Positions 1 to 64,000 of a stretch of 64,000 nucleotides of DNA are shown piece after piece. The translations under genes and the position numbers were made by a program. The DNA is taken from the IMG/VR virus record IMGVR_UViG_3300021387_000688, one strand, 5' to 3'. The notes under the pieces are model-generated. The model was given only the letters and a program-made list of their open reading frames with translations, made no database searches and had not been told where the DNA came from. Every line of letters begins with the position of its first letter. Position 1 is the first letter of the stretch. This DNA is from a virus. Lineage: Duplodnaviria > Caudoviricetes.

Positions 1-122
1 GCATCGATGCGCTGATCGAATGCACTTTTTGGAGTATTCTCTGTTATTGGGTGTTCTACAATAGTTTCACCTTTCTGTGATTTTTCGCGTCTCTGCTGTG
101 AAAGTGATTTTTCTTTTGCCAT
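1..122 (-). CDS. hypothetical protein, 5' part (runs off window)
   Basis: ATG at 122 with AGGAG RBS; frame MAKEKSLSQQRRE... stays open to the window edge. Confidence 0.6.
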   Translation of the reverse strand, partial: MAKEKSLSQQRREKSQKGETIVEHPITENTPKSAFDQRID

Positions 123-186
123 AATATTCTCCTTATCTTCTGTAATAATATCGCTTAAAAAGGAATCTCGAATTCCTTAAAATGAG

Positions 187-214
187 AAAAAGGTGTAGTT
201 TCCTACACCTTTTT
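187..214 (-). terminator. intrinsic terminator
   Basis: AGGTGTAG-tttc-CTACACCT stem with A/T tracts on both sides. Confidence 0.75.
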
Positions 215-232
215 AATGATAAGAAGTTTAAA

Positions 233-538
233 CTACTTCTTATTCAAAACTTCTGCTACTTCAGCTTTAAGCTTTTTGGTAAGTGCCTTAAGCAAACTCA
301 ATACGAAGTTATAAGCAACCTGTACCAAAGTAACTGTACCTGCTACAGCACCTACATACTGGATTACTGTAAGCTTTCCACCAAGACCTGTAACTCCAAG
401 AATTACAGGAACTACAACTGAAGCAACTAATGAAATAGTTGCCTTAACCTTTGCACTTGTGCCTTCTGGAAGATAGATTTTAACAAGTTCCATCAATCCT
501 ACAACTGCAACTGCAGCAAAAGCAATAACTGTGATCAT
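233..538 (-). CDS. small membrane protein, holin-like
   Basis: 101 aa, about 3 hydrophobic segments, Lys-rich C-terminus, GGAGG RBS. Confidence 0.5.
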   Translation of the reverse strand: MITVIAFAAVAVVGLMELVKIYLPEGTSAKVKATISLVASVVVPVILGVTGLGGKLTVIQYVGAVAGTVTLVQVAYNFVLSLLKALTKKLKAEVAEVLNKK

Positions 539-556
539 TTATGATCCTCCTTTTTT

Positions 557-1234
557 TTATTCATCTTCTACTGGTGCATTAGCATCAATATAATCTTTTA
601 CAAGGTTGTAAGCGGTTTCTGTCATTTCACAATAAGTTACCTTATCCTGAACTGCATCCCCTACATCTTTACCTTTCATTCCTCTCACAAAGATTTTAAC
701 CAATCCTGTATACTCTCCAGCCGGAGCAAAGTTCAACTCTTCTGATTTAGGTGCATGTTCGTCTTTAATCTCATCATTATAGGAATCGATTGTTTCCATA
801 TAAGATTTAGAACTATCCAAAGCATCGTTTACAGCTTCTTCTCCGATGTCCGCATGCGCAAACTTTTCAGAATCAATAGTGATTGTGATACCTTTATCGG
901 CCAAAGCTTTAAAGTAATCGTCTAACATAGAAGACATGTTAAACTCTTCGATGGCTGCAATTGTATCATAAAGTCCTTTAAACTTTGATGAAAGCGGGTC
1001 CTTCTTCTTAGCTTCTTTATCCAAGAACAATGGATCTCCTGCAACCCATCCTTTACCCTTATCTTTGTAATATTTACGAGTCTTGCTCCAGTTTGTCTTA
1101 TCTGCTCCACCTGCTTCTTCCATTACTCTTTTAGTAATTTCCTTAAGAGCTTTAGAAGCAATCTTTTTGTTTTCAAGTACTTCAACTGTTTCGTCGAGCA
1201 ACTCTTCTGCATTCTTAACGTTTTCCATTTTCAA
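557..1234 (-). CDS. hypothetical protein
   Basis: long ORF with RBS, in operon with queC. Confidence 0.75.
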   Translation of the reverse strand: MKMENVKNAEELLDETVEVLENKKIASKALKEITKRVMEEAGGADKTNWSKTRKYYKDKGKGWVAGDPLFLDKEAKKKDPLSSKFKGLYDTIAAIEEFNMSSMLDDYFKALADKGITITIDSEKFAHADIGEEAVNDALDSSKSYMETIDSYNDEIKDEHAPKSEELNFAPAGEYTGLVKIFVRGMKGKDVGDAVQDKVTYCEMTETAYNLVKDYIDANAPVEDE

Positions 1235-1240
1235 TCTCCA

Positions 1241-1924
1241 TTAATAAATATCTGGGAAAATCTTTGCAAGACCGTTATCATATCTATCGTGACAGGTTTC
1301 GCATTCTCTACATGGTTTCTTAAATTCGATTCCATCTACAGTATACTTTTCTCCTGTACTAGCTCTATAACAGCTCCAAGTATGAGGGATATCCAATCGA
1401 GTCATACCTGCTTCCATACCCCATCTAATTACTTCATCTTTTGTCTTTTCAATCAAAGGCATTTCAATTGTGAACCATGGATAAGCAACGCTTACGCAAT
1501 TACGAGCCGCTGTATAGAAAGCTTCAGTACAATCTACAAATCCTCCAGCCGCATCTGAATAATGGGCTCCATGCCACAATACTGTACAATCCATCTGCAT
1601 TGCTTTTGCAGTTGCACATGCAATTAATACCATGTTACGATTATACATTTTACGAGTACCGTTTGGAGTACTTTTATCCCCAGTTACTTCTTCCATTGAA
1701 ACATCTTCAAAAATCTGCTTAAGATTCAATTCCTTAGTCTGAGTTACTCCAAGCTTCTTAGTGAAATATTCAAAAGATTCTTTTTCATCGTTTACATTGC
1801 GCTGACCGAAATAAGTATAAATTGCAACTACATTTTCAGCTCCAAACTGCTTTACTGCTTGAAACAACATTGCAGTAGAATCAAGCCCCCCTGAATATAA
1901 AACTGCTACTCTTTTAGCATCCAT
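1241..1924 (-). CDS. queC: QueC-like 7-cyano-7-deazaguanine synthase (PP-loop ATPase)
   Basis: YSGGLDS PP-loop, GQR, RN, DC, and C-terminal Zn site TWSCY...PCRECETC. Confidence 0.85.
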   Translation of the reverse strand: MDAKRVAVLYSGGLDSTAMLFQAVKQFGAENVVAIYTYFGQRNVNDEKESFEYFTKKLGVTQTKELNLKQIFEDVSMEEVTGDKSTPNGTRKMYNRNMVLIACATAKAMQMDCTVLWHGAHYSDAAGGFVDCTEAFYTAARNCVSVAYPWFTIEMPLIEKTKDEVIRWGMEAGMTRLDIPHTWSCYRASTGEKYTVDGIEFKKPCRECETCHDRYDNGLAKIFPDIY

Positions 1925-1965
1925 AATTTTATAACTCCTTAATAAAACAAATATAGAATAAGGCC

Positions 1966-2481
1966 TTACAAGATGCCCGATTTTATCATGTCTTTTACTT
2001 TACCAATAAAAGTATTTCCTAACCCTGGAACGTTTTTCTTAAACAAAGCTTCTCCAAGTTTCTTATAAAGAAACTCTTCTGCTTCATCAAATCTAACCCA
2101 TTGGTATTCAACAAACTCAGGTAATTGTTTACCAAACCAATCAAATACTGCATGGCATTCAAGCTTATTAGGCTCTTCTGGTAATACCAAAACGTAAATA
2201 AATCCTTTACCTTCTCCATATTTAACATTTCCAAGGTAAGTCATTGGTACACCTTCTATATCTAAATCCCCTTCTTCATAAGCTTCTCTTACAATTGTTT
2301 CTGCAGGATCGTCTCCATATTCAATGTGCCCTTTACCTACAATGTCCCAAGTATGGGGTTTAGATTTAGATTTGTTAGGAGCTCTACCTATTAACATTTT
2401 TTCCCTATCCGGAGAAAGTATGATAGGTATAGCTCTGTTTTTTGAATCCTGACTGTTATCTGTTGTATCTATTTTAACCAT
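1966..2481 (-). CDS. NUDIX hydrolase
   Basis: Nudix box GHIEYGDDPAETIVREAYEEGDL; start moved to MVKID. Confidence 0.85.
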   Translation of the reverse strand: MVKIDTTDNSQDSKNRAIPIILSPDREKMLIGRAPNKSKSKPHTWDIVGKGHIEYGDDPAETIVREAYEEGDLDIEGVPMTYLGNVKYGEGKGFIYVLVLPEEPNKLECHAVFDWFGKQLPEFVEYQWVRFDEAEEFLYKKLGEALFKKNVPGLGNTFIGKVKDMIKSGIL

Positions 2482-2716
2482 TTTTCCACATCTCATAACT
2501 TGACTTTGATAGTGCCAAGTTTTTCAATTCTGCTACCAAATATTCTGCAATAATAAAATCAGGTAAATTCAAATCGGCGTCGATATTTAACCTGTTTATA
2601 TTACTTTGAAGTACTTCTTCCAACTCTGCTAATCTCTCTTCTGGAGGTATATGAGTTGGTGAATCAAATGTTTTTAATTCCAATTCGTCCATTTTTACAT
2701 CCTTTACCAAAGCCAC
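2474..2716 (-). CDS. small phage protein (paralog of 4344-4577)
   Basis: LPDFIIAEYL motif, compare TPNKILAGYL. Confidence 0.65.
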   Translation of the reverse strand: MALVKDVKMDELELKTFDSPTHIPPEERLAELEEVLQSNINRLNIDADLNLPDFIIAEYLVAELKNLALSKSSYEMWKNG

Positions 2717-3180
2717 ATTTCTTCGGTATAACTATCTTTCATATCTCTTAAAGAGTTTTTATAACGATAGTATTTTCCATCTACTTCTGCTACTGGGATG
2801 AACTTTTTAGTACCTTTAGTAAATATTTCATAATACCAAACTTTGAGGGGTTTGAATTTTTTACCGGCAAATGCTTCTCCAAATGTTTCTGGCTCTAATA
2901 CAACTTGCCTATCTTCATTTTCCCAAGTACCATGTAAAGATACTATTACAGTTCTGGCTTCTACGGGAGGAGTTTTTATATACCTATTGAAACTTAAATC
3001 CTTTACATACCAAGACTGGTTAGTAGAGGCCTTTAGTTCCTGTACATAAAACCACATTTCCTTGTGAGCTTCTTCATCCCAAATAGTAGCATCTTGACAG
3101 CTATCTACAAGGGAATAATGCCCGCAAAGATTTAGAAAAAATTTTTCATTATGATTTACAATGGCATATCCCCTACTCAT
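2704..3180 (-). CDS. hypothetical protein
   Basis: ORF; likely start MSRGY directly after the upstream stop. Confidence 0.65.
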   Translation of the reverse strand: MSRGYAIVNHNEKFFLNLCGHYSLVDSCQDATIWDEEAHKEMWFYVQELKASTNQSWYVKDLSFNRYIKTPPVEARTVIVSLHGTWENEDRQVVLEPETFGEAFAGKKFKPLKVWYYEIFTKGTKKFIPVAEVDGKYYRYKNSLRDMKDSYTEEMWLW

Positions 3181-3181
3181 A

Positions 3182-3427
3182 TTACTCGTCCACCCAAATC
3201 TTAAGGCGCTTTTCAAGTACCCTGATATAATCTTTCTGGATTCTAAACTGCTTATTCAAAAGCTTTTTCTGTTCATTAGAAAGAGAATCTAAAAGCTTTT
3301 GATGGTTTGGCATATTATCGGATTTGATCTTGCCGAGCAAGTTTCCAAGCTTTTCATTACGCTCTTTCAATTCTTCGAGTTCCATCTGTACACGTTCTTT
3401 TGCTGTAGTTCCTTCTTTCTTAACCAT
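3182..3427 (-). CDS. crAss001_48-like helical hairpin protein
   Basis: ER..E.EELKER.EKL...LS.EQ..LL..Q......Y..VL..RL pattern. Confidence 0.6.
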   Translation of the reverse strand: MVKKEGTTAKERVQMELEELKERNEKLGNLLGKIKSDNMPNHQKLLDSLSNEQKKLLNKQFRIQKDYIRVLEKRLKIWVDE

Positions 3428-3439
3428 AGCGACTCCTTT

Positions 3440-4279
3440 TTAATAATTGATGATTTTTACATCATTTGTTTCTGTATCTATTATAGCATAATATTCTTGT
3501 TCCGGAGAATCTAAGAATACATATGTACAATCTAAGTTATCAGGTTCATTACCCTCTTCGTATTGATACTTATAAAACTTTTTGTTATCCCACCAATCTT
3601 TTGCTTTAACAATTCGGGATTCAAGATTCCAATACTCCATCATGTTTTCATCTAATGCAGTATGACCAACGCACTGATTGTAACCTGCAATTCCAAAACG
3701 AATTAAAGATGGCGGCCTAATCCACATGCAAGTTTCATAAGAATCGTCCCCGTACGGATCATCTCCATTAAAATTGAACACTGTCAAATTATGATTATGG
3801 AATATTTCTTTAATCTTATCCAAGCTACTGTTTGTTAATTCTGGGAAGAAAACACTGGCGTGCATAGGGTCATTCAACCATTCCTGAGTTACCCCTGCAT
3901 GAGAGAATAACCATTTATCAACAATAACAAATGGTTCAAATTCTTCAAACATATTTGTTAATGTATCTTGGATATCTTTAGCTGAAAAATGTTGATATTG
4001 AGAACAAGACCTTCCACCGTAATTACCCATATAAGATAAATCGTGATTACCAAATAATGTATCAACTGTATGCGGGTTAACAAGGTTGACTGCATGTTTC
4101 CATTCCATTATCTTTTCGAGTTCTCTTTTCTGGTCACTCCATGTATTAAATGTATCATGACTATCACAATAGTCGCCTAAGAAAATTACTTTATCTGCAC
4201 GACCTTCTCCATAAACCTTTTTTGCGTTTTCTAATACTCTTTCATTGCCATGTACGTCTGGGATTACTAATACTTTCAA
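3440..4279 (-). CDS. calcineurin-like metallophosphoesterase
   Basis: DVHG, GDYCD, GNHD, SHAG, GHT motifs. Confidence 0.9.
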   Translation of the reverse strand: MKVLVIPDVHGNERVLENAKKVYGEGRADKVIFLGDYCDSHDTFNTWSDQKRELEKIMEWKHAVNLVNPHTVDTLFGNHDLSYMGNYGGRSCSQYQHFSAKDIQDTLTNMFEEFEPFVIVDKWLFSHAGVTQEWLNDPMHASVFFPELTNSSLDKIKEIFHNHNLTVFNFNGDDPYGDDSYETCMWIRPPSLIRFGIAGYNQCVGHTALDENMMEYWNLESRIVKAKDWWDNKKFYKYQYEEGNEPDNLDCTYVFLDSPEQEYYAIIDTETNDVKIINY

Positions 4280-4343
4280 AATGGTATCTCCTCCTAATTA
4301 TTATAGATATCATTTCTATAATAATGACGAAGAGGTTTAATAA

Positions 4344-4577
4344 ATGGCAGAATTAAATTTTGATTTGAAGCTTAAAAAGTTGAAGGAAAATATAACAAAA
4401 AGTTTAGACGAACTTGAATTGCAATCATATACCGGTACCCCTAATAAAATATTGGCAGGTTATTTAACAGATCAAGTATTAGTTTATTCAAAGCTTCTTT
4501 CCGATATAAGAAAAGAATTAACAGAGGAAGAAGAAACCGTAGTAGAAATTGACTCCCACTCAACTCCAATCGTTTAA
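4344..4577 (+). CDS. small phage protein (paralog of 2474-2716)
   Basis: GAGG RBS, upstream CTATAAT, downstream terminator. Confidence 0.65.
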   Translation: MAELNFDLKLKKLKENITKSLDELELQSYTGTPNKILAGYLTDQVLVYSKLLSDIRKELTEEEETVVEIDSHSTPIV

Positions 4578-4587
4578 TAAAAATCCA

Positions 4588-4619
4588 AAAAAAAAGGAAC
4601 TACTTTCGTAGTTCCTTTT
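4588..4619. terminator. bidirectional intrinsic terminator
   Basis: GGAACTAC-tttc-GTAGTTCC stem with A and T tracts, between convergent units. Confidence 0.85.
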
Positions 4620-4620
4620 A

Positions 4621-4781
4621 GGGATACCCGGAATGGATATCCTCCACCACCAAGTTTCATTAATATTTAGAAAACGGGCAAGCATTTTCAATTGCGTAAT
4701 TGACGCCTTACTTTGTTTAAGTTAAGTAGGATGACTTAACCCCATTTCTTTGAAGGAAGCTTCAAGAAACTTAGAAACAAA
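4621..4781 (-). ncRNA. candidate structured RNA (multi-hairpin)
   Basis: no ORF of 60 aa or more; UUUGUUU/AAACAAA closes two hairpins, followed by further stems including GGAUAUCC/GGGUAUCC. Confidence 0.35.
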
Positions 4782-4786
4782 TACCT

Positions 4787-5587
4787 CTATAAAATTATAG
4801 TCCCTGTTTCTTTAAATTGTTCCCTTAAAATTGGAAGAGTTTTAAGGTTGTGCCTTACAAGCCACATTCTTAATTGTGCTGGGGAGCCGAACCCCGCATG
4901 CTTGGATAATTCTTCGATTTTCATATTGGTTTGAAGACCTTCAAGTATCTTGGATTGAACTTTAGATATCCTATTTTTTAAATCGTTTGCGTATAAAGCT
5001 TTTAAAGAAGCTTTTACTTTAGCTCTAGTTTTTTCACTCCTGTTTGCGTTATGCCGTTTTGCATTTTCTGACATTGCCTTTCTGCCTTCTTCTGAAAGGT
5101 AAGGATTTGATTTACCTTTCCAAGAGCATGGGTGTGAAAAACTTATACCTTTTTCTTTACAGGTTTTGGCAGTTTTTAAAGACCTCTTTTTGAAAATATC
5201 AGGATCTTTTTCTCTAAGTTTTTCATAAGTTTCTTTTTGCCGCTTTTTAGCAAAATCGTAATCTATAAATCTAGAATTGTCTCCGCCATCCCCTCCGTCA
5301 GCTAAATTATATTCGGCTTTACCAATTAATCGTTGGGTTGCAATAATACATTTCTCAAAACGATTAATTTGTTCTTTAGAAAACTCTCCGGAAAGGATTA
5401 TTTCTTTTTTAAAGTTATCTAAACCATATTTTTTCTGGGCCTTTTTAAGAAGAGTACCAGAACCCCAATAAAGATCTGAAGCCAAATTTTTACATTTAGT
5501 ACTTACAGTTCTTTTACCGAAATAATTTTTACCATTTATTACATTAGTTATGCAATAAATATACCGAACTCTTTTTTCGCTAACCAT
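4787..5587 (-). CDS. free-standing GIY-YIG homing endonuclease (Seg-like)
   Basis: YIYCITN...YFGKR...YWGSG..LKKAQKKYG..NFKKEII...E...YNL..GG plus basic C-terminal region; start set at ATG 5587 because the longer ORF overlaps the tmRNA. Confidence 0.85.
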   Translation of the reverse strand: MVSEKRVRYIYCITNVINGKNYFGKRTVSTKCKNLASDLYWGSGTLLKKAQKKYGLDNFKKEIILSGEFSKEQINRFEKCIIATQRLIGKAEYNLADGGDGGDNSRFIDYDFAKKRQKETYEKLREKDPDIFKKRSLKTAKTCKEKGISFSHPCSWKGKSNPYLSEEGRKAMSENAKRHNANRSEKTRAKVKASLKALYANDLKNRISKVQSKILEGLQTNMKIEELSKHAGFGSPAQLRMWLVRHNLKTLPILREQFKETGTIIL

Positions 5588-5614
5588 ATTATAATTAGCG
5601 AAAAAGTTCGGACC

Positions 5615-6008
5615 TGGAGATGCCGAGAATTGAACTCGGGTCCCATACAACCTTTTACAAATAAACTTCTATACAAGCTTAAGCTAGTTTTCGATTCGGG
5701 ATAGCTACCGGATTCTGCCCAAGTACGTGACTTTTACAAGCCACTTTCGTAAAGAGATACATGCTCTCGCTCCGCCTCTACTCTTTACTAGTCATCGCAA
5801 TCTTTCAAGTATATAAGCTATTGTGACTCGTTCACTTAAAACCCGCTAGAGCTCTGTTTTGGCTCTAGAACTTGAAATGGTGCTTACGCAACCATTGCCA
5901 AGTCTTCGTACTCTGTTTCGTCGTTTACTTACGGTGCTTTTAGGGTACACTAACCACTGTGCTTGATTTATCTGTTACTGAGTTGCAGGTCGAAACCTTT
6001 ACACCCCC
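5615..6008 (-). ncRNA. ssrA: tmRNA (394 nt), tag peptide probably (A)VNDETEYEDLAMVA
   Basis: 5' GGGGGUGUAAAGGUUUCGAC; 3' GACCCGAGUUCAAUUCUCGGCAUCUCCA; acceptor stem GGGGGUG/CAUCUCC with G3-U70; tag ORF 5928-5884. Confidence 0.93.
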
Positions 6009-6020
6009 GTAAATATTATT

Positions 6021-6110
6021 CGCTTTCGCCTAGGATGTCTTACTGTGAGTGTTGTCCCTAGGTTACTTACTTGCAGGTCAAGGTTTAATATAGCTGAACC
6101 CTCACTGCCA
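6021..6110 (-). ncRNA. candidate structured leader upstream of tmRNA
   Basis: GC-richer intergenic segment; hairpins GCAG..AGGGUU/AACCUU..CUGC and CCUAGGG/UCCUAGG with G-U pairs on the minus strand. Confidence 0.3.
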
Positions 6111-6133
6111 TGAAACTACGGATTAGATTTTAA

Positions 6134-6517
6134 TTAGTTTCTTTCTCGACGTGCATTATTATCTACAATATCATCAAACCAGCGTCCACCAATCTGCAGT
6201 CTTGGAAGTGCAATTTTTCCTGCATTTTCAAAAGCATCAAGCGGAACTGAAAGAATATTCAAATCTTCTGGATAAGCATTATCCCCTGTAAGGCCGTACT
6301 TATCATTCATCATCTTTCCTGAGAAAAGATATGCAGTTACATTTTCATTTACTTTTGTAAAATCTTTGAAGAATCCAATCCACAAAGGAGCTTCTTCAGG
6401 TACAACACCTATAAAAGTCAATGCAGATCCGTTATAAAGCTCATCCAATTTTGAGCTGTAATTTTCATCAGTGAGCCTTTCGATTGGATTAGAAGCTGAT
6501 TTCATTTCTTCTGACAT
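6134..6517 (-). CDS. hypothetical protein
   Basis: GGAGG RBS before MSEEM; CTATATT upstream. Confidence 0.75.
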   Translation of the reverse strand: MSEEMKSASNPIERLTDENYSSKLDELYNGSALTFIGVVPEEAPLWIGFFKDFTKVNENVTAYLFSGKMMNDKYGLTGDNAYPEDLNILSVPLDAFENAGKIALPRLQIGGRWFDDIVDNNARRERN

Positions 6518-6573
6518 GTATTTGTTCCTCCTATTATAATATAGAAAATTCCGGAGGAACAAATTTCGAAAAG

Positions 6574-7254
6574 CTACTCTTTTGTAATCATGAATAATTC
6601 TGGATGGTTTTTAATATAATCCATGAAATTCTCAAACCAGTGATCGATATCCTCTAACCCTACTAAGGGTACAGGATTCATTTTAACGATGTAAGTATTT
6701 GGATGCCCGCAAGAGAATTTCATTCCCGCTCTATAACTGAAATTGTTAGGATCTACTTTAAACCAATTCTCCCCTTCATGGGCTTGACAATAAACTACAT
6801 GATCGTCAATCATCCATTGCATTACAGTTTTCCAATCAGTTGTTTTGTCACAATTACTTTCTACGTTCTTGGTATTCATAAAATGAACATACTCCCTTGC
6901 AAAGTTTTCATTTTTGAATCCTCTTTCGAAATGCCAATCATTCGAAATAAGTAAAGGATCTCTTTGATAGAAATATTTTTTCTCTTTATTATTGAGGAAA
7001 CTATCTCCATTTGTCCATTGAAGATTAGAGAATACTGCAAATGGGTAATACCCATGCAGATCACCGAGATCAAATTCTGTAGAAGCTGCAGGGTCTTCAT
7101 TATGTTTCAAGAAAGATATATAATGTTCAAACCACTCTCCTGCTTCATAATGTTCGTTTACTTTTTCTCCCAAATAATTGCGGAAACTTTTTTCATTATA
7201 TTGATCGTGTCCTAGACCATTCCAAAATGTATCAAAACTTGACTTAGGCATCAA
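6574..7254 (-). CDS. hypothetical protein
   Basis: AGGAGG RBS, long ORF. Confidence 0.7.
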   Translation of the reverse strand: MMPKSSFDTFWNGLGHDQYNEKSFRNYLGEKVNEHYEAGEWFEHYISFLKHNEDPAASTEFDLGDLHGYYPFAVFSNLQWTNGDSFLNNKEKKYFYQRDPLLISNDWHFERGFKNENFAREYVHFMNTKNVESNCDKTTDWKTVMQWMIDDHVVYCQAHEGENWFKVDPNNFSYRAGMKFSCGHPNTYIVKMNPVPLVGLEDIDHWFENFMDYIKNHPELFMITKE

Positions 7255-7273
7255 TTTTGTACCTCCTTAAAAA

Positions 7274-7924
7274 TTATTTCTTTTCTACTGGCGTTGTTAC
7301 AGGATCTTTTTCATAAACAAAATCGGCCATTTCAATCATCTCATCTCTGGTAAGATTTGTTTTACCCATTCTGTAAGTTGGATCTGTTTTGCGACGGTCA
7401 TTTACATATTCTGCATCCATGGCTTCCAAATCCTTGAAAGTCAATGCACCAAAACTTTCATCAGTATTATCGACAAGGGTATTTGCTTTCTTATTGTTTA
7501 CTTCCCAATCCTTTTTAATCTTATGATCTTCCCAGGCTTTCTTAATTCTATAACTAAGAGTAGGAACCATTTTAGCTTCTTCTCCGTTTGTCAAAGCAGA
7601 AATGGCTGACTTCTTATAGGTAGATTTAGGTTCTTTATACTCAACCCATCCATTAGTCCAATGATCGTACTTATAATGAATCTTGCCTGTACTTATATCG
7701 CAACTTCCCAATTCTGCATCTACCCAGGCTGCTTTAGCTCCTTCAGGATCTTTTTTAAAAAACTTAACCCAACCCTTCTCATCCAAAGAAGATGCTTTTA
7801 CAATACTTTCAAGTCTTTTATTATCTTTCTTAAAAGACTTAGGTGTTTTAGGTAAAAGGGATTCTGAAACGGATGCAGGTCCAAACATGTCACTCAATGT
7901 TTTAATGTCATTGGTTTTCTTCAT
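7274..7924 (-). CDS. hypothetical protein
   Basis: AGGAG RBS, long ORF. Confidence 0.7.
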   Translation of the reverse strand: MKKTNDIKTLSDMFGPASVSESLLPKTPKSFKKDNKRLESIVKASSLDEKGWVKFFKKDPEGAKAAWVDAELGSCDISTGKIHYKYDHWTNGWVEYKEPKSTYKKSAISALTNGEEAKMVPTLSYRIKKAWEDHKIKKDWEVNNKKANTLVDNTDESFGALTFKDLEAMDAEYVNDRRKTDPTYRMGKTNLTRDEMIEMADFVYEKDPVTTPVEKK

Positions 7925-8004
7925 AAAATATACTCCTTGTATAGGATAACGACTTTCTTAATAGATGCGTATTTTCTGTATACATTTTAAGTATAGAAAA
8001 GGTA

Positions 8005-8775
8005 CTAACTCAAGCACCAACCGCAAGTATGTTCAGCCCATTTTGGAGTTTCACATAGTTTCCAACCTTTACAATATTTTTGACCTTTTTCATCAGTTTC
8101 TACTATAGGTTCGAACCACATGCAATTTACTTTATCAAAAGGATCTTTTAATCCCAAAAGACCTTGTTCGTGAGCTTCAATTACTGCATATTGGTAGTAA
8201 TTACATTCCCATAAATCTGTCCAGTTTTCAGTAACAGCTTTGAAAGCTTTATTGAAATCATAATAGAATCCCCAAGTCCTTGCATCATGGTTTTCATATT
8301 TATAATCTTTTGGAAGTCCTTTTGCTTCTTTTACACAATCGGCTACTTCTTGTTTAACATCCCTAACAGAAGCAATAAAGTAAACTGTTCTATCATCAAA
8401 GAATTTTAAGAGTTTAGTTCTAGCCCTTTCTTCAATTCGTTGACGATGTTTAACAAAGGCTTTTGCTTCTCTACATCTATCGGCTTGATTTTTTCTTATC
8501 ACATTTATTTTACACATTGTTAGAGGTACCAAATATGCATTATAATAATGTGCACGATTAGAAGAAGGGATTGAGCCATCTCCATTAAAATAACCATGCG
8601 CTTCTTCTATGGCGACTTTAGCAAACCTTTCTTCAATCCTTTCTTTTGTTTGATTTTCATATCGAAGGAATCTCATAGCCACTTCTCTTTCTTTGTTGTA
8701 CTTTCTACGGGCCTCTAAAGTAACTTGTTTACATCTTGCATAATCATCTAACAATGATTTAATAGTGGAACTCAT
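8005..8775 (-). CDS. hypothetical protein
   Basis: overlapping stop/start operon packing. Confidence 0.7.
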   Translation of the reverse strand: MSSTIKSLLDDYARCKQVTLEARRKYNKEREVAMRFLRYENQTKERIEERFAKVAIEEAHGYFNGDGSIPSSNRAHYYNAYLVPLTMCKINVIRKNQADRCREAKAFVKHRQRIEERARTKLLKFFDDRTVYFIASVRDVKQEVADCVKEAKGLPKDYKYENHDARTWGFYYDFNKAFKAVTENWTDLWECNYYQYAVIEAHEQGLLGLKDPFDKVNCMWFEPIVETDEKGQKYCKGWKLCETPKWAEHTCGWCLS

Positions 8776-9359
8776 TTTTCCTCCGAAAGATTCATTTCAA
8801 AATTTTCTTTTTTCATAAACTGGGCATTTTTATAATTTGTAATTACTTGTTTAATTGCATCTAATATTTTTGGTAAATTATCTTCAATGATTTTATAAGA
8901 TGCTTTTTCTACAGTAGCTTCATATAAATCCGAATCCATTATTTTTATAGGATCAAAAACAACCCAACGTCGGTTTCCATCCCAGTTTGTCCAGTTTTTA
9001 GATTCATCGTGTTGGTCACTTCTCCATTCTGCTCTCTCCCCGCTTTTGAAAAATATCTGTAAGTAAAAGCCTTCATCGGGGAGTATATAACTTTGGGTTG
9101 CAAAAAGTCTTAAATGGTATTCATCTGGTTTATCCATTTCCACAATGTAAACTGATTTAGTTTCACAGTTACCCATAAAGTCTTCGATACAACCTTTGGT
9201 ACGAAGTAATTCTGAAAGAGCGGTTTCAATCTCTTTAATAGATTCTTTATCAAAACCCCTTCTTTTTATTACAAGTTTCTTAAAAACTTTACATACCAAG
9301 CTTACTAAAATCATTATTACAAGTGCGCATAAAAGGCTTATAATAGTTTCTTTCATCAT
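8772..9359 (-). CDS. hypothetical membrane-anchored protein
   Basis: N-terminal hydrophobic helix. Confidence 0.7.
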   Translation of the reverse strand: MMKETIISLLCALVIMILVSLVCKVFKKLVIKRRGFDKESIKEIETALSELLRTKGCIEDFMGNCETKSVYIVEMDKPDEYHLRLFATQSYILPDEGFYLQIFFKSGERAEWRSDQHDESKNWTNWDGNRRWVVFDPIKIMDSDLYEATVEKASYKIIEDNLPKILDAIKQVITNYKNAQFMKKENFEMNLSEEK

Positions 9360-9739
9360 TTCTTTACCCCGTCTGCAAATTCATAATGGATTGCATTTCC
9401 TAAAGGTTTAGGAGGATCAAACATATCCTGTACTTCCCAGCGAATTTCTTGAATAGCACTGAAAGGTACAAAACCATCTCTTGCTTTATAGACATCTATA
9501 TAAGCATTTCTTGCAGCATATACCATTTCTTTATTACCTTTGAAAGCTTCTTCAAAATAAGGAGCCACATTGTAATGGTAATGCTGAATCATATTAGCTT
9601 TAAACAATTCTTTTTTGTCTTTAGTTTCTACAGTATATTCCCCGCAATCTACAACTGTAGGTTTTGTTGAAAACATTTTACATGCATCGTAAATAACGCA
9701 AGCGGTTAATAAAGCAATTGGAATAATATAATAACTCAT
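9356..9739 (-). CDS. hypothetical protein with N-terminal hydrophobic segment
   Basis: operon packing. Confidence 0.65.
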   Translation of the reverse strand: MSYYIIPIALLTACVIYDACKMFSTKPTVVDCGEYTVETKDKKELFKANMIQHYHYNVAPYFEEAFKGNKEMVYAARNAYIDVYKARDGFVPFSAIQEIRWEVQDMFDPPKPLGNAIHYEFADGVKK

Positions 9740-9741
9740 TT

Positions 9742-10281
9742 TTAATCCCCCATAGGAACATCAAATTCAGGATCATAAGCATCAGCAACTACGCCGACCC
9801 CTTCAGGTAAACATTTAATACATTGTTCTCCCATAATCTTATCTGGATAAGTAGGATTACCATCTGATGGATTTCCCCAAGCCCAATCCATATAAGTTTT
9901 TCCATATCCACATTCTTCCATAATACCTCCCCAGTATCTGAAAGAACAAGTCCATTTATAAACTCCGTTGAGCGTCTCACCATCTTCTACTTCATAGTTA
10001 CCCATACCTTTTACTTCAAATACAGGTGTACCGTAATCCCCGTTTTGGTGATAATCCCCACTGAATTTAATTTTATTTTCCTGAAGCCGAATCTTTAAAG
10101 TAAATTCAGCAGCTCTCATGAACTTAGTCAATCTGTCTGCCAAATAATCTTTACCAGATGATTTCAATTCCATAATAACATCTGTGAAGTCTTTAATTTC
10201 AGGATTGCTAAAATAAGTCCAACCCTTGAAATAAATTCTACACTCATCTGCATCGTAGCAATCTTTAGTGATATAACCCAT
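9742..10281 (-). CDS. hypothetical protein
   Basis: TAATG overlap with upstream gene. Confidence 0.7.
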   Translation of the reverse strand: MGYITKDCYDADECRIYFKGWTYFSNPEIKDFTDVIMELKSSGKDYLADRLTKFMRAAEFTLKIRLQENKIKFSGDYHQNGDYGTPVFEVKGMGNYEVEDGETLNGVYKWTCSFRYWGGIMEECGYGKTYMDWAWGNPSDGNPTYPDKIMGEQCIKCLPEGVGVVADAYDPEFDVPMGD

Positions 10282-11132
10282 TACAATTTCTCCAATCTTT
10301 CATTGAAATTATCTTTGTTAAGAAAATCGAGGAATCCAACTCTTGCGGTAGCCTGGCCTAATATGAACATTGTTTTAAACATTGTTGTAATTAAATCCTC
10401 CTGAGGAATCTCAAGTACTTCATTTGCATAATATAGGGCCTGCTGGTAAGCACTTGCTTTAGAAAGTTCTACAGCTTTTTCATAGTCAATTGCAAGTCTT
10501 ATTGGATGCTCTTTATAAACTTCCGGTCTAGCTTTTTCTACAACAGAAACTGAGAAATCTGAACCCTGACCGGTAATGTAATTAAATTCAAAAGTATATT
10601 TATCAAACTTGATAAACAATCGCTGTTCTGGGAAATGACGAGAAACGTCTTCTGTAAAGTAAGCAAGGTGATGAAAGAGTTCTTCCAAATCCCCCATTGC
10701 TCCATAATAACGATCCAACAATTTATGATCGTCATCGGTATCTTTCAAATACCATTCTGGAATTTCTTTCTTCCAATTTTCTCCATATCCAAAATCATCA
10801 GTTCTGAGGAAAGTGTTTTTACCTTCATCTGCACATTGAGTAAGCCATTTAAGAATACCATAAGCATCACTTTCGGGTCCAAAACTTTTTGCTTCATAAG
10901 CTTTCTCTTTTGCTTCTAATTTCTTTGCAATCTGTTCAGCATTGTATTCATAAGCTTTCTGTTCGATTTCTTCAACACGTTCAATCTCGTCACAAAGCCA
11001 ACGTACCTTGTCAAGATCTTCTTCCCCGTTGCACATTTCATTTAATTTCTTAAGGACTTTTCCAAGGTAAAAGATGTCCTTATCGTCTTTGATTTCAGTT
11101 TCTTTGTAAATTTCTATTTTTATATCTTCCAT
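10281..11132 (-). CDS. hypothetical protein (probably leaderless mRNA)
   Basis: TATATT-N6-ATG, no Shine-Dalgarno. Confidence 0.7.
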   Translation of the reverse strand: MEDIKIEIYKETEIKDDKDIFYLGKVLKKLNEMCNGEEDLDKVRWLCDEIERVEEIEQKAYEYNAEQIAKKLEAKEKAYEAKSFGPESDAYGILKWLTQCADEGKNTFLRTDDFGYGENWKKEIPEWYLKDTDDDHKLLDRYYGAMGDLEELFHHLAYFTEDVSRHFPEQRLFIKFDKYTFEFNYITGQGSDFSVSVVEKARPEVYKEHPIRLAIDYEKAVELSKASAYQQALYYANEVLEIPQEDLITTMFKTMFILGQATARVGFLDFLNKDNFNERLEKL

Positions 11133-11160
11133 ATAAATAATATAGAAACTTGGGCAAAAG

Positions 11161-11187
11161 AAAAGTCCTCAAATAAATGAGGACTTT
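11161..11187 (-). terminator. intrinsic terminator
   Basis: AAAGTCCTCA/TGAGGACTTT stem. Confidence 0.7.
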
Positions 11188-11190
11188 AAA

Positions 11191-11703
11191 TCAAAGAGAT
11201 ATCTCTAAATCATCGTTTACATTTATTATACTTTTACAATTCGTACATCTAAACCTTCCCGGCTTAGTTAACGTAATGTGTTTTTTACATACAGGGCATT
11301 CAGTTTCCTTATCCCCTATAAGAGTTTTTGCTATTTTATTATTAAGTTTTTCAATAGCTTCTTTTTTATCTTTTCCAATCAAGAAGAATTGATTAAAACC
11401 TAACAAATAGAATATTTCTTCTATTTTAGGGTACAAACTATAGAAAGCAATCCCTCCTCCTGCTTCTCTTGCATATTTTAAAATTTCTACAAAAGTACCA
11501 ATACCGGTAGATGAAACAAAAGTTAAAGCAGAGCATTCAAATATTATCTTACAAAATCCTTTTTGTATTATACTATGCAGCACCTCTAATAAAAATTCGT
11601 GAGAGTTGTACGTGTCTATATAGCCCTGCAATTTCACGAACATTATTCCATCTGACCCCTCTTCATAATGTAGCTGAAGAGAATCTATTTCTTTAAGTTT
11701 CAT
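11191..11703 (-). CDS. STAS-domain anti-sigma factor antagonist with C-terminal Zn ribbon (spirochaete type)
   Basis: LQGYIDTYNS, FVSSTGIG phosphoserine loop, IFYLLGF; CPVC...GRFRCTNC. Confidence 0.85.
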   Translation of the reverse strand: MKLKEIDSLQLHYEEGSDGIMFVKLQGYIDTYNSHEFLLEVLHSIIQKGFCKIIFECSALTFVSSTGIGTFVEILKYAREAGGGIAFYSLYPKIEEIFYLLGFNQFFLIGKDKKEAIEKLNNKIAKTLIGDKETECPVCKKHITLTKPGRFRCTNCKSIINVNDDLEISL

Positions 11704-11769
11704 GAATTTATACTTCCTTGGGATTTTAATTAGTTAATCAAAGATGGGTTACTTTTCTATATTTTAACC

Positions 11770-12051
11770 ATGAACGAAGTTATTAATGTTTTGGATACCG
11801 GTATTCTAATTTCACCGGACCTTCCAGTTGAGAGGCCATTTAGGCAAACATGGGGTGGATATGAAAAGGATAATATATTTTATCTTTTCCATAAGCAATA
11901 TACTACAACTTATAAATTCCTCAAAAAAGTAGATCGTTATAATAAGAAGGTTAATTATCAATTAGTTATGCCAGACGGTAATGTTATCGTATTTGGGGAT
12001 GATAGCGAAGGTATTAAGGAAATGAGTAAATTCATTGAGGCAATACTTTAA
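11770..12051 (+). CDS. hypothetical protein (probably leaderless)
   Basis: TATATT-N6-ATG. Confidence 0.65.
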   Translation: MNEVINVLDTGILISPDLPVERPFRQTWGGYEKDNIFYLFHKQYTTTYKFLKKVDRYNKKVNYQLVMPDGNVIVFGDDSEGIKEMSKFIEAIL

Positions 12052-12060
12052 GGAGAACAC

Positions 12061-13170
12061 GTGGACAAATTATATAAAAAGACAATCCAATTAAAAAACA
12101 ATTGGTTAGAAAAATATCCAGACGACGCTTTGCATTTATTAGTTATTGGCGGTACCCATGGTAACGAATCTAATGCAGTAAAGATGGTTGCAGATTTTAC
12201 AAACAAGTTGACTAGCCGTGCAAATTACAGTTCAGGTTGTTGGTGGGAAAACACTAACATTTCAAAAGTAACTATAGTTAATGCATTAAACTCAATTGGG
12301 TTAAAGTATAACGAAAGAGAGTTTAACGAAGAAGAAAAAAGAGAAACAAATGATCTAAACCGTTACTTTGATTCAAAAGAACCTACTACTAAAGAAGAAA
12401 TTATGGGCGAATTAGAAAACATAATGAAAGATATAGACATTGTTGTAGACGTCCATAATAGCCCTAACATACTTCCTTGTATTTCAATTGCATTAAATAA
12501 AAATGCACCAGCTTACATTGACTGGGCAATTAAGAACAATGTGCACTTCGTATTAGCAGATGATACTCCTACTATTAAAAGACATGCAGATATGGACTTA
12601 GGTAAAATTGCATTCACTTATGAATTTTCTGGAATGGGTTATGATCAACAAAGAGATCCTAATTGGCCAGAATGGGAAGTAAATGGATTTGAAAAGTTCT
12701 TAGAGAGTATTGCAAAGACATGGGACTTTGATAAATTCTTTGAAAGGGAATGGGAGTATGACAAAGGAAACTCAAGGGTTTTCAAACATACTTTCTGGAA
12801 GCGTACAGAAAATCCTTACATAACTTATTTACCTTATCTTTATGAAAAGAAGTATTTTCCAATCCCTACCTACGGTAATGGTGTATACAGTTGGATTAGA
12901 GGTAACCCTTTAGGTCACTATAAAAAAGATGAGCAAATTGCTTTTATTAATAATCCAATTGATGGTGGAATGGAAGGAGAGATTAGAGCACCTTGCGATG
13001 GTACTTTAATAGATGTAGATGATTCTTGGTGGGCTTGTTTTGATGGAGCTGTAGGAGATTTCCAACCAGACTTAAATCCAGATGCTTATGATTATTGGAA
13101 CATTGAAGAAGTATCTAAAAGAGAAAAAGCAAAAGAAGAAGCTTCATTGCCAAGAGAGGAGGTTAATTAA
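12061..13170 (+). CDS. M14-family succinylglutamate desuccinylase/aspartoacylase-like deacylase
   Basis: GGTHGNE, DLNRYF, DVHN, C-terminal IRAPCDG barrel. Confidence 0.8.
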   Translation: MDKLYKKTIQLKNNWLEKYPDDALHLLVIGGTHGNESNAVKMVADFTNKLTSRANYSSGCWWENTNISKVTIVNALNSIGLKYNEREFNEEEKRETNDLNRYFDSKEPTTKEEIMGELENIMKDIDIVVDVHNSPNILPCISIALNKNAPAYIDWAIKNNVHFVLADDTPTIKRHADMDLGKIAFTYEFSGMGYDQQRDPNWPEWEVNGFEKFLESIAKTWDFDKFFEREWEYDKGNSRVFKHTFWKRTENPYITYLPYLYEKKYFPIPTYGNGVYSWIRGNPLGHYKKDEQIAFINNPIDGGMEGEIRAPCDGTLIDVDDSWWACFDGAVGDFQPDLNPDAYDYWNIEEVSKREKAKEEASLPREEVN

Positions 13171-14069
13171 TGAAAAATATATGCGATGATAAAACTGAAA
13201 TGACATTTGAGACTTTTTCTAATCTTGCAGATATAAGTCCTATAGGTATAGAAGATTTTAAAGCTGATACGGGTATAGCAAATATTGATACATTCAAAGC
13301 CTCCTACACTGCTTGGAAAAAAACCTATTGTGGTTGGGCTAAAAATTATTCTTCATTAAAATGGATTCCTTTCAAAGATGAATTAAAGACTGAATTTAAT
13401 TTCCCTATTTATGAATTCATCCCAGATGGTTTTTATGAATATACTGAAGAAGGTATGCCGGATATGGAAGGCCGTGAAGATTATAAGTTTGTAAGACGTT
13501 ATCGTCATAGAGATTATGCTATAACTTTTATGAAGGTTCATAATAAAGCATTAAGAGAAGAATATGCAAAAGCCAATAGACCTGTAGGTATAATAGAAAA
13601 AGATGATATTGCTACAAAAGTTGCACATTCTTTAATTTCCAAACCAAACGAATTCTTAGATCAACTTGAAGAAAATTGCAATGAACATCTTGGGGTTAAA
13701 GACCCAAACATACTTGATTGGAAAGAAGCAATGAAAGCTTTAATTGAAGGTAAGAGAATTGAAGCATGCCATGTCGATAATGAGAAAGGTACATCTACGT
13801 TATGGTTTGAAGTAGAATTTGCAATATACCCAGAAGATAAAGAATTGGGGGAAACCGTAAGGCTTGGAAGAGATTGGAAATATCGAATTTTAGACGATTC
13901 TCAAGAAAGAGAAGAACTTTTTGAAGAATGTGAAAAGTTGGGAATTATAAATGTAAGTAAAGTTTCTAAAGTTTCAACTTCGCTCTTGCACGATATTGTA
14001 GATGCCGTTAAGTCAATCAATTTGGATTGGGAAGCAATAGCAAAACAAATAAATGAGGAGACAAAGTAA
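13170..14069 (+). CDS. hypothetical protein
   Basis: GGAGG RBS, TAATG overlap. Confidence 0.7.
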   Translation: MKNICDDKTEMTFETFSNLADISPIGIEDFKADTGIANIDTFKASYTAWKKTYCGWAKNYSSLKWIPFKDELKTEFNFPIYEFIPDGFYEYTEEGMPDMEGREDYKFVRRYRHRDYAITFMKVHNKALREEYAKANRPVGIIEKDDIATKVAHSLISKPNEFLDQLEENCNEHLGVKDPNILDWKEAMKALIEGKRIEACHVDNEKGTSTLWFEVEFAIYPEDKELGETVRLGRDWKYRILDDSQEREELFEECEKLGIINVSKVSKVSTSLLHDIVDAVKSINLDWEAIAKQINEETK

Positions 14070-14545
14070 TGAGTTACGATTCAACAAAAGACACAGAAAA
14101 GCACATTGCAAAAGTAAGTAAATACATAGATAAATGTATTGACGAAATGGCCGAAAGAAGTGTACTGCACGATCATGACAAGATTGATGATGCTACAGAG
14201 AAAAAACTTTTTGATGAGTATACCCCAAAACTAGTAGATTGTACTTACGGAAGCGATGAGTATAAAGAATTTTTGAAGGGACTTAAACCTGCATTAGATC
14301 GCCATTATAAAAATAATAGACACCACCCAGAACACTTTAAGAATGGTATTAAAGGCATGAACCTAATCGATGTACTTGAATTAATTTGTGACTGGAAAGC
14401 TTCTTCAGAAAGGCATGAAGATGGAGACGTTTATAAGTCAATTGAGCTCAATCAGGATAGATTTAAGTATTCAGATGATTTGAAATCAATTTTGAAAAAC
14501 ACTGTAGATTTCTTAAACGGAAAAGGAGGTACTCAAGATGCTTAA
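14069..14545 (+). CDS. DUF5662-like His-rich protein
   Basis: HI..V, HD.DK, HY.NNRHHPEHF.NGI.GMNL.D..E..CDW. Confidence 0.7.
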   Translation: MSYDSTKDTEKHIAKVSKYIDKCIDEMAERSVLHDHDKIDDATEKKLFDEYTPKLVDCTYGSDEYKEFLKGLKPALDRHYKNNRHHPEHFKNGIKGMNLIDVLELICDWKASSERHEDGDVYKSIELNQDRFKYSDDLKSILKNTVDFLNGKGGTQDA

Positions 14546-14684
14546 GAAAATAAATGTAACTGTTGAAATTATTGTAGAAGAAGATATTGACGAGCAGGAC
14601 ATTAAAGACAATATTGACAACTTAAACTACCTTTCTGAAAAAGGTGTAAAGTATGTTGATAGTGAATTTGTAGAGTGGGACTAA
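14538..14684 (+). CDS. 48-aa hypothetical protein (below ORF-track cutoff)
   Basis: AGGAGG RBS, MLKKINVTVE..., fills the operon gap. Confidence 0.6.
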   Translation: MLKKINVTVEIIVEEDIDEQDIKDNIDNLNYLSEKGVKYVDSEFVEWD

Positions 14685-14917
14685 TGGCTGAAGAAAAGAA
14701 ATATGATTCATTTTATGAATATGTAATGGATGCGGCTAAAACAGTTTGGGAACATCAAAAAGGTGGTCCAGCCCGTTATACAATTCTTTCTCCTGAACAA
14801 ATTGAAAGATTGGAAAAAGGTGAGAGCGAATTTGAAATAGGAACGGGGACTGTTCCCTTTATTACTAAAGAACAATATTTAAGGGAGAAAAACGAATGGA
14901 CAAAGAAACCTTCATAA
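14684..14917 (+). CDS. hypothetical protein
   Basis: TAATG-coupled start MAEEK. Confidence 0.6.
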   Translation: MAEEKKYDSFYEYVMDAAKTVWEHQKGGPARYTILSPEQIERLEKGESEFEIGTGTVPFITKEQYLREKNEWTKKPS

Positions 14918-15354
14918 TTAGATTAAAGAAAATTAAAGAGTTGAATGACATCTTAGAAACTAAGCATGAATTGATGGTAGAACAGAATCCTTTTGTAGAA
15001 GACGGCGGAGGAGTAATGCCAACTTGGCTGACCAATCTTGTTTTGGAACATGTTATTACTCTTTTTGCTGCAGTAAATGAAAAAGCCTATTATCGTACAA
15101 AGTTGGATGAATGTAGAGATTCTTATCCTGGAATGACGTTAGAAGAAATTGCAAATGAAATTGGTATGAGCGTAAACAAGCTTAAAGACAATTGCGAAGA
15201 AGTTTACGTTCTTACAGATTTGGCAGAATATTTCCTTTATGAAATGGATTGGGGCGGAAGAATATCTATTGGTAAGGATGATAGTGACACTTCAAGAGAT
15301 TACGATTTTTCTGATTATGGAAGGTTGTACGATTATATAAAAGAGGAACTCTAA
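14896..15354 (+). CDS. hypothetical protein with possible HTH segment
   Basis: GMTLEEIANEIGMSVNKL. Confidence 0.6.
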   Translation: MDKETFIIRLKKIKELNDILETKHELMVEQNPFVEDGGGVMPTWLTNLVLEHVITLFAAVNEKAYYRTKLDECRDSYPGMTLEEIANEIGMSVNKLKDNCEEVYVLTDLAEYFLYEMDWGGRISIGKDDSDTSRDYDFSDYGRLYDYIKEEL

Positions 15355-15980
15355 TGGTAGAAAACGAACACTCAAGTATTGAGCCAGGATATATTTATAT
15401 TTGCTATCAAGGTGTAGGCAAATCAAGTACAGTAAATGAAAACTCAGGGTTCATTGATTTAGAGTCTAGTAATTTTAGACTGGAAGATGGCTTTAGACCA
15501 GATGATTGGTATAAGTATTATGCTCAAGTTGTATTCGATTTAGCAACTCAAGGGTATTCAGTATTTACTTCTTCTCACGATGTAGTAAGAGAAGAGTTGG
15601 CAAGACTTAGAGATACATATCATCCTGAAGTTAAGATTGCAATTATTTATCCAAACCCTGAATTAAGGGATGCATGGGTTGATAGATTGCAAGCTCGCTA
15701 TGATGCAAACCCTACAAAAAAGAATGAGGCCGCTTTAGGAAATGCAAAAGATAGACTTCCAGAAAACGTAAAAGAAATGGAAGATGATGCTTACGCATAT
15801 AGTTTTGGAATTATTAAAATAGATTCTACAAATTATAAACTGATTGATAAACTCCCATTACAAGACCCTAATGTTGCAATTTCAGTTGCAATTGATGAAA
15901 CAGATTTTAATCCAGAAAGGGATGAAATAGGGGTAACTATTCGCAAAGAGGTAAAACAAGATGGTGGAGAATGGGTATAA
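15354..15980 (+). CDS. P-loop NTPase / nucleotide-kinase-like protein
   Basis: CYQGVGKS Walker A, IDLESS. Confidence 0.65.
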   Translation: MVENEHSSIEPGYIYICYQGVGKSSTVNENSGFIDLESSNFRLEDGFRPDDWYKYYAQVVFDLATQGYSVFTSSHDVVREELARLRDTYHPEVKIAIIYPNPELRDAWVDRLQARYDANPTKKNEAALGNAKDRLPENVKEMEDDAYAYSFGIIKIDSTNYKLIDKLPLQDPNVAISVAIDETDFNPERDEIGVTIRKEVKQDGGEWV

Positions 15981-16251
15981 AGAAAAGCCTCCTACATTTA
16001 CAGAATGGTACATAGCAGAATGCGCAAAAGATAAAGAAAATATTTTACCCCCGCCTTTACCTTATGATTTAGGAATTCATTTTTTAAAGCAATATCTTCT
16101 CGGGGAAGATTGGTATGTAAATTATCCAGGCTCGGGAGAACAAATTGCAACTGATATAGTGTATGCTATATTAGATAAGTATTCAAAAAAGTTTAGAAAA
16201 GAATTTAAGAAAGCACTTAAAGAGGAGCAAAAGAAAAGAAATGGAAATTGA
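15961..16251 (+). CDS. hypothetical protein
   Basis: operon packing, GAGG RBS. Confidence 0.6.
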   Translation: MVENGYKEKPPTFTEWYIAECAKDKENILPPPLPYDLGIHFLKQYLLGEDWYVNYPGSGEQIATDIVYAILDKYSKKFRKEFKKALKEEQKKRNGN

Positions 16252-16906
16252 GATGAAAGCAAGACTCAATGATGAGCAACTTGATAAAATTCTTTGGTGT
16301 ATTGACAATGAAAGTGAATATTTAGAAAAGAGCGATGAATATTTTTCTTTCGATGGTATAGCTCCAAAGAAGCCAAAAAACATTATTCGTATTAGAAAGG
16401 AAAAAGCTGGGAACGCCAATAAATGCTTAGCTGCATTTAGAGGGGGCTGTAGTGTAGATACTGTTAAATGTATTTTAGTAGGAGCCATTTATCCTTTTGC
16501 AAGTGTTGAGGCTGACAAAGAGCAAACTTGGTTGACGGTAAAAGCAAAGAATACAGACTCCGCCGGTATCGAAACTAATGAAGAAACAGAGGGTCAATTA
16601 TTCAAAGGAGCTGAAGAAGCTTTCCGCAAGTCAATGGAAATTACTCACTTCAAAACATATTTTACAAAATTCAAAAGATCTTTCTCCTTCTATGTAAAGA
16701 ACAAGGACAAGAATAAAAACAATTTTACAATGCATGCAGAATTGGTTTCTGTAGACGGAGTGGGACCTTATCTTGAAATTGAATCGGTTGTAAAAGAAAA
16801 AGATGCTGCAGAAGCTAGTGACCAAATTAAATGGTTCTTTGAACATGAATTGGGTATTACAGAATTTGATGGTCGTAGTTGGGCTGACATCGTGGAGGAA
16901 AAATAA
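16241..16906 (+). CDS. CYTH / triphosphate-tunnel metalloenzyme
   Basis: N-terminal EIEMK, RIR, LTVK, E.E, K.K.S, VDGVGPYLEIE. Confidence 0.85.
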   Translation: MEIEMKARLNDEQLDKILWCIDNESEYLEKSDEYFSFDGIAPKKPKNIIRIRKEKAGNANKCLAAFRGGCSVDTVKCILVGAIYPFASVEADKEQTWLTVKAKNTDSAGIETNEETEGQLFKGAEEAFRKSMEITHFKTYFTKFKRSFSFYVKNKDKNKNNFTMHAELVSVDGVGPYLEIESVVKEKDAAEASDQIKWFFEHELGITEFDGRSWADIVEEK

Positions 16907-17637
16907 TGATTGAGATTTTGAAATGGACACCAAGCGACCCTTTGAACCAAATTGGGTTTTGTGCAGGAGTTTGTTGGAATGCCCCTACAGACGATGTAGA
17001 GAAAAATATTAAACGTGCAAAGAATTGCATCAAATCTAATCACGGAAGAACAGAAGAGTTTCCAGACGTTTATGTAGTATTGGATGAATACTCCGCCAGA
17101 GTGTTTAGGGAGTTTTATACTCATATTATTGGTACAACTCGTTTACAGTCTTCTACAAGATATGTAGATGCAAAAACAATGGACCCAGAAAATGATTTCT
17201 TTATACCTTCTAAATTTACTACGGCTCAAAGAAATGAATTGTTGAGGGGTTATCAGGAAATTATGAGAACCTATGCAAATTTGGAAGAGTTGGGAGCTGC
17301 AAAAGAAGATGCCGCAAACATATTACCTTTAGGAATGAACTCAAAAGTAGTTGCAAAGATTAATATGAGGGCCTTGGAACACATGGCTCATAAAAGATGT
17401 TGTAATAGAGCTTATCATGAATTTAGAAAGTTGATGGGGGAATTTATTGACACTCTTAAAAAATATTCAGATGAGTGGAAGTGGATTTGTGAAACTTTGC
17501 TAGTCCCTGAATGTAAAGCTTTAGGATATTGTCCAGAAACAAAAGGTTGCGGTATGGAGATTTCTAAGGAAGAAGCATTGAAAGCTATTAAGTATTGGAA
17601 AGAACACAAATCCAAAATTGAGGATGATGGAAAATGA
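16906..17637 (+). CDS. thyX: FAD-dependent thymidylate synthase (variant motif)
   Basis: SNHGRTEEF, RLQSSTRYV, KEDAANILP, N.RAL.H...R.C.RA..E.R. Confidence 0.85.
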   Translation: MIEILKWTPSDPLNQIGFCAGVCWNAPTDDVEKNIKRAKNCIKSNHGRTEEFPDVYVVLDEYSARVFREFYTHIIGTTRLQSSTRYVDAKTMDPENDFFIPSKFTTAQRNELLRGYQEIMRTYANLEELGAAKEDAANILPLGMNSKVVAKINMRALEHMAHKRCCNRAYHEFRKLMGEFIDTLKKYSDEWKWICETLLVPECKALGYCPETKGCGMEISKEEALKAIKYWKEHKSKIEDDGK

Positions 17638-18110
17638 CAGAGTTGAAGGAAGACCTTTTCAAACAATATGAATTTCTTAAACTTGCAGAAGAGGAATGTA
17701 TTATAGTTCATTGCATTTCTTCTGATAAGGCAATGGGTGCAGGAATTGCATTGCCAATGCAAAACAAATTCAAATTGAGAGAAAATTGGCCTTCTAAACT
17801 CCCTGAAAGATTAAAAGGCTGGGCCGGAGAGGGTTATTCAGTTTTTGTTACAGGGGAAGAAAAACAGATTGTATGCAATCTAATTACAAAGGAACATTAT
17901 TATGATAAGCCTACTTTAGAAACTTTTAAGCAGGCTTTGAATGATGCCAAATATACTTTAGATGAATTATCTCAAATAGGTTTTAATGTTCCTAATAAAA
18001 TTCTAATGCCAAAAATCGGGTGCGGGTTGGATAGATTAAACTGGAATGATGTTAAACCTCTAATAGAACTTTTCTTCAAAGGTTATGACATTACAGTTTG
18101 CTATCTATAA
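17634..18110 (+). CDS. macrodomain ADP-ribose hydrolase (TARG1/Poa1p/DarG-like)
   Basis: HCISSDKAMGAGIA, NLITK, MPKIGCGLDRLNW. Confidence 0.85.
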   Translation: MTELKEDLFKQYEFLKLAEEECIIVHCISSDKAMGAGIALPMQNKFKLRENWPSKLPERLKGWAGEGYSVFVTGEEKQIVCNLITKEHYYDKPTLETFKQALNDAKYTLDELSQIGFNVPNKILMPKIGCGLDRLNWNDVKPLIELFFKGYDITVCYL

Positions 18111-18125
18111 TAGAGGAGATTTTTA

Positions 18126-18283
18126 TGAACGGGAATAGTCAAATTAACTTAGACGAGTTTTGTGAGATTAGTAAACTGACTCCAAGTGAGAAAGAAAAGT
18201 TTACAAAATATCTAAAAGGAAAAACAGAGAGTCGTCCAATCAATGCTTGGCTATTAGTATTTAACAAATTCTTTGATAGGTAA
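18126..18283 (+). CDS. small hypothetical protein
   Basis: GAGGAG RBS before MNGNS; start approximate. Confidence 0.5.
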
Positions 18284-18286
18284 AAG

Positions 18287-18316
18287 AAAAGGAGCTTCTT
18301 TTGAAGCTCCTTTTTT
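18287..18316. terminator. bidirectional intrinsic terminator
   Basis: GGAGCTTC-tttt-GAAGCTCC between convergent operons. Confidence 0.85.
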
Positions 18317-18322
18317 ATTTGG

Positions 18323-18883
18323 TTATTTGTCTTCTATGTTAAAGATTGAAGAATAATCATCTCGATACTTTTTTTGTTTATAAACCCAGTTCTCGCCTAC
18401 ACCGATAAAATCTTCTCCAACCCGCCTAGATTCATTATCCTCGTACCAAGAACAATCATGGAATTCTTCAATAACGCTAAGGTTGTTACCCCAACGGCAA
18501 TCTACTTTGAGTTTCAAATCCGGGTTTGCATAAGATTTAATCTTATCATCTGCAAAGAGTTTGAAAATAGTTTTGACATCTTTTCCAGTGATTAAAACAT
18601 CTGTATATTTGTCTTCATATTTTCCTTCGCCCAAAAAAGTTCTATTGCAATATTTCCATTCCCAATCATCACTTAATGTTTCAGCCCACTCGGAAATTAC
18701 ATCCCACTGCCATCTACTCAAAGTGATATTGAATCTGTATTTATCCATAGTGAATCTAAGTTCAGTATCATGGCGTTTTCTTTTTTCTTCTTTTTCTGCA
18801 GCCTGATATTCTTTCCAAAGCCCTTTAGTTTTAATCCAGGCTTCCATAAAGTCACTTTTCTCGTAATAACCCCAAGACATCAC
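18323..18883 (-). CDS. hypothetical protein
   Basis: AGGAG RBS, operon packing. Confidence 0.7.
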   Translation of the reverse strand: MMSWGYYEKSDFMEAWIKTKGLWKEYQAAEKEEKRKRHDTELRFTMDKYRFNITLSRWQWDVISEWAETLSDDWEWKYCNRTFLGEGKYEDKYTDVLITGKDVKTIFKLFADDKIKSYANPDLKLKVDCRWGNNLSVIEEFHDCSWYEDNESRRVGEDFIGVGENWVYKQKKYRDDYSSIFNIEDK

Positions 18884-19077
18884 TACTTAATCTCCTTTGC
18901 TATTTTAAGGCAACGTTCAATAGTATCTTTATCTATTTCAGCTACAACTTCTGCCAAAGCTTCCTTCTGTTTCTTTTCAAAATCTTTGTGAGCTTGGTTC
19001 GCTGTTGGAATCTTTTCTTTCTTGGCTCTTTTAGCCTTTTCATCTTTCATCCATTTCTGTGCCAATACGCCTACCAT
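18883..19077 (-). CDS. hypothetical protein
   Basis: GAGGAG RBS. Confidence 0.6.
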   Translation of the reverse strand: MVGVLAQKWMKDEKAKRAKKEKIPTANQAHKDFEKKQKEALAEVVAEIDKDTIERCLKIAKEIK

Positions 19078-19080
19078 AAA

Positions 19081-19383
19081 TTACTCCTCAAACCCATCCA
19101 CCATCATTTGGTCTAAAGCATCCGATAGAAACTTTGGGCTTATTATTGCTTTATCATAATCTTCATCTTGTTTACATAAATGAGATTTTATGCAATTAAT
19201 GATTTTAAGAGATAGTTGAGATTCAAGTTTTGTAATCCGCTTTTCTCTTGACCCGGCGCCATCTATATACCCTTCTTCATAGCAGTCGTGTCTAACAAGT
19301 TGTATTGAATCACAGATTTGTGGACTTGGATATTTTTCAAATGCTTGTTCTTCTGCTTCTTTTTCAAGTTCGTCTCTATCCAT
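19081..19383 (-). CDS. hypothetical protein
   Basis: GAGG RBS, operon packing. Confidence 0.6.
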   Translation of the reverse strand: MDRDELEKEAEEQAFEKYPSPQICDSIQLVRHDCYEEGYIDGAGSREKRITKLESQLSLKIINCIKSHLCKQDEDYDKAIISPKFLSDALDQMMVDGFEE

Positions 19384-19523
19384 TCTTTATTTCCTCGTAA
19401 TAGTCCCTAGTACTTAAATCATGTAAATAGTCACCTGGTTTACAGTCAATAAACTTACTTATATCGATGCTTGCTATTTCTAGCATTTGACGCAGGTGTT
19501 CAAGTTCTAAAAGCAATAACTCA

Positions 19524-20270
19524 TCATCCATTTTTTAATTCATTCCATCTAGTAATAAGAATTTCAGCCAACAACTCATCACTCATTCCGTACATTCCAA
19601 AACTGAATCCATCAGTCATTTCGATAAGAGCGATATCTCCTTTATTTGTAACTCCTGCATCCAAACAATATGCGGAATTACCTTCTTTATTTTCATCGGC
19701 CATTTGCTGAACCGTTTCAAAAAGACGTTCCCGGTATTTTATATAATCATAAGTATTAAAGTTTAGATAATGATAACAACCTCTTAATTTACCGTTAACA
19801 ATTGGGCATCTAAATTCTGAAGTAAAATGAATAATATCGGAACACCAGATATTTACATTATTACCTGCTCCCCTTGCATTCTGACTTATGTCATCAATAG
19901 ATTCGCAAACGAAACCTGTAAATCTTTTTAACTTACCTCGAGGTTTAATAAAGATTGGCTTGTTCAAATAACCTGTTTCAAAAATCTCATTACGAATGGC
20001 TTTCATTGTAGAAGGCCAAACATTTCTGAGTAAATACTTTCTAAGACTTTCAGGGTAATCTGTATAAGAATAATCTATTCCAAGTTGTCTCATTGCTGCA
20101 TACATAGCAGGTATGTCTCCCGCAATGAAATCATCTTTTGTGATTTTTAGTTTATTCTGTACAATTTGTTTTCGATAAAAAGTTTTATAATTCCCTTCGC
20201 CAAAATATCTTGCCAAGGCTTCTTCTTCAGGAGAGAATTTTGAGTTGTCCATTAATTGAAGATAGTTCAT
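19524..20270 (-). CDS. ATP-grasp protein (R2K/DUF4343-like)
   Basis: DYPESLRKYL.R, IFIKP...K.FTGFV, SEFR, AYCLDAG, LIE..DGFSFG.YG. Confidence 0.8.
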   Translation of the reverse strand: MNYLQLMDNSKFSPEEEALARYFGEGNYKTFYRKQIVQNKLKITKDDFIAGDIPAMYAAMRQLGIDYSYTDYPESLRKYLLRNVWPSTMKAIRNEIFETGYLNKPIFIKPRGKLKRFTGFVCESIDDISQNARGAGNNVNIWCSDIIHFTSEFRCPIVNGKLRGCYHYLNFNTYDYIKYRERLFETVQQMADENKEGNSAYCLDAGVTNKGDIALIEMTDGFSFGMYGMSDELLAEILITRWNELKNG

Positions 20271-20293
20271 TTTTTGTCTCCACTCTGGTATTT

Positions 20294-20491
20294 TTAATTA
20301 TCCCATTCTCCATTATCTATTTTTACACCGCAGCCTAAAATAGCTGTTTTTGTTTTTGGATCATAAGATAAAATATGTTGGCCTATTCTAAGCTCTAGTT
20401 CTTTCTTATCTTCTTCCCAATTTTTTGAATTTAAATATTTCTCGTCAAAGAGTGCACTAGATAAATCTTCTTTATTATCTTGCTTTAACAT
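20294..20491 (-). CDS. hypothetical protein
   Basis: operon packing. Confidence 0.5.
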   Translation of the reverse strand: MLKQDNKEDLSSALFDEKYLNSKNWEEDKKELELRIGQHILSYDPKTKTAILGCGVKIDNGEWDN

Positions 20492-20496
20492 ATATA

Positions 20497-20919
20497 CTAA
20501 TCCATTTCATTTTCTTCTTTTGCATAATCTACAAAGCTAGATACGAATGCCCGTACATCTTCGTAATAACTAGAATCAGGATCGTAATAGTCGAAATCTG
20601 GAAACATCTTCCATATTTTTCGAGATACATCTTCTGAGAAGATTTTATCATAAAGTTTGGGCCAAACTGTAGGGTCTTCATGATCCCATTTACACATGTT
20701 TCCTGCTCTATCGAAAGCTTTTTGAAGCATTCCAGCAACTGCTATGGCAGCCATATCTTCCTGGACTATAACATCCTGAAACTCATCGAACTCTCTTCCT
20801 GACAGCTCTTTTAAGTATGATTCTATGTCTCCATAGCCTCTAGCTGTTATTACATCTTGAGCCGCGATTTTAAGCATTTGCTTAAACTTATCGGTATCAT
20901 GTATTTCGTCTAAAATCAT
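20497..20919 (-). CDS. hypothetical protein
   Basis: AAGGTG RBS. Confidence 0.65.
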   Translation of the reverse strand: MILDEIHDTDKFKQMLKIAAQDVITARGYGDIESYLKELSGREFDEFQDVIVQEDMAAIAVAGMLQKAFDRAGNMCKWDHEDPTVWPKLYDKIFSEDVSRKIWKMFPDFDYYDPDSSYYEDVRAFVSSFVDYAKEENEMD

Positions 20920-20943
20920 TTTTTTTCACACCTTTTTAATAAT

Positions 20944-21138
20944 TTAGATATAGTCCGGATTCTGTCTTTGAACGGCCAATGTAGAATCGATACCATCCGA
21001 ATGGCCTTCATCGTATCCTTTATCATAACCAACTTTTGCAGCATCGCAAAATATTTCTACGCATTGTTTTCTTAACCAATCCGGTTCTGAGTAGCCATGT
21101 TCTTTAGCATATTTATTTGCTATTTCTGTAAAATCCAT
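20944..21138 (-). CDS. hypothetical protein
   Basis: GGAG RBS; GYDKGYDEG repeat. Confidence 0.55.
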   Translation of the reverse strand: MDFTEIANKYAKEHGYSEPDWLRKQCVEIFCDAAKVGYDKGYDEGHSDGIDSTLAVQRQNPDYI

Positions 21139-21141
21139 ATT

Positions 21142-21597
21142 TTATTTCTCCGGTAATGCATTTGTTTCAATTACAACCCATCCGACATTGTCTGGGGTTT
21201 CAACAGATTCATATCCATCATAATCTGTAATACGGTACATTGGAGTAGAGATTTCTTCGATTCTTAATTTTGCACAACTACCATTTACTTCTTCTCCAAG
21301 TGCTTCAACTACAGCTACAAGATCTTCATCATGGCGAGGAATTTTATAAATATCGTATTCCATACATTCATCTGGAATTTCATCTACGAGAACATCGCCA
21401 TAATCCTTTGTAACAAAATAATATGTATCAAGACTGCTGCAGTTATCAAAATCCGTTACTTTGATATAGTTGTTGTTTTTGTAATCTAATGCGTAAACGA
21501 AAACTTCTTTACCAGTTTTTCTTTCCCAGAGAAGTTTTTCAGCTTTTGGAGAGAGTGAGAATCCGCCATAACAAGCATTGTATACTACTTTGTACAT
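21142..21597 (-). CDS. conserved phage hypothetical protein
   Basis: KVVYNACYGGFSLS...RHD.DLV.VVE.LG...YDGYE pattern. Confidence 0.75.
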   Translation of the reverse strand: MYKVVYNACYGGFSLSPKAEKLLWERKTGKEVFVYALDYKNNNYIKVTDFDNCSSLDTYYFVTKDYGDVLVDEIPDECMEYDIYKIPRHDEDLVAVVEALGEEVNGSCAKLRIEEISTPMYRITDYDGYESVETPDNVGWVVIETNALPEK

Positions 21598-21634
21598 AAA
21601 TACCTCTTGTTTATAATATAGAAATTTTAGAGGG

Positions 21635-22381
21635 CTATTGTTTCCAATAACAGTACAAACATTTATGAGGACAAACTTTTTTGACAGGGATTAATTCTTT
21701 TTTCAATGCAAGGCAACCACAAGCAGGTCTTTGACCGCCTTTGAATTCCTTTTCCAATTCGATTCCTAAAATATCTAAATCAATTTTAGAAACGCATCCA
21801 TTGCAAGGAATTCCTGGTTCACCGCAAACTTCTAATTTTATAGTGTTATGATTTGCAAAAACTTCCAACCAATCTTTTCTTACATTTAATGGAAGGTGCA
21901 TATCATCACCATAATGTTTCTTTAGATGTTCTTTTACTTGCGGGTATTTATCTAAACGATTCCAAACATGGTTGTACATATCCATGAAGGAAATTCTGAT
22001 TCTTAAACTATGGTCATGCCCAAACTTTAATATTTTAGCCACATTCTTTTTATAAGCTTCTCCATCAAAGTCTGTACCTTTATAATCAAAAAGCGCAGGG
22101 CAAATTGGATCGCATCTTAATACAACATGTTTCTTTTGATATTCATTTAAGTTACTTATATAATTTAATACTTCATCAACCGGAGGGGTATTTGGTTCAA
22201 ATATTGTACCACTTAAACCTGTACAGGAAATATGGAAAATGATATTGGAAGGATAAGCCCCTAAGAAATGTTTATGGACTCTTGGGAAGTTTTTTGAAAT
22301 TAAAATTGTAGGCTGATAGGAAGCCCACTTTTCCCAATCACTGCAAAACACAGGATCAAATCCTTCAGTTATTCCTATCAA
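21635..22381 (-). CDS. DUF1848 / radical-SAM-fold (SPL-related) protein
   Basis: EPNTP, LRCDPI, ISFMD.Y, QRPACGC, C-terminal CPHKCLYCY. Confidence 0.7.
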   Translation of the reverse strand: MIGITEGFDPVFCSDWEKWASYQPTILISKNFPRVHKHFLGAYPSNIIFHISCTGLSGTIFEPNTPPVDEVLNYISNLNEYQKKHVVLRCDPICPALFDYKGTDFDGEAYKKNVAKILKFGHDHSLRIRISFMDMYNHVWNRLDKYPQVKEHLKKHYGDDMHLPLNVRKDWLEVFANHNTIKLEVCGEPGIPCNGCVSKIDLDILGIELEKEFKGGQRPACGCLALKKELIPVKKVCPHKCLYCYWKQ

Positions 22382-22722
22382 TCTCCAATCTCCTTTATAT
22401 CGTTGTAAAGTCCTTCGAAGAACTTTAAGCTTTCTTCTGTTTTTTCAATCCATCCACTTCTTGGAGAAGTTCCGTAATCACCGTACATTAAAACAAACAT
22501 TGTCCAATAAGTATTTAATTCCTTATCATGATACCAATCTTTGTTAATATCATCTGTTGAAAGATAATGGCTGGATTCGTCTTGATTGAATTCCTTAAAT
22601 CTATCCCCAATTGTTTTAATTGCTTCCGCGCCAACATTATACCAAAGTGCATCTACTAATGCTCTATAGGTTTTATCGTTTTCATATCTTTCAGTCAATT
22701 TTAATTTTCTCCTCTCATGCAA
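22378..22722 (-). CDS. hypothetical protein
   Basis: DYGTSPRSGW motif; operon packing. Confidence 0.65.
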   Translation of the reverse strand: MHERRKLKLTERYENDKTYRALVDALWYNVGAEAIKTIGDRFKEFNQDESSHYLSTDDINKDWYHDKELNTYWTMFVLMYGDYGTSPRSGWIEKTEESLKFFEGLYNDIKEIGD

Positions 22723-22961
22723 AAAGAAACACCGTCGGCTGTAATAAGTTTAGGCACTTTATCTTCTATAAAAACTCCATTTTCTATGTGCCCGAAACTT
22801 CTTGTAATCATAATAAGGCTTCCATCTTCTCTAACTTGCATTTCAGAATCGTTATGCTCTCTGTTCCATTTATCGGCTATACATTCTAAAGCCTGAGGGG
22901 TAAATTGTCGCCAATTCTTATTTGGAACATTAGGTTTAGCTAATTCAAATGTAAAAGTCAT
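22701..22961 (-). CDS. hypothetical protein
   Basis: GAGG RBS. Confidence 0.55.
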   Translation of the reverse strand: MTFTFELAKPNVPNKNWRQFTPQALECIADKWNREHNDSEMQVREDGSLIMITRSFGHIENGVFIEDKVPKLITADGVSFCMRGEN

Positions 22962-22962
22962 T

Positions 22963-23136
22963 TTAATCCTCGTGAATGATTTTAATGTTTTTACCTCTTT
23001 CTTTTACATGGTTGATAGTTTTTTTCTTTTCCATGTAATCTATAACCATACAAGTTACTAAGAGAATCAAAACTATTAATCCTACAATTATTCCGCAAGC
23101 CAATGCAATAAGTCGGAACGTTTCCCCAATATTCAT
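22963..23136 (-). CDS. small single-pass membrane protein (below ORF-track cutoff)
   Basis: MNIGETFRLIALACGIIVGLIVLILLV... Confidence 0.55.
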   Translation of the reverse strand: MNIGETFRLIALACGIIVGLIVLILLVTCMVIDYMEKKKTINHVKERGKNIKIIHED

Positions 23137-23296
23137 TTAACCCTCATTTACTGCTTCTACAGCATCGCTGTATCTTTCAATACTATAAACAAGAGCAGGG
23201 TCATTAAAATATTCTAAAAACAATGCCTTCAAAAGAATTGCAGCATTATCCAAATTCATATGATCTGCAACTACATGCCCGTCCTGATCAACTACT

Positions 23297-23770
23297 CTAT
23301 ACTCCCATTCTGCCATTTTCTTCTCCTTCTAAAAATTGCATCCAAAAATAAGGATCGCGTTTATATTTTGTAATTTGATTTGCGTTAATACAATTTACTT
23401 GAAAATAATTTTTTAATTTTTCATAGTATTTTTCTTTCATCTCTTTGATAGGATCCCCTTTTGGTTTTGATCCAAAAATCCTATCAATAAATTCTTTTGC
23501 AGTTTCGCAGAAAGCAGGTGTCGGGGTATCGATGGTTTCAATGTGTAGCATTTTCATATCACCATTCAAATCCATTTTAGATACTTCATAAGTGTAAACA
23601 GTAATTATTCTTAAATTAGGAATAAAACCATCATCAGAATTGTAAACTAATTCCTTAAAGGCTCCAGGTTTTTCATAACCTCCATCAAGAATGTATTTAC
23701 CTCTGTTGATTATTTCGACCCCGTCTATGTCCTTAAATTCAAAGACATTGCAAAACTCCATTAAATTCAT
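23297..23770 (-). CDS. hypothetical protein
   Basis: ATGA overlap. Confidence 0.65.
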   Translation of the reverse strand: MNLMEFCNVFEFKDIDGVEIINRGKYILDGGYEKPGAFKELVYNSDDGFIPNLRIITVYTYEVSKMDLNGDMKMLHIETIDTPTPAFCETAKEFIDRIFGSKPKGDPIKEMKEKYYEKLKNYFQVNCINANQITKYKRDPYFWMQFLEGEENGRMGV

Positions 23771-24168
23771 TTCTGCGGTATCCCCATATATTCTTCATTA
23801 TATTCTTTAGGACTCATTATTTCCTTAAGAGTGTCAACCCCATCATAATATGAGGAAACATAATTAAAAGAAGGAATCAAATTTCCAAATTTAACTTCTT
23901 CTTCCGCTTTAGAATCTTTTCCAGTTAAGATAGGTTCTCCTGCGGGAACTAAATCCTTTTCTTTGAAAGAAGGGTGAGTAAAAATCTCTAAAGAAATACC
24001 TTTACATTTTGGGTCTTTATCCCATTCAATCTTAAAGGCTTTCATAAATGCATCGTCATCAGGGTTGTATATAACTCTTAGAGTATCTAAAAATCTTGTC
24101 TTTGCCCAATGCAAAAAGTCGTTACGGAGACTTTTATAACCTTTGAAATGTTTATTCTTTGCAAACAT
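23767..24168 (-). CDS. hypothetical protein
   Basis: operon packing. Confidence 0.65.
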   Translation of the reverse strand: MFAKNKHFKGYKSLRNDFLHWAKTRFLDTLRVIYNPDDDAFMKAFKIEWDKDPKCKGISLEIFTHPSFKEKDLVPAGEPILTGKDSKAEEEVKFGNLIPSFNYVSSYYDGVDTLKEIMSPKEYNEEYMGIPQK

Positions 24169-24169
24169 A

Positions 24170-24778
24170 TTATACCGGCTTTGGTGTAAGCCACTCCTTG
24201 AGTTTATTTTTCAAGTCCTCTTCATGGTATGAAGAACATATAGAATCCCAGCTACATGAAGAACTTGCATAGGAAAGTCTCAACTTTCCATAATCTAAAT
24301 AAAGCAAATGTTCCCTGTCTAATTTTTCTGTATCAGGAATTGTCAATTCATAAAGATGGTCGAAAACATCATCCTGTATTTTGAAAATAACTTCAAATGC
24401 ATTTTCTCCCCATCCAAAATACCTAATCTCTTGAATACCAATGTGATAACCTAACATATCACTAATACGGTGAGTAAGGTATTCGAATTGTTCTTTTTCT
24501 TCATACCTTTTTCTATGGTCAATTTTCTCGCCAGAGTTTAACATTTTGAGCCATTTAGCGGTTCCATGAATTGCATAAGTTAAATGCAAATACCTTCCGC
24601 GGAGAGTGTCTTTCAAAGTACTCAATTCATCTTCAAAAGCCAGTTGTGCCAATTTCATATACTTTGCGGCTTCTTTTTCCATTTCCAAAGTAAGTTCGTG
24701 AGCCTGCTCTATAGCCAAAAACTTCTTCTGCTCATCCATGGCTTTTTGATATTCAAAAAAATCTATAGTTTCACTCAT
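24170..24778 (-). CDS. hypothetical protein
   Basis: AGGAGG RBS. Confidence 0.7.
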   Translation of the reverse strand: MSETIDFFEYQKAMDEQKKFLAIEQAHELTLEMEKEAAKYMKLAQLAFEDELSTLKDTLRGRYLHLTYAIHGTAKWLKMLNSGEKIDHRKRYEEKEQFEYLTHRISDMLGYHIGIQEIRYFGWGENAFEVIFKIQDDVFDHLYELTIPDTEKLDREHLLYLDYGKLRLSYASSSCSWDSICSSYHEEDLKNKLKEWLTPKPV

Positions 24779-24806
24779 AATTTATACCTCCTGGTATTAA
24801 TAAATA

Positions 24807-25304
24807 CTAGATAGATCCCTGAGTTGGAGGAATTAATTCGCAAACATCTACATCTACTTCCAATCCCAATTTCTCTAATTGGATTCTTTGGGCTTCGGTT
24901 ACAATTAATCCTTCGCTGTACCAAATATTTGAACGACTAGCAGAATTGTAATAAACTTTTACCCAACCTTCTTTTTCCAACTGCTTCTCTGATTTCTTAA
25001 AATACAGTTCGGCAACTTTAGCATGGTCTTCATATTTACAACCATAGAATCTTCCATCTGGAGAAATCCATCCCAGTAGAAGAGAATTATCGATGAGATA
25101 AGACCAATCCAAATCTGTCCAATCGTTGGCTTCTACAACTTTGGAATACTTCCACATTTCGTCGTTAGGATCAGCCTTATGTCTTCCTCCTACGCGGTTG
25201 TAAAGATAACCATCTTCGTATTCCCACCAACCGTTGTATTCGAAAGTACCATCATCTTTTTTATAAGTTTCTAAAACGAATCTTTTCATTATTTGTATCT
25301 CCAC
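24807..25304 (-). CDS. hypothetical protein with GWISPDG...H...GWVKV domain
   Basis: ORF; start may be MKRF about 15 nt downstream. Confidence 0.7.
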   Translation of the reverse strand: MEIQIMKRFVLETYKKDDGTFEYNGWWEYEDGYLYNRVGGRHKADPNDEMWKYSKVVEANDWTDLDWSYLIDNSLLLGWISPDGRFYGCKYEDHAKVAELYFKKSEKQLEKEGWVKVYYNSASRSNIWYSEGLIVTEAQRIQLEKLGLEVDVDVCELIPPTQGSI

Positions 25305-25684
25305 TTATAAACTTTGATATGTTTCATTTCGTCAGCTTTAAGCCAACCCAATCTCATAGAAAACCAAACTTCATCTCCGTCCTGGTCTATTACGTTTTCT
25401 GTAATCCCATCCCTAACAATTGGAGGGAAGTCATTCAATTCTGTATAATGCCAACCTTCCATGTTATTTCTATTGAGATGGGCTTTATCTTTTTCATATG
25501 CATTTCTTACTTCTGCACATTCTGGACAATACCATCTTTTATTAGACTTGCTGTAAACCCAGTTTTTTGCTTCGGCGCTATTCTTCAATGCTCCGTAATT
25601 CTGTAACAACTGTTGCGGGTATGATTTAATAGTTTCATTAAATTCAATTCCGCAAAAATCACATTTAATGCAAATATGTATCAT
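25289..25684 (-). CDS. Zn-finger-containing hypothetical protein
   Basis: CDFC...CPEC. Confidence 0.65.
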   Translation of the reverse strand: MIHICIKCDFCGIEFNETIKSYPQQLLQNYGALKNSAEAKNWVYSKSNKRWYCPECAEVRNAYEKDKAHLNRNNMEGWHYTELNDFPPIVRDGITENVIDQDGDEVWFSMRLGWLKADEMKHIKVYKWRYK

Positions 25685-25694
25685 GCCTTATTCC

Positions 25695-27575
25695 TTAAAC
25701 ATATTCGTTCATTTTATTGCTTTTAATAACAATCTTTTCATTATCATTAAAGCAAACGTTATCCCAGAATTCTTTAGAATAATTGAAAGTATAATCCTTT
25801 CCTTCTTCATTAAGTCCAACAATTAATTCGCAATTAGCATTAGAATAGTTGCTATTTTGTTTAGTATGTTCGTTGTACGTACCTGCAATAGGATGTAAGT
25901 TTAATTCTTTCAAGTAATTGCAAATCCATTTACCAGTAGGAGTCTGATATTCATATTCCGGATCATATCCTGCATCTTCTATCCATAATCCAACCTTCAA
26001 AGTATTTGGGACCTTGGTTAAAGGAATCAAATGTTTTATATTTATTTCATTACCTGAATAAACTTTCCAATTATCACATGCTTCGTAATAATTGTCCATT
26101 TCGGAAAGAGCTATTACTTGATGCTTTGTAAGGAAAGGGAATTTATCATCATGCTCCTTATAGTCTTCTACAAAATGGAATAATCTTAAACCGCTCAACT
26201 CTGGAGGAGTCAATGCATGTTCTTCAGATCTGTTAGTAGCATATACAAAATTCTTATTTAATTTTGCACAAACACATTCTCTGTCATCTGCATGAGCTAC
26301 AGGTAAATTCAAAGCTTCTTTCATAGGGATAGGAGTTTTGTATATAAATCCTATACTGTTTCCTTCATAATAGGAAGGATAATATTCTCTCTCGTTATTC
26401 AAGTATCTTGGTTTAGCAATATAAGCTATAAGGGATTTAGGCATCCAAGGAGTTTTTACATTTTCTTTCCAATCCCTTCCAGAAGAATGAAGCAACCCAT
26501 CTTCTTTTCTTTCAAACGTTATAAAAGGTTTGTTAGATTTATATTCTACCATAGCCCTGTATATACCCCATTCTTCTTTTGAGATACGAGACCCTTCAGG
26601 GTAAAATCTTCTAACCGTTTTAATCCATTTATCTTTATATTTTTCTACAGTTTCAAATCTTTCAAGAATTGTTTGAAAGATTTCATCTTCCCATTCAGGT
26701 TTCTCTAAAATAAGAGAAATTTCTTCTTCATAAAGTTTACAATTGTTAGAAATTCCTTTTTCTGCTAACAATTTTTCCCATTTAACTTTAAGACTATAAT
26801 CGTGAGGAACTGCAGGAATTTCTCGACCAAATATACCTGAAGTACTTATTTCTGCAGCGTATACCGGTTCTTCAATATCCTTTGCTTCAGGTAACCATAA
26901 AAAGTCCTTATGCTTCTTTAAGAAAGTAGATGCAGAAACTACTTCTGCTTCTTTTAAATTATAAGCATCTACAACTTCTGGATCAAATTGTTTTAGGATT
27001 TCTTCTGTAGAATCTTTTAAAGAAGCTTTTCCTAAGTACAAATATTTTGCATTAGAATCTGGACTGTTATTCATTCTAATGCTACCTGCTATCTGGGATG
27101 CAACTTCCGCATTAGGCGCCTTTATCAAGTAAGGATGAGAAACTTTATTGTAATGAATTACAAATATGCAAGCAACTTTTTCATCTTCTTTTTCTGGATA
27201 AAAAACTGTACGAAAATCCTTCATGGTTTTGAATTTAAGTTCAGAAGGCCTTTTGATCTTCTCATAATCTTTTTCGAATTTTCTAAAGTTTATTGGAAGG
27301 ATATCGCTTTCATCTATAGGATAAATAAATTTGTAATAATTGTTTGAATAATCATCTTTAACACGGAAAACAGCGTCGCCTATATCCTTGTCACTCGCTT
27401 CATCGTATTTTCTTTTCTTATACCCAACACCATCCAATTTGAAAAGATGTCCAAGTTTTTCATTCTCTACATAATCTTTCAATTTAAGAAGGCTGTTATC
27501 CATAAAGGCTTTACTACCTTCTTTAGCTTTATCTGCCGTAAATACATTCAGTACTTTGTTTGGGTCGAATTCCAT
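25695..27575 (-). CDS. large multi-domain hypothetical protein
   Basis: 626 aa ORF, upstream GCTATAAT. Confidence 0.8.
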   Translation of the reverse strand: MEFDPNKVLNVFTADKAKEGSKAFMDNSLLKLKDYVENEKLGHLFKLDGVGYKKRKYDEASDKDIGDAVFRVKDDYSNNYYKFIYPIDESDILPINFRKFEKDYEKIKRPSELKFKTMKDFRTVFYPEKEDEKVACIFVIHYNKVSHPYLIKAPNAEVASQIAGSIRMNNSPDSNAKYLYLGKASLKDSTEEILKQFDPEVVDAYNLKEAEVVSASTFLKKHKDFLWLPEAKDIEEPVYAAEISTSGIFGREIPAVPHDYSLKVKWEKLLAEKGISNNCKLYEEEISLILEKPEWEDEIFQTILERFETVEKYKDKWIKTVRRFYPEGSRISKEEWGIYRAMVEYKSNKPFITFERKEDGLLHSSGRDWKENVKTPWMPKSLIAYIAKPRYLNNEREYYPSYYEGNSIGFIYKTPIPMKEALNLPVAHADDRECVCAKLNKNFVYATNRSEEHALTPPELSGLRLFHFVEDYKEHDDKFPFLTKHQVIALSEMDNYYEACDNWKVYSGNEINIKHLIPLTKVPNTLKVGLWIEDAGYDPEYEYQTPTGKWICNYLKELNLHPIAGTYNEHTKQNSNYSNANCELIVGLNEEGKDYTFNYSKEFWDNVCFNDNEKIVIKSNKMNEYV

Positions 27576-27672
27576 TTTAATTTCCTTTATAAGAGTTAAT
27601 GTTAATATTATAGCTTTTTTTGGAACCGCGTATAACTATATTTTTACTAAATATTAAATATAAGGAGACACT

Positions 27673-28398
27673 ATGGCAAAATATAATACACCATATAAAT
27701 ATGTTTTGGAAGGGATTCAAGACGCTATTGATATGGGATACCTTTCTGAAGACCGCAAGACTTGGTGGCTACAATGTAGTTGGCACATCAATGGAGAAGA
27801 CATAATTTGTTTCTTTGAAGTTCTTCAAATGTTGAAAATAGATGTATTTAGAAGAATGGGTGCACGTCCCGTTGTTATAGAATATACAGAAGGTGAAGAA
27901 GAAAACAATATAGAAGAAATAGGATTCGATGGCGGATACAAAATCTCATCTGAAAAATTCCCTCCAATTTATATAGGATGGTGTGCAGGTACAGGTGCAC
28001 CTGCAAAAGAATTGACACCTGTAACTAAATTGGCAATTAAAAATTCTACATTACCTTTTATAGAAAATAAATCAAAGAAAGCTAAGAAAGAAGCTAGGGT
28101 AAGTAATTTCGATTTAAGTCCTTATGATTTACGTAATCAAATTAAGAGTTATGTAAGAGGAAGATTGTATGATTTAGTAGGGGCTGATGGTGCAAGGAAT
28201 TTCAAAATCAATCAACCTAAATGGGATATGATATATGACGGTGCACAAGGTGGAACTAGCTTTGCAATCAGAACCCAAGGGGAAGATTACTATATGTCAA
28301 CTTTCATAAACTCGTCAATAGATTGGCAGGGTAAAGGATTCGAGGAATTCAAAGAAGATTTCGAAGATATGGTTCAAGAATGTTTTAAACAGATGTAG
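27673..28398 (+). CDS. two-module protein; putative virion cargo
   Basis: linker FIENKSKKAKKEA; C-terminal WQGKGFEEFKEDF repeat domain; upstream TACTAAAT. Confidence 0.75.
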   Translation: MAKYNTPYKYVLEGIQDAIDMGYLSEDRKTWWLQCSWHINGEDIICFFEVLQMLKIDVFRRMGARPVVIEYTEGEEENNIEEIGFDGGYKISSEKFPPIYIGWCAGTGAPAKELTPVTKLAIKNSTLPFIENKSKKAKKEARVSNFDLSPYDLRNQIKSYVRGRLYDLVGADGARNFKINQPKWDMIYDGAQGGTSFAIRTQGEDYYMSTFINSSIDWQGKGFEEFKEDFEDMVQECFKQM

Positions 28399-28410
28399 GA
28401 GAATAGAATT

Positions 28411-29145
28411 ATGTTAACAAAAGAAGATTTTATCAACAATTTCAAAGAGGCGCTTGAGGGTTCAGGTTATGAATTTAATGAAGCTAATTTAGACCGTGCT
28501 ATTAAATTCATGTTCAGGACTTATGCAACAGCATCTGAGGTAAAAGCTAATGCATATGATGAAGGAGAAAACCTTTCGTTAATAGACGTTAAATTAATGA
28601 TCAAAGACGACCTGGACACTCTGTTAAAAACAGGTCAATTTGAAGACCCTTTCGTAGAAGGTGCAATAGAAATGGGATTTGCAAACAACCTTGATGAAAT
28701 CCATGAAGGAGGACCAGATTCAAGCATAGGCGCAATCATCATTAAGAAAGAGAAGTCTGGCAGTTTGCACAAAAAGGTTGAGAGTATATTAAAAGGAGCT
28801 TTCAACAACCTTCTTTATTACGAAGTATCCAACAATGGAAAAGCTGCTAAAAGATTCTATGCAGTGGATGTACATGCAAGATATGATGATATAGGTCAAG
28901 GAGAGGCTTACGACTTCTTTGAGGAAACGGATCGACACGTAGATTACGCTTTTGTTCCTGCAAAATATGTAGAACCTTTCTTAGAATATGTTGCAGATGT
29001 ATTGAGAAAAAAGCATTTGTATAAAGGTTTATATATTTGCGGACTTCCAGTAAAACATGGTAGCGTAATCGCAGTAGAAACTGGTTGTATTCGTAGAGTA
29101 TTCTTCTCTTCTGAAGCAGCCAATGAAACAGCTGTAGCTATATAG
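28411..29145 (+). CDS. hypothetical protein in cargo cluster
   Basis: AGGAG RBS. Confidence 0.7.
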   Translation: MLTKEDFINNFKEALEGSGYEFNEANLDRAIKFMFRTYATASEVKANAYDEGENLSLIDVKLMIKDDLDTLLKTGQFEDPFVEGAIEMGFANNLDEIHEGGPDSSIGAIIIKKEKSGSLHKKVESILKGAFNNLLYYEVSNNGKAAKRFYAVDVHARYDDIGQGEAYDFFEETDRHVDYAFVPAKYVEPFLEYVADVLRKKHLYKGLYICGLPVKHGSVIAVETGCIRRVFFSSEAANETAVAI

Positions 29146-29154
29146 GAGTATTGG

Positions 29155-30462
29155 ATGGACCACAGATTTAGTAAAACCGATAGAGATTATATACATAATA
29201 TATCCCAAATGGCTACTGTTGAATATATGAGGGTTTCTAAAGAATTCTTAGACGCCATTGAAGCCCCTGAAGAATTAAAAGAAAAGTTTGAGAGTTTCAA
29301 AACCAAATATGGTAAATATCCTCAGTTTGCTTATAACTCTAAATTCAGAAGCACTAAAGAAAAGACTAGTATATCTTTCCAAAAAACAATAAACGGAAAT
29401 CACGTAGCAACTTTCTTTACAGAAGAAGATCTCGAAACTTTGGTAAACTGTTGGATTGATACTTACAATTCTATTTCTGAATATGAAAATAGTAGAAGCA
29501 ATGTAGAAAAAGTTGTAGAGAATGTTTGTGACTTCGTTAAAGATAATAAATTGGCTATAGGCTGTGCGGTATTTGGAGTTGCCGCTTTGGCTACTGTTGT
29601 TCCTGCAATTGTCAAAAAATACAAGTCGGAAGCAGATATAAGAGAAGCTGTTTCTTATTTTATGAATTCTGTTGATTGGGATGAAAACGATAGAGATAAA
29701 ACAATTGCTACAACTCACACTTCTGTTGATTCCAAAGGTAATTTACATACAACTACTCGAGCAAGAACATTAAGTGGTAATAAGAATACCTCAAAAGCTA
29801 TATTCACTGCAGTTGCAAAGTATGCTAAAAAGAATGGTATAACTGCAAGAGATGCATTCCACGAATTAGATGGTGCAAAAACTAGAACCCTTTTCGGAAA
29901 CATAACAGATGAAGATTTTTACAAGTTTGATATCATAAAAGATAACAACGGTGTATTAACTATCAATGTTTGGAATAATGCAGGTCGTAAACCTAAGACT
30001 TTCGAAATTGATACAAATACGTATCAGAGAATTGGTGACGTTCAATATTCTTGGAACGAAAGTAGAAAGAGATCTGGTCATATAAAAGAATCTAAAATAG
30101 CATGTGATAAGGCTAGTGTTTATCAATTTCAACTTAAGTTGTTAGAATTCTTTGATAACTATTTAGGCGACCCTATTGTAAAAGCTAAAGCAATAAAGGG
30201 GGATATGCCTAAACCTTTTACATATAGGAAATGGAATGATCGGGGTTCAGATTTTTATGAAGTTAGCTTGTTTGGCGAGTATGAAGATGATGTAGTAATT
30301 GAACTCCGTTCTGTTATGATTGGTGGAGGTTGTTCTTATAACTTATTAACAGGAGACGGATCTGAGTGCGAATATTGGACTGGAATGTCTTTGGACGAAT
30401 TTGAGAAAGACCTTAGTGAATGTTTTAAGATTGCTTTAAGCAATGAGGGTAAAAGGATATAG
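29155..30462 (+). CDS. three-module protein with internal hydrophobic segment; putative virion cargo
   Basis: VVEN then KLAIGCAVFGVAALA; linker WNESRKRSGHIKES; C-terminal WTGMSLDEFEKDL. Confidence 0.75.
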   Translation: MDHRFSKTDRDYIHNISQMATVEYMRVSKEFLDAIEAPEELKEKFESFKTKYGKYPQFAYNSKFRSTKEKTSISFQKTINGNHVATFFTEEDLETLVNCWIDTYNSISEYENSRSNVEKVVENVCDFVKDNKLAIGCAVFGVAALATVVPAIVKKYKSEADIREAVSYFMNSVDWDENDRDKTIATTHTSVDSKGNLHTTTRARTLSGNKNTSKAIFTAVAKYAKKNGITARDAFHELDGAKTRTLFGNITDEDFYKFDIIKDNNGVLTINVWNNAGRKPKTFEIDTNTYQRIGDVQYSWNESRKRSGHIKESKIACDKASVYQFQLKLLEFFDNYLGDPIVKAKAIKGDMPKPFTYRKWNDRGSDFYEVSLFGEYEDDVVIELRSVMIGGGCSYNLLTGDGSECEYWTGMSLDEFEKDLSECFKIALSNEGKRI

Positions 30463-30548
30463 GAAAGGCGCGAATTGTTCTACTAAGAAATACGCACACT
30501 TTATTGCCAAACTAACTATATTGAATAAATAAAAGGAGAGTAAAAGAA

Positions 30549-31310
30549 ATGGCAAGAACTATTAAAGACTATAACGAATACAAAGGTTTTACGCCTGCTC
30601 AGAAAAATAATGCATTCCATGGATTTGTTAATTTCTTAGACGATATTGGTGCGCCTTGGGAATCAAATAAAGATAAACAGGTATCCGGAAAGTATTGGGG
30701 TATCGAATTCACTCTTAATTATGCAGGTATGGGTGGTCACGCTTATACAATAGATGCAATGAATGTAGTAAAAGGAACTATTCAAGATCAGTGGGTTGGC
30801 GATTCTTACTCAGACTTCTTAGAAGATTTAAGTGAATTGAGAAACGAATATGGTGCATTACATTCAGGTCGTTATCCAGATGATCCTGAAAACTTAGAAG
30901 AGTCTAGAAAATTAAAAGAATCTGCTTCTTGGAAAAATAAATTTGAACAAAAAATAAAACAAAGAGTTGTAAGACTCTTCCAGGATTGGGTAGATGAGGA
31001 TAACGCTCAGGGAATGGTAGATGATTTTGATATTAACCCTGATAATGCAGTAGAAGAACTTATTAACGAAATCCTTGAAAACGAAGCAGATGAAATCCAC
31101 GAAGGAAGATATGAAGATTTCCTTTACACTATTATGGACGAAGAAGACATAAATCAGAAGGAAATCGAAAAAGTTGGAGAAGCTTATCTTGATAAACTAG
31201 AAGCCCTAAACATAGAAGAAAAGAGAAAAACATTTGGGGAATCTTATTGCAATAAATTAGAAAAACAAATGCAGTATGTTTCTGCTTTTAGTGATGAAGA
31301 TGAGGATTAA
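30549..31310 (+). CDS. two-module protein; putative virion cargo
   Basis: WVGDSYSDFLEDL domain; linker LEESRKLKES. Confidence 0.75.
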   Translation: MARTIKDYNEYKGFTPAQKNNAFHGFVNFLDDIGAPWESNKDKQVSGKYWGIEFTLNYAGMGGHAYTIDAMNVVKGTIQDQWVGDSYSDFLEDLSELRNEYGALHSGRYPDDPENLEESRKLKESASWKNKFEQKIKQRVVRLFQDWVDEDNAQGMVDDFDINPDNAVEELINEILENEADEIHEGRYEDFLYTIMDEEDINQKEIEKVGEAYLDKLEALNIEEKRKTFGESYCNKLEKQMQYVSAFSDEDED

Positions 31311-31312
31311 AA

Positions 31313-32164
31313 ATGAAAAAACTCAGGGAAGACTCTTTAGAAGACTATTCAAGTGAACTTAGTGATGTTTATCATTTTGCAAAAGCAAAACATGACGCGA
31401 CTGGAGCTATTAGAAAAAATTCTGGTCTTCCATACTTCGTTCATCCTGAAATGGTAGCTGAAGTAGTAGCGGCTTATGGGGGTACAGATGCCCAAATCGA
31501 AGCTGCTTTACTTCACGATACTGTAGAAGATACGGATACCACTGCAGAAGAACTAGAACGACTATACGGTCCAGAAGTTGCACAAATTGTAGAAGAAATC
31601 ACAAATTACAAGCCAGATGTTGAATATTATGGAAAGGAAGATTATATCAACCACGAGTTGGTAGAACTTTCAGATGAAGCACTTTTAGTTAAAGTTGCAG
31701 ATTGTGTTTGCAATTATTTGGATAGTCCAAAGCCAGGTCAAGCAGAAAGGTTAGTTAGAAACTTAAAATATTTAATTGAGTTTAGACCTAATTTGCCTGA
31801 CGGGGTTAGAAGATTACTTAAAAGTATTCCTCCATTGAACGATGTATATGATTTAGACAAAGATGAATTTGATGAACCTTACATTGATGATGAAGAAGGA
31901 TACCAAAGAATCGTAGCTTCCAAAAAGATGCCTAAAAATAAAATAAAAGAAGGTTATGCGGATATGACAGAAACCTTTGAAGAATTTGTTGCATCTAAAA
32001 AACTCAGCCCTGAAGATAAAAGTTATCTTAAGGATTTGTTGCAAAAGGAAGAAAGGATAGATTTTGAAGAGGGGGACAACACTGAAATTCAACTTTCCGT
32101 TTTAGATAGAGCTTATGAACATCTAAGAATGGATAATGTAGATCGTAGTTATTTCAATAAATAG
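31313..32164 (+). CDS. RelA/SpoT-type HD hydrolase (small alarmone hydrolase / Mesh1-like) with leader and C-terminal module
   Basis: H.....RKNSGLPYFVHP, AALLHDTVEDT, VKVAD...N; leader MKKLRED; linker MPKNKIKEG. Confidence 0.85.
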   Translation: MKKLREDSLEDYSSELSDVYHFAKAKHDATGAIRKNSGLPYFVHPEMVAEVVAAYGGTDAQIEAALLHDTVEDTDTTAEELERLYGPEVAQIVEEITNYKPDVEYYGKEDYINHELVELSDEALLVKVADCVCNYLDSPKPGQAERLVRNLKYLIEFRPNLPDGVRRLLKSIPPLNDVYDLDKDEFDEPYIDDEEGYQRIVASKKMPKNKIKEGYADMTETFEEFVASKKLSPEDKSYLKDLLQKEERIDFEEGDNTEIQLSVLDRAYEHLRMDNVDRSYFNK

Positions 32165-32270
32165 TAATAAAAAGCTCCTCGAAAGAGGAGCTTTTATATT
32201 GCCCGAAATTGTTTACTCTCCTTTTATTTTATTCTTCGGATAGAAATAATTACGATCTACATTATCCATT
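32128..32270. repeat. 28-bp inverted repeat (1 mismatch)
   Basis: AATGGATAATGTAGATCGTAGTTATTTC at 32128-32155; reverse complement at 32243-32270. Confidence 0.85.
32169..32195. terminator. bidirectional intrinsic terminator
   Basis: AAAAGCTCCTC-gaaa-GAGGAGCTTTT. Confidence 0.85.
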
Positions 32271-32302
32271 ATCTATTTTATTATAAGGCCTTCTTGATTC
32301 TG

Positions 32303-32698
32303 TTATAGAATCTTTTTAAAAGGTACATCTATAAGGGAATCCGAACCCGACTTTTTAAAAGTAAAACCTAAAATACCGGTTTGCTTATCATAACTTCTGA
32401 GCATTATACCAGAATATATTTCCTTTATTTCTTTTATATTTCCAAGTCTTTGTGCAATTATCCTTGCAACGTTTTTTGGGAAACAATAGCGTACCCCGTT
32501 TTTATAAACGAAAAGGTTATCAAAATCTATTAAAATTTTTACATCTGAAGGTGCATTCCTTACCCTTCTAACTGTAGTTTCCCCGTCTTCAAACTTTACT
32601 AAGATTACTTTATTACCTTCTTCAATAACCCCATTTATTATTTCTTTTATTTGTTCTTGAATACCTGGCTTTCTAGAAAGCCACTTTAAGTTTTTCAT
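32303..32698 (-). CDS. hypothetical protein
   Basis: AAGGAG RBS, 131 aa. Confidence 0.6.
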   Translation of the reverse strand: MKNLKWLSRKPGIQEQIKEIINGVIEEGNKVILVKFEDGETTVRRVRNAPSDVKILIDFDNLFVYKNGVRYCFPKNVARIIAQRLGNIKEIKEIYSGIMLRSYDKQTGILGFTFKKSGSDSLIDVPFKKIL

Positions 32699-32740
32699 TA
32701 TAATATCTCCTTTATAGTTCGGTAAATTAAGTATAAAAAT

Positions 32741-32763
32741 AGCTCCTCTTTCGAGGAGCTTTT
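32741..32763 (-). terminator. intrinsic terminator, inverted copy of the 32169 terminator
   Basis: AGCTCCTC-tttc-GAGGAGCT. Confidence 0.8.
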
Positions 32764-32782
32764 ATTTTAGATATTTTAATTT

Positions 32783-33136
32783 TTAGTCATCCCAGTCTTC
32801 AACAGAACATTCGCCGGAATTGTACAAATAGCTTCCGTCTGGGCGCTTAATGTAGTAGATATAATCCTGCCCATCGCAATCAGTCATTGCGGTAACAATT
32901 TCATCTACATCAGTTTCGCCTTTGATGTAAAGATCTTCGAGTTCATCTTCGTCGTAACCTTCTTCAAGGGCTTCTTCTCTTGAATTAAAGAACTCATCAT
33001 CTCCTACATAAAGTGACAAATGTTCTGCGACTTTCTTAAGTGCCTCGAAATCGTCTTCGGCAGAGAATTTAGCAGTACTAGTAGCACCACCTTCGTAGCG
33101 CTCATAAACTTCATAACTAACTTCGTATTTGTCCAT
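32783..33136 (-). CDS. highly acidic small protein
   Basis: GAGGT RBS, D/E-rich. Confidence 0.7.
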   Translation of the reverse strand: MDKYEVSYEVYERYEGGATSTAKFSAEDDFEALKKVAEHLSLYVGDDEFFNSREEALEEGYDEDELEDLYIKGETDVDEIVTAMTDCDGQDYIYYIKRPDGSYLYNSGECSVEDWDD

Positions 33137-33188
33137 AACTATTACCTCTTAATAATAATATAGTTAAACCCAGAAACTAAAGTTTCTA

Positions 33189-34307
33189 TTAATATCCATA
33201 AGCATTTGCACGAGCTGTAGCAAACTGACCGGAGATATTAGACATAGCTTCTTCTGTAGCTTCCCAATCTCCATTATGTTCAATTACCCATTTCTTAAAC
33301 TCTTTCTTAGAATTGAAAGGAGTCTTATCTCCATATCTACCATATGCTAAACTCTTTGCATACTTTTTAAGTAATTCTAAATCTTCTTCATTAATTCCTG
33401 CATCTTTTTGAAGTTTATCAAATTTGCCATTGAATCCTGAAAAGCAAGAATATAATGAGAACTCATCATAATTCTTATCAGCTGCAATTCCAAACTTAGC
33501 TTTACGAGCATCTCTACGAGCTATTTCTTCTGCATCTTCATCGTGAACTCTCTTAGCATAATTCTGACGGGTAGCTTTATTTCCCCTATAAGGCACCTGA
33601 TCCTGTACGTAATCTCTATCATCATCTAGTGAATCAAATTCAGGATCGAACTCTTCTCCTGGATGCTTTTCTTTCCACTTAGCAAGGCCTTCTTCTGAAG
33701 GAACTTTATAACCATGTGCATCTTTTTTATAGAAAGTCTTAGTAACTTTATCCATGCTACTAACCTTTCTACCTATTGTTTTAATGTTATCTGGATTATC
33801 CCAATTTTCAATTTCATCAGTAGGTACTCTTAAAATCTTTCGATGTGAAAGAGAATCATCCTCATAACTTCTATATTCTGTCATCTTGGCGTAGCCAGTA
33901 GATTCAATTTTCTTTATATAATTTTCCCCTTGGCTACCTGGGAAAGTTTTTTTGATTTGAGTTTTAGTGAGAGCGTTACCAAATTCATCTACTGGATATA
34001 AATATACAAACATCCTATCTGGATTGTTATAAGTATGCTCATAATTCTCATCTAGGAATTGAACCTCCATAACTTCCCACCATTGATGTTTTGTATTTGG
34101 GGCATCCCCTTCCTCGTCCCCGTAAGGGTCAATGAGGTCCCCTTCTCTAATGTCGGTAAGGTTACAAGTATAAGCTATATCATCAAGAGACTGGTCGAAC
34201 TTAGCTTTAATAACTTTTGTTCTATAATGATCATCTCTTTCAGAACCACTAGCTCTAACGAACGGCTTATATTTTTTCTTATCTGCCTCTGTAATGTACT
34301 TTCTCAT
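33189..34307 (-). CDS. hypothetical protein with MRKYITE leader; putative virion cargo
   Basis: AAGGAG RBS; leader ends in I-x-E. Confidence 0.75.
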   Translation of the reverse strand: MRKYITEADKKKYKPFVRASGSERDDHYRTKVIKAKFDQSLDDIAYTCNLTDIREGDLIDPYGDEEGDAPNTKHQWWEVMEVQFLDENYEHTYNNPDRMFVYLYPVDEFGNALTKTQIKKTFPGSQGENYIKKIESTGYAKMTEYRSYEDDSLSHRKILRVPTDEIENWDNPDNIKTIGRKVSSMDKVTKTFYKKDAHGYKVPSEEGLAKWKEKHPGEEFDPEFDSLDDDRDYVQDQVPYRGNKATRQNYAKRVHDEDAEEIARRDARKAKFGIAADKNYDEFSLYSCFSGFNGKFDKLQKDAGINEEDLELLKKYAKSLAYGRYGDKTPFNSKKEFKKWVIEHNGDWEATEEAMSNISGQFATARANAYGY

Positions 34308-34317
34308 TTATATCTCC

Positions 34318-35337
34318 TTAAAACTGATCTGTAACGTTTTCATTAGTTTTCTTATCAATGATTTCAAATTTTGTAGGATTCTTTGTTCTTCTTTTTCTCA
34401 ACCAAGCTACTGCTTCTTTAACATCTTCTTCCTCTACGCAAACCCAAGCCGCAGCTCTATCATCTACCCAATCTTCAGGATCTGCACCAGTTTCTCTTCT
34501 TCCATTGTTTTCAAATATAGACTGAATTGGTTCCCAAATGTTTCTAGAATTTCTTGTATAGAAATCTTGATTCAAGTAAACAATTAATTGATAAGTATTT
34601 GGATCATAATCTTTTGCATATTCACCTGTTGCTAGTTTGTTGGCAACATTTAATACATACCACATAGCTGCATCTTCATAACCTGTACCATTACCTTTCG
34701 ATCCATTAGCGGCTTCTACAGTGAAGTTTAGGTTTTTATCAAATGCAAAGGTTGCAAGCTCTTCATCAGATTCGGAACCAATAAACAAGATTGTATAATC
34801 TTTTGAATCGGACCATACATCGAATAATGATTCCCCATAGATATCATATTGTTCGCTAAAATCTATAAATTTACATTTATCTGTTTTGAAAGCTAATCTT
34901 AACTGCTTTCTTAAAGCATACATATTAGCTACAAAAGTATCTCCTGGATTAGGATTGTTTTGCATTAATAAAAATTGACGGCCTTTTCGGGCGCGTTCAT
35001 TTACATGTTCGTATTCACTGTCTTTGAATAAATTAGAATGGTCGATAGCTTTCTTTATAAGTTCATCTAAATCTTTATCCAAATCTTCTTCAATAGTTGG
35101 ATGTACGGTTGTGTCATTATAAACATCCATACCTATATCAAACTTTGGGGAAATTATTTTTACTTCTAGTCTATTGTCATGATATTTACTTGCTACAAGA
35201 CTTAAACCCCAAGCATCGCAATATTCGTCCATATCAGACCAAATACCAAAACTATTACAAACATCTTTGAAATGAGCTCTCATTTCTTTGAGATTCCATT
35301 CACCTGTTTCACTGTTATAAAAATCTCTAAACTGCAT
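34318..35337 (-). CDS. multi-module hypothetical protein; putative virion cargo
   Basis: upstream TACTAATTTT; EEDLDKDLDEL segment; linker HVNERARK. Confidence 0.7.
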   Translation of the reverse strand: MQFRDFYNSETGEWNLKEMRAHFKDVCNSFGIWSDMDEYCDAWGLSLVASKYHDNRLEVKIISPKFDIGMDVYNDTTVHPTIEEDLDKDLDELIKKAIDHSNLFKDSEYEHVNERARKGRQFLLMQNNPNPGDTFVANMYALRKQLRLAFKTDKCKFIDFSEQYDIYGESLFDVWSDSKDYTILFIGSESDEELATFAFDKNLNFTVEAANGSKGNGTGYEDAAMWYVLNVANKLATGEYAKDYDPNTYQLIVYLNQDFYTRNSRNIWEPIQSIFENNGRRETGADPEDWVDDRAAAWVCVEEEDVKEAVAWLRKRRTKNPTKFEIIDKKTNENVTDQF

Positions 35338-35376
35338 TTGGATAAAAACCTCTTTTATAAAATTAGTAAGTCCAAT

Positions 35377-35409
35377 AAAAAAGGTATCTCCTTTTAAGAG
35401 ATACCTTTT
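35377..35409 (-). terminator. intrinsic terminator
   Basis: AAAAGGTATCTC/GAGATACCTTTT. Confidence 0.8.
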
Positions 35410-35429
35410 AGTTTTTTATCTAATTTGCA

Positions 35430-37499
35430 TTAAGCAAACAAGTCCAACAACATTTCCTTAGTTGGATTTGAGAAATCCAAGTAGTTTGGAAGTTTAGTTT
35501 CAACCTCTGAAGGAGGAAGAATCTTTACTTCAACATAATCTGGAAGCTCTGCATCTGGATTCTTATCAAGCATGTCTTTGATCATCTCAACTTTAGCAAA
35601 TGCTTCTTCTGAAGAAATGCCGTCAATGTTGATTTTATATTCCTTAATAGGTGCATTTAACATTTCAGGAGTAACTTTCTTCCAACCTGCTTCTTTCAAA
35701 ATATCTTCAAGATCCACAAAGGAATCCATCTTAACCTGATTTGCCTTCTGAACGATATCAGAAGCTTTACCACTTACACGGCAGTTACCTGACTGGAGTA
35801 CAGTAAAGTACAACTTGTTGTTGTGTACATATCCGATGTTCTTCTGTCCCTGCTCATCAAAATCCATCATTGCATCAAATACAATGTTGTTAGGATCGCA
35901 CATACAAATGCCTCTTTCACGACGTCCGTAACCGCCACCAATATAGTTATTAATTTTTGTTTCCATGTTTTCACGAGCTACGAACAATCGGAACTTAGAT
36001 CCTGGGTTACCATTAAACTTATTCAAAGTCAAAAGACCGTCCTTAGCAGTTTTCTTCATATAGAAGAGCTCTGCAGCTTCTGGATCTGCGTTTGTCATAT
36101 CTCCAGAATAGATTGGCTGATCTTTTCCTCCACCATAGCTGTAACACCAACCGTAAGAGTTTCCATTTACGTCACAGTAGTGAAGATCGAAGTCACGAGT
36201 ACCCCATTCGTTACGCCAGTAAACACCCACTACGTTATCCTTGTCTCCAAAGTCAACATTTGTGCCCATTGGGAAGTTTCCAATGAAGTTCTTTTCTGAA
36301 GTAGGGCAAGCAATATGCAAAGCATCTGGGATGTAATAGAAACCGCCCTTAGCTTTCAAAGCTTCTACCAAAGACTCTCTCAATACACCGTACAACTGAG
36401 TCAAGTAAACAACATTGACGTGTGGTTTATAACCTTCGCGGATAAACATCTTTCCATTACGGATCACATACATCTTACCTTCAATTTCCTTTCCGGTAAG
36501 GCGTTCCATAATAGACTGCATCAACTGTACTTTTCTGAAGTTGTTCAAGCTACCAACGTTAGCTTTAGCTGTATTGATAAGCTGCACAAAGTCCTTTCCA
36601 TTGTCGTTCATACAAGATTCCCAGAAACCAATTTTCAATGGAGTATGGTTCTTAACGGCCAAACGACGAATCTTGTTTACATATTTAGCGTTATCGCCAT
36701 AACCCTTCATTGCAAGGAACAATGGCTTGTAACGATAGAAGATACGAGAAAGTGCCTTAAGCTGAACATCTGACAAAATTGCCAAATCGAAATCTTTTCC
36801 TGTACCAAATCCGTTCTTATGCTGGATAGAATAGATGGTAGCAGTATCCTTAATCAAGGAAGTCTTTTCAGTGTAACGATAGATGATACATCTCAAAAGA
36901 CCAAATTCATCCTTTGGATATTTCTTCAAAAGGGAAGCAATTACAGCCTGAGCTTCTTTGTTTTTAATCAAATCTGTATCTACAGAATCGAGGAATTTGT
37001 ATTCCTTCAAAAATTCAATACAAACATTGATTGTATCAGATTTCATAGCTGCACCGGATGCAAACATCTTCAAAATCAAATCGCGGATTTCTTCTGGGGT
37101 TGCAACTTTAATAACTTTAAACTTGTTGTATGGGATAACAATTGGCTGTTCATTTGGAACATAACCGTTGCCTTTTACATTGTACTCAATCTGAACAGTA
37201 GAGTCAGTCATCTCCTGGAGCAAAGTTGCATTGTCAACAGTACCGTAAGTAGATGCATAATGACGAATCTGATCAAGATACAATTCAAAACGAGATTTAG
37301 AAGTAATATCTGTCCAAGTCTTGTAGAAGGTGGAGTTTGGATTCATCTTCATTTCACGAAGAAATGCCAAAACATCTTCGGTTGCACAAGCAGGGTCAAC
37401 TACGTAGCCAGCCTTCAAACCAGCTTCTGCAATCTTTTCATAAGAAACTTCGTTGCCTGCCAATGCGCAATTAAACATGCCAATAATTTTTGTATTCAT
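35430..37499 (-). CDS. large protein with C-terminal TerD-related motifs
   Basis: W.N...RDFDLH, SGDMTNADPEAAE; own promoter-like TGCTATATT and terminator. Confidence 0.55.
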   Translation of the reverse strand: MNTKIIGMFNCALAGNEVSYEKIAEAGLKAGYVVDPACATEDVLAFLREMKMNPNSTFYKTWTDITSKSRFELYLDQIRHYASTYGTVDNATLLQEMTDSTVQIEYNVKGNGYVPNEQPIVIPYNKFKVIKVATPEEIRDLILKMFASGAAMKSDTINVCIEFLKEYKFLDSVDTDLIKNKEAQAVIASLLKKYPKDEFGLLRCIIYRYTEKTSLIKDTATIYSIQHKNGFGTGKDFDLAILSDVQLKALSRIFYRYKPLFLAMKGYGDNAKYVNKIRRLAVKNHTPLKIGFWESCMNDNGKDFVQLINTAKANVGSLNNFRKVQLMQSIMERLTGKEIEGKMYVIRNGKMFIREGYKPHVNVVYLTQLYGVLRESLVEALKAKGGFYYIPDALHIACPTSEKNFIGNFPMGTNVDFGDKDNVVGVYWRNEWGTRDFDLHYCDVNGNSYGWCYSYGGGKDQPIYSGDMTNADPEAAELFYMKKTAKDGLLTLNKFNGNPGSKFRLFVARENMETKINNYIGGGYGRRERGICMCDPNNIVFDAMMDFDEQGQKNIGYVHNNKLYFTVLQSGNCRVSGKASDIVQKANQVKMDSFVDLEDILKEAGWKKVTPEMLNAPIKEYKINIDGISSEEAFAKVEMIKDMLDKNPDAELPDYVEVKILPPSEVETKLPNYLDFSNPTKEMLLDLFA

Positions 37500-37590
37500 T
37501 CTTTTCTCCTTTCGGGTAGTAAAAACCGAACTACCTATGAAATTAATTTTATTATTTATTCAATATAGCAAATTCTGTATAAAACATTTT

Positions 37591-37926
37591 CTAACTTGCT
37601 AAAATCATAAAACAAACAAAAGATAAGTTTTCTTCTACATCGGATACAAAATCCGTTAACGGACCTTTATTCTTGTACATCCATTCTTTAGCTTTTTGCA
37701 AATCTTGAAAGTATGCATTGTTAGTAATAGATACTTGAACATTGGGGGCAAAATCTCCGTCCGGAACTGGTAATTCTGCATACCCTTCAATATCTGTATT
37801 AAAGAAATGATGCTTCATTTCTGACTTAACAATACTTCTTAATTCTTTAAATTTTTCTTTAGAAGGATCTGCAGGGTCCAAATAAAAGTTTAACGTCATT
37901 TCAATAACTCCTCTTCGCTTTGGCAA
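37591..37926 (-). CDS. hypothetical protein
   Basis: start probably MTLNF after GAGGAG. Confidence 0.6.
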   Translation of the reverse strand: MPKRRGVIEMTLNFYLDPADPSKEKFKELRSIVKSEMKHHFFNTDIEGYAELPVPDGDFAPNVQVSITNNAYFQDLQKAKEWMYKNKGPLTDFVSDVEENLSFVCFMILAS

Positions 37927-38702
37927 ATCTTTAAGAAACTTGCATACATTTTATTTGTATTAATAGGAGCAAGATATTTACCGGTTGGTTTACCATCTTT
38001 ATCTAAGATAGGGTACTTTCCTTCTTTGTCTGGAATAATATAATTAACTTTACCTTTTATAATACTGCCATCGTTTTCAAAGTAAATTGAATTTAAGTAT
38101 TCTGCTTTTTCAATACGACGTCTAGCATTATATTCCCAATCTGGAAATTGTTCAAAGTCTTCATAAACTGCCACGGTAGGGTATCTTCCTTGATCCCAAA
38201 AAACCCTTTGACTTCTAAAATCCGAAGAAATTAACATTAAACAAATTGCAGCAATTCCCCCTACAATCCAAGAAAGAATACAATAACCTATCCAACTCTC
38301 GCTATGGTTACAATTCAAATCATCTAACCATTCTGAAATCTTTCCGATTTTTTGCACAAACTTTCTATTAGCTCGTGCTTTATATTTTTCCAATTGTTCA
38401 TAATCGGATTCCAATTCTGGATACTTTTCAGCCCTTTGTTCTTTAGTTATTTCAATAACTTCACCTTTCTCATTTTTAGATTCATAAGAATCATATTCGT
38501 AGAAATGACTAAACCAAAAAGTATTGTACTTACTAGTAAGATTTCCTAGGAAATTGTCGTAAGGTTTTCCAAAACTTTTTACCCACTTATCAAATAAAGG
38601 TGCAAGAATCATTTTAATAAAAATCAATGCAACAGGGATAATAAAAATCCATGCAATAAGTAAATGACGATGATATGCTACGTAATCCATTTTAAACTCC
38701 AA
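37896..38702 (-). CDS. two-TM membrane protein
   Basis: two hydrophobic helices. Confidence 0.7.
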   Translation of the reverse strand: MEFKMDYVAYHRHLLIAWIFIIPVALIFIKMILAPLFDKWVKSFGKPYDNFLGNLTSKYNTFWFSHFYEYDSYESKNEKGEVIEITKEQRAEKYPELESDYEQLEKYKARANRKFVQKIGKISEWLDDLNCNHSESWIGYCILSWIVGGIAAICLMLISSDFRSQRVFWDQGRYPTVAVYEDFEQFPDWEYNARRRIEKAEYLNSIYFENDGSIIKGKVNYIIPDKEGKYPILDKDGKPTGKYLAPINTNKMYASFLKICQSEEELLK

Positions 38703-39252
38703 ATTTTACATCATAAAGATTTTGACTAGTTTTTCTTTCAAGCTTGTCAATTCTTTCAAGAAGGGCTGCAATAATTTCAAGCTCAAACCAATCGGGATTC
38801 ATATTACCATTAGGATGAGCGTTTTTTGCATTATCAATAATCTGTTGCGCCTCTTCCAATTTTTCCTGGTGGTATTTTTCTTCTCTTATCTTTTTTCTTT
38901 CTGCAATCATCTCTTCTATTTTAGGAACAACATACTTTTGATGATTTTCGAAATCGACATCGGGATGGCATGGCCAAAAAGCAGATGGTTCAAAATCCGC
39001 TTGCTGAATAGACCATTTTGCAAATTCCTCTGCATCCTTTTCAGAGAAGTTTGTATTCAAATCTTTTTTATAACACTCATAACAAAGCCCTTTATACCTA
39101 GGGTTTGCTATTTCCCATATCATTGTTTGGGTTTCTGATTTATACATTGTGCCGCAAGCAATGCATTTAATTACTTTCTCAGGTTCATCAAAAAGATGGT
39201 TGTTTGGGTCCCAAAGTGGAATGGCGGCTCCTGGTTTATCACTCAAAGGCAT
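38692..39252 (-). CDS. Zn-finger-containing hypothetical protein
   Basis: CIAC...CYEC. Confidence 0.65.
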   Translation of the reverse strand: MPLSDKPGAAIPLWDPNNHLFDEPEKVIKCIACGTMYKSETQTMIWEIANPRYKGLCYECYKKDLNTNFSEKDAEEFAKWSIQQADFEPSAFWPCHPDVDFENHQKYVVPKIEEMIAERKKIREEKYHQEKLEEAQQIIDNAKNAHPNGNMNPDWFELEIIAALLERIDKLERKTSQNLYDVKFGV

Positions 39253-39979
39253 CTGTATTCTCCTTTATAAGTTTATATTCTTGATAATAACTTTCAGCTT
39301 CTGTAACGGCTTCTTCTATAGTGTATACTGTATTGATTTCACTCTTGCCAAAACTATTTACAGCTACAATATTATAGGAATGTATACTGGTTTCTGCAAT
39401 AATTAATTCATCTCCTGCTCTCATATCTTTACGATAAAGTGCGAGGCGACCTTCAAGCATCATCATAGGAGTGTAGTAAGTTTTTACAATTGTTTTAGCC
39501 GGCTGATCAATTTCATTTATTCTTTTTTTAATTTCTGAAGCCGCATCAATTGTATTCATAATCCTTTTAGTAGAATCTTTTACATTTTCTTTACTTACCT
39601 TGTTTAGACCTTTTTCAAAGTTTGCAATATCTTCACGAGTAGCGGCTTCTTCCAAAGAAAGAATCTTTTCATACAGTTCTTTTTCATATTCGGAGTTTGG
39701 ATTACTCTTTATAAGGAGCCTCATCATAAGGTCCATCTTCTTTGTCATATCTTTCAATCTTAATTTGGTTTGAAAATCATATGCACAAAAAATCATGAGC
39801 CCGAAAAAGAATGAGCCATTAATTAGATTTACAATAAGTTTCAATTCATTGTTTTCAATCTTAAGAGCGTGGAACATATCTAATACCCAAAACACCCCAA
39901 AGAAAACGGATAGAAACACATAACTGAGATAGCCTCTCAAATAGGCCCATATAGGGTTTTTCTCTTTCTTATTCTTCAT
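39239..39979 (-). CDS. membrane protein (probably leaderless)
   Basis: two N-terminal TM helices; TATATT-N6-ATG. Confidence 0.7.
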   Translation of the reverse strand: MKNKKEKNPIWAYLRGYLSYVFLSVFFGVFWVLDMFHALKIENNELKLIVNLINGSFFFGLMIFCAYDFQTKLRLKDMTKKMDLMMRLLIKSNPNSEYEKELYEKILSLEEAATREDIANFEKGLNKVSKENVKDSTKRIMNTIDAASEIKKRINEIDQPAKTIVKTYYTPMMMLEGRLALYRKDMRAGDELIIAETSIHSYNIVAVNSFGKSEINTVYTIEEAVTEAESYYQEYKLIKENTDAFE

Positions 39980-40050
39980 ATTGATAATATAGAAATGTAC
40001 AATTTATTTATTGACTAAATAATTTATGTTTGTTTTAAAGGGGATACAAA

Positions 40051-40656
40051 ATGTTTTACAACCAAAAGGATATTTATCAAAAATATTCAGAGCCACCTTT
40101 ACCTCATTTAATAGATGGTGACGATGTAAATGGGGTTCATGTTGTAGACGAGTCTGCTTTAAAAACAATAAACGGTATTCAAAAACATAAAGACAGTGTA
40201 AAAAGTAAAGTAGCATATCTCTCTAATAAATTAAAGGAGAGAGCCGAAAAGCACGACAATTCTAAATTAGAACACCCTGAAATCGATTGGCTTATTGAAA
40301 TGGATAGAGAACCTAGATACCCTTATGGTTCTCCTGAATACTTTGATAAAATGAAGAGATGGAATAAATTCTTCCAACACCATTATGCTAATAATAGGCA
40401 CCATCCAGATCATTTCCCAAACGGGATAAATGATATGAACCTTGTTGATCTATGCGAATATTGTTGTGACATTATTTCTTATTATGATGAGATGCATCCA
40501 AAAGATGCAATTAAAACAATTGAAGCTCAAAAGGAAAGATTCGGATTTGATCCTCAATTAACATATATATTAAAAAATACTTTATTGGATTACTTTACAT
40601 ACTTAGGCAATTTTGAACCTAAGTATGTAACAGCTACTAAAAAGAAAGAGGATTAA
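40051..40656 (+). CDS. DUF5662-like His-rich protein (paralog of 14069-14545)
   Basis: HDNSK, YGSPEY, HHYANNRHHPDHFPNGINDMNLVD. Confidence 0.7.
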   Translation: MFYNQKDIYQKYSEPPLPHLIDGDDVNGVHVVDESALKTINGIQKHKDSVKSKVAYLSNKLKERAEKHDNSKLEHPEIDWLIEMDREPRYPYGSPEYFDKMKRWNKFFQHHYANNRHHPDHFPNGINDMNLVDLCEYCCDIISYYDEMHPKDAIKTIEAQKERFGFDPQLTYILKNTLLDYFTYLGNFEPKYVTATKKKED

Positions 40657-41216
40657 TCTTCTATATATTTTTTAGAAATTGTTAAATTTGGATAACGTTT
40701 AGTCATTTGCTCAATGTAATCATCTAAACGGCCTTCACCTATAAAAGACATAAACTCATCGTACTGCCAATCTATAACAGTAGGATAATTTTTTCCTTCT
40801 TTGTAAACTGGTTCAAGAGTTTTACTTCTTTCTCGGCCCTTACCTAAATCCGCTTTTACTCTTTCTTTACAAGCTTCTGGATCTTCGGAAGCCTTAAATA
40901 TCAACAACTTTAAATCCAAGCCATTATCCTTAACTAATGGCATACAAGTATTGATTATATCTGTAAGGTATTTTGCTTTAAGATTTGTATTAGAACAATA
41001 TACAGGAATATTCAATTCTGTAAAATGTTGTAATTCATCGTGGAATACAATTGCAACATCTTTCTCATGGTCTAAATCAGAAATGTTACCGGTGATTTCT
41101 TTTCTAATTTCATCCTTGTTTATTTCTTGAACTGAAGGATTAATATCGTGTTTTAATATTTTGTAATAATGACTTTTACCGCTACCTGAAATACCTATAG
41201 ACGCATATACTAACAT
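40653..41216 (-). CDS. polynucleotide-kinase-like P-loop protein
   Basis: GISGSGKS, DEIRKEITG, NTNL. Confidence 0.75.
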   Translation of the reverse strand: MLVYASIGISGSGKSHYYKILKHDINPSVQEINKDEIRKEITGNISDLDHEKDVAIVFHDELQHFTELNIPVYCSNTNLKAKYLTDIINTCMPLVKDNGLDLKLLIFKASEDPEACKERVKADLGKGRERSKTLEPVYKEGKNYPTVIDWQYDEFMSFIGEGRLDDYIEQMTKRYPNLTISKKYIED

Positions 41217-41230
41217 TTATAACCTCTTTT

Positions 41231-44200
41231 TTAATTTAGTACTTTGGTTAAGGTTTCAGGATTGCAGAAAGGGCAACATCTTATAACATATCTTGTGCCT
41301 GTTTTAGAAAAATATACTACCCGTCGGATGTTTTCTGTAAAGTAATTTTTGCAACAGACATCGCACATCTCAGTTACCTTTGGAGGTTCTGATTTTGCAA
41401 CGTTGCTAGATTCCCCAAATGGCCAACCCATACCTTTACTCCTTTTTAATTATTAAGTCTAAACCCGCCTTTCAACTTTTCATGGTACTCATCTCTCTTT
41501 TTGATATGATGCTTGTGACTCCAAGTTAACCCCGCTATAAGGAAGCCAACCCAAAGACCTATTACAAATCCATACCCTTGTATAGGTTCTCCATCTCCTG
41601 CAATCATTCCACCGAACAGGAAGATACCCATCACTGTACCTAATATATAACCGATTAGATATCTAAGCATCTTTATTTTCCCTCCGCGAGTTTCATAATC
41701 TCGTGAATGGCTTCCATCATGTCATCTGTTTCTACTCTGAAGTCACTTATATCGTAACTGTTCTTATCTGTTGCAGTTACAGTAAAGATATTTCTTTCAG
41801 GTCTAATAGAAAAAACAACACGAAAATTAATAGCTTCCAAATACTTAAAACAAACTGTAGTTTCCGAATAATAAGGAGAAGCATCTAATACGGTGCAAAA
41901 AGATATTCCAAAGTTTTTAGATTGATTCAAAAGAGTTTCTGTAAAGCCTTCAGCATATCTATAAAGCTCTATTGCGTTTTCCAAATCCTTAATGTGATTG
42001 TCAGTTGCCTTTTTATATTCTTCAAAAGACCATCTACTAATCATCTTTTACCTCCTCCCAATAGTCTCCTTTAATAGGGGGTTCATGTTCGAAACCGAAC
42101 TTCTTTTCTACTCGGGTTACTCCATCAGAATAAACCGTTTTTGTAGCTCCTCCAAAACAGGCTACAGTAAATCCATTCTCTCCCCAACCATCTGAAATCT
42201 GTCCATCCAACCAATCATGTAGCTTTTTTGGAGTATCGGAGTGATCTTTAAGAAAGTCTTTATCTACATAACAAATAACTAAAAGTTTGTTTTCTCTTGT
42301 AACTGAGTATTGGATTAAAGGTACTACGGTCTTATCAAAACCTATCCTGTCTGCGTCAAGATATTCTGCTAATCCAAAAATTCTACTTCTAAGACGATAA
42401 TGGAAATTATTTTCGTCCACACTTTCCATAAGCCAAAATGGTTCTTTTATTTCAGAAAGAAACTTTCCATCTTCTTCTGTACCTTCTAATTCTTCAGGTA
42501 CAGAAATTCTCAATTCGGACATGTAATAAAATAGGTCACATTTCCATGCAAGTTGATTAGTTCTTTCATCTAAAAGGTCTTTTATTTTTTCAACAAAATC
42601 CATTCATCTTCTCCCTTTCAATTAATTGCATTGCATATTCTTTTCTTGCTTTTTCAAAAGCGTCCATTGATTCTTTATTAGGAAAAATCATATCACAAGA
42701 GTCTGGAGTAAAATTCTTAAACCTTGCTCCAAACTTTCTCGCCAATTCTATTTCGCATTGGTGCCTAAACTTCATAAATTGTTCAGCTTCTTTCGTTTGT
42801 GCGAAAAAGTTTTTTATAGGATGACTATGGCCTTTATTCGTGTTTTCCATTGTTATAAAACATATCCCTGTTGTCGTTTAATACTTCAAAGTAAGTATGA
42901 CAACTCCAATCTTTTTTGTTCATACCCAACTTCTTCATAAGTCTTTTTATTCTACAATTTAATGCAGAATAAACCATTTGGAATTCAACCCCAAAGTAAG
43001 AAAGGCCTTTGGTATTGCAATAGTATGCAAGTTTTTCCCAATCGTCTTTGTTCTTGGTATCTCTATCCCATTGCAATTTCTGGGCTTCTACAAATCTCAT
43101 AACCCCTTCCTTTTCTCTGCAAGTTTTTTCTTAGCAGCTTCTTCCATTTCAATTATGTTTGCTTCTTCTGCTTCGAAGGTAGTTAAATCCCCAATTACTT
43201 TACCACTATAAATATTAGAATCAAAATTGACACTACCATCTTCTTCTTTAAACCAACGCCCATACTTCCCGTCTTTCCAAGCCAAGAATTTATCTCCTTT
43301 GTACATATGCCAATGGTATAAAGTTCTTTTAACAGATTCTGGAGTATCTTTACTTACAATAGGAATTAAGTTTGTCAATCTCTTTCATCTCCTAAATGGC
43401 TAATCATTTCAACTTTCAATTTATCATAAACACTGGCCAATCCATGACGCTTAAGACTGTTTTCAAAGTTTACACAATACTTCCAAAGGGTTTCAGCTTC
43501 TTTAGCAGTTAAAGTTAATTCTATTTTTTCATCAGCTTTAACATTATTAATAAGGAAATTCAGCCACGTATTTATTTCAAAAAGTTTTCCGTTGATAAAA
43601 TCTAATGCTTCCCAACTATCATTGAAATAATTTTTAGCTTTCAATTTTATAAAAGAGATCAAATCATGGAAATCAAATTCATCATGTTTAATTCTTTCAG
43701 CGCATCTTTCTGTAGCAGTGTTATAAGAAATTTGGATTTCATCAATCAAATCTTTAAATGAAACATCTTCAGGTAATTTACCTATAAGATTAATTTCTGG
43801 TTTTGTGAAAAGAGTTGTATTGAAATTCTTAGAGCCGTCATTTGTAGAAAAAGTGAAAGAATAAACTCTTAATGACTTTTCATTTTCCTTAAATACAAAA
43901 CGATTTGCATAATAAGTTTCCATATAGTAGCGTTTGAAAGCTTCCATGTAGTTATGATACTTTTCCAACTCATCTACTATATTTGAGGTAAAAGGACGGA
44001 ATTTTATATCGGAAACTTTAGTTGCATAATCAAGGATATCTTCGATTAAATCTTTTGTACCGTCGTTTACAAAAGTCTTTTCAAGGGAACCGGAATTGTA
44101 CATTTCCTGTTCTCCAATATGATCGCTTTCCCAGGTAATGCAGGCCTTAACAGACTTAACAACGTATTTTGCAAATTCAGAAGTTTTGCTCATTTCAGTA

Positions 44201-46332
44201 GATGTCAATTCTCTTTCGAATTCGTCTTCGCATTTCATATTGGGGTACATATTAACTTGAAGTTGGTTTCCAGGTTCACCCTGATGTATGTTTAATTTCA
44301 ACGATAATGGCATCTTATTCATCTTTAAACTCCTTATCTTCAATATAGATAAAACTGCTACATATTACTTCAATAATCATTTTTACCAAACGTAATTTAT
44401 ATTCATTCAATCCCAAATCCGAATTGATGAGATCTCTGAGTTCTTGTCTGCGGGCATCGATGTAACCTAAAAAGTTTTTATCATCGATCCAATCATATGC
44501 AGTATCCATAATATCTGTAAGGGCGTCCTCTGCATTAATTGAAATATTATCAATGGCACGATAGGTACTATCAATACCGATAAGTTTTCTTAAGGCATAA
44601 TAGTCATTTGACATTTCTTTGAAACAAAGTGAAAGCCCTTCAATCCAAAGTTTAATGATAGTGGCGTTTTTAAGTTTTTTATTTGTTATAGATTTATCGT
44701 TTTCAAGATTCCAAGCCTCATCGTAAAACTTTGAAATCTTTTCAATCTTTTCTTTATTTTTCACATACTCGTGAACCCCTTTAATAGTATCGTGCCAAAG
44801 GTAAATACCTCTACCCATTAACCAAACAAAAGCAGATGCACATGGACCGGCAATCTTGTTTTCGAGTTCACCTCTTTTGAGATTAACTATTTGATCTTTT
44901 GTAAGTTCACTCATATTTTCCTCTACAAATAAGATTTAATTGTTTCCAAAACTTCTTCTGTAGTAGTTTCAGAATTTACCCATTCTATAATCTTTCTTTT
45001 ATTTGACAAATAACTTGAAACTTCAATTGAAGTAATAGAAGGTTCTACTAAAACCCTACGAAGATTCTTGTGCCAGATTTCAATGGCTGAATAAATGTTA
45101 CCTGGAATATCCTGTAAACAAATTTCATATCCTTCCAATTCTTTGCATTCGCTGATTGCTTTGTAAAGATTCTTAGTAAGGATAAGAAGTTTTTTACGAT
45201 CTTCCATTACTTTAATTTCTTTATCCAAAACTTCGTTTACAGATTTAATTGTATTCATCGTTTTCTCCAAACAGAATGACCTGTCAAATATTTAATGATA
45301 AAAATTATCAAAGCGATTGGTACCAAAATACAAAGGCAAAGAAGGAAAGAACAACAAATTGGTACGCTGATAATTGTGTTAAATACTACCCAAAACCAAT
45401 TATGTATTGAGTGGTCCAGCCAATTGAAACACCAGATATCTGGATGATTCCAACCTACAGTATTGATAATAATTGCAAATACAATTGATGCAACTTCAAA
45501 TGGCCAAATACTTACACTGGCACTTACCTTTTCTGAACTCATCCTTTATCTCCTATTTTGACAAATAATCTTTAAAGAATGCATTGGCTTCTTTAACCCA
45601 AGTAGATCTTGCACGATCTCTTCCGCTTCTTTTTGGGCCCATCCAATTCTTAAAGTCTTCCAAAGCTTTCAATGGAAGTTTACTGTTACCAAACATTTCA
45701 TCGAAAGACATTATTTCTTCGCCTTTAGAAGCAAGAATTTCTTCTTTTCTTGCAATGAGTTCGTTGGCTTCTTTTCTCAACGCTTTGTAACGTTTAACCA
45801 ATTCATCGCGCTTACATTTCTTTGCAGCATATCTTTCAAAATGAGCTGTAACTGTAAGCCAGTTTTTTGTATTTACTGCATTGTCAAAATTCTTTTTATA
45901 TTCTTTCAATTCTTCTTCTGCACGAGGAAGCTGGTACAATTTGTAATTAGAAAGCTGGCTGGAAATGCTCATCAACCTTTTTCTAAGATACATCAAGGTT
46001 TTGGTTGAATTGTCCTTTTCATATTTATCGCACTGAGCTTCATCAAAAAACCTTGTACCGTCTTCTGCCTGATAGAATGTTATAGTCTCTACTTTCTTTT
46101 GCATTTATTCATCCTCCTCTTCTTCGTCTCCAAATATTTCGTCCCAGCATTCCGGACAAAAACCTGTTATGAACATTTCTCTATGTTCTGGTCTCATGTC
46201 CGGAAATACTTCCTGAATAGGTCTTGGATCTGTACGTGCATTCCAAAACTGCGCATTTACATAAGATTCCTCGCTACAAGGAATCTTAACGATTCTTTGA
46301 CATCTTGTACATTGTGCATTAATGTTAGGCAT
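41231..46332 (-). other. operon of about 12 small hypothetical genes (41231-41431, 41446-41670, 41673-42044, 42037-42603, 42590-42850, 42834-43100, 43097-43378, 43375-44343, 44315-44914, 44923-45270, 45255-45542, 45553-46104, 46105-46332)
   Basis: tightly packed or overlapping minus-strand ORFs; two Cys-motif proteins and two small membrane proteins. Confidence 0.7.
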
Positions 46333-47895
46333 TTACATCTCCTCTTTAGACAGCTCTACATTTTTAACCATTCTGTACAGCTGAATTTTATCAGTAACTC
46401 CCTGATCAATCTGAATACCGAAAGCTACGTCCAGCATCTTTCTAAAGATTGGACCTGGCTTTCTACCGAATTTAATTAAATCATCTCCTGTCAGAATTGG
46501 TTTAGGAACTTCCATTTCCATAGCTTTAATTACTCGAGGATCTTGCATAATTTCCGCTACACAACCCCTTTCATCAAAACCTGCCATTTTGATTCCACCC
46601 CTTTCATCTGCTAATGCAACTAACATTATTTCCTTAAACTTTGGATGCTTAACAAACTTCAGGATGTCATGGAAACGGTTATGGCTAGCCAATTCGTGCG
46701 CCGACATGTGATGCGCAACCATACTACAAATAAAATGAGTTTCTTCGTTACTCATTCCTAATGCTTTACAGAATTGTTCTGCAGGTTCAATTCCTCTTTC
46801 CGGATGCTCGTTTACAACTGGAACTTCTTCTGCAAATTCTCTTCCATCAAAAGTAAAAGATTTCATTCTTGTACCCTGATGCTGGCAGTGAGCCTTTCCA
46901 ATATCGTGCAGAATTGCTCCCAGAACTAACAGGAACCTTTCTTCTTCATCTTCGAAGTTGACATTGATTGAATCAATTCCTTTTCCTTCAAAAATGATAC
47001 CATGCATTGCTTTCCATGTCAGTAAAGTATGGGCTAAAACTGTACCGTGATCAACTGGAGTGTAACCTCTAAAGTCTTTCTGCTCCCAAATCCATTCTTC
47101 TTTACCTTCTGGGTTTAAGAAAATAGAACCTTCAGCATGCCATCTCCAAGCTTGCTCAATTGTATCCATTTCATCGAAGATCTGCTGTAATCCAATATCT
47201 TCCCAAACCTTTAAATCAACGCCAGCCTGGAATGCAATTGAATCGTGAGTAAAGAATTTACCTGCAAAAATCTGTTTCAGTTCTTTCAGTTTTCTTTCTT
47301 TTGAAACTCCACCGAAGTCAATTCCAGAAGACATTTCAACCATTTCTGGAGAAGTGTATGGATTTGAAAAACCTTTCTGAGCTAAGAATCTTACAAATCT
47401 AAAAGCTCTTAAAGGATCTTCAGATAATCTTTCTTTCGGGTCTCCAACAAATCTTAATACCTTAGCCTTTACATCTGCAATACCCTGACCGGTTGGATCA
47501 ATAATATCTCCTTTTGAATCTTCGTACATTGCATTGATTGTAAAGTCTCTACGTTCAGCATCTTCTTTAATAGAAGCGTTTAATGAAATTGTTGGATGTC
47601 TTCCTTTTGAAGTATCCTTTCTAAAAGTTGCAATCTCAATTTCTTCTAACTTTCCATTAATATCAATTAATGGCATTGTAACTCCAAACTGTTCAGAGTT
47701 GTTAGAAACATTTGAGAATTTAGAAAAGATTGTATGTAAGTCAGATGGCTGCGCATCTGTAGTGATGTCGAAGTCGTGAGGTTCTTTACCTAACATTCTA
47801 TCACGTACACATCCTCCTACAAAGTAAGCTTTGAAGCCTGCTTTTTCGATAGGTGAGAATACTTTGCTTATTAACTGTTCCTTGATATCTGTCAT
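46333..47895 (-). CDS. cca: CCA-adding tRNA nucleotidyltransferase with HD domain
   Basis: VGGCVRD, DFDITT, EIATFR, DAERRDFTINAM, EDPLRAFR, ER, LHDIGK, LTGDDL..G.KPGP; start reassigned to ATG 47895. Confidence 0.9.
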   Translation of the reverse strand: MTDIKEQLISKVFSPIEKAGFKAYFVGGCVRDRMLGKEPHDFDITTDAQPSDLHTIFSKFSNVSNNSEQFGVTMPLIDINGKLEEIEIATFRKDTSKGRHPTISLNASIKEDAERRDFTINAMYEDSKGDIIDPTGQGIADVKAKVLRFVGDPKERLSEDPLRAFRFVRFLAQKGFSNPYTSPEMVEMSSGIDFGGVSKERKLKELKQIFAGKFFTHDSIAFQAGVDLKVWEDIGLQQIFDEMDTIEQAWRWHAEGSIFLNPEGKEEWIWEQKDFRGYTPVDHGTVLAHTLLTWKAMHGIIFEGKGIDSINVNFEDEEERFLLVLGAILHDIGKAHCQHQGTRMKSFTFDGREFAEEVPVVNEHPERGIEPAEQFCKALGMSNEETHFICSMVAHHMSAHELASHNRFHDILKFVKHPKFKEIMLVALADERGGIKMAGFDERGCVAEIMQDPRVIKAMEMEVPKPILTGDDLIKFGRKPGPIFRKMLDVAFGIQIDQGVTDKIQLYRMVKNVELSKEEM

Positions 47896-47980
47896 GTTAA
47901 TAATATAGCAATTACCCGATTCCGAAAGTTCCAAAAAGTTAACTAGGTAAAGAAAAAAGTATCTTTTTACTATTTAATTT

Positions 47981-48859
47981 ATGAGAATAAAAGAAGCTTA
48001 CATGGAAAATACCTACGGGTATCATTTAAGTCCTTATAGATTTTCTGAACCTAAAATCAATTATAAAGCAGGTTTCGGAACTAGTTTTTACGGGGCTGGT
48101 TTTTATATAACTTTAGATAAAGATGTACTTGAGGTAATAAAAGGCGAAGCTCAAGATATATTTGCAGAGTATTTTATTTATACAATTCAAGTAGATGAAA
48201 ATGCAAATATAGTTGATGAAGGTGAAGAGGATGGTTTACAGTTGTATGCAGATCTTGTAGACCAATTCGATGGAGACGAAGTTAAAGCATCTGCAGAAAT
48301 GGTGAAAAGAGGTATCGACGGGCTCCTTTATTACAGTGAAGAAGATGGACATTCAATTGTATTCTACAATCCAAAAATGGCAAAAATAGTTCACACAGAA
48401 TATCACGAAGGTTGGGGCGAAAGAAGTGAATTGAATGAAGGTAAGCTTAAGAAAACAATTATTGCCACTATGTTGGCTTTAGGATTAGCTACTAGTGCCC
48501 ATGCCGCCGCCAAGAATTTATACGGTATGTCAGAAAAAGAATTTACAACTCATGTAAACAGTGTATATAAGGCTATAGAAAATACTGCGGGTACAGATTC
48601 CGATATAGATGTATGGAGTTTTAAAAGTAAAAAATATTACGTAATGAGTAAAGACGCAGTTGAAAAATATTTGAAATCTATGCAAAAAAAGTTTGAATGT
48701 AACAGGTATTCAGCTGAAGCTATACTAATAACCACAGCTATATGTTATGATTTTGATTTTGAAAACGACGCGATAAATGCATTTGAAAATAAAGAGCTTG
48801 TAAAGCAAAAATTAAAAGCTAATAAAGAGGCCGGTATACAAAAAACAGGCTGTTGGTAA
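47981..48859 (+). CDS. ADP-ribosyltransferase-like (ART-PolyVal-type) domain fused via LNE to a signal-peptide-bearing module
   Basis: YH.S...F......G...YGAGFYIT ... GIDGL ... IVFYNP; leader MRIKEA; GKLKKTIIATMLALGLATSAHA. Confidence 0.6.
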   Translation: MRIKEAYMENTYGYHLSPYRFSEPKINYKAGFGTSFYGAGFYITLDKDVLEVIKGEAQDIFAEYFIYTIQVDENANIVDEGEEDGLQLYADLVDQFDGDEVKASAEMVKRGIDGLLYYSEEDGHSIVFYNPKMAKIVHTEYHEGWGERSELNEGKLKKTIIATMLALGLATSAHAAAKNLYGMSEKEFTTHVNSVYKAIENTAGTDSDIDVWSFKSKKYYVMSKDAVEKYLKSMQKKFECNRYSAEAILITTAICYDFDFENDAINAFENKELVKQKLKANKEAGIQKTGCW

Positions 48860-48864
48860 TAATT

Positions 48865-48895
48865 AAAAGGTACTTCAAAAAGAAGTACCTTTTTT
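48865..48895. terminator. bidirectional intrinsic terminator
   Basis: GGTACTTC/GAAGTACC with A/T tracts. Confidence 0.85.
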
Positions 48896-48901
48896 ATTTC
48901 C

Positions 48902-50686
48902 TTACAACTTTGCAATCAATCTATCAATATCTTTTTTAAGTTCTTCTATAGAATAAGAACTCCATCCTCCGCGCCTATCTTTTTCATTGTAAAGGTAGAG
49001 TTGAGCTTGTGTATCAGTAGAGGAAATATAAGCTACTACATATCTTCCTGGAACCTCTGAATCTTCAAATCTCATTTCAGTGTCTCCATCTTTATCTGGA
49101 CCTTCTTTTACTTTTTTGAAATTGATTGATTTCATTTCCTTTTCTATAAGGTCTTTAGCTACAGGAATGAAAGCTTTTGCTTTTTGTCTTCTTTCATATC
49201 CCCATGGATCTTCCAACTGTTCAAGAGGTTCTCCTAAATAGTTTTCAGCATCGTCTGGCAAGTTATCATTAAACAAATTTGAATTATAAGCAGAAGCTCT
49301 ACCTGCTTTTCCGAAAGAATGCATGTTAGATCTCAAGGCATCCTTTACAGCATCCCCTTTCCATGCAATCTTATAATGGGTATCGTACCCCCAACCAGAA
49401 CCATATCCTTTCTTTCTACCAACCTGGTCTACAAGATTGAAAGTGATTACATCTTCTTCATCATACTTTCCTTTCATAGCCATTTGATATTTCTTTGGAG
49501 AAATAATAGAATCGAAATTCCAAGAACCCCAAATGGAATCATCTACACGATATTCTTTAGAAACTAAAACTGCTTTGGCTTTACGTCTCTTTTCATCAAT
49601 TTCAATAATTACATAGTATTCAGGATTTTCATTAGAATCCTTTCTACCGATAGAAACGATGTCCCCTACTTCCAAACCTTTGAATTTGTTGTAACCTGCA
49701 GTATTACCATATACTAAATGGTCCCCGTCAACCTGAACTGTATACTCTTCATACTCGCGACCATCTTCAGTAGAATCTTCAGAAATTGTAAACTCTTCTG
49801 GAAATGAAACACCTGCACATGTTAAAGCATCCCAAACAATTTCATAGTTTTCAAATCTTTTAGAAGCTCTATCGTAATCAGATCCTTTGAAAATTTTATC
49901 ATTGAAAGAAATAGAATCTTCTACATCATATTCATCATATTCCGGTCCTTCTTTATGATAAGTACCTAAGAAAAATTCCCCCTTAAGTCTCCTACCATCA
50001 ATTTCGATTCCGGTTTTAATAATATTGTCAAACCATTTTTTAATTATACGGGATTCATAAATACGGCCATGTACTACAATTGTATAATCACCGTCTTTAA
50101 TATCAGCCCAAGTTCCTTTGTAAACTTTATCTGCATTTTTATTAAAGAATTTTTTAAGGTCTTTGATTCTTTCACTTGGACCTGAATATCCAGTCATTCC
50201 TCTATACAGCTGAGTATCCCAGAAACGATTTGGATTCTTTGTTACATTGTCATAAATATCAAATTGTCCAGGAGAAGTAAGAATTGCCCACTTAATAGTT
50301 TTTCTTGGGCGTTCATCCATATCATCCAATTCCTGATCTGTATACTTGTATTCTTCAACATCTGGATCATTTACAACTGGTTGCCAAGATTTATAAGTAC
50401 GCATATCAGTTCTTCCGTATTCTTCAGGGAAAGTATAATACTCAACTCCTGAACCATCAATGATTGGAAGATTTAATTCTTTTGACATTTCGTGAGCATA
50501 TTCCAAGGCATCTTCTACAATTGTATGGCCCTCAGTTGGCTTATAATACCCATATGTATATTCTTGGGTATCTACTCTTTTATCGTTTTGCCAAACTTCA
50601 ACTTTAACTGAATCTGCGTTTAGGTGGGAGAAAGGTATTAACCAAATACCATCTTTATGGACAAAGTGTTCCTGTAATTTTCTCAT
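48902..50686 (-). CDS. large multi-module protein with MRKLQE leader; putative virion cargo
   Basis: upstream AACTAATTTA; C-terminal WSSYSIEELKKDI. Confidence 0.75.
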   Translation of the reverse strand: MRKLQEHFVHKDGIWLIPFSHLNADSVKVEVWQNDKRVDTQEYTYGYYKPTEGHTIVEDALEYAHEMSKELNLPIIDGSGVEYYTFPEEYGRTDMRTYKSWQPVVNDPDVEEYKYTDQELDDMDERPRKTIKWAILTSPGQFDIYDNVTKNPNRFWDTQLYRGMTGYSGPSERIKDLKKFFNKNADKVYKGTWADIKDGDYTIVVHGRIYESRIIKKWFDNIIKTGIEIDGRRLKGEFFLGTYHKEGPEYDEYDVEDSISFNDKIFKGSDYDRASKRFENYEIVWDALTCAGVSFPEEFTISEDSTEDGREYEEYTVQVDGDHLVYGNTAGYNKFKGLEVGDIVSIGRKDSNENPEYYVIIEIDEKRRKAKAVLVSKEYRVDDSIWGSWNFDSIISPKKYQMAMKGKYDEEDVITFNLVDQVGRKKGYGSGWGYDTHYKIAWKGDAVKDALRSNMHSFGKAGRASAYNSNLFNDNLPDDAENYLGEPLEQLEDPWGYERRQKAKAFIPVAKDLIEKEMKSINFKKVKEGPDKDGDTEMRFEDSEVPGRYVVAYISSTDTQAQLYLYNEKDRRGGWSSYSIEELKKDIDRLIAKL

Positions 50687-50707
50687 CTTTTTTCCTCTTA
50701 AAATAAA

Positions 50708-53305
50708 TTAGTTAATCCATTCAGGACAAGTTAAAATTCCTTGATTGTACAATTCTACCCACTTCTGTTTTTGCCTTTTAATCTCTTCTTTCCTTTCTAA
50801 CTTCTCTTGTTTCTTTTCTAACTTTCTTTGTTTCTTTTCTGCCAAGTACTTAGAATAAGGATGATTTGGAGCTTCTTTAGGCAATACAATATTGTAAAGA
50901 TACCGATTGTAAATAATTGTTAACACAATATTACTAAGAATGATAGATCCTATTAAAATCAACTTTTCCATTTTTTCCTTATATTCATTATCCAAAGAGC
51001 CCTTCCTACAAGGAAGCATTCTAACAGCATAAGTATTATTAAAGTATAGGCAGCCCAATCTGGAACAGGCCCCCCATTTTTAGACCCCAAGAGAATACAA
51101 AATGCAACCCAAAAATGGGTTACAAAAATGTAAGGTAAAGTAATCTTGTTTAAGAAAAGATTTATTCTTCTGGATGTTTTCTTGCTCATTTGGTGCCGCC
51201 CTAGTTATGAATTAAATCCCTAAGCTGATGTTTTATAGCATCAAGAGTTTTCTGAGTACCCAATTCATCGTGAACATCTTTAGAACCCTTAGGGTACAAG
51301 AGATTGAAAATTTCCCAATACTTATCATTTTCAGATTTTTCAGTCATCTTATCGTAAAGATCAAAAAGCATTGTTTTGTACTTTTCTACTTCATATTTTG
51401 CGCCGATGCATTCAGACTTAAGCTTTTCAATTTTTCGATTCTTGCGGTGTATGATTTCAATCAAACCTGCGGCCATGTCTTGAAAAGAAGTATAATCTGC
51501 AACTTTTATTTCGTATCCATTTACATTCCAAACAAAAACATAATGCTTGGTTTCTATGTCTTTGTGCTTATCCCATTCAAGAGGATGCATACTGTTAAGG
51601 GCAGCTGTAAGTTCGATAGCTTCCTGTTTGTGTCTTGTTTTGAAAACCGGAACCCATTCTGTTGCGCAACCAAACGTTTCGTTAGTAACGATTTTATATT
51701 CCTTTCCCTGATAGGACCTGTAAACCTCGTAACCTAAATCTTTATTTCCAAACCAACTCATATTTATACCTCCTTAATTTGCTTCCAAAATATTTGCTAA
51801 AGCAACCTTTACATCTGTATGAGTTTCTTCTGTTTTCAAAGAAGCTTCTCTTTCAGCAGATTTTGCAGAAGAAGCCCAAACCAAAATTTTATCAACTTCT
51901 AACATATAGTATCCTTGATCAGGTTCGTTATAATAGAAGGTAACTTCATATAATTTCATTGACTTGAAATAACCATCACTGTCATCGCAAGGACCGTAGC
52001 AATTTTCAAACTGCTTTTTATTTCTTGAAGATACAAGGCTAAATACTTTTGGACCATCTCCAAATTCATTTCCGTAGCCTTCAAAGCCGTTAACTACGAT
52101 ATCTGAAACACCATCTGCATCGGCCTGGACCATTACAACTGCATCTCCATAGCCATCTGCAATTGCTTTTTCGCAAAGCTCTTTCAATTTGTTTACTGTC
52201 ATTTCTTTTGACATGCTGGTATCTCCTTATGGTTCAATTCCTATATAAAAATAGAAATCTTCCCATTGATAAATATCTTCAGGCTCTTCTTCATTCACCT
52301 TCCAAATAAGGTGAATGTGTCTAGTTCCATCGTCTGTAATTTTAATACTTCTGGATTTTGGATCGTCTCCATCATATTCCATTTTATAAGAATTGATTGT
52401 TTCGATTAACCAATCTATCTGGGTTTCAAAAAGCTTTGTAGGTTTTAATGAAAAATGCATTAAGAACTGTAAGATATCCTCGCCTACGTTGTAAAAGGTT
52501 TCTTCCGGATTCCAATTCTCTTCTACATATTTCCAAACATCGTAAAAAGGGTTGTCAGAAGAAACTACAGGTTTTGTAAATTGTTTCTTGCGGAAATCGG
52601 CTTCCGCTTCATCCTGGCACTTCTTTTCATAAGCTTCATATTCAGGACACAATCCCTTATCTGTAATGAAACCCACTCTACAGAGATAAGATGAACCATA
52701 ATTGTTAATATTGTGAGCTACAAATTCTTTACATTCGTGAGTCAATCCATGCTCTTCAATAAATTCATCTGCAATTACTAAAGGAGATTTCGACATTAAC
52801 GACCTCTATTCAAAGACATTTCATAGTCCATTTTAGCTTCGAAAGCTCTCTGTTCCTGTTCAGCTTCCAAACGTGCAAATTCATTTTTATATTCGATCCA
52901 ACGACGTTCATCAGCTTCTGTCCAAACTGGCTTTTCTTCCTGTTTGCCAACCAGTTTTGAATTAACGTAACGTCCGTTTACTTTAACCATGATTCCTTTT
53001 TCAATTGACTGGCGTACAAGCTGGCGTGCATATCTTGGCATTCTCTTATAAGCATAAGCCAACTGTTTTGGTGAAAGGTGATAACCTTTTCTTGAATTAA
53101 GCTGCTGTGCAAAACTTGAAAGCATATAAGCATCACAAGGTGCAAAACCTTCTTCGTTGTAATTACGAACATCTTTATTACGCTGTTCATCTCTTGTCTG
53201 ATATTCATAGATACGGCGTAAACCAAATTCTACCCATTTAGGATCTGTAGCGAGTTTGATTTTCCAGTCTGAAATAATTGATTCAATGCTTGTATATGAT
53301 TCCAT
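50708..53305 (-). other. operon of small hypothetical genes (50708-~50971, 50959-51189, 51201-51761, 51774-52214, 52227-52796, 52796-53305)
   Basis: packed ORFs with RBSs, downstream of a TTGCTATATT promoter; two small membrane proteins. Confidence 0.7.
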
Positions 53306-53317
53306 AACTTGTACCTC

Positions 53318-53353
53318 ACTAATAATATAGCAAGATTCGGATTCCGGAATTTC
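53318..53353 (-). promoter_or_regulatory. putative promoter: extended -10 plus upstream CGGAATC box
   Basis: GAAATTCCGGAATCCGAATCTTGCTATATTATT; close match upstream of cca. Confidence 0.5.
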
Positions 53354-53366
53354 TAAAAAGGCAAAG

Positions 53367-53392
53367 AAAAAGTCCTCTTTTTGAGGACTTTT
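53367..53392 (-). terminator. intrinsic terminator
   Basis: AAAAGTCCTC/GAGGACTTTT. Confidence 0.8.
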
Positions 53393-53410
53393 AATAGAAA
53401 GTATTTTAAA

Positions 53411-54058
53411 TTATTTTTCCACGCGTTTTCTAGTTATACTTTTTCTGGAGTTATTTCTATCTATCTTGGCTTCATCCAAATCTTCGTCATCTTCGTCATC
53501 TTCATTCCAAGATTCTACATAAGCATCAAGATCTGCTTTAGCGGCCTTGAAAAGTTTTTTATTACCTTTTACATAATCTATGAAGTCAGAATCGTCTTCA
53601 AAATCATCCTCATCATAAGAATCCCAATAAGGATCATTTTCATCAAAGTTATCTGTAAAGGCGCAACAACAACCATCCTTGAAGTCTGTGTCTCCCCAAA
53701 GATCTGTATCTCCATAATATTCACCCCATCCCAATTCCTCTGCATCATTAATACCTACTAAACGATCCCATACGGCTTGAGCTTTAGGCGGCCAATCTTT
53801 ATCTTCTTTTAAAGATTTCTTAGATTCAACTAATCCGCGTTTTCTGTAAATATAATCCAAAGCCGTTCCTGGAGTTGGTTTCCAAGTTGCAGCAACTTCT
53901 GCATCATCCTCTCCTTCTTCCTCTTCATAACCTGAAGCATCTTCAGTAACGCAAGGTCCCAAAGCTACATCGGCAAGTACATCATCTACTCTACCTCTAA
54001 TTTCGGCTTCATCGTCGTTAGCTCCGATTTTAACCAATACTGTTAAATACTTAATCAT
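53411..54058 (-). CDS. acidic two-module protein; putative virion cargo
   Basis: linker LVESKKSLKED. Confidence 0.7.
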   Translation of the reverse strand: MIKYLTVLVKIGANDDEAEIRGRVDDVLADVALGPCVTEDASGYEEEEGEDDAEVAATWKPTPGTALDYIYRKRGLVESKKSLKEDKDWPPKAQAVWDRLVGINDAEELGWGEYYGDTDLWGDTDFKDGCCCAFTDNFDENDPYWDSYDEDDFEDDSDFIDYVKGNKKLFKAAKADLDAYVESWNEDDEDDEDLDEAKIDRNNSRKSITRKRVEK

Positions 54059-54227
54059 TTTCTATCTCCTTATTTGTAGACATTCTAAATGCGGTATAAG
54101 ATTCTGCTCTAGAATCGAAGAAATGAAAAATACCTGCATATTTATTGCAAATTAAATATCTTGAAGGTGTTTTCCATAATTCCAATTGAGTCGTAAAATC
54201 TTTATAAATTAAACTCCAACCACGCAT
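54051..54227 (-). CDS. 58-aa hypothetical protein (below ORF-track cutoff)
   Basis: MRGWSLIYKD..., overlaps the next start. Confidence 0.45.
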   Translation of the reverse strand: MRGWSLIYKDFTTQLELWKTPSRYLICNKYAGIFHFFDSRAESYTAFRMSTNKEIEND

Positions 54228-54312
54228 AATATAAATATAGTCTAAAAGATGCGCTGTTTCAGTCTAATGATACTAATTTTATTAAAATTGACCTATAAGG
54301 AGACGTCAAGTT

Positions 54313-55329
54313 ATGAATAACGATATTACAGATTTTTCACCTAGAAAGTCAGGTGAAGTTAACAAGAACAAATCTCTCTATGAAAGTGCTTTAGCAGATG
54401 CAGATAAACAAATCTACTCTTTTAGAGAGGCCCGTAAGATGAAGGATTTAGGAAATGTTTCTTTTAAGAAAACTCATAACCCTTCTGATTTCTTAGATCC
54501 AAAAGCAATGGCAAAAAGAAACGCTGCAAGATTTAATGAAAACACAAATGCAACCTCTGAGTTGGCACGTCTTCAGGAAACATTGATGTATGGTGCAACT
54601 GAAGAAGATTTGGAAAAAGAAGTACAGGGAAGCTTCGGAAGAGAATTATGTGAACTTTTGATCAACCATGGTATCACAGGTGAAGCCGTAGAAGATGCTC
54701 TTAAATGTTTTGAAGACATTATTGGTAAAGAACCAAACGTACAGGAATTGTTAGATAACTGGCAAGGTGGAGACGATGACGATGACGGTTATGTAGACGA
54801 TGACGGCGAAGATTATTCAGATGAAGACTATTCTGAAGATGATGATAGTGGAGATGACGAAGACTATTCAGATGAAGGTGAAGATGAAGGCGGCGAAGAA
54901 GAATCTGATGAGGGAGAAGAAGTTCAGGAATCAGTTAAATATGAATCTATAATCAGATCTCTCAGAAAGAAGATTGCTGAAAACAAAATTAAAAATAAGG
55001 CAGCTTTGAAAGAAGCAGAATTCGAAGACGATTATGATGAAGAGGAAGAACTTACACCAGCTCAGATTCGTGCTATCGTTAGAAAATATCCAGCATTAGT
55101 AGCTCCAGAATTTGGCGGAATGCGTGCAGGTGAAACTAGAACCCTTAGGGACGGAACTGTAGTAAAAGCTACTAGAGATGGTACAATGACTCCTCAAGAA
55201 GTATATGCAGCTGAACAGAGAAAGAAGGCAAGCTTAAGAGACCCAGCTTTGAAGTCTTATGAATGGATGGCTGGAAAAGGAAGAGACATCAACTCACGCG
55301 GATATCGTGACGATGCTTTCTTGAGATAA
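54313..55329 (+). CDS. acidic low-complexity protein with many hydrophobic-x-E sites; core/internal-head-like
   Basis: D/E tract with EDYS repeats; LYES, FREA, FNEN, LQET, VQES, LKEA; upstream TACTAATTTT. Confidence 0.7.
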   Translation: MNNDITDFSPRKSGEVNKNKSLYESALADADKQIYSFREARKMKDLGNVSFKKTHNPSDFLDPKAMAKRNAARFNENTNATSELARLQETLMYGATEEDLEKEVQGSFGRELCELLINHGITGEAVEDALKCFEDIIGKEPNVQELLDNWQGGDDDDDGYVDDDGEDYSDEDYSEDDDSGDDEDYSDEGEDEGGEEESDEGEEVQESVKYESIIRSLRKKIAENKIKNKAALKEAEFEDDYDEEEELTPAQIRAIVRKYPALVAPEFGGMRAGETRTLRDGTVVKATRDGTMTPQEVYAAEQRKKASLRDPALKSYEWMAGKGRDINSRGYRDDAFLR

Positions 55330-55347
55330 TTAAAAAGGAGATGTAGA

Positions 55348-55818
55348 ATGGGAAATCGTAATATCTTTGATGTGGGTAACGACCCATTCGACTTAGATCT
55401 TTTTCAAGAGAATAGAGTAGATTCTTATAACGAAATGGTAAATGAGTTGTCAGAATCTATCTCTCTTGATGAGAAAAGGCTTTCAGATTCTACTGAAGAA
55501 GAGCATTTCATAGACAGGTCGAAAACAGGTAACCCAATGCAACCTAGAGTTAAAATCGATAGGAAGAGGGGAACTTGGAAGGATTATAGTAAGAAGCCAA
55601 AGAACCTCCGTAATAGAAGAAATGGCAAAGAGGTCGAAGATAAAAGAGAGTTTTATGACAAAGACATGTCTCCTGAATGGGCTAAAGCATTCAATGATTT
55701 GATCAACAACTCTACTAAGAATCCTGGCGGAAACAGCGGATATGATTGCAAAGCACTTATATCTAATGAAAAGAAACGTTGGGGTAAAGTTTACGGACCT
55801 GATGGTAAATTACTTTAA
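55348..55818 (+). CDS. hypothetical protein
   Basis: AAGGAG RBS; acidic N-terminus, basic C-terminus. Confidence 0.7.
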   Translation: MGNRNIFDVGNDPFDLDLFQENRVDSYNEMVNELSESISLDEKRLSDSTEEEHFIDRSKTGNPMQPRVKIDRKRGTWKDYSKKPKNLRNRRNGKEVEDKREFYDKDMSPEWAKAFNDLINNSTKNPGGNSGYDCKALISNEKKRWGKVYGPDGKLL

Positions 55819-55829
55819 TTAAAAAAATT

Positions 55830-55855
55830 AAAGCCTCTCTCACGAGAGGCTTTTT
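55830..55855. terminator. bidirectional intrinsic terminator
   Basis: AAAGCCTCTC/GAGAGGCTTT. Confidence 0.8.
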
Positions 55856-55872
55856 CTTTGCGCTTTTAATTT

Positions 55873-56973
55873 TTAAGCTTTGCAAAGGATGCGAGGGATA
55901 ATTTCACCCATCTTGGCAATTCTGATTTTGTCTCCGATTCGGATTCCATGATTGTTAATGATGTTCAAGTTACAAAGATTAGCTCTTGTAACAGTTGTAC
56001 CATCCAATTCAACTGGTTCGATGATTCCTACTGGAGTCAAAGAAGCTCCTGACATAGACCAGTCAATTCCAATTAATGTAGATTCAGCAATCATCAAATC
56101 GAACTTAAGTGCGGTTGCATTTTTCTGAACCTTTTCCAACTGATCTTTGTAATCCATTCTGTTTTCAAAGATTACAATTCCGTCGATTGCAAAGTCTTCT
56201 TCCTCTGTACCACGTACTTTAGAAAGTGTTTCGCGGAACTTAAGAATTTCATCAATGTTCTTGCAAACTTTATGTTCTGGAAGTGTAAAGCCGCATTCCT
56301 TCAAGAAATCAAACATTTCTGATTTTGTAGCAAATTCAACTCCACGAACGTCGTAAGCAAAGAACTGCATGTACTGAAGAGCATCGATTTCTTCATCTGT
56401 ATACTCTTCAAACTTCTTATTCATCAAACCTGAACCTGCGTTTCTTGGATTCTTTTTATCTTCGAAACATTTATGAGATTTGAAAGCCTTGTTACCAAGT
56501 TCAAATTCTCCACGAACCTGCATTGTCAAGTTATTTGGAACTGTCTTTGGGAATTTAAGATACTGAGCAATCTTGAGTTTATCGAAACCCGTATAACCAT
56601 TTCCGCGAGAAATAAGATGTGCAAGTTTACCATTTTCATACTGAACTTCGAAACCAGCGCCATCCATTTTAGAACTTACATCATATTCTTTATAAGGATG
56701 TCTACGAATCCAATCTTTGAAAGCTTCTACAGTCATGCACTTATCAAGTGTACCTGTAACAAGCTTATGATCCATTTTTGCATAACCTGCAGCTGAAGCA
56801 ACTTCTTCGTCTTCATCACCTGCCATTCCTGCAATCAAAGGATTCTCAGGATCAAGTACACGAAGCTCTTCGATCATTGCATCGTAAGCTTTATCGCTGA
56901 TCAATTCTTTTCCACTGTAATATGCATCTGCATAGTATTTAATCTGGTTTATAAGTTCTTCTGTTCTATTCAT
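55873..56973 (-). CDS. ligA: NAD-dependent DNA ligase, adenylation + OB domains only
   Basis: YY...ISD..YD, KMDG, SRGNG..G, VRGE, NPRNAGSG, DGIV, ALKF, GEIIP then stop. Confidence 0.88.
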   Translation of the reverse strand: MNRTEELINQIKYYADAYYSGKELISDKAYDAMIEELRVLDPENPLIAGMAGDEDEEVASAAGYAKMDHKLVTGTLDKCMTVEAFKDWIRRHPYKEYDVSSKMDGAGFEVQYENGKLAHLISRGNGYTGFDKLKIAQYLKFPKTVPNNLTMQVRGEFELGNKAFKSHKCFEDKKNPRNAGSGLMNKKFEEYTDEEIDALQYMQFFAYDVRGVEFATKSEMFDFLKECGFTLPEHKVCKNIDEILKFRETLSKVRGTEEEDFAIDGIVIFENRMDYKDQLEKVQKNATALKFDLMIAESTLIGIDWSMSGASLTPVGIIEPVELDGTTVTRANLCNLNIINNHGIRIGDKIRIAKMGEIIPRILCKA

Positions 56974-56991
56974 GTTAATAATATAGCAAAA

Positions 56992-57276
56992 TTAGGATAC
57001 TTCATTTACTAAAAATAAAACATTTTTTACAATTTCTGAAACCAATTCTTTTGTAGTAAAGGTAGGGTCGTTAAAACCTAACTTAATTTCTTCTATTGTT
57101 TCAGGGGTTTTGAGATTAATTTTAAGTAAGATTAATTCTCTCTTCTTTTTAACTTTAGCAATATACTTGAATGTGCCTTCTTTAAAAGGTAGAACTTTAG
57201 TTTGCAATCTTGCAGATGCTAAAGATGACGCGATTTTTACTGCTTGATATAAGTCGTTTCTGTCAATTCTGTTCAT
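56992..57276 (-). CDS. hypothetical protein
   Basis: 94 aa ORF. Confidence 0.55.
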   Translation of the reverse strand: MNRIDRNDLYQAVKIASSLASARLQTKVLPFKEGTFKYIAKVKKKRELILLKINLKTPETIEEIKLGFNDPTFTTKELVSEIVKNVLFLVNEVS

Positions 57277-57311
57277 AGTTACTATATAATATATTATAGG
57301 AGACGCCCCAA

Positions 57312-59075
57312 TTGAAATTACTAAAAGAATCTAATAACATCCAATCAAAAGAATTCGGTGACTGGGCAGTAGTGTTTTGGAAGAAAGGTTCTAAAACATT
57401 ATCTATTGCTCAAAATCAAGGGGATCCAGGTGCAACAGATTTTTGGATGGTAGGAACAACTACTAGACAATTTGATTATGAAAGTGGCTGGCTTCCAAAC
57501 AAAGAATGGTCAACTGCAATCAAAGGTCATTTCCCAAAAGATAAAGCAATTCAAATGGCGAAAGAGCAAGCAATGAAAGGATTAAAAGAAAGCCATATAA
57601 ATATCCCTAATAAATTCTCACTAAGTTTAAAAGAGTCTGCCGGCTTTGTGAAAAATGAAAATGTTTACGACTTTACAAACTTAGATGAGGATGAGAATAC
57701 TTTCAACACTATCATTAAAGAGTTTAATTTGAGGGAACTTTCTAGGGAAGAAATAGAGTCCCTAGGATTAGATATAAGTGTTCAAAATTCTGTAGTGGGT
57801 GTTTATGGTAGTTATGTTTCAGGAAATGGTATACCTGATGTAGTTGTATACGACTTTGAAATTTCCGACAGACAAAGACCTTATAAGTACACAATCAATG
57901 TAGTACAGATACAGGAACATGACAGGGCAGAGAAATATTTTTATATAATTTCTTCAAGATTATCTCAAATATTAGATGATCAATCAAGAGGATTAAAAGA
58001 AGGTTGCCTCGATCATATAAAAGATAAATGGCAATCAGAATTAGATAAAGGGGTTAAACCAAAAATTTTAATGGACCCTTGGGCTGTTTGTGAAGGAATG
58101 AAATGGTTAGGAAAAGATGGTTGGATTAGAGTAGAGGAAGTATTAACTCCAACAGAATACGAAGAACCTTATCCTGATTTTTATATGGAAATCTTCGACC
58201 AACATACTTGTGCAATCTCCCACGATATTTATACAATAAATGAAATTAATTCTTACGTTAGAAACACAAAGGCAAGATTGGTAAACAAGGGTATAAAGGA
58301 GAATAAAATGAAAAACTTAAAAGAAAGTGTAGAAGAAAGATATAAAATAGATATCTCCCCTATCCAAGGCAGTGGGGAAGAAATGTTATCTTTCCAAGAA
58401 ATGGTAGGTGAAGTACTTGAGAATATGGGGGGCATAGATAACATCGTAGAAATTGATGAAGAGTTCTTCGAAAGGAAATATCAATATTACTTAAAAAGTC
58501 ATCCTCGCAAAGAACATGGAGGTTGTAGATATGAAGATGATGAAGCCTGGATGCTTGCAATGAAATCTACTTTGAACAACGACCTTTCAATGTTGAACGA
58601 TGATATGGTTTACGATTATTACATGAGTGGCCGTTATAATGAAAGAAGCGATGAGTATAAAGCTATTTGGGATAAGTGCGTTCACGAAATCGAAAAGAAA
58701 GACCCAGACGATGGAAGTAGGTTCTACGATAGGTGGGATTTCACAACTCCAAGAGTAAACGAATCTAAAAAAGTAAGTAAGAAAAAAGTTCAGGAATCAA
58801 GAAAACCTTTCACTCCGGATATTCCTAATAACTTGTTAGAAATCCAAAACAATATGGAAGATGTGTTCACTATACATAGTTTATCAATAGCTGCAAGTGA
58901 ATCTGCAAATGGACTTGCAAAAGATATTCTTACATTAACAGGAACTAAAGTAGGGGAGTTGTTATTTACACCTGCAGGTTACTACATGGCAGGACCTCGT
59001 GAAGATATTTACTGGGAAGGTTCTACTTTAGAAGAATTCGAAGCTGACGTAACAGATTTAGCATATACATTGTAA
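57312..59075 (+). CDS. polyprotein-like multi-module protein; putative virion cargo
   Basis: TTG start after AGGAG; LLKES, GLKES, SLKES, GLKEG, GIKEN, NLKES, VNES, VQES; C-terminal WEGSTLEEFEADV. Confidence 0.8.
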   Translation: MKLLKESNNIQSKEFGDWAVVFWKKGSKTLSIAQNQGDPGATDFWMVGTTTRQFDYESGWLPNKEWSTAIKGHFPKDKAIQMAKEQAMKGLKESHINIPNKFSLSLKESAGFVKNENVYDFTNLDEDENTFNTIIKEFNLRELSREEIESLGLDISVQNSVVGVYGSYVSGNGIPDVVVYDFEISDRQRPYKYTINVVQIQEHDRAEKYFYIISSRLSQILDDQSRGLKEGCLDHIKDKWQSELDKGVKPKILMDPWAVCEGMKWLGKDGWIRVEEVLTPTEYEEPYPDFYMEIFDQHTCAISHDIYTINEINSYVRNTKARLVNKGIKENKMKNLKESVEERYKIDISPIQGSGEEMLSFQEMVGEVLENMGGIDNIVEIDEEFFERKYQYYLKSHPRKEHGGCRYEDDEAWMLAMKSTLNNDLSMLNDDMVYDYYMSGRYNERSDEYKAIWDKCVHEIEKKDPDDGSRFYDRWDFTTPRVNESKKVSKKKVQESRKPFTPDIPNNLLEIQNNMEDVFTIHSLSIAASESANGLAKDILTLTGTKVGELLFTPAGYYMAGPREDIYWEGSTLEEFEADVTDLAYTL

Positions 59076-59086
59076 GGAGCAGAAAG

Positions 59087-59938
59087 ATGAAAAGAAACTT
59101 AAAAGAAGATGACGGTGGAAAGATGGAATATCTAAAAGCATTGGAAGATGCTTTGGAAGCAGAAAACTATCTCTGCACTTATAACGACAAAAAGTTAATA
59201 GTAGATACAGACTTGGGAATGTTCGATATCGATTATGTTCCTGGAGAATGGGTTTATGTAATTCATTTCTCTGGTCCAAATAAAGAGTTTACAAAATACA
59301 AAAAGTATACTGATGACGTAGTAGAACTCATTGTAAATGTTGTAGAAGATCAATTAGATGATTGGAGTACAGAGCATTATATAGAATCTAAGAAGCCAAT
59401 TAAAAAGGGTATTAAAGAAGACCGTAGCTTAGGTCGTACACCTAAACCTTATAAAGCAGTTGAAAGGGGTACTACTGTTTTAGAACGTGACGGGGAACCA
59501 TGGACTGTAATCGAAAAAGGTACAGTAAGTGAATTAAATGAAAAATATCCAGAATGTCAAATATATGAGCGCCCTTACTATGATGCAGTATATGTAGGAG
59601 ATAATATATGTCAGTATGGGCATGAGGATAGAGGAAAGCATATATTCGTTTACGGTGAGCACGATGATGTCTATAATAATGTACTTGCTTATTATGATGA
59701 TGGACCTTCTCGTTCGTGGAGTGTTTATATGAGAGAATCTAGAAACTTAAAAGAAGGTGATGTAGAAGACGGGTGGTGTTTTATTTTCGGATCTGGAAAC
59801 TATAGTGTATATCAAAGAGGGGCCAATGAATATAAAGTAGAATGGAGTGACGGAGTTTGTTCTATTGAACCGATCCTTTGTAGCTCTGAAGAAGAAGCTA
59901 AACAAATCGTCGAGGAGTTACAGGATGCAGAAAAATAA
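59087..59938 (+). CDS. three-module protein; putative virion cargo
   Basis: MKRNLKED; YIESKKPIKKGIKED; MRESRNLKEG. Confidence 0.8.
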   Translation: MKRNLKEDDGGKMEYLKALEDALEAENYLCTYNDKKLIVDTDLGMFDIDYVPGEWVYVIHFSGPNKEFTKYKKYTDDVVELIVNVVEDQLDDWSTEHYIESKKPIKKGIKEDRSLGRTPKPYKAVERGTTVLERDGEPWTVIEKGTVSELNEKYPECQIYERPYYDAVYVGDNICQYGHEDRGKHIFVYGEHDDVYNNVLAYYDDGPSRSWSVYMRESRNLKEGDVEDGWCFIFGSGNYSVYQRGANEYKVEWSDGVCSIEPILCSSEEEAKQIVEELQDAEK

Positions 59939-61058
59939 AAAAGAAAGTACTTTAGACTTGTTTGGACAGAATGCTAAAGTACATAAAGATAAAAATTGGA
60001 GACCGGACCTTATGAAGAAACAAATTAAAGAAAGAAGGATGCCTTATAGCGAAATACCTCAAGTAGAAGATTATATAGGTACCGCAAGAGCTAAAGGATT
60101 TGAATGTATTGAGGGTTCTTTAGTTAGTAAAGCTAAAGAAGTATTTACTCCCGTAATTATGAAGTTTAATGGAAATGTAGAAGCCAGGCTTAGAATATTC
60201 AGTCAAGGTAACTATACAATCTTTACAGACAAAGGTGGATGGGAAGGATTAGATTTAGAAGAGTTTGAAAAGGATTTGGACGACCTTCGTTCTTTATATG
60301 AAAGTGTTTCTAAAAAATCTAATAGAATTAAAGAATCTACAGCAGAAGACGATGCAGCTTTTAAAGAAGCAAAATCTTATATTAAAAAATCTTATCAAAA
60401 ATACGTACATAAGCTTTCAATAAGAAATGGTAAAGTAGATGCATTATCTCTTCAAAATTTCTTGTCAAGTCAAATAGGAAGAAAATTAAACTTCCATACA
60501 GCTAGTGGTAAAATGTTCTGGGAACTTTCAGAAGAAGAAGCTAATATTGAAGACGTAAATGTTACTCTCAATGCTTATGATATTCGTACAGATCTTTATG
60601 GAAGAAACTATGATAAAGTTAGAATCTATATCAACCAAGGTTCAAATTTAAAGAAAATTGATACTTCTTGTTGGAATAAAAATGTAAGGGCTTATAGGGC
60701 TGGGGTTGAGCAAAATGCAGATCCTATTGCAGTAGAACTTTCAAATATAATTATGCCACTTTGGAACAAAACAAAGTTCCCAGGAATACAAAGTGGAGAG
60801 ATTTACAAATCAGCTATTATGAAAACAAAGCCAGGAACTCCTAATACTATTGGTAGCACTTTAGATTTGGATAGAGTCGAAGCTTTGGGTAATATGTTGA
60901 AAAGGGAAAGCCGTGTTAATAATGTAGTTGTAGAGCCTACTAATGATATTGCAAAGAGAGTTAGAATTACTTTCGAATATGATTACCATGAAGTAGAAAT
61001 CTTGGCAATGGTTGCACAATTCGTTTGTCAAGTTGAATTAAGCATAGATTGTAAATAG
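59925..61058 (+). CDS. multi-module protein; putative virion cargo
   Basis: GAGGAG RBS then MQKNKKES; QIKER; WEGLDLEEFEKDL; LYESVSKKSNRIKES. Confidence 0.8.
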   Translation: MQKNKKESTLDLFGQNAKVHKDKNWRPDLMKKQIKERRMPYSEIPQVEDYIGTARAKGFECIEGSLVSKAKEVFTPVIMKFNGNVEARLRIFSQGNYTIFTDKGGWEGLDLEEFEKDLDDLRSLYESVSKKSNRIKESTAEDDAAFKEAKSYIKKSYQKYVHKLSIRNGKVDALSLQNFLSSQIGRKLNFHTASGKMFWELSEEEANIEDVNVTLNAYDIRTDLYGRNYDKVRIYINQGSNLKKIDTSCWNKNVRAYRAGVEQNADPIAVELSNIIMPLWNKTKFPGIQSGEIYKSAIMKTKPGTPNTIGSTLDLDRVEALGNMLKRESRVNNVVVEPTNDIAKRVRITFEYDYHEVEILAMVAQFVCQVELSIDCK

Positions 61059-61067
61059 GGGTTCAGA

Positions 61068-62909
61068 ATGAGAAAACTTAAAGAAGATAAAGAAGTTCCA
61101 GGAATGAAATGGTTTAGAGGTGGCCCAGTATTCAAGCCATATTTCCTCTCTGGAGTAGGAGTTGATGCAGCAGCTGTAGACAGTTATATAGACAAATTGG
61201 TTAAGGAACACAATAATCGTTTTGAAATAAAAGACCCTCGTATTACAGAAGAATTGTATTTTGAAGTAAAAGATTGGGATACAGGAGATGGAGACAATGT
61301 TTATGTAGACATTCTATTCAATCGTGAATTCGATAGAGAAATGAATGCAGAGAAATGGGGTAAAAAATCTTATGGGGCTACCAATGAGCATGGTTATGTA
61401 GAAGATTTACTAAACAATGGCTATTTAGAAAAACTTGGAATAACAGATGCTAAAATTACAGGAGTAGGATGGGACTCATCAAAACATGTACCAAGATGGA
61501 GTATTGAATTGTTCACATTCTCTGACAGAAATATAGACGGTACATTCAAACGTCCAAATACATCTGATTCATGGACTAGCTCTCATAATGTAAATGGTAC
61601 AGAACCTTTTAATAAAGAAGAAGGAAAAGAAATCAGTAAAGCAGTTACGGATTACATCATAGAGTTATTAAGAGCAAACCCTGCAAGAGTTTATTATAAG
61701 CCTTCTAAAGGAGTAACAGAAGTAAACATAGCTGATTACAGAACTCGTAGCTATGATCCTTCTTGGAAAGGAAGTTATACCCATAATACCGGTTGGTTTG
61801 GATTCACTTGTTACATTGAAGATGCTTATGATGAAAATGCAATCGATTGGAGAGGTAGACAAGGAGATACTTTTAGGGCAGACGAAGATGTTATTACATC
61901 CTTGCTACGAGATAAAGCAGCAGAAACTTTAAACGATTTCCTTTATGAGTTTAATCTAGAAGTTGTACCAGATGGTTGCAAAGCTGAATGGTATCACGGT
62001 AGTGAAGAGGATGATGAGAACGGACATTTGTTTGACGTTTCTATTAAGTTTAAAGAAATAGGTATTGATCCTGACAAATCTTATTTTGCACATCAAGGCA
62101 ATTCTTTCAAAGATTATTGGCCTGGTTCTGAACCAAAAGATCTTTACAAAGGTAAAACTTTCAAAAGGAATCCAAAAAGAATAAAAGAAGGTTTATTCGA
62201 TAATGTAGAATTTGGAGCAGAATTATCTACACCTCCTATGGAAAAATATAAAGACGTTGTATCTATGAGCATAGATGAAGGCATTTTGAATAGAGAAACT
62301 CCAAAGGAAACTATTGAAAATACTATTTACGAAGTATTGCGTATGTTCCCAGAAGATAATATAAATAACGAAATCCTCAGAGATTATGTATGCAAAAAAG
62401 TATATGAAAGAAATCCTTACGAAGAAGAAGCAGATGAATATTTAAAGGAATCTAAAAGTCTAAAAGAAGATGTAATTTTACATTTCGACCTAGAAGATGG
62501 TACTCACAAAGCCCTTCCATTTAAGTCTAAAGAAGAAGCTTTAGAATATTTGGATAGTGATGATTTTCCAGTTGGCGAATGGGTTGGAAGTTATGATATT
62601 GAAACTGTTAAAGAAACTAAACCTGTTAACGGAGATGATTACGACTACCAAGTTCTCCAACCAGAAGATGTTGAAAAGTTGAATGATCTTGTAAAAGAAA
62701 TAAAAGATGGTAATGAAGATGGTTGGGTTGACTGGATTGATCTTGCAATAGAAATTGGTAGAAAATATCTAGGAAAGAGTCTTTCAAGATATGGCGAAGG
62801 AGAGTATACACCATTCGAAGATTTAATAAACGAGTGTGAAACATTTGTATATTATAAAACACCTGGCATTGACAGAATGTTAAAGAAGAGACTTGACTTG
62901 CAAAACTAA
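61068..62909 (+). CDS. multi-module protein; putative virion cargo
   Basis: MRKLKED; KRIKEG; YLKESKSLKED. Confidence 0.8.
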   Translation: MRKLKEDKEVPGMKWFRGGPVFKPYFLSGVGVDAAAVDSYIDKLVKEHNNRFEIKDPRITEELYFEVKDWDTGDGDNVYVDILFNREFDREMNAEKWGKKSYGATNEHGYVEDLLNNGYLEKLGITDAKITGVGWDSSKHVPRWSIELFTFSDRNIDGTFKRPNTSDSWTSSHNVNGTEPFNKEEGKEISKAVTDYIIELLRANPARVYYKPSKGVTEVNIADYRTRSYDPSWKGSYTHNTGWFGFTCYIEDAYDENAIDWRGRQGDTFRADEDVITSLLRDKAAETLNDFLYEFNLEVVPDGCKAEWYHGSEEDDENGHLFDVSIKFKEIGIDPDKSYFAHQGNSFKDYWPGSEPKDLYKGKTFKRNPKRIKEGLFDNVEFGAELSTPPMEKYKDVVSMSIDEGILNRETPKETIENTIYEVLRMFPEDNINNEILRDYVCKKVYERNPYEEEADEYLKESKSLKEDVILHFDLEDGTHKALPFKSKEEALEYLDSDDFPVGEWVGSYDIETVKETKPVNGDDYDYQVLQPEDVEKLNDLVKEIKDGNEDGWVDWIDLAIEIGRKYLGKSLSRYGEGEYTPFEDLINECETFVYYKTPGIDRMLKKRLDLQN

Positions 62910-62951
62910 GAAGGTTTTGTAGAGAACTAAATTATTAAAGAGGATTAAAAC

Positions 62952-63956
62952 ATGGGTGCATGGTGGATTCGAAATGGTCATATAGTTGATATGGGAGAGG
63001 ACGATACCCACGGTCAATTGTTCTTAGAGGACCCTGATTTCTTTGGGTTCTCTAATGGTATTATCAATGACATTTGCAATCGGTACGAAATTAATGATTT
63101 ATGGGATTTGAAATACGATGATGACTTTGATAACGAATCCCACCCTGCATGGGACGAAATGATGGGTATAGCTTTAGCCAAAGGAGCTATACGTGTTAGA
63201 AATTTCAAAAACGAAACTTGGGTAACTTACGACATTCATTGTAGAAAAGATTTAATAAACGCAATGTTAGATTATCCTGAAGTATTTACTGGTATAATAC
63301 ATATAGGTGCTATTAACGGTTACGAAGGTATAGTACATGGGGGATATGGAGGGGATGAACGCTACAATTCTGTAGAAGAAGCCCTTCAATCACTAACTGA
63401 AAATAAGATTATGAAAAACAAAAGAATAAAAGAATCAGAAGAAAACTTTGATTCTAAAGACCCAGATTTATTTGATAATATCCAAGATGCCATTTATTCT
63501 ATCTTAACTGATTACGATAATGAAGTTTGGGAGAAAGCTGGTATTAAAAGATATTTTGAAGAACCTACAACTCATGGTGTTTTAGTTAGAGACCAATACG
63601 GTTCAAAAGTATTCCCAATTCATTATGGATTAAATGGCCCAGGTAAAGATGAAGATTATTTTGAAGCTATGGCCAAATTCATTGTAGATTTGGAAGACAT
63701 TCTTAAACCAACTTACCCAGAAGTAAATGTATACTGTGTTAATGTTTTAGTAGACTGCGCAGATGATGTAGGTACAGTAGTATTTGGAATAAGTGTTGGA
63801 GAAGACATAGACCCTAAAGAATCTATGAAGTGGAAAGAATCTGAAGGCGGAGTTGGTAAACCTCAAGATTCTGATGAAGAGAAAACTTCTAAATGGAATA
63901 AAGGTATTTATAAAATAGATCATTACAATGAACAAATTGATGAATGGGAGAAATAA
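62952..63956 (+). CDS. multi-module protein; putative virion cargo
   Basis: upstream AACTAAATTA; LTENKIMKNKRIKES; KESMKWKES. Confidence 0.8.
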   Translation: MGAWWIRNGHIVDMGEDDTHGQLFLEDPDFFGFSNGIINDICNRYEINDLWDLKYDDDFDNESHPAWDEMMGIALAKGAIRVRNFKNETWVTYDIHCRKDLINAMLDYPEVFTGIIHIGAINGYEGIVHGGYGGDERYNSVEEALQSLTENKIMKNKRIKESEENFDSKDPDLFDNIQDAIYSILTDYDNEVWEKAGIKRYFEEPTTHGVLVRDQYGSKVFPIHYGLNGPGKDEDYFEAMAKFIVDLEDILKPTYPEVNVYCVNVLVDCADDVGTVVFGISVGEDIDPKESMKWKESEGGVGKPQDSDEEKTSKWNKGIYKIDHYNEQIDEWEK

Positions 63957-64000
63957 TTATGGACAATGAAAGAATTAAAAAACATTATATCAACTCATTA

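Follow-up and report, generated by a model that had tools for sequence, protein, structure and literature searches.

Five candidate cargo genes and a recurrent tag

The window analysed here, a stretch of 64,000 nucleotides from an uncultured gut phage of about 400 kb, closes with five consecutive plus-strand open reading frames, located as originally predicted. The genes and their features are given below, with a slash after the glutamate of each site.

57312..59075, plus strand: polyprotein gene 1, 587 aa, TTG start; seven sites, about six modules after the leader
57312..57332, plus strand: gene 1 leader MKLLKE/S; residues 1-7 have low pLDDT
57582..57638, plus strand: gene 1, pair of LKE/S sites at residues 91-109, with a spacing of 15 residues, where module 1 ends
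57993..58004, plus strand: gene 1, single LKE/G at residue 228; in relatives this module begins a gene (MKENKVLKE/G)
58293..58328, plus strand: gene 1 linker IKE/NKMKNLKE/S, with AAGGAG and an ATG in frame; the gene of the relative P0056 begins here
58761..58799, plus strand: gene 1 long linker NE/SKKVSKKKVQE/S
59087..59938, plus strand: polyprotein gene 2, 283 aa; leader MKRNLKE/D and two double linkers
59384..59422, plus strand: gene 2 long linker IE/SKKPIKKGIKE/D
59729..59758, plus strand: gene 2 short double linker MRE/SRNLKE/G
59925..61058, plus strand: gene 3, 377 aa from the ATG at 59925; a GTG at 59847 would give a longer form
60300..60338, plus strand: gene 3 long linker YE/SVSKKSNRIKE/S
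61068..62909, plus strand: polyprotein gene 4, 613 aa; modules at residues 12-336, 390-448 and 467-613
61068..61088, plus strand: gene 4 leader MRKLKE/D, conserved in alignment A1; residues 1-11 have pLDDT <50
62181..62192, plus strand: gene 4 site IKE/G, preceded by KGKTFKRNPKR where module 1 ends, in the low-pLDDT stretch 337-389
62442..62471, plus strand: gene 4 short double linker LKE/SKSLKE/D, in the low-pLDDT stretch 449-466
62952..63956, plus strand: gene 5, 334 aa, leaderless; LTE/NKIMKNKRIKE/S separates two acidic modules
63399..63437, plus strand: gene 5 long linker TE/NKIMKNKRIKE/S

Where about 16 sites had been counted by hand, we observed 15 [LI]KE[SDGN] sites across the five genes, or 16 when the IKER of the long form of gene 3 was included. 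The mean expected by chance was 0.70, and none of 5000 within-protein shuffles gave 15, placing the count above the expectation from composition, as an enrichment check suggested at the outset was meant to establish. The site rate was 6.8 per 1000 aa in the five genes versus 0.44 per 1000 in the remaining 18,235 aa of the window, and about 35 times that of the window's non-cargo proteins. Only S, D, G or N at P1' counted toward this excess; [LI]KE with a different residue after it was not enriched, and neither was [AGS]xE (19.4 vs 16.1 per 1000).

Three of the sites were leaders (MKLLKES, MKRNLKED, MRKLKED; consensus M-K/R-x-L-K-E-S/D), and the rest were located in basic linkers, often in double form, which bore out the predicted placement at N-termini and apparent domain boundaries with paired sites around a basic spacer. 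The double sites ran in the order hydrophobic-x-E-S, K/R spacer, [LIM]KE[SDGN], with a fixed Glu-to-Glu distance of either 11 or 6 residues. At recurrent sites P3 was L, I, M or V and P2 was nearly always Lys or Arg. The codons used at the sites differed (TCT, AGC, AGT and TCA for Ser; TTA, CTA, CTT and TTG for Leu), which argues for selection on the peptide and not on the DNA. A DNA or RNA signal was therefore rejected, linker DNA being only 41-74% identical save for one pair (92%). The gene 2 linker at 59384..59422 matched 36 of 39 nucleotides in a linker (about 65798-65836) of the gene at 64472-66034, which has seven sites. The cluster continues beyond the end of the window.

When 20 cargo-like proteins were compared with one another by BLAST, no paralogous pair reached E <= 1e-3. 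A module of about 90 aa, weakly shared between such proteins, was seen by alignment only; in gene 3 it follows the IKE/R and precedes the linker LYE/SVSKKSNRIKE/S.

The motif was also observed elsewhere in the window, in a second cluster and in dispersed genes.

27673..32164, plus strand: second motif-bearing cluster (genes 27673, 28411, 29155, 30549 and 31313)
53411..54058, minus strand: dispersed gene with the linker LVE/SKKSLKE/D

The dispersed examples originally listed stood in part: the genes at 29155, 30549, 31313, 47981, 53411 and 54313 carried the leader or linker, and those at 27673, 33189 and 48902 carried looser variants (FIEN..KKEA, MRKYITEA and MRKLQEH, respectively). Recognised enzymes, including the ligase and the CCA-adding enzyme, had no leader, again as originally noted. 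The single IKED of the CCA-adding enzyme is internal, within the catalytic domain, and is taken as chance.

Promoter-like elements of two classes were observed, TCTATATT-like and ACTAAWT. The operon formed by the first four genes (57312-62909) is headed by a ACTATATAAT element, not ACTAAWT, and a separate ACTAAAT element lies 26 nt upstream of gene 5. ACTAAWT was found at 4 of 10 motif-bearing genes and 9 of 91 others (P = 0.02), a weak association that is not relied on here.

Sites, modules and relatives

Homology breakpoints, drawn from two large sets of relatives (genes 1 and 4), piled up at the sites. In gene 1, 31 of 49 breakpoints fell within 8 residues of a site (16% expected), and in gene 4 the same was true of 19 of 27 (7% expected). 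Those of gene 1 were at residues 93-97, 224, 324-342 and 491-498, with residue 94 alone serving as the end point of 78 homolog alignments. AlphaFold modelled the 613-aa gene 4 protein as three folded modules, and all four sites lay outside these, in stretches of pLDDT <50. The gene 1 model was poor (mean pLDDT 44) and usable only for residues 8-94, a confident module (pLDDT 80-91) flanked by the leader and the first site. Both the breakpoints and the low-confidence linkers thus support the motif as a mark of module boundaries, and the structure check suggested with the original prediction gave the placement that it had proposed.

Related gut-phage contigs of 300-420 kb have the same system with different module orders, and a leader of this kind was observed at the start of 107 of the 146 related proteins. 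A given module was found in two contexts, either after an N-terminal leader or after an internal linker, as in a pair that shares its mature start (MKENKVLKE/GRLDHIK vs ..SRGLKE/GCLDHIK). The interchangeability of leader and linker in relatives is supported by these observations. In relatives with as little as about 50% identity, module 1 of gene 4 kept the sites at both its ends, with different neighbouring modules, and the IKE/G at 62181..62192 was present in every relative that reached that far (lower limit about 50% identity). Internal linkers mostly lacked Met, with [LIM]KE[SDGN] kept in relatives at 50% identity. In some relatives the first module of gene 1 was N-terminal and had no leader (MINKKEFGDW...), an arrangement that we count against processing in the head.

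Searches for matches outside this group returned none within their scope. Megablast and tblastn against phage records gave no match, the tblastn search using the 613-aa protein as query and covering 50,697 records; viral_contigs gave no match for the 613-aa protein, module alignment A1 or the RecA-like protein, and genome_contigs gave none for P0007. No close cultured lineage was found by tblastn of the RecA-like protein.

The modules themselves are independent, mostly acidic and 60-370 aa long, and resemble no known family or fold. The five cargo proteins had no Pfam or PHROG family, and ten proteins of the cluster gave no Pfam match at E up to 0.05-0.1. Foldseek of the modules against PDB and BFVD gave nothing at E <= 0.001, VIA-align wide reached a best Z of 6.6 for a small helical module only, and an Atlas search returned no match by feature and TM <= 0.24 (by query) by shape.

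Protease and head genes

Approximately 130 kb of sequence (the window together with loci L002-L015) contained one protease, a divergent ClpP-like protein (P0147) with a coiled-coil basic tail. Its fold is that of ClpP (Pfam 2.6e-12; PDB ClpP 1e-7), and its best PHROG match was an ATP-dependent protease, scoring above the head-maturation proteases. The gene is located about 49 kb downstream and is flanked by queuosine (QueE) and RecA genes, not portal or capsid genes. No head family was found by PHROG among the 85 window proteins and 81 from neighbouring loci. The approximately 65 kb read beyond the window held metabolic, queuosine, NrdD, RecA and tRNA regions plus the ClpP-like gene, and no head genes.

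Several of these observations argue against processing in the head: the lack of a head family in PHROG together with a sole protease that is ClpP-like and sits among queuosine and RecA genes, and the ACTATATAAT element, not ACTAAWT, at the head of the operon. The six-residue leaders are shorter than the T4 targeting peptide, which speaks against head targeting, and the presence of many strongly acidic proteins sharing a head with DNA would speak against packaging.

Possible processing and packaging of the polyproteins

The reading that we favour, with a probability of about 0.5, is that the genes encode precursor polyproteins that are cut at the tags by a phage protease, likely that of the head, and are packaged and ejected with the DNA. 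Each gene would specify a chain of independent modules, each preceded by a short basic tag (hydrophobic-K/R-E, then S/D/G/N), and a double site would represent the last residues of the preceding module (hydrophobic-x-E-S) followed by a former leader (K/R-rich, with [LIM]KE). A phage-encoded Glu-cutting protease, most likely the head-maturation protease, would act on the sites inside the prohead, as gp21 of T4 does on internal proteins, and would set the modules free together with short basic peptides, 6 or 11 residues long; on infection, the freed modules would exit the head along with the DNA. Because the mature products would be equal whether the modules are fused or separate, fusing, splitting or shuffling modules at the tags would have almost no effect on fitness, which would explain the mosaic architectures. 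We infer the cleavage, the identity of the protease, the packaging and the injection from the sequence, and with them the "dozens of injected domains" of the original prediction.

The closest comparison is with T4, whose gp21 protease recognises L/I-x-E and cuts behind the Glu, and in which cleavage at a site of this kind removes an N-terminal targeting peptide of 10 residues (PMC9026906); the predicted fit of the motif to this rule and targeting sequence was borne out. The T4 proteins IPI-III and Alt similarly have a short leader that ends in hydrophobic-x-Glu and a small residue and is cut after the Glu (PMC9026906), and the internal proteins of T4 are likewise hypervariable cargo genes with only a leader in common. 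The tag described here differs in that it also links many modules per polypeptide, often as a double site of fixed length, and its leaders are of 6-8 residues with P2 nearly always Lys or Arg; the modules are acidic, whereas those of T4 are basic. No homology to the T4 internal proteins or Alt was found, either by Pfam and PHROG for the five proteins or by tblastn of the 613-aa protein. Proteases of the phiKZ type cut after S/A-x-E at redundant propeptide sites, with Ser favoured at P1' in SPN3US (PMC9026906, PMC10052503). The giant phages phiKZ, 201phi2-1 and SPN3US (gp175/gp245) thus also have a three-residue motif cut after Glu at redundant sites, and have tens of head-internal proteins. 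Their P3 is small (S/A/G), unlike the L, I, M or V observed here, and their long propeptides are cut off and discarded, whereas here the product would be a chain of folded modules. In having Glu at the cut and a small P1', the motif fits the specificity of T4/phiKZ-type prohead proteases.

An alternative that we consider rather unlikely is that the tag stays uncut and serves as a short linear motif for docking (to a scaffold, a chaperone or, via its basic stretch, DNA) or as a spacer. Its repetition ahead of every module would then recruit entire polyproteins or maintain their flexibility. The location of the motif in disordered basic stretches is consistent with this, repetition would increase avidity, and packaging without processing is known for polyvalent phage proteins, the N4 virion RNA polymerase among them (PMC5512222). 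However, the strict Glu with a small residue, the hydrophobic P3 and the pairs at fixed spacing are typical of sites for this protease class, and the ease with which modules change between fused and separate forms suggests that being covalently joined is unimportant.

Cytoplasmic cutting at the sites, by a phage or host protease dedicated to the task and with the modules acting in the producing cell and neither packaged nor injected, is unlikely as well; it would amount to polyprotein expression of the kind used by RNA viruses. It would account equally for the boundary, conservation and leader/linker data, and the promoter-like element of the first four genes belongs to the class found at the head of most non-structural operons of the window. 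The lack of nearby head genes in the PHROG scans of the window and neighbouring loci and the free-standing ClpP-like protease encoded downstream point the same way. Nevertheless, no ClpP-type enzyme is known to act as a site-specific, Glu-directed processing protease, and a cleavable tag at the extreme N-terminus of single-module genes would be left unexplained. In T4, moreover, a short leader ending in L/I-x-E is a head-targeting signal (PMC9026906). Very improbable is the proposal that the linkers are fossil gene junctions, in which an A-rich M-K-K-L-K-E start that aids initiation has survived fusion, some perhaps as internal starts: the AAGGAG with in-frame ATG at 58293-58328, the coinciding start of the P0056 gene and the Met in several linkers fit it, but most internal linkers keep [LIM]KE[SDGN] at 50% identity without a Met, the upstream half-site (hydrophobic-x-E-S) is the end of the previous module with no role in initiation, and the use of TCN as well as AGY codons for Ser shows that it is not the RNA sequence that is conserved.

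If the tags are cut in the head, a single sequence rule would reveal the injected proteome across a clade of uncultured giant phages, and dozens of orphan modules would become first-minute effectors (candidates for anti-defence or host takeover). Neutral fusion and fission at a common connector would also explain fast evolution of the arsenal, and the tag would be a very short natural one for putting foreign proteins into large capsids. More tentatively, phages of this 300-420 kb clade may have turned a T4-style address and cut site into a universal connector, by which any module with a 6-8 residue tag would be loaded into the head and then cut loose. This would give a combinatorial injected arsenal of dozens of proteins without a known fold and leave short basic peptides, 6 or 11 residues long, in the head. 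Even without packaging, protease-type polyprotein linkers this regular are undescribed for DNA phages in the literature searched, where we found no account of such a linker system.

In the polyproteins of plus-strand RNA viruses, 3C-like proteases cut at domain boundaries with a hydrophobic residue, Gln or Glu, and a small residue. The likeness is by analogy only, as in the present case the polyproteins belong to a DNA phage and are spread over many separate genes, and no 3C-like protease is recognisable. Polyvalent proteins (Iyer et al. 2017) are also alike in having many modules per polypeptide and rampant domain shuffling, and they comprise unrelated effector-type domains predicted to be packaged and delivered with the DNA (PMC5512222). 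Their domains are known ones, often with a built-in zincin-like peptidase for self-processing (PMC5512222), whereas separation here would rely on a stereotyped linker and a protease in trans. None of their signature domains (zincin-like MPTase, LPD, ParB/ART) was detected by Pfam in ten cluster proteins, and the Atlas comparison gave only a weak shape likeness to them (TM 0.16). The only function assigned to a motif-bearing module was in gene 31313, which is laid out as MKKLRE/D, an HD_4 (RelA/SpoT-type hydrolase) domain, KNKIKE/G and a tail module; this recognisable effector-type domain between leader and linker is counted in favour of polyprotein cargo.

A repeated basic tag in the putative cargo cluster

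Five consecutive plus-strand ORFs carried repeated [LI]KE sites as the original prediction had described, and the observation of repeated tags is confirmed. A tag is a short basic peptide ending in [LIM]KE[SDGN], termed a leader at the N-terminus and a linker inside a protein; a slash marks the putative cut after Glu.

57312-59075 (+), gene 1, 587 aa
59087-59938 (+), gene 2, 283 aa
59925-61058 (+), gene 3, 377 aa
61068-62909 (+), gene 4, 613 aa
62952-63956 (+), gene 5, 334 aa

The motif [LI]KE[SDGN] was observed 15 times in the 2220 residues of these ORFs, compared with a mean of 0.70 after shuffling each protein (0 of 5000 shuffles reached 15), so the proposed enrichment held. The remaining 18,235 window residues contained 8 such sites, 4-5 of these in similar orphan genes, and [LI]KE followed by any residue other than S, D, G or N was not enriched. 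Three sites were N-terminal (MKLLKES, MKRNLKED, MRKLKED) and all others were preceded by basic residues. Many linkers had the anticipated double site, in which hydrophobic-x-E-S is followed by a K/R-rich spacer and [LIM]KE[SDGN], with either 11 or 6 residues separating both Glu (long form, e.g. IE/SKKPIKKGIKE/D; short form, e.g. MRE/SRNLKE/G). Across sites the consensus was hydrophobic at P3 and Lys/Arg at P2, with Glu at P1 followed by a P1' residue that was small or polar. The linker peptides were basic, while the modules mostly had a pI of 4.1-5.2.

Codons varied between sites (Ser as TCT, AGC, AGT or TCA; Leu as TTA, CTA, CTT or TTG) and linker-to-linker DNA identity was just 41-74%, with one exceptional pair at 36/39 nt; the conserved signal is therefore the peptide. 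The exceptional pair (59384-59422 and ~65798-65836, the latter L002:14731-14769 on a locus beyond the window end) lies in different polyprotein genes with unrelated flanking modules, and may mark a point of recent recombination.

The tagged cluster ran past the window end to ~71.1 kb, and seven sites were observed in gene 64472-66034. Farther along the contig, an orphan protein of 763 aa (L010:12151-14442, minus strand, ~100.3-102.6 kb on the window scale) had SLRE/S, TLRE/S and LLKE/S in its first 66 residues and one more tag 50 residues before its C-terminal end; this is possibly a large cargo protein carrying propeptides at both termini.

Tags as module boundaries

Using the 613-aa (gene 4) and 587-aa (gene 1) proteins as queries, 40 and 107 relatives were found, respectively, on contigs of up to 422 kb. 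Local alignments of these relatives began and ended at tag sites: of the 27 distinct internal breakpoints in gene 4, 19 were no more than 8 residues from a site (7% expected), as were 31 of 49 in gene 1 (16% expected). These counts are not independent events, since the relatives share ancestry, but the pattern is plain all the same and bears out the claim that the motif sits at domain boundaries. An AlphaFold2 model of gene 4 (29-row alignment) agreed, with predicted folded parts at 12-336, 390-448 and 467-613 and all four sites in the stretches 1-11, 337-389 and 449-466, which were among those with pLDDT <50. The gene 1 model was poor overall, with one confident domain (8-94) bordered by the leader and by LKES at 91-94.

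The first module of gene 4 was found in relatives either N-terminally behind MKKLKE/S or internally after quite different modules, and its C-terminal end was KGKTFKRNPKR-[IV]KE-[GS] in every relative reaching it, down to ~50% identity. Similarly, the module after LKE/G (gene 1 residue 228) opened separate genes in relatives as MKENKVLKE/G, and that after the gene 1 linker IKE/NKMKNLKE/S opened a relative's gene as MRIQKMKLKE/S. Because the same modules follow either form, leader and linker are two forms of one element, and the predicted mature N-terminus is identical for both. On a 402,784-bp NCBI assembly contig, a relative carried these tags in polyproteins 249-872 aa long whose modules were ordered differently.

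No convincing match was obtained for any module, whether to Pfam and PHROG families or to known folds. The sole recognisable domain in the motif-bearing genes of the window was an HD_4 domain (RelA/SpoT-type hydrolase; PF13328, E 5.7e-12), with no accompanying synthetase domain, in gene 31313-32164, where it was flanked by the leader MKKLRE/D and the linker KNKIKE/G. Module 1 of gene 4 (61086-62189, residues 7-374) looks like an enzyme from its many polar residues invariant across relatives (GSYTHN, WYHGS, H-x-GNS-x-K, NGTEPF, EEG-x-E); a search for a family or fold match to it found none. The ~90-aa module at residues 7-93 of gene 1 (57330-57590) is widespread, occurring in more than 80 proteins of ~791 aa, spread over many gut-metagenome contigs and most starting MKNFKEA. 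A weakly conserved paralogous ~90-aa module occurred three times (58797-59072, 59985-60323, 28060-28395), each copy directly after a basic tag (VQE/S, IKE/R, KKE/A) and ending W-E/Q-G-x-x-[LF]-EEF-x-x-D.

Proposed packaging and processing

The tag consensus agrees with published cleavage rules of prohead proteases. The T4 protease gp21 cleaves after L/I-x-E and strips a 10-residue N-terminal capsid targeting sequence off internal proteins, while phiKZ gp175 and SPN3US gp245 cleave after S/A-x-E, with redundant sites inside propeptides and Ser preferred at P1' in SPN3US (PMC9026906; PMC10052503). Read most simply, every tag would serve as both address and cut site, which would account for the free interchange of fused and split forms. 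Polyproteins would enter the prohead, be cut there at the tags into modules, and the released modules would be ejected along with the DNA. The original prediction of such a system is partly supported: tags at module boundaries and the equivalence of leader and linker stood, and everything past the sequence pattern we infer. The likeness to T4 internal proteins and to the polyvalent proteins of Iyer et al. (PMC5512222) would be one of working and not of sequence membership, as homology to T4 proteins and the signature domains of the polyvalent proteins are both absent. The hydrophobic P3 differs from the S/A of the phiKZ rule. In literature searches, no description emerged of DNA-phage polyproteins whose orphan modules are joined by repeated protease-type linkers.

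The first module had no leader in some relatives, which weakens the address and cut-site reading. It is unlikely that the tag is a docking or spacer motif that stays uncut, and a shade less likely still that the polyproteins are processed in the cytoplasm without packaging. That the tags are nothing but fossil gene junctions is very improbable given that Met-free linkers stay conserved and that double linkers have an upstream half-site.

The packaging reading is also weakened by the search for a gp21-like protease, in which the only protease seen in ~130 kb, including ~65 kb walked downstream, was a divergent ClpP-like gene:

L015:3924-4688 (locus beyond the window end; ~112.9 kb on the window scale), divergent 254-aa protease of the ClpP fold, whose C-terminal part is a coiled coil plus a basic, Lys-rich tail

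Its PHROG score was 4.7e-44 for a family of ATP-dependent proteases, compared with 6.7e-23 for head-maturation proteases, and it was flanked by QueE (radical SAM) on one side and a RecA-like gene on the other. It could be the processing enzyme; its gene context gives no pointer that way.

Genome setting and expression signals

The window had a GC content of 33-37% and short, tightly packed genes on both strands. Exact protein look-ups matched it to near-identical contigs of 355-398 kb from ENA metagenomes (e.g. ERZ12302816 NODE_7_length_397621), as well as to contigs from Logan and JGI. PHROG scans of 85 window proteins gave nucleotide and tRNA metabolism genes (NAD ligase, CCA-adding enzyme, QueC, ThyA, nudix hydrolase) and homing endonucleases, and no structural genes. 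The NAD-dependent DNA ligase (55873-56973, minus strand) was only 366 aa, with adenylation and OB domains and without a Zn-finger, HhH or BRCT part.

Two promoter-like elements recurred:

(T/A)CTATATT, e.g. upstream at 1241 (-), 10281 (-), 11770 (+), 21142 (-), 39239 (-), 52796 (-)
ACTAAWT, e.g. at 27646, 40014, 54272, 62926, 50712 (-), 41240 (-), 35367 (-), 11734 (-)

ACTAAWT preceded genes 27673, 30549, 54313, 62952 and 48902-50686. The operon 57312-62909 was headed by ACTATATAAT, which resembles (T/A)CTATATT, found in front of many other operons, more than ACTAAWT; this weakens the packaging reading. Both elements were observed before 27673 and 30549. The 35-nt divergent intergenic region at 57277-57311 was nearly palindromic (core TATAATATATTATA) and serves both 56992-57276 (-), without a Shine-Dalgarno sequence, and 57312 (+), with a TTG start.
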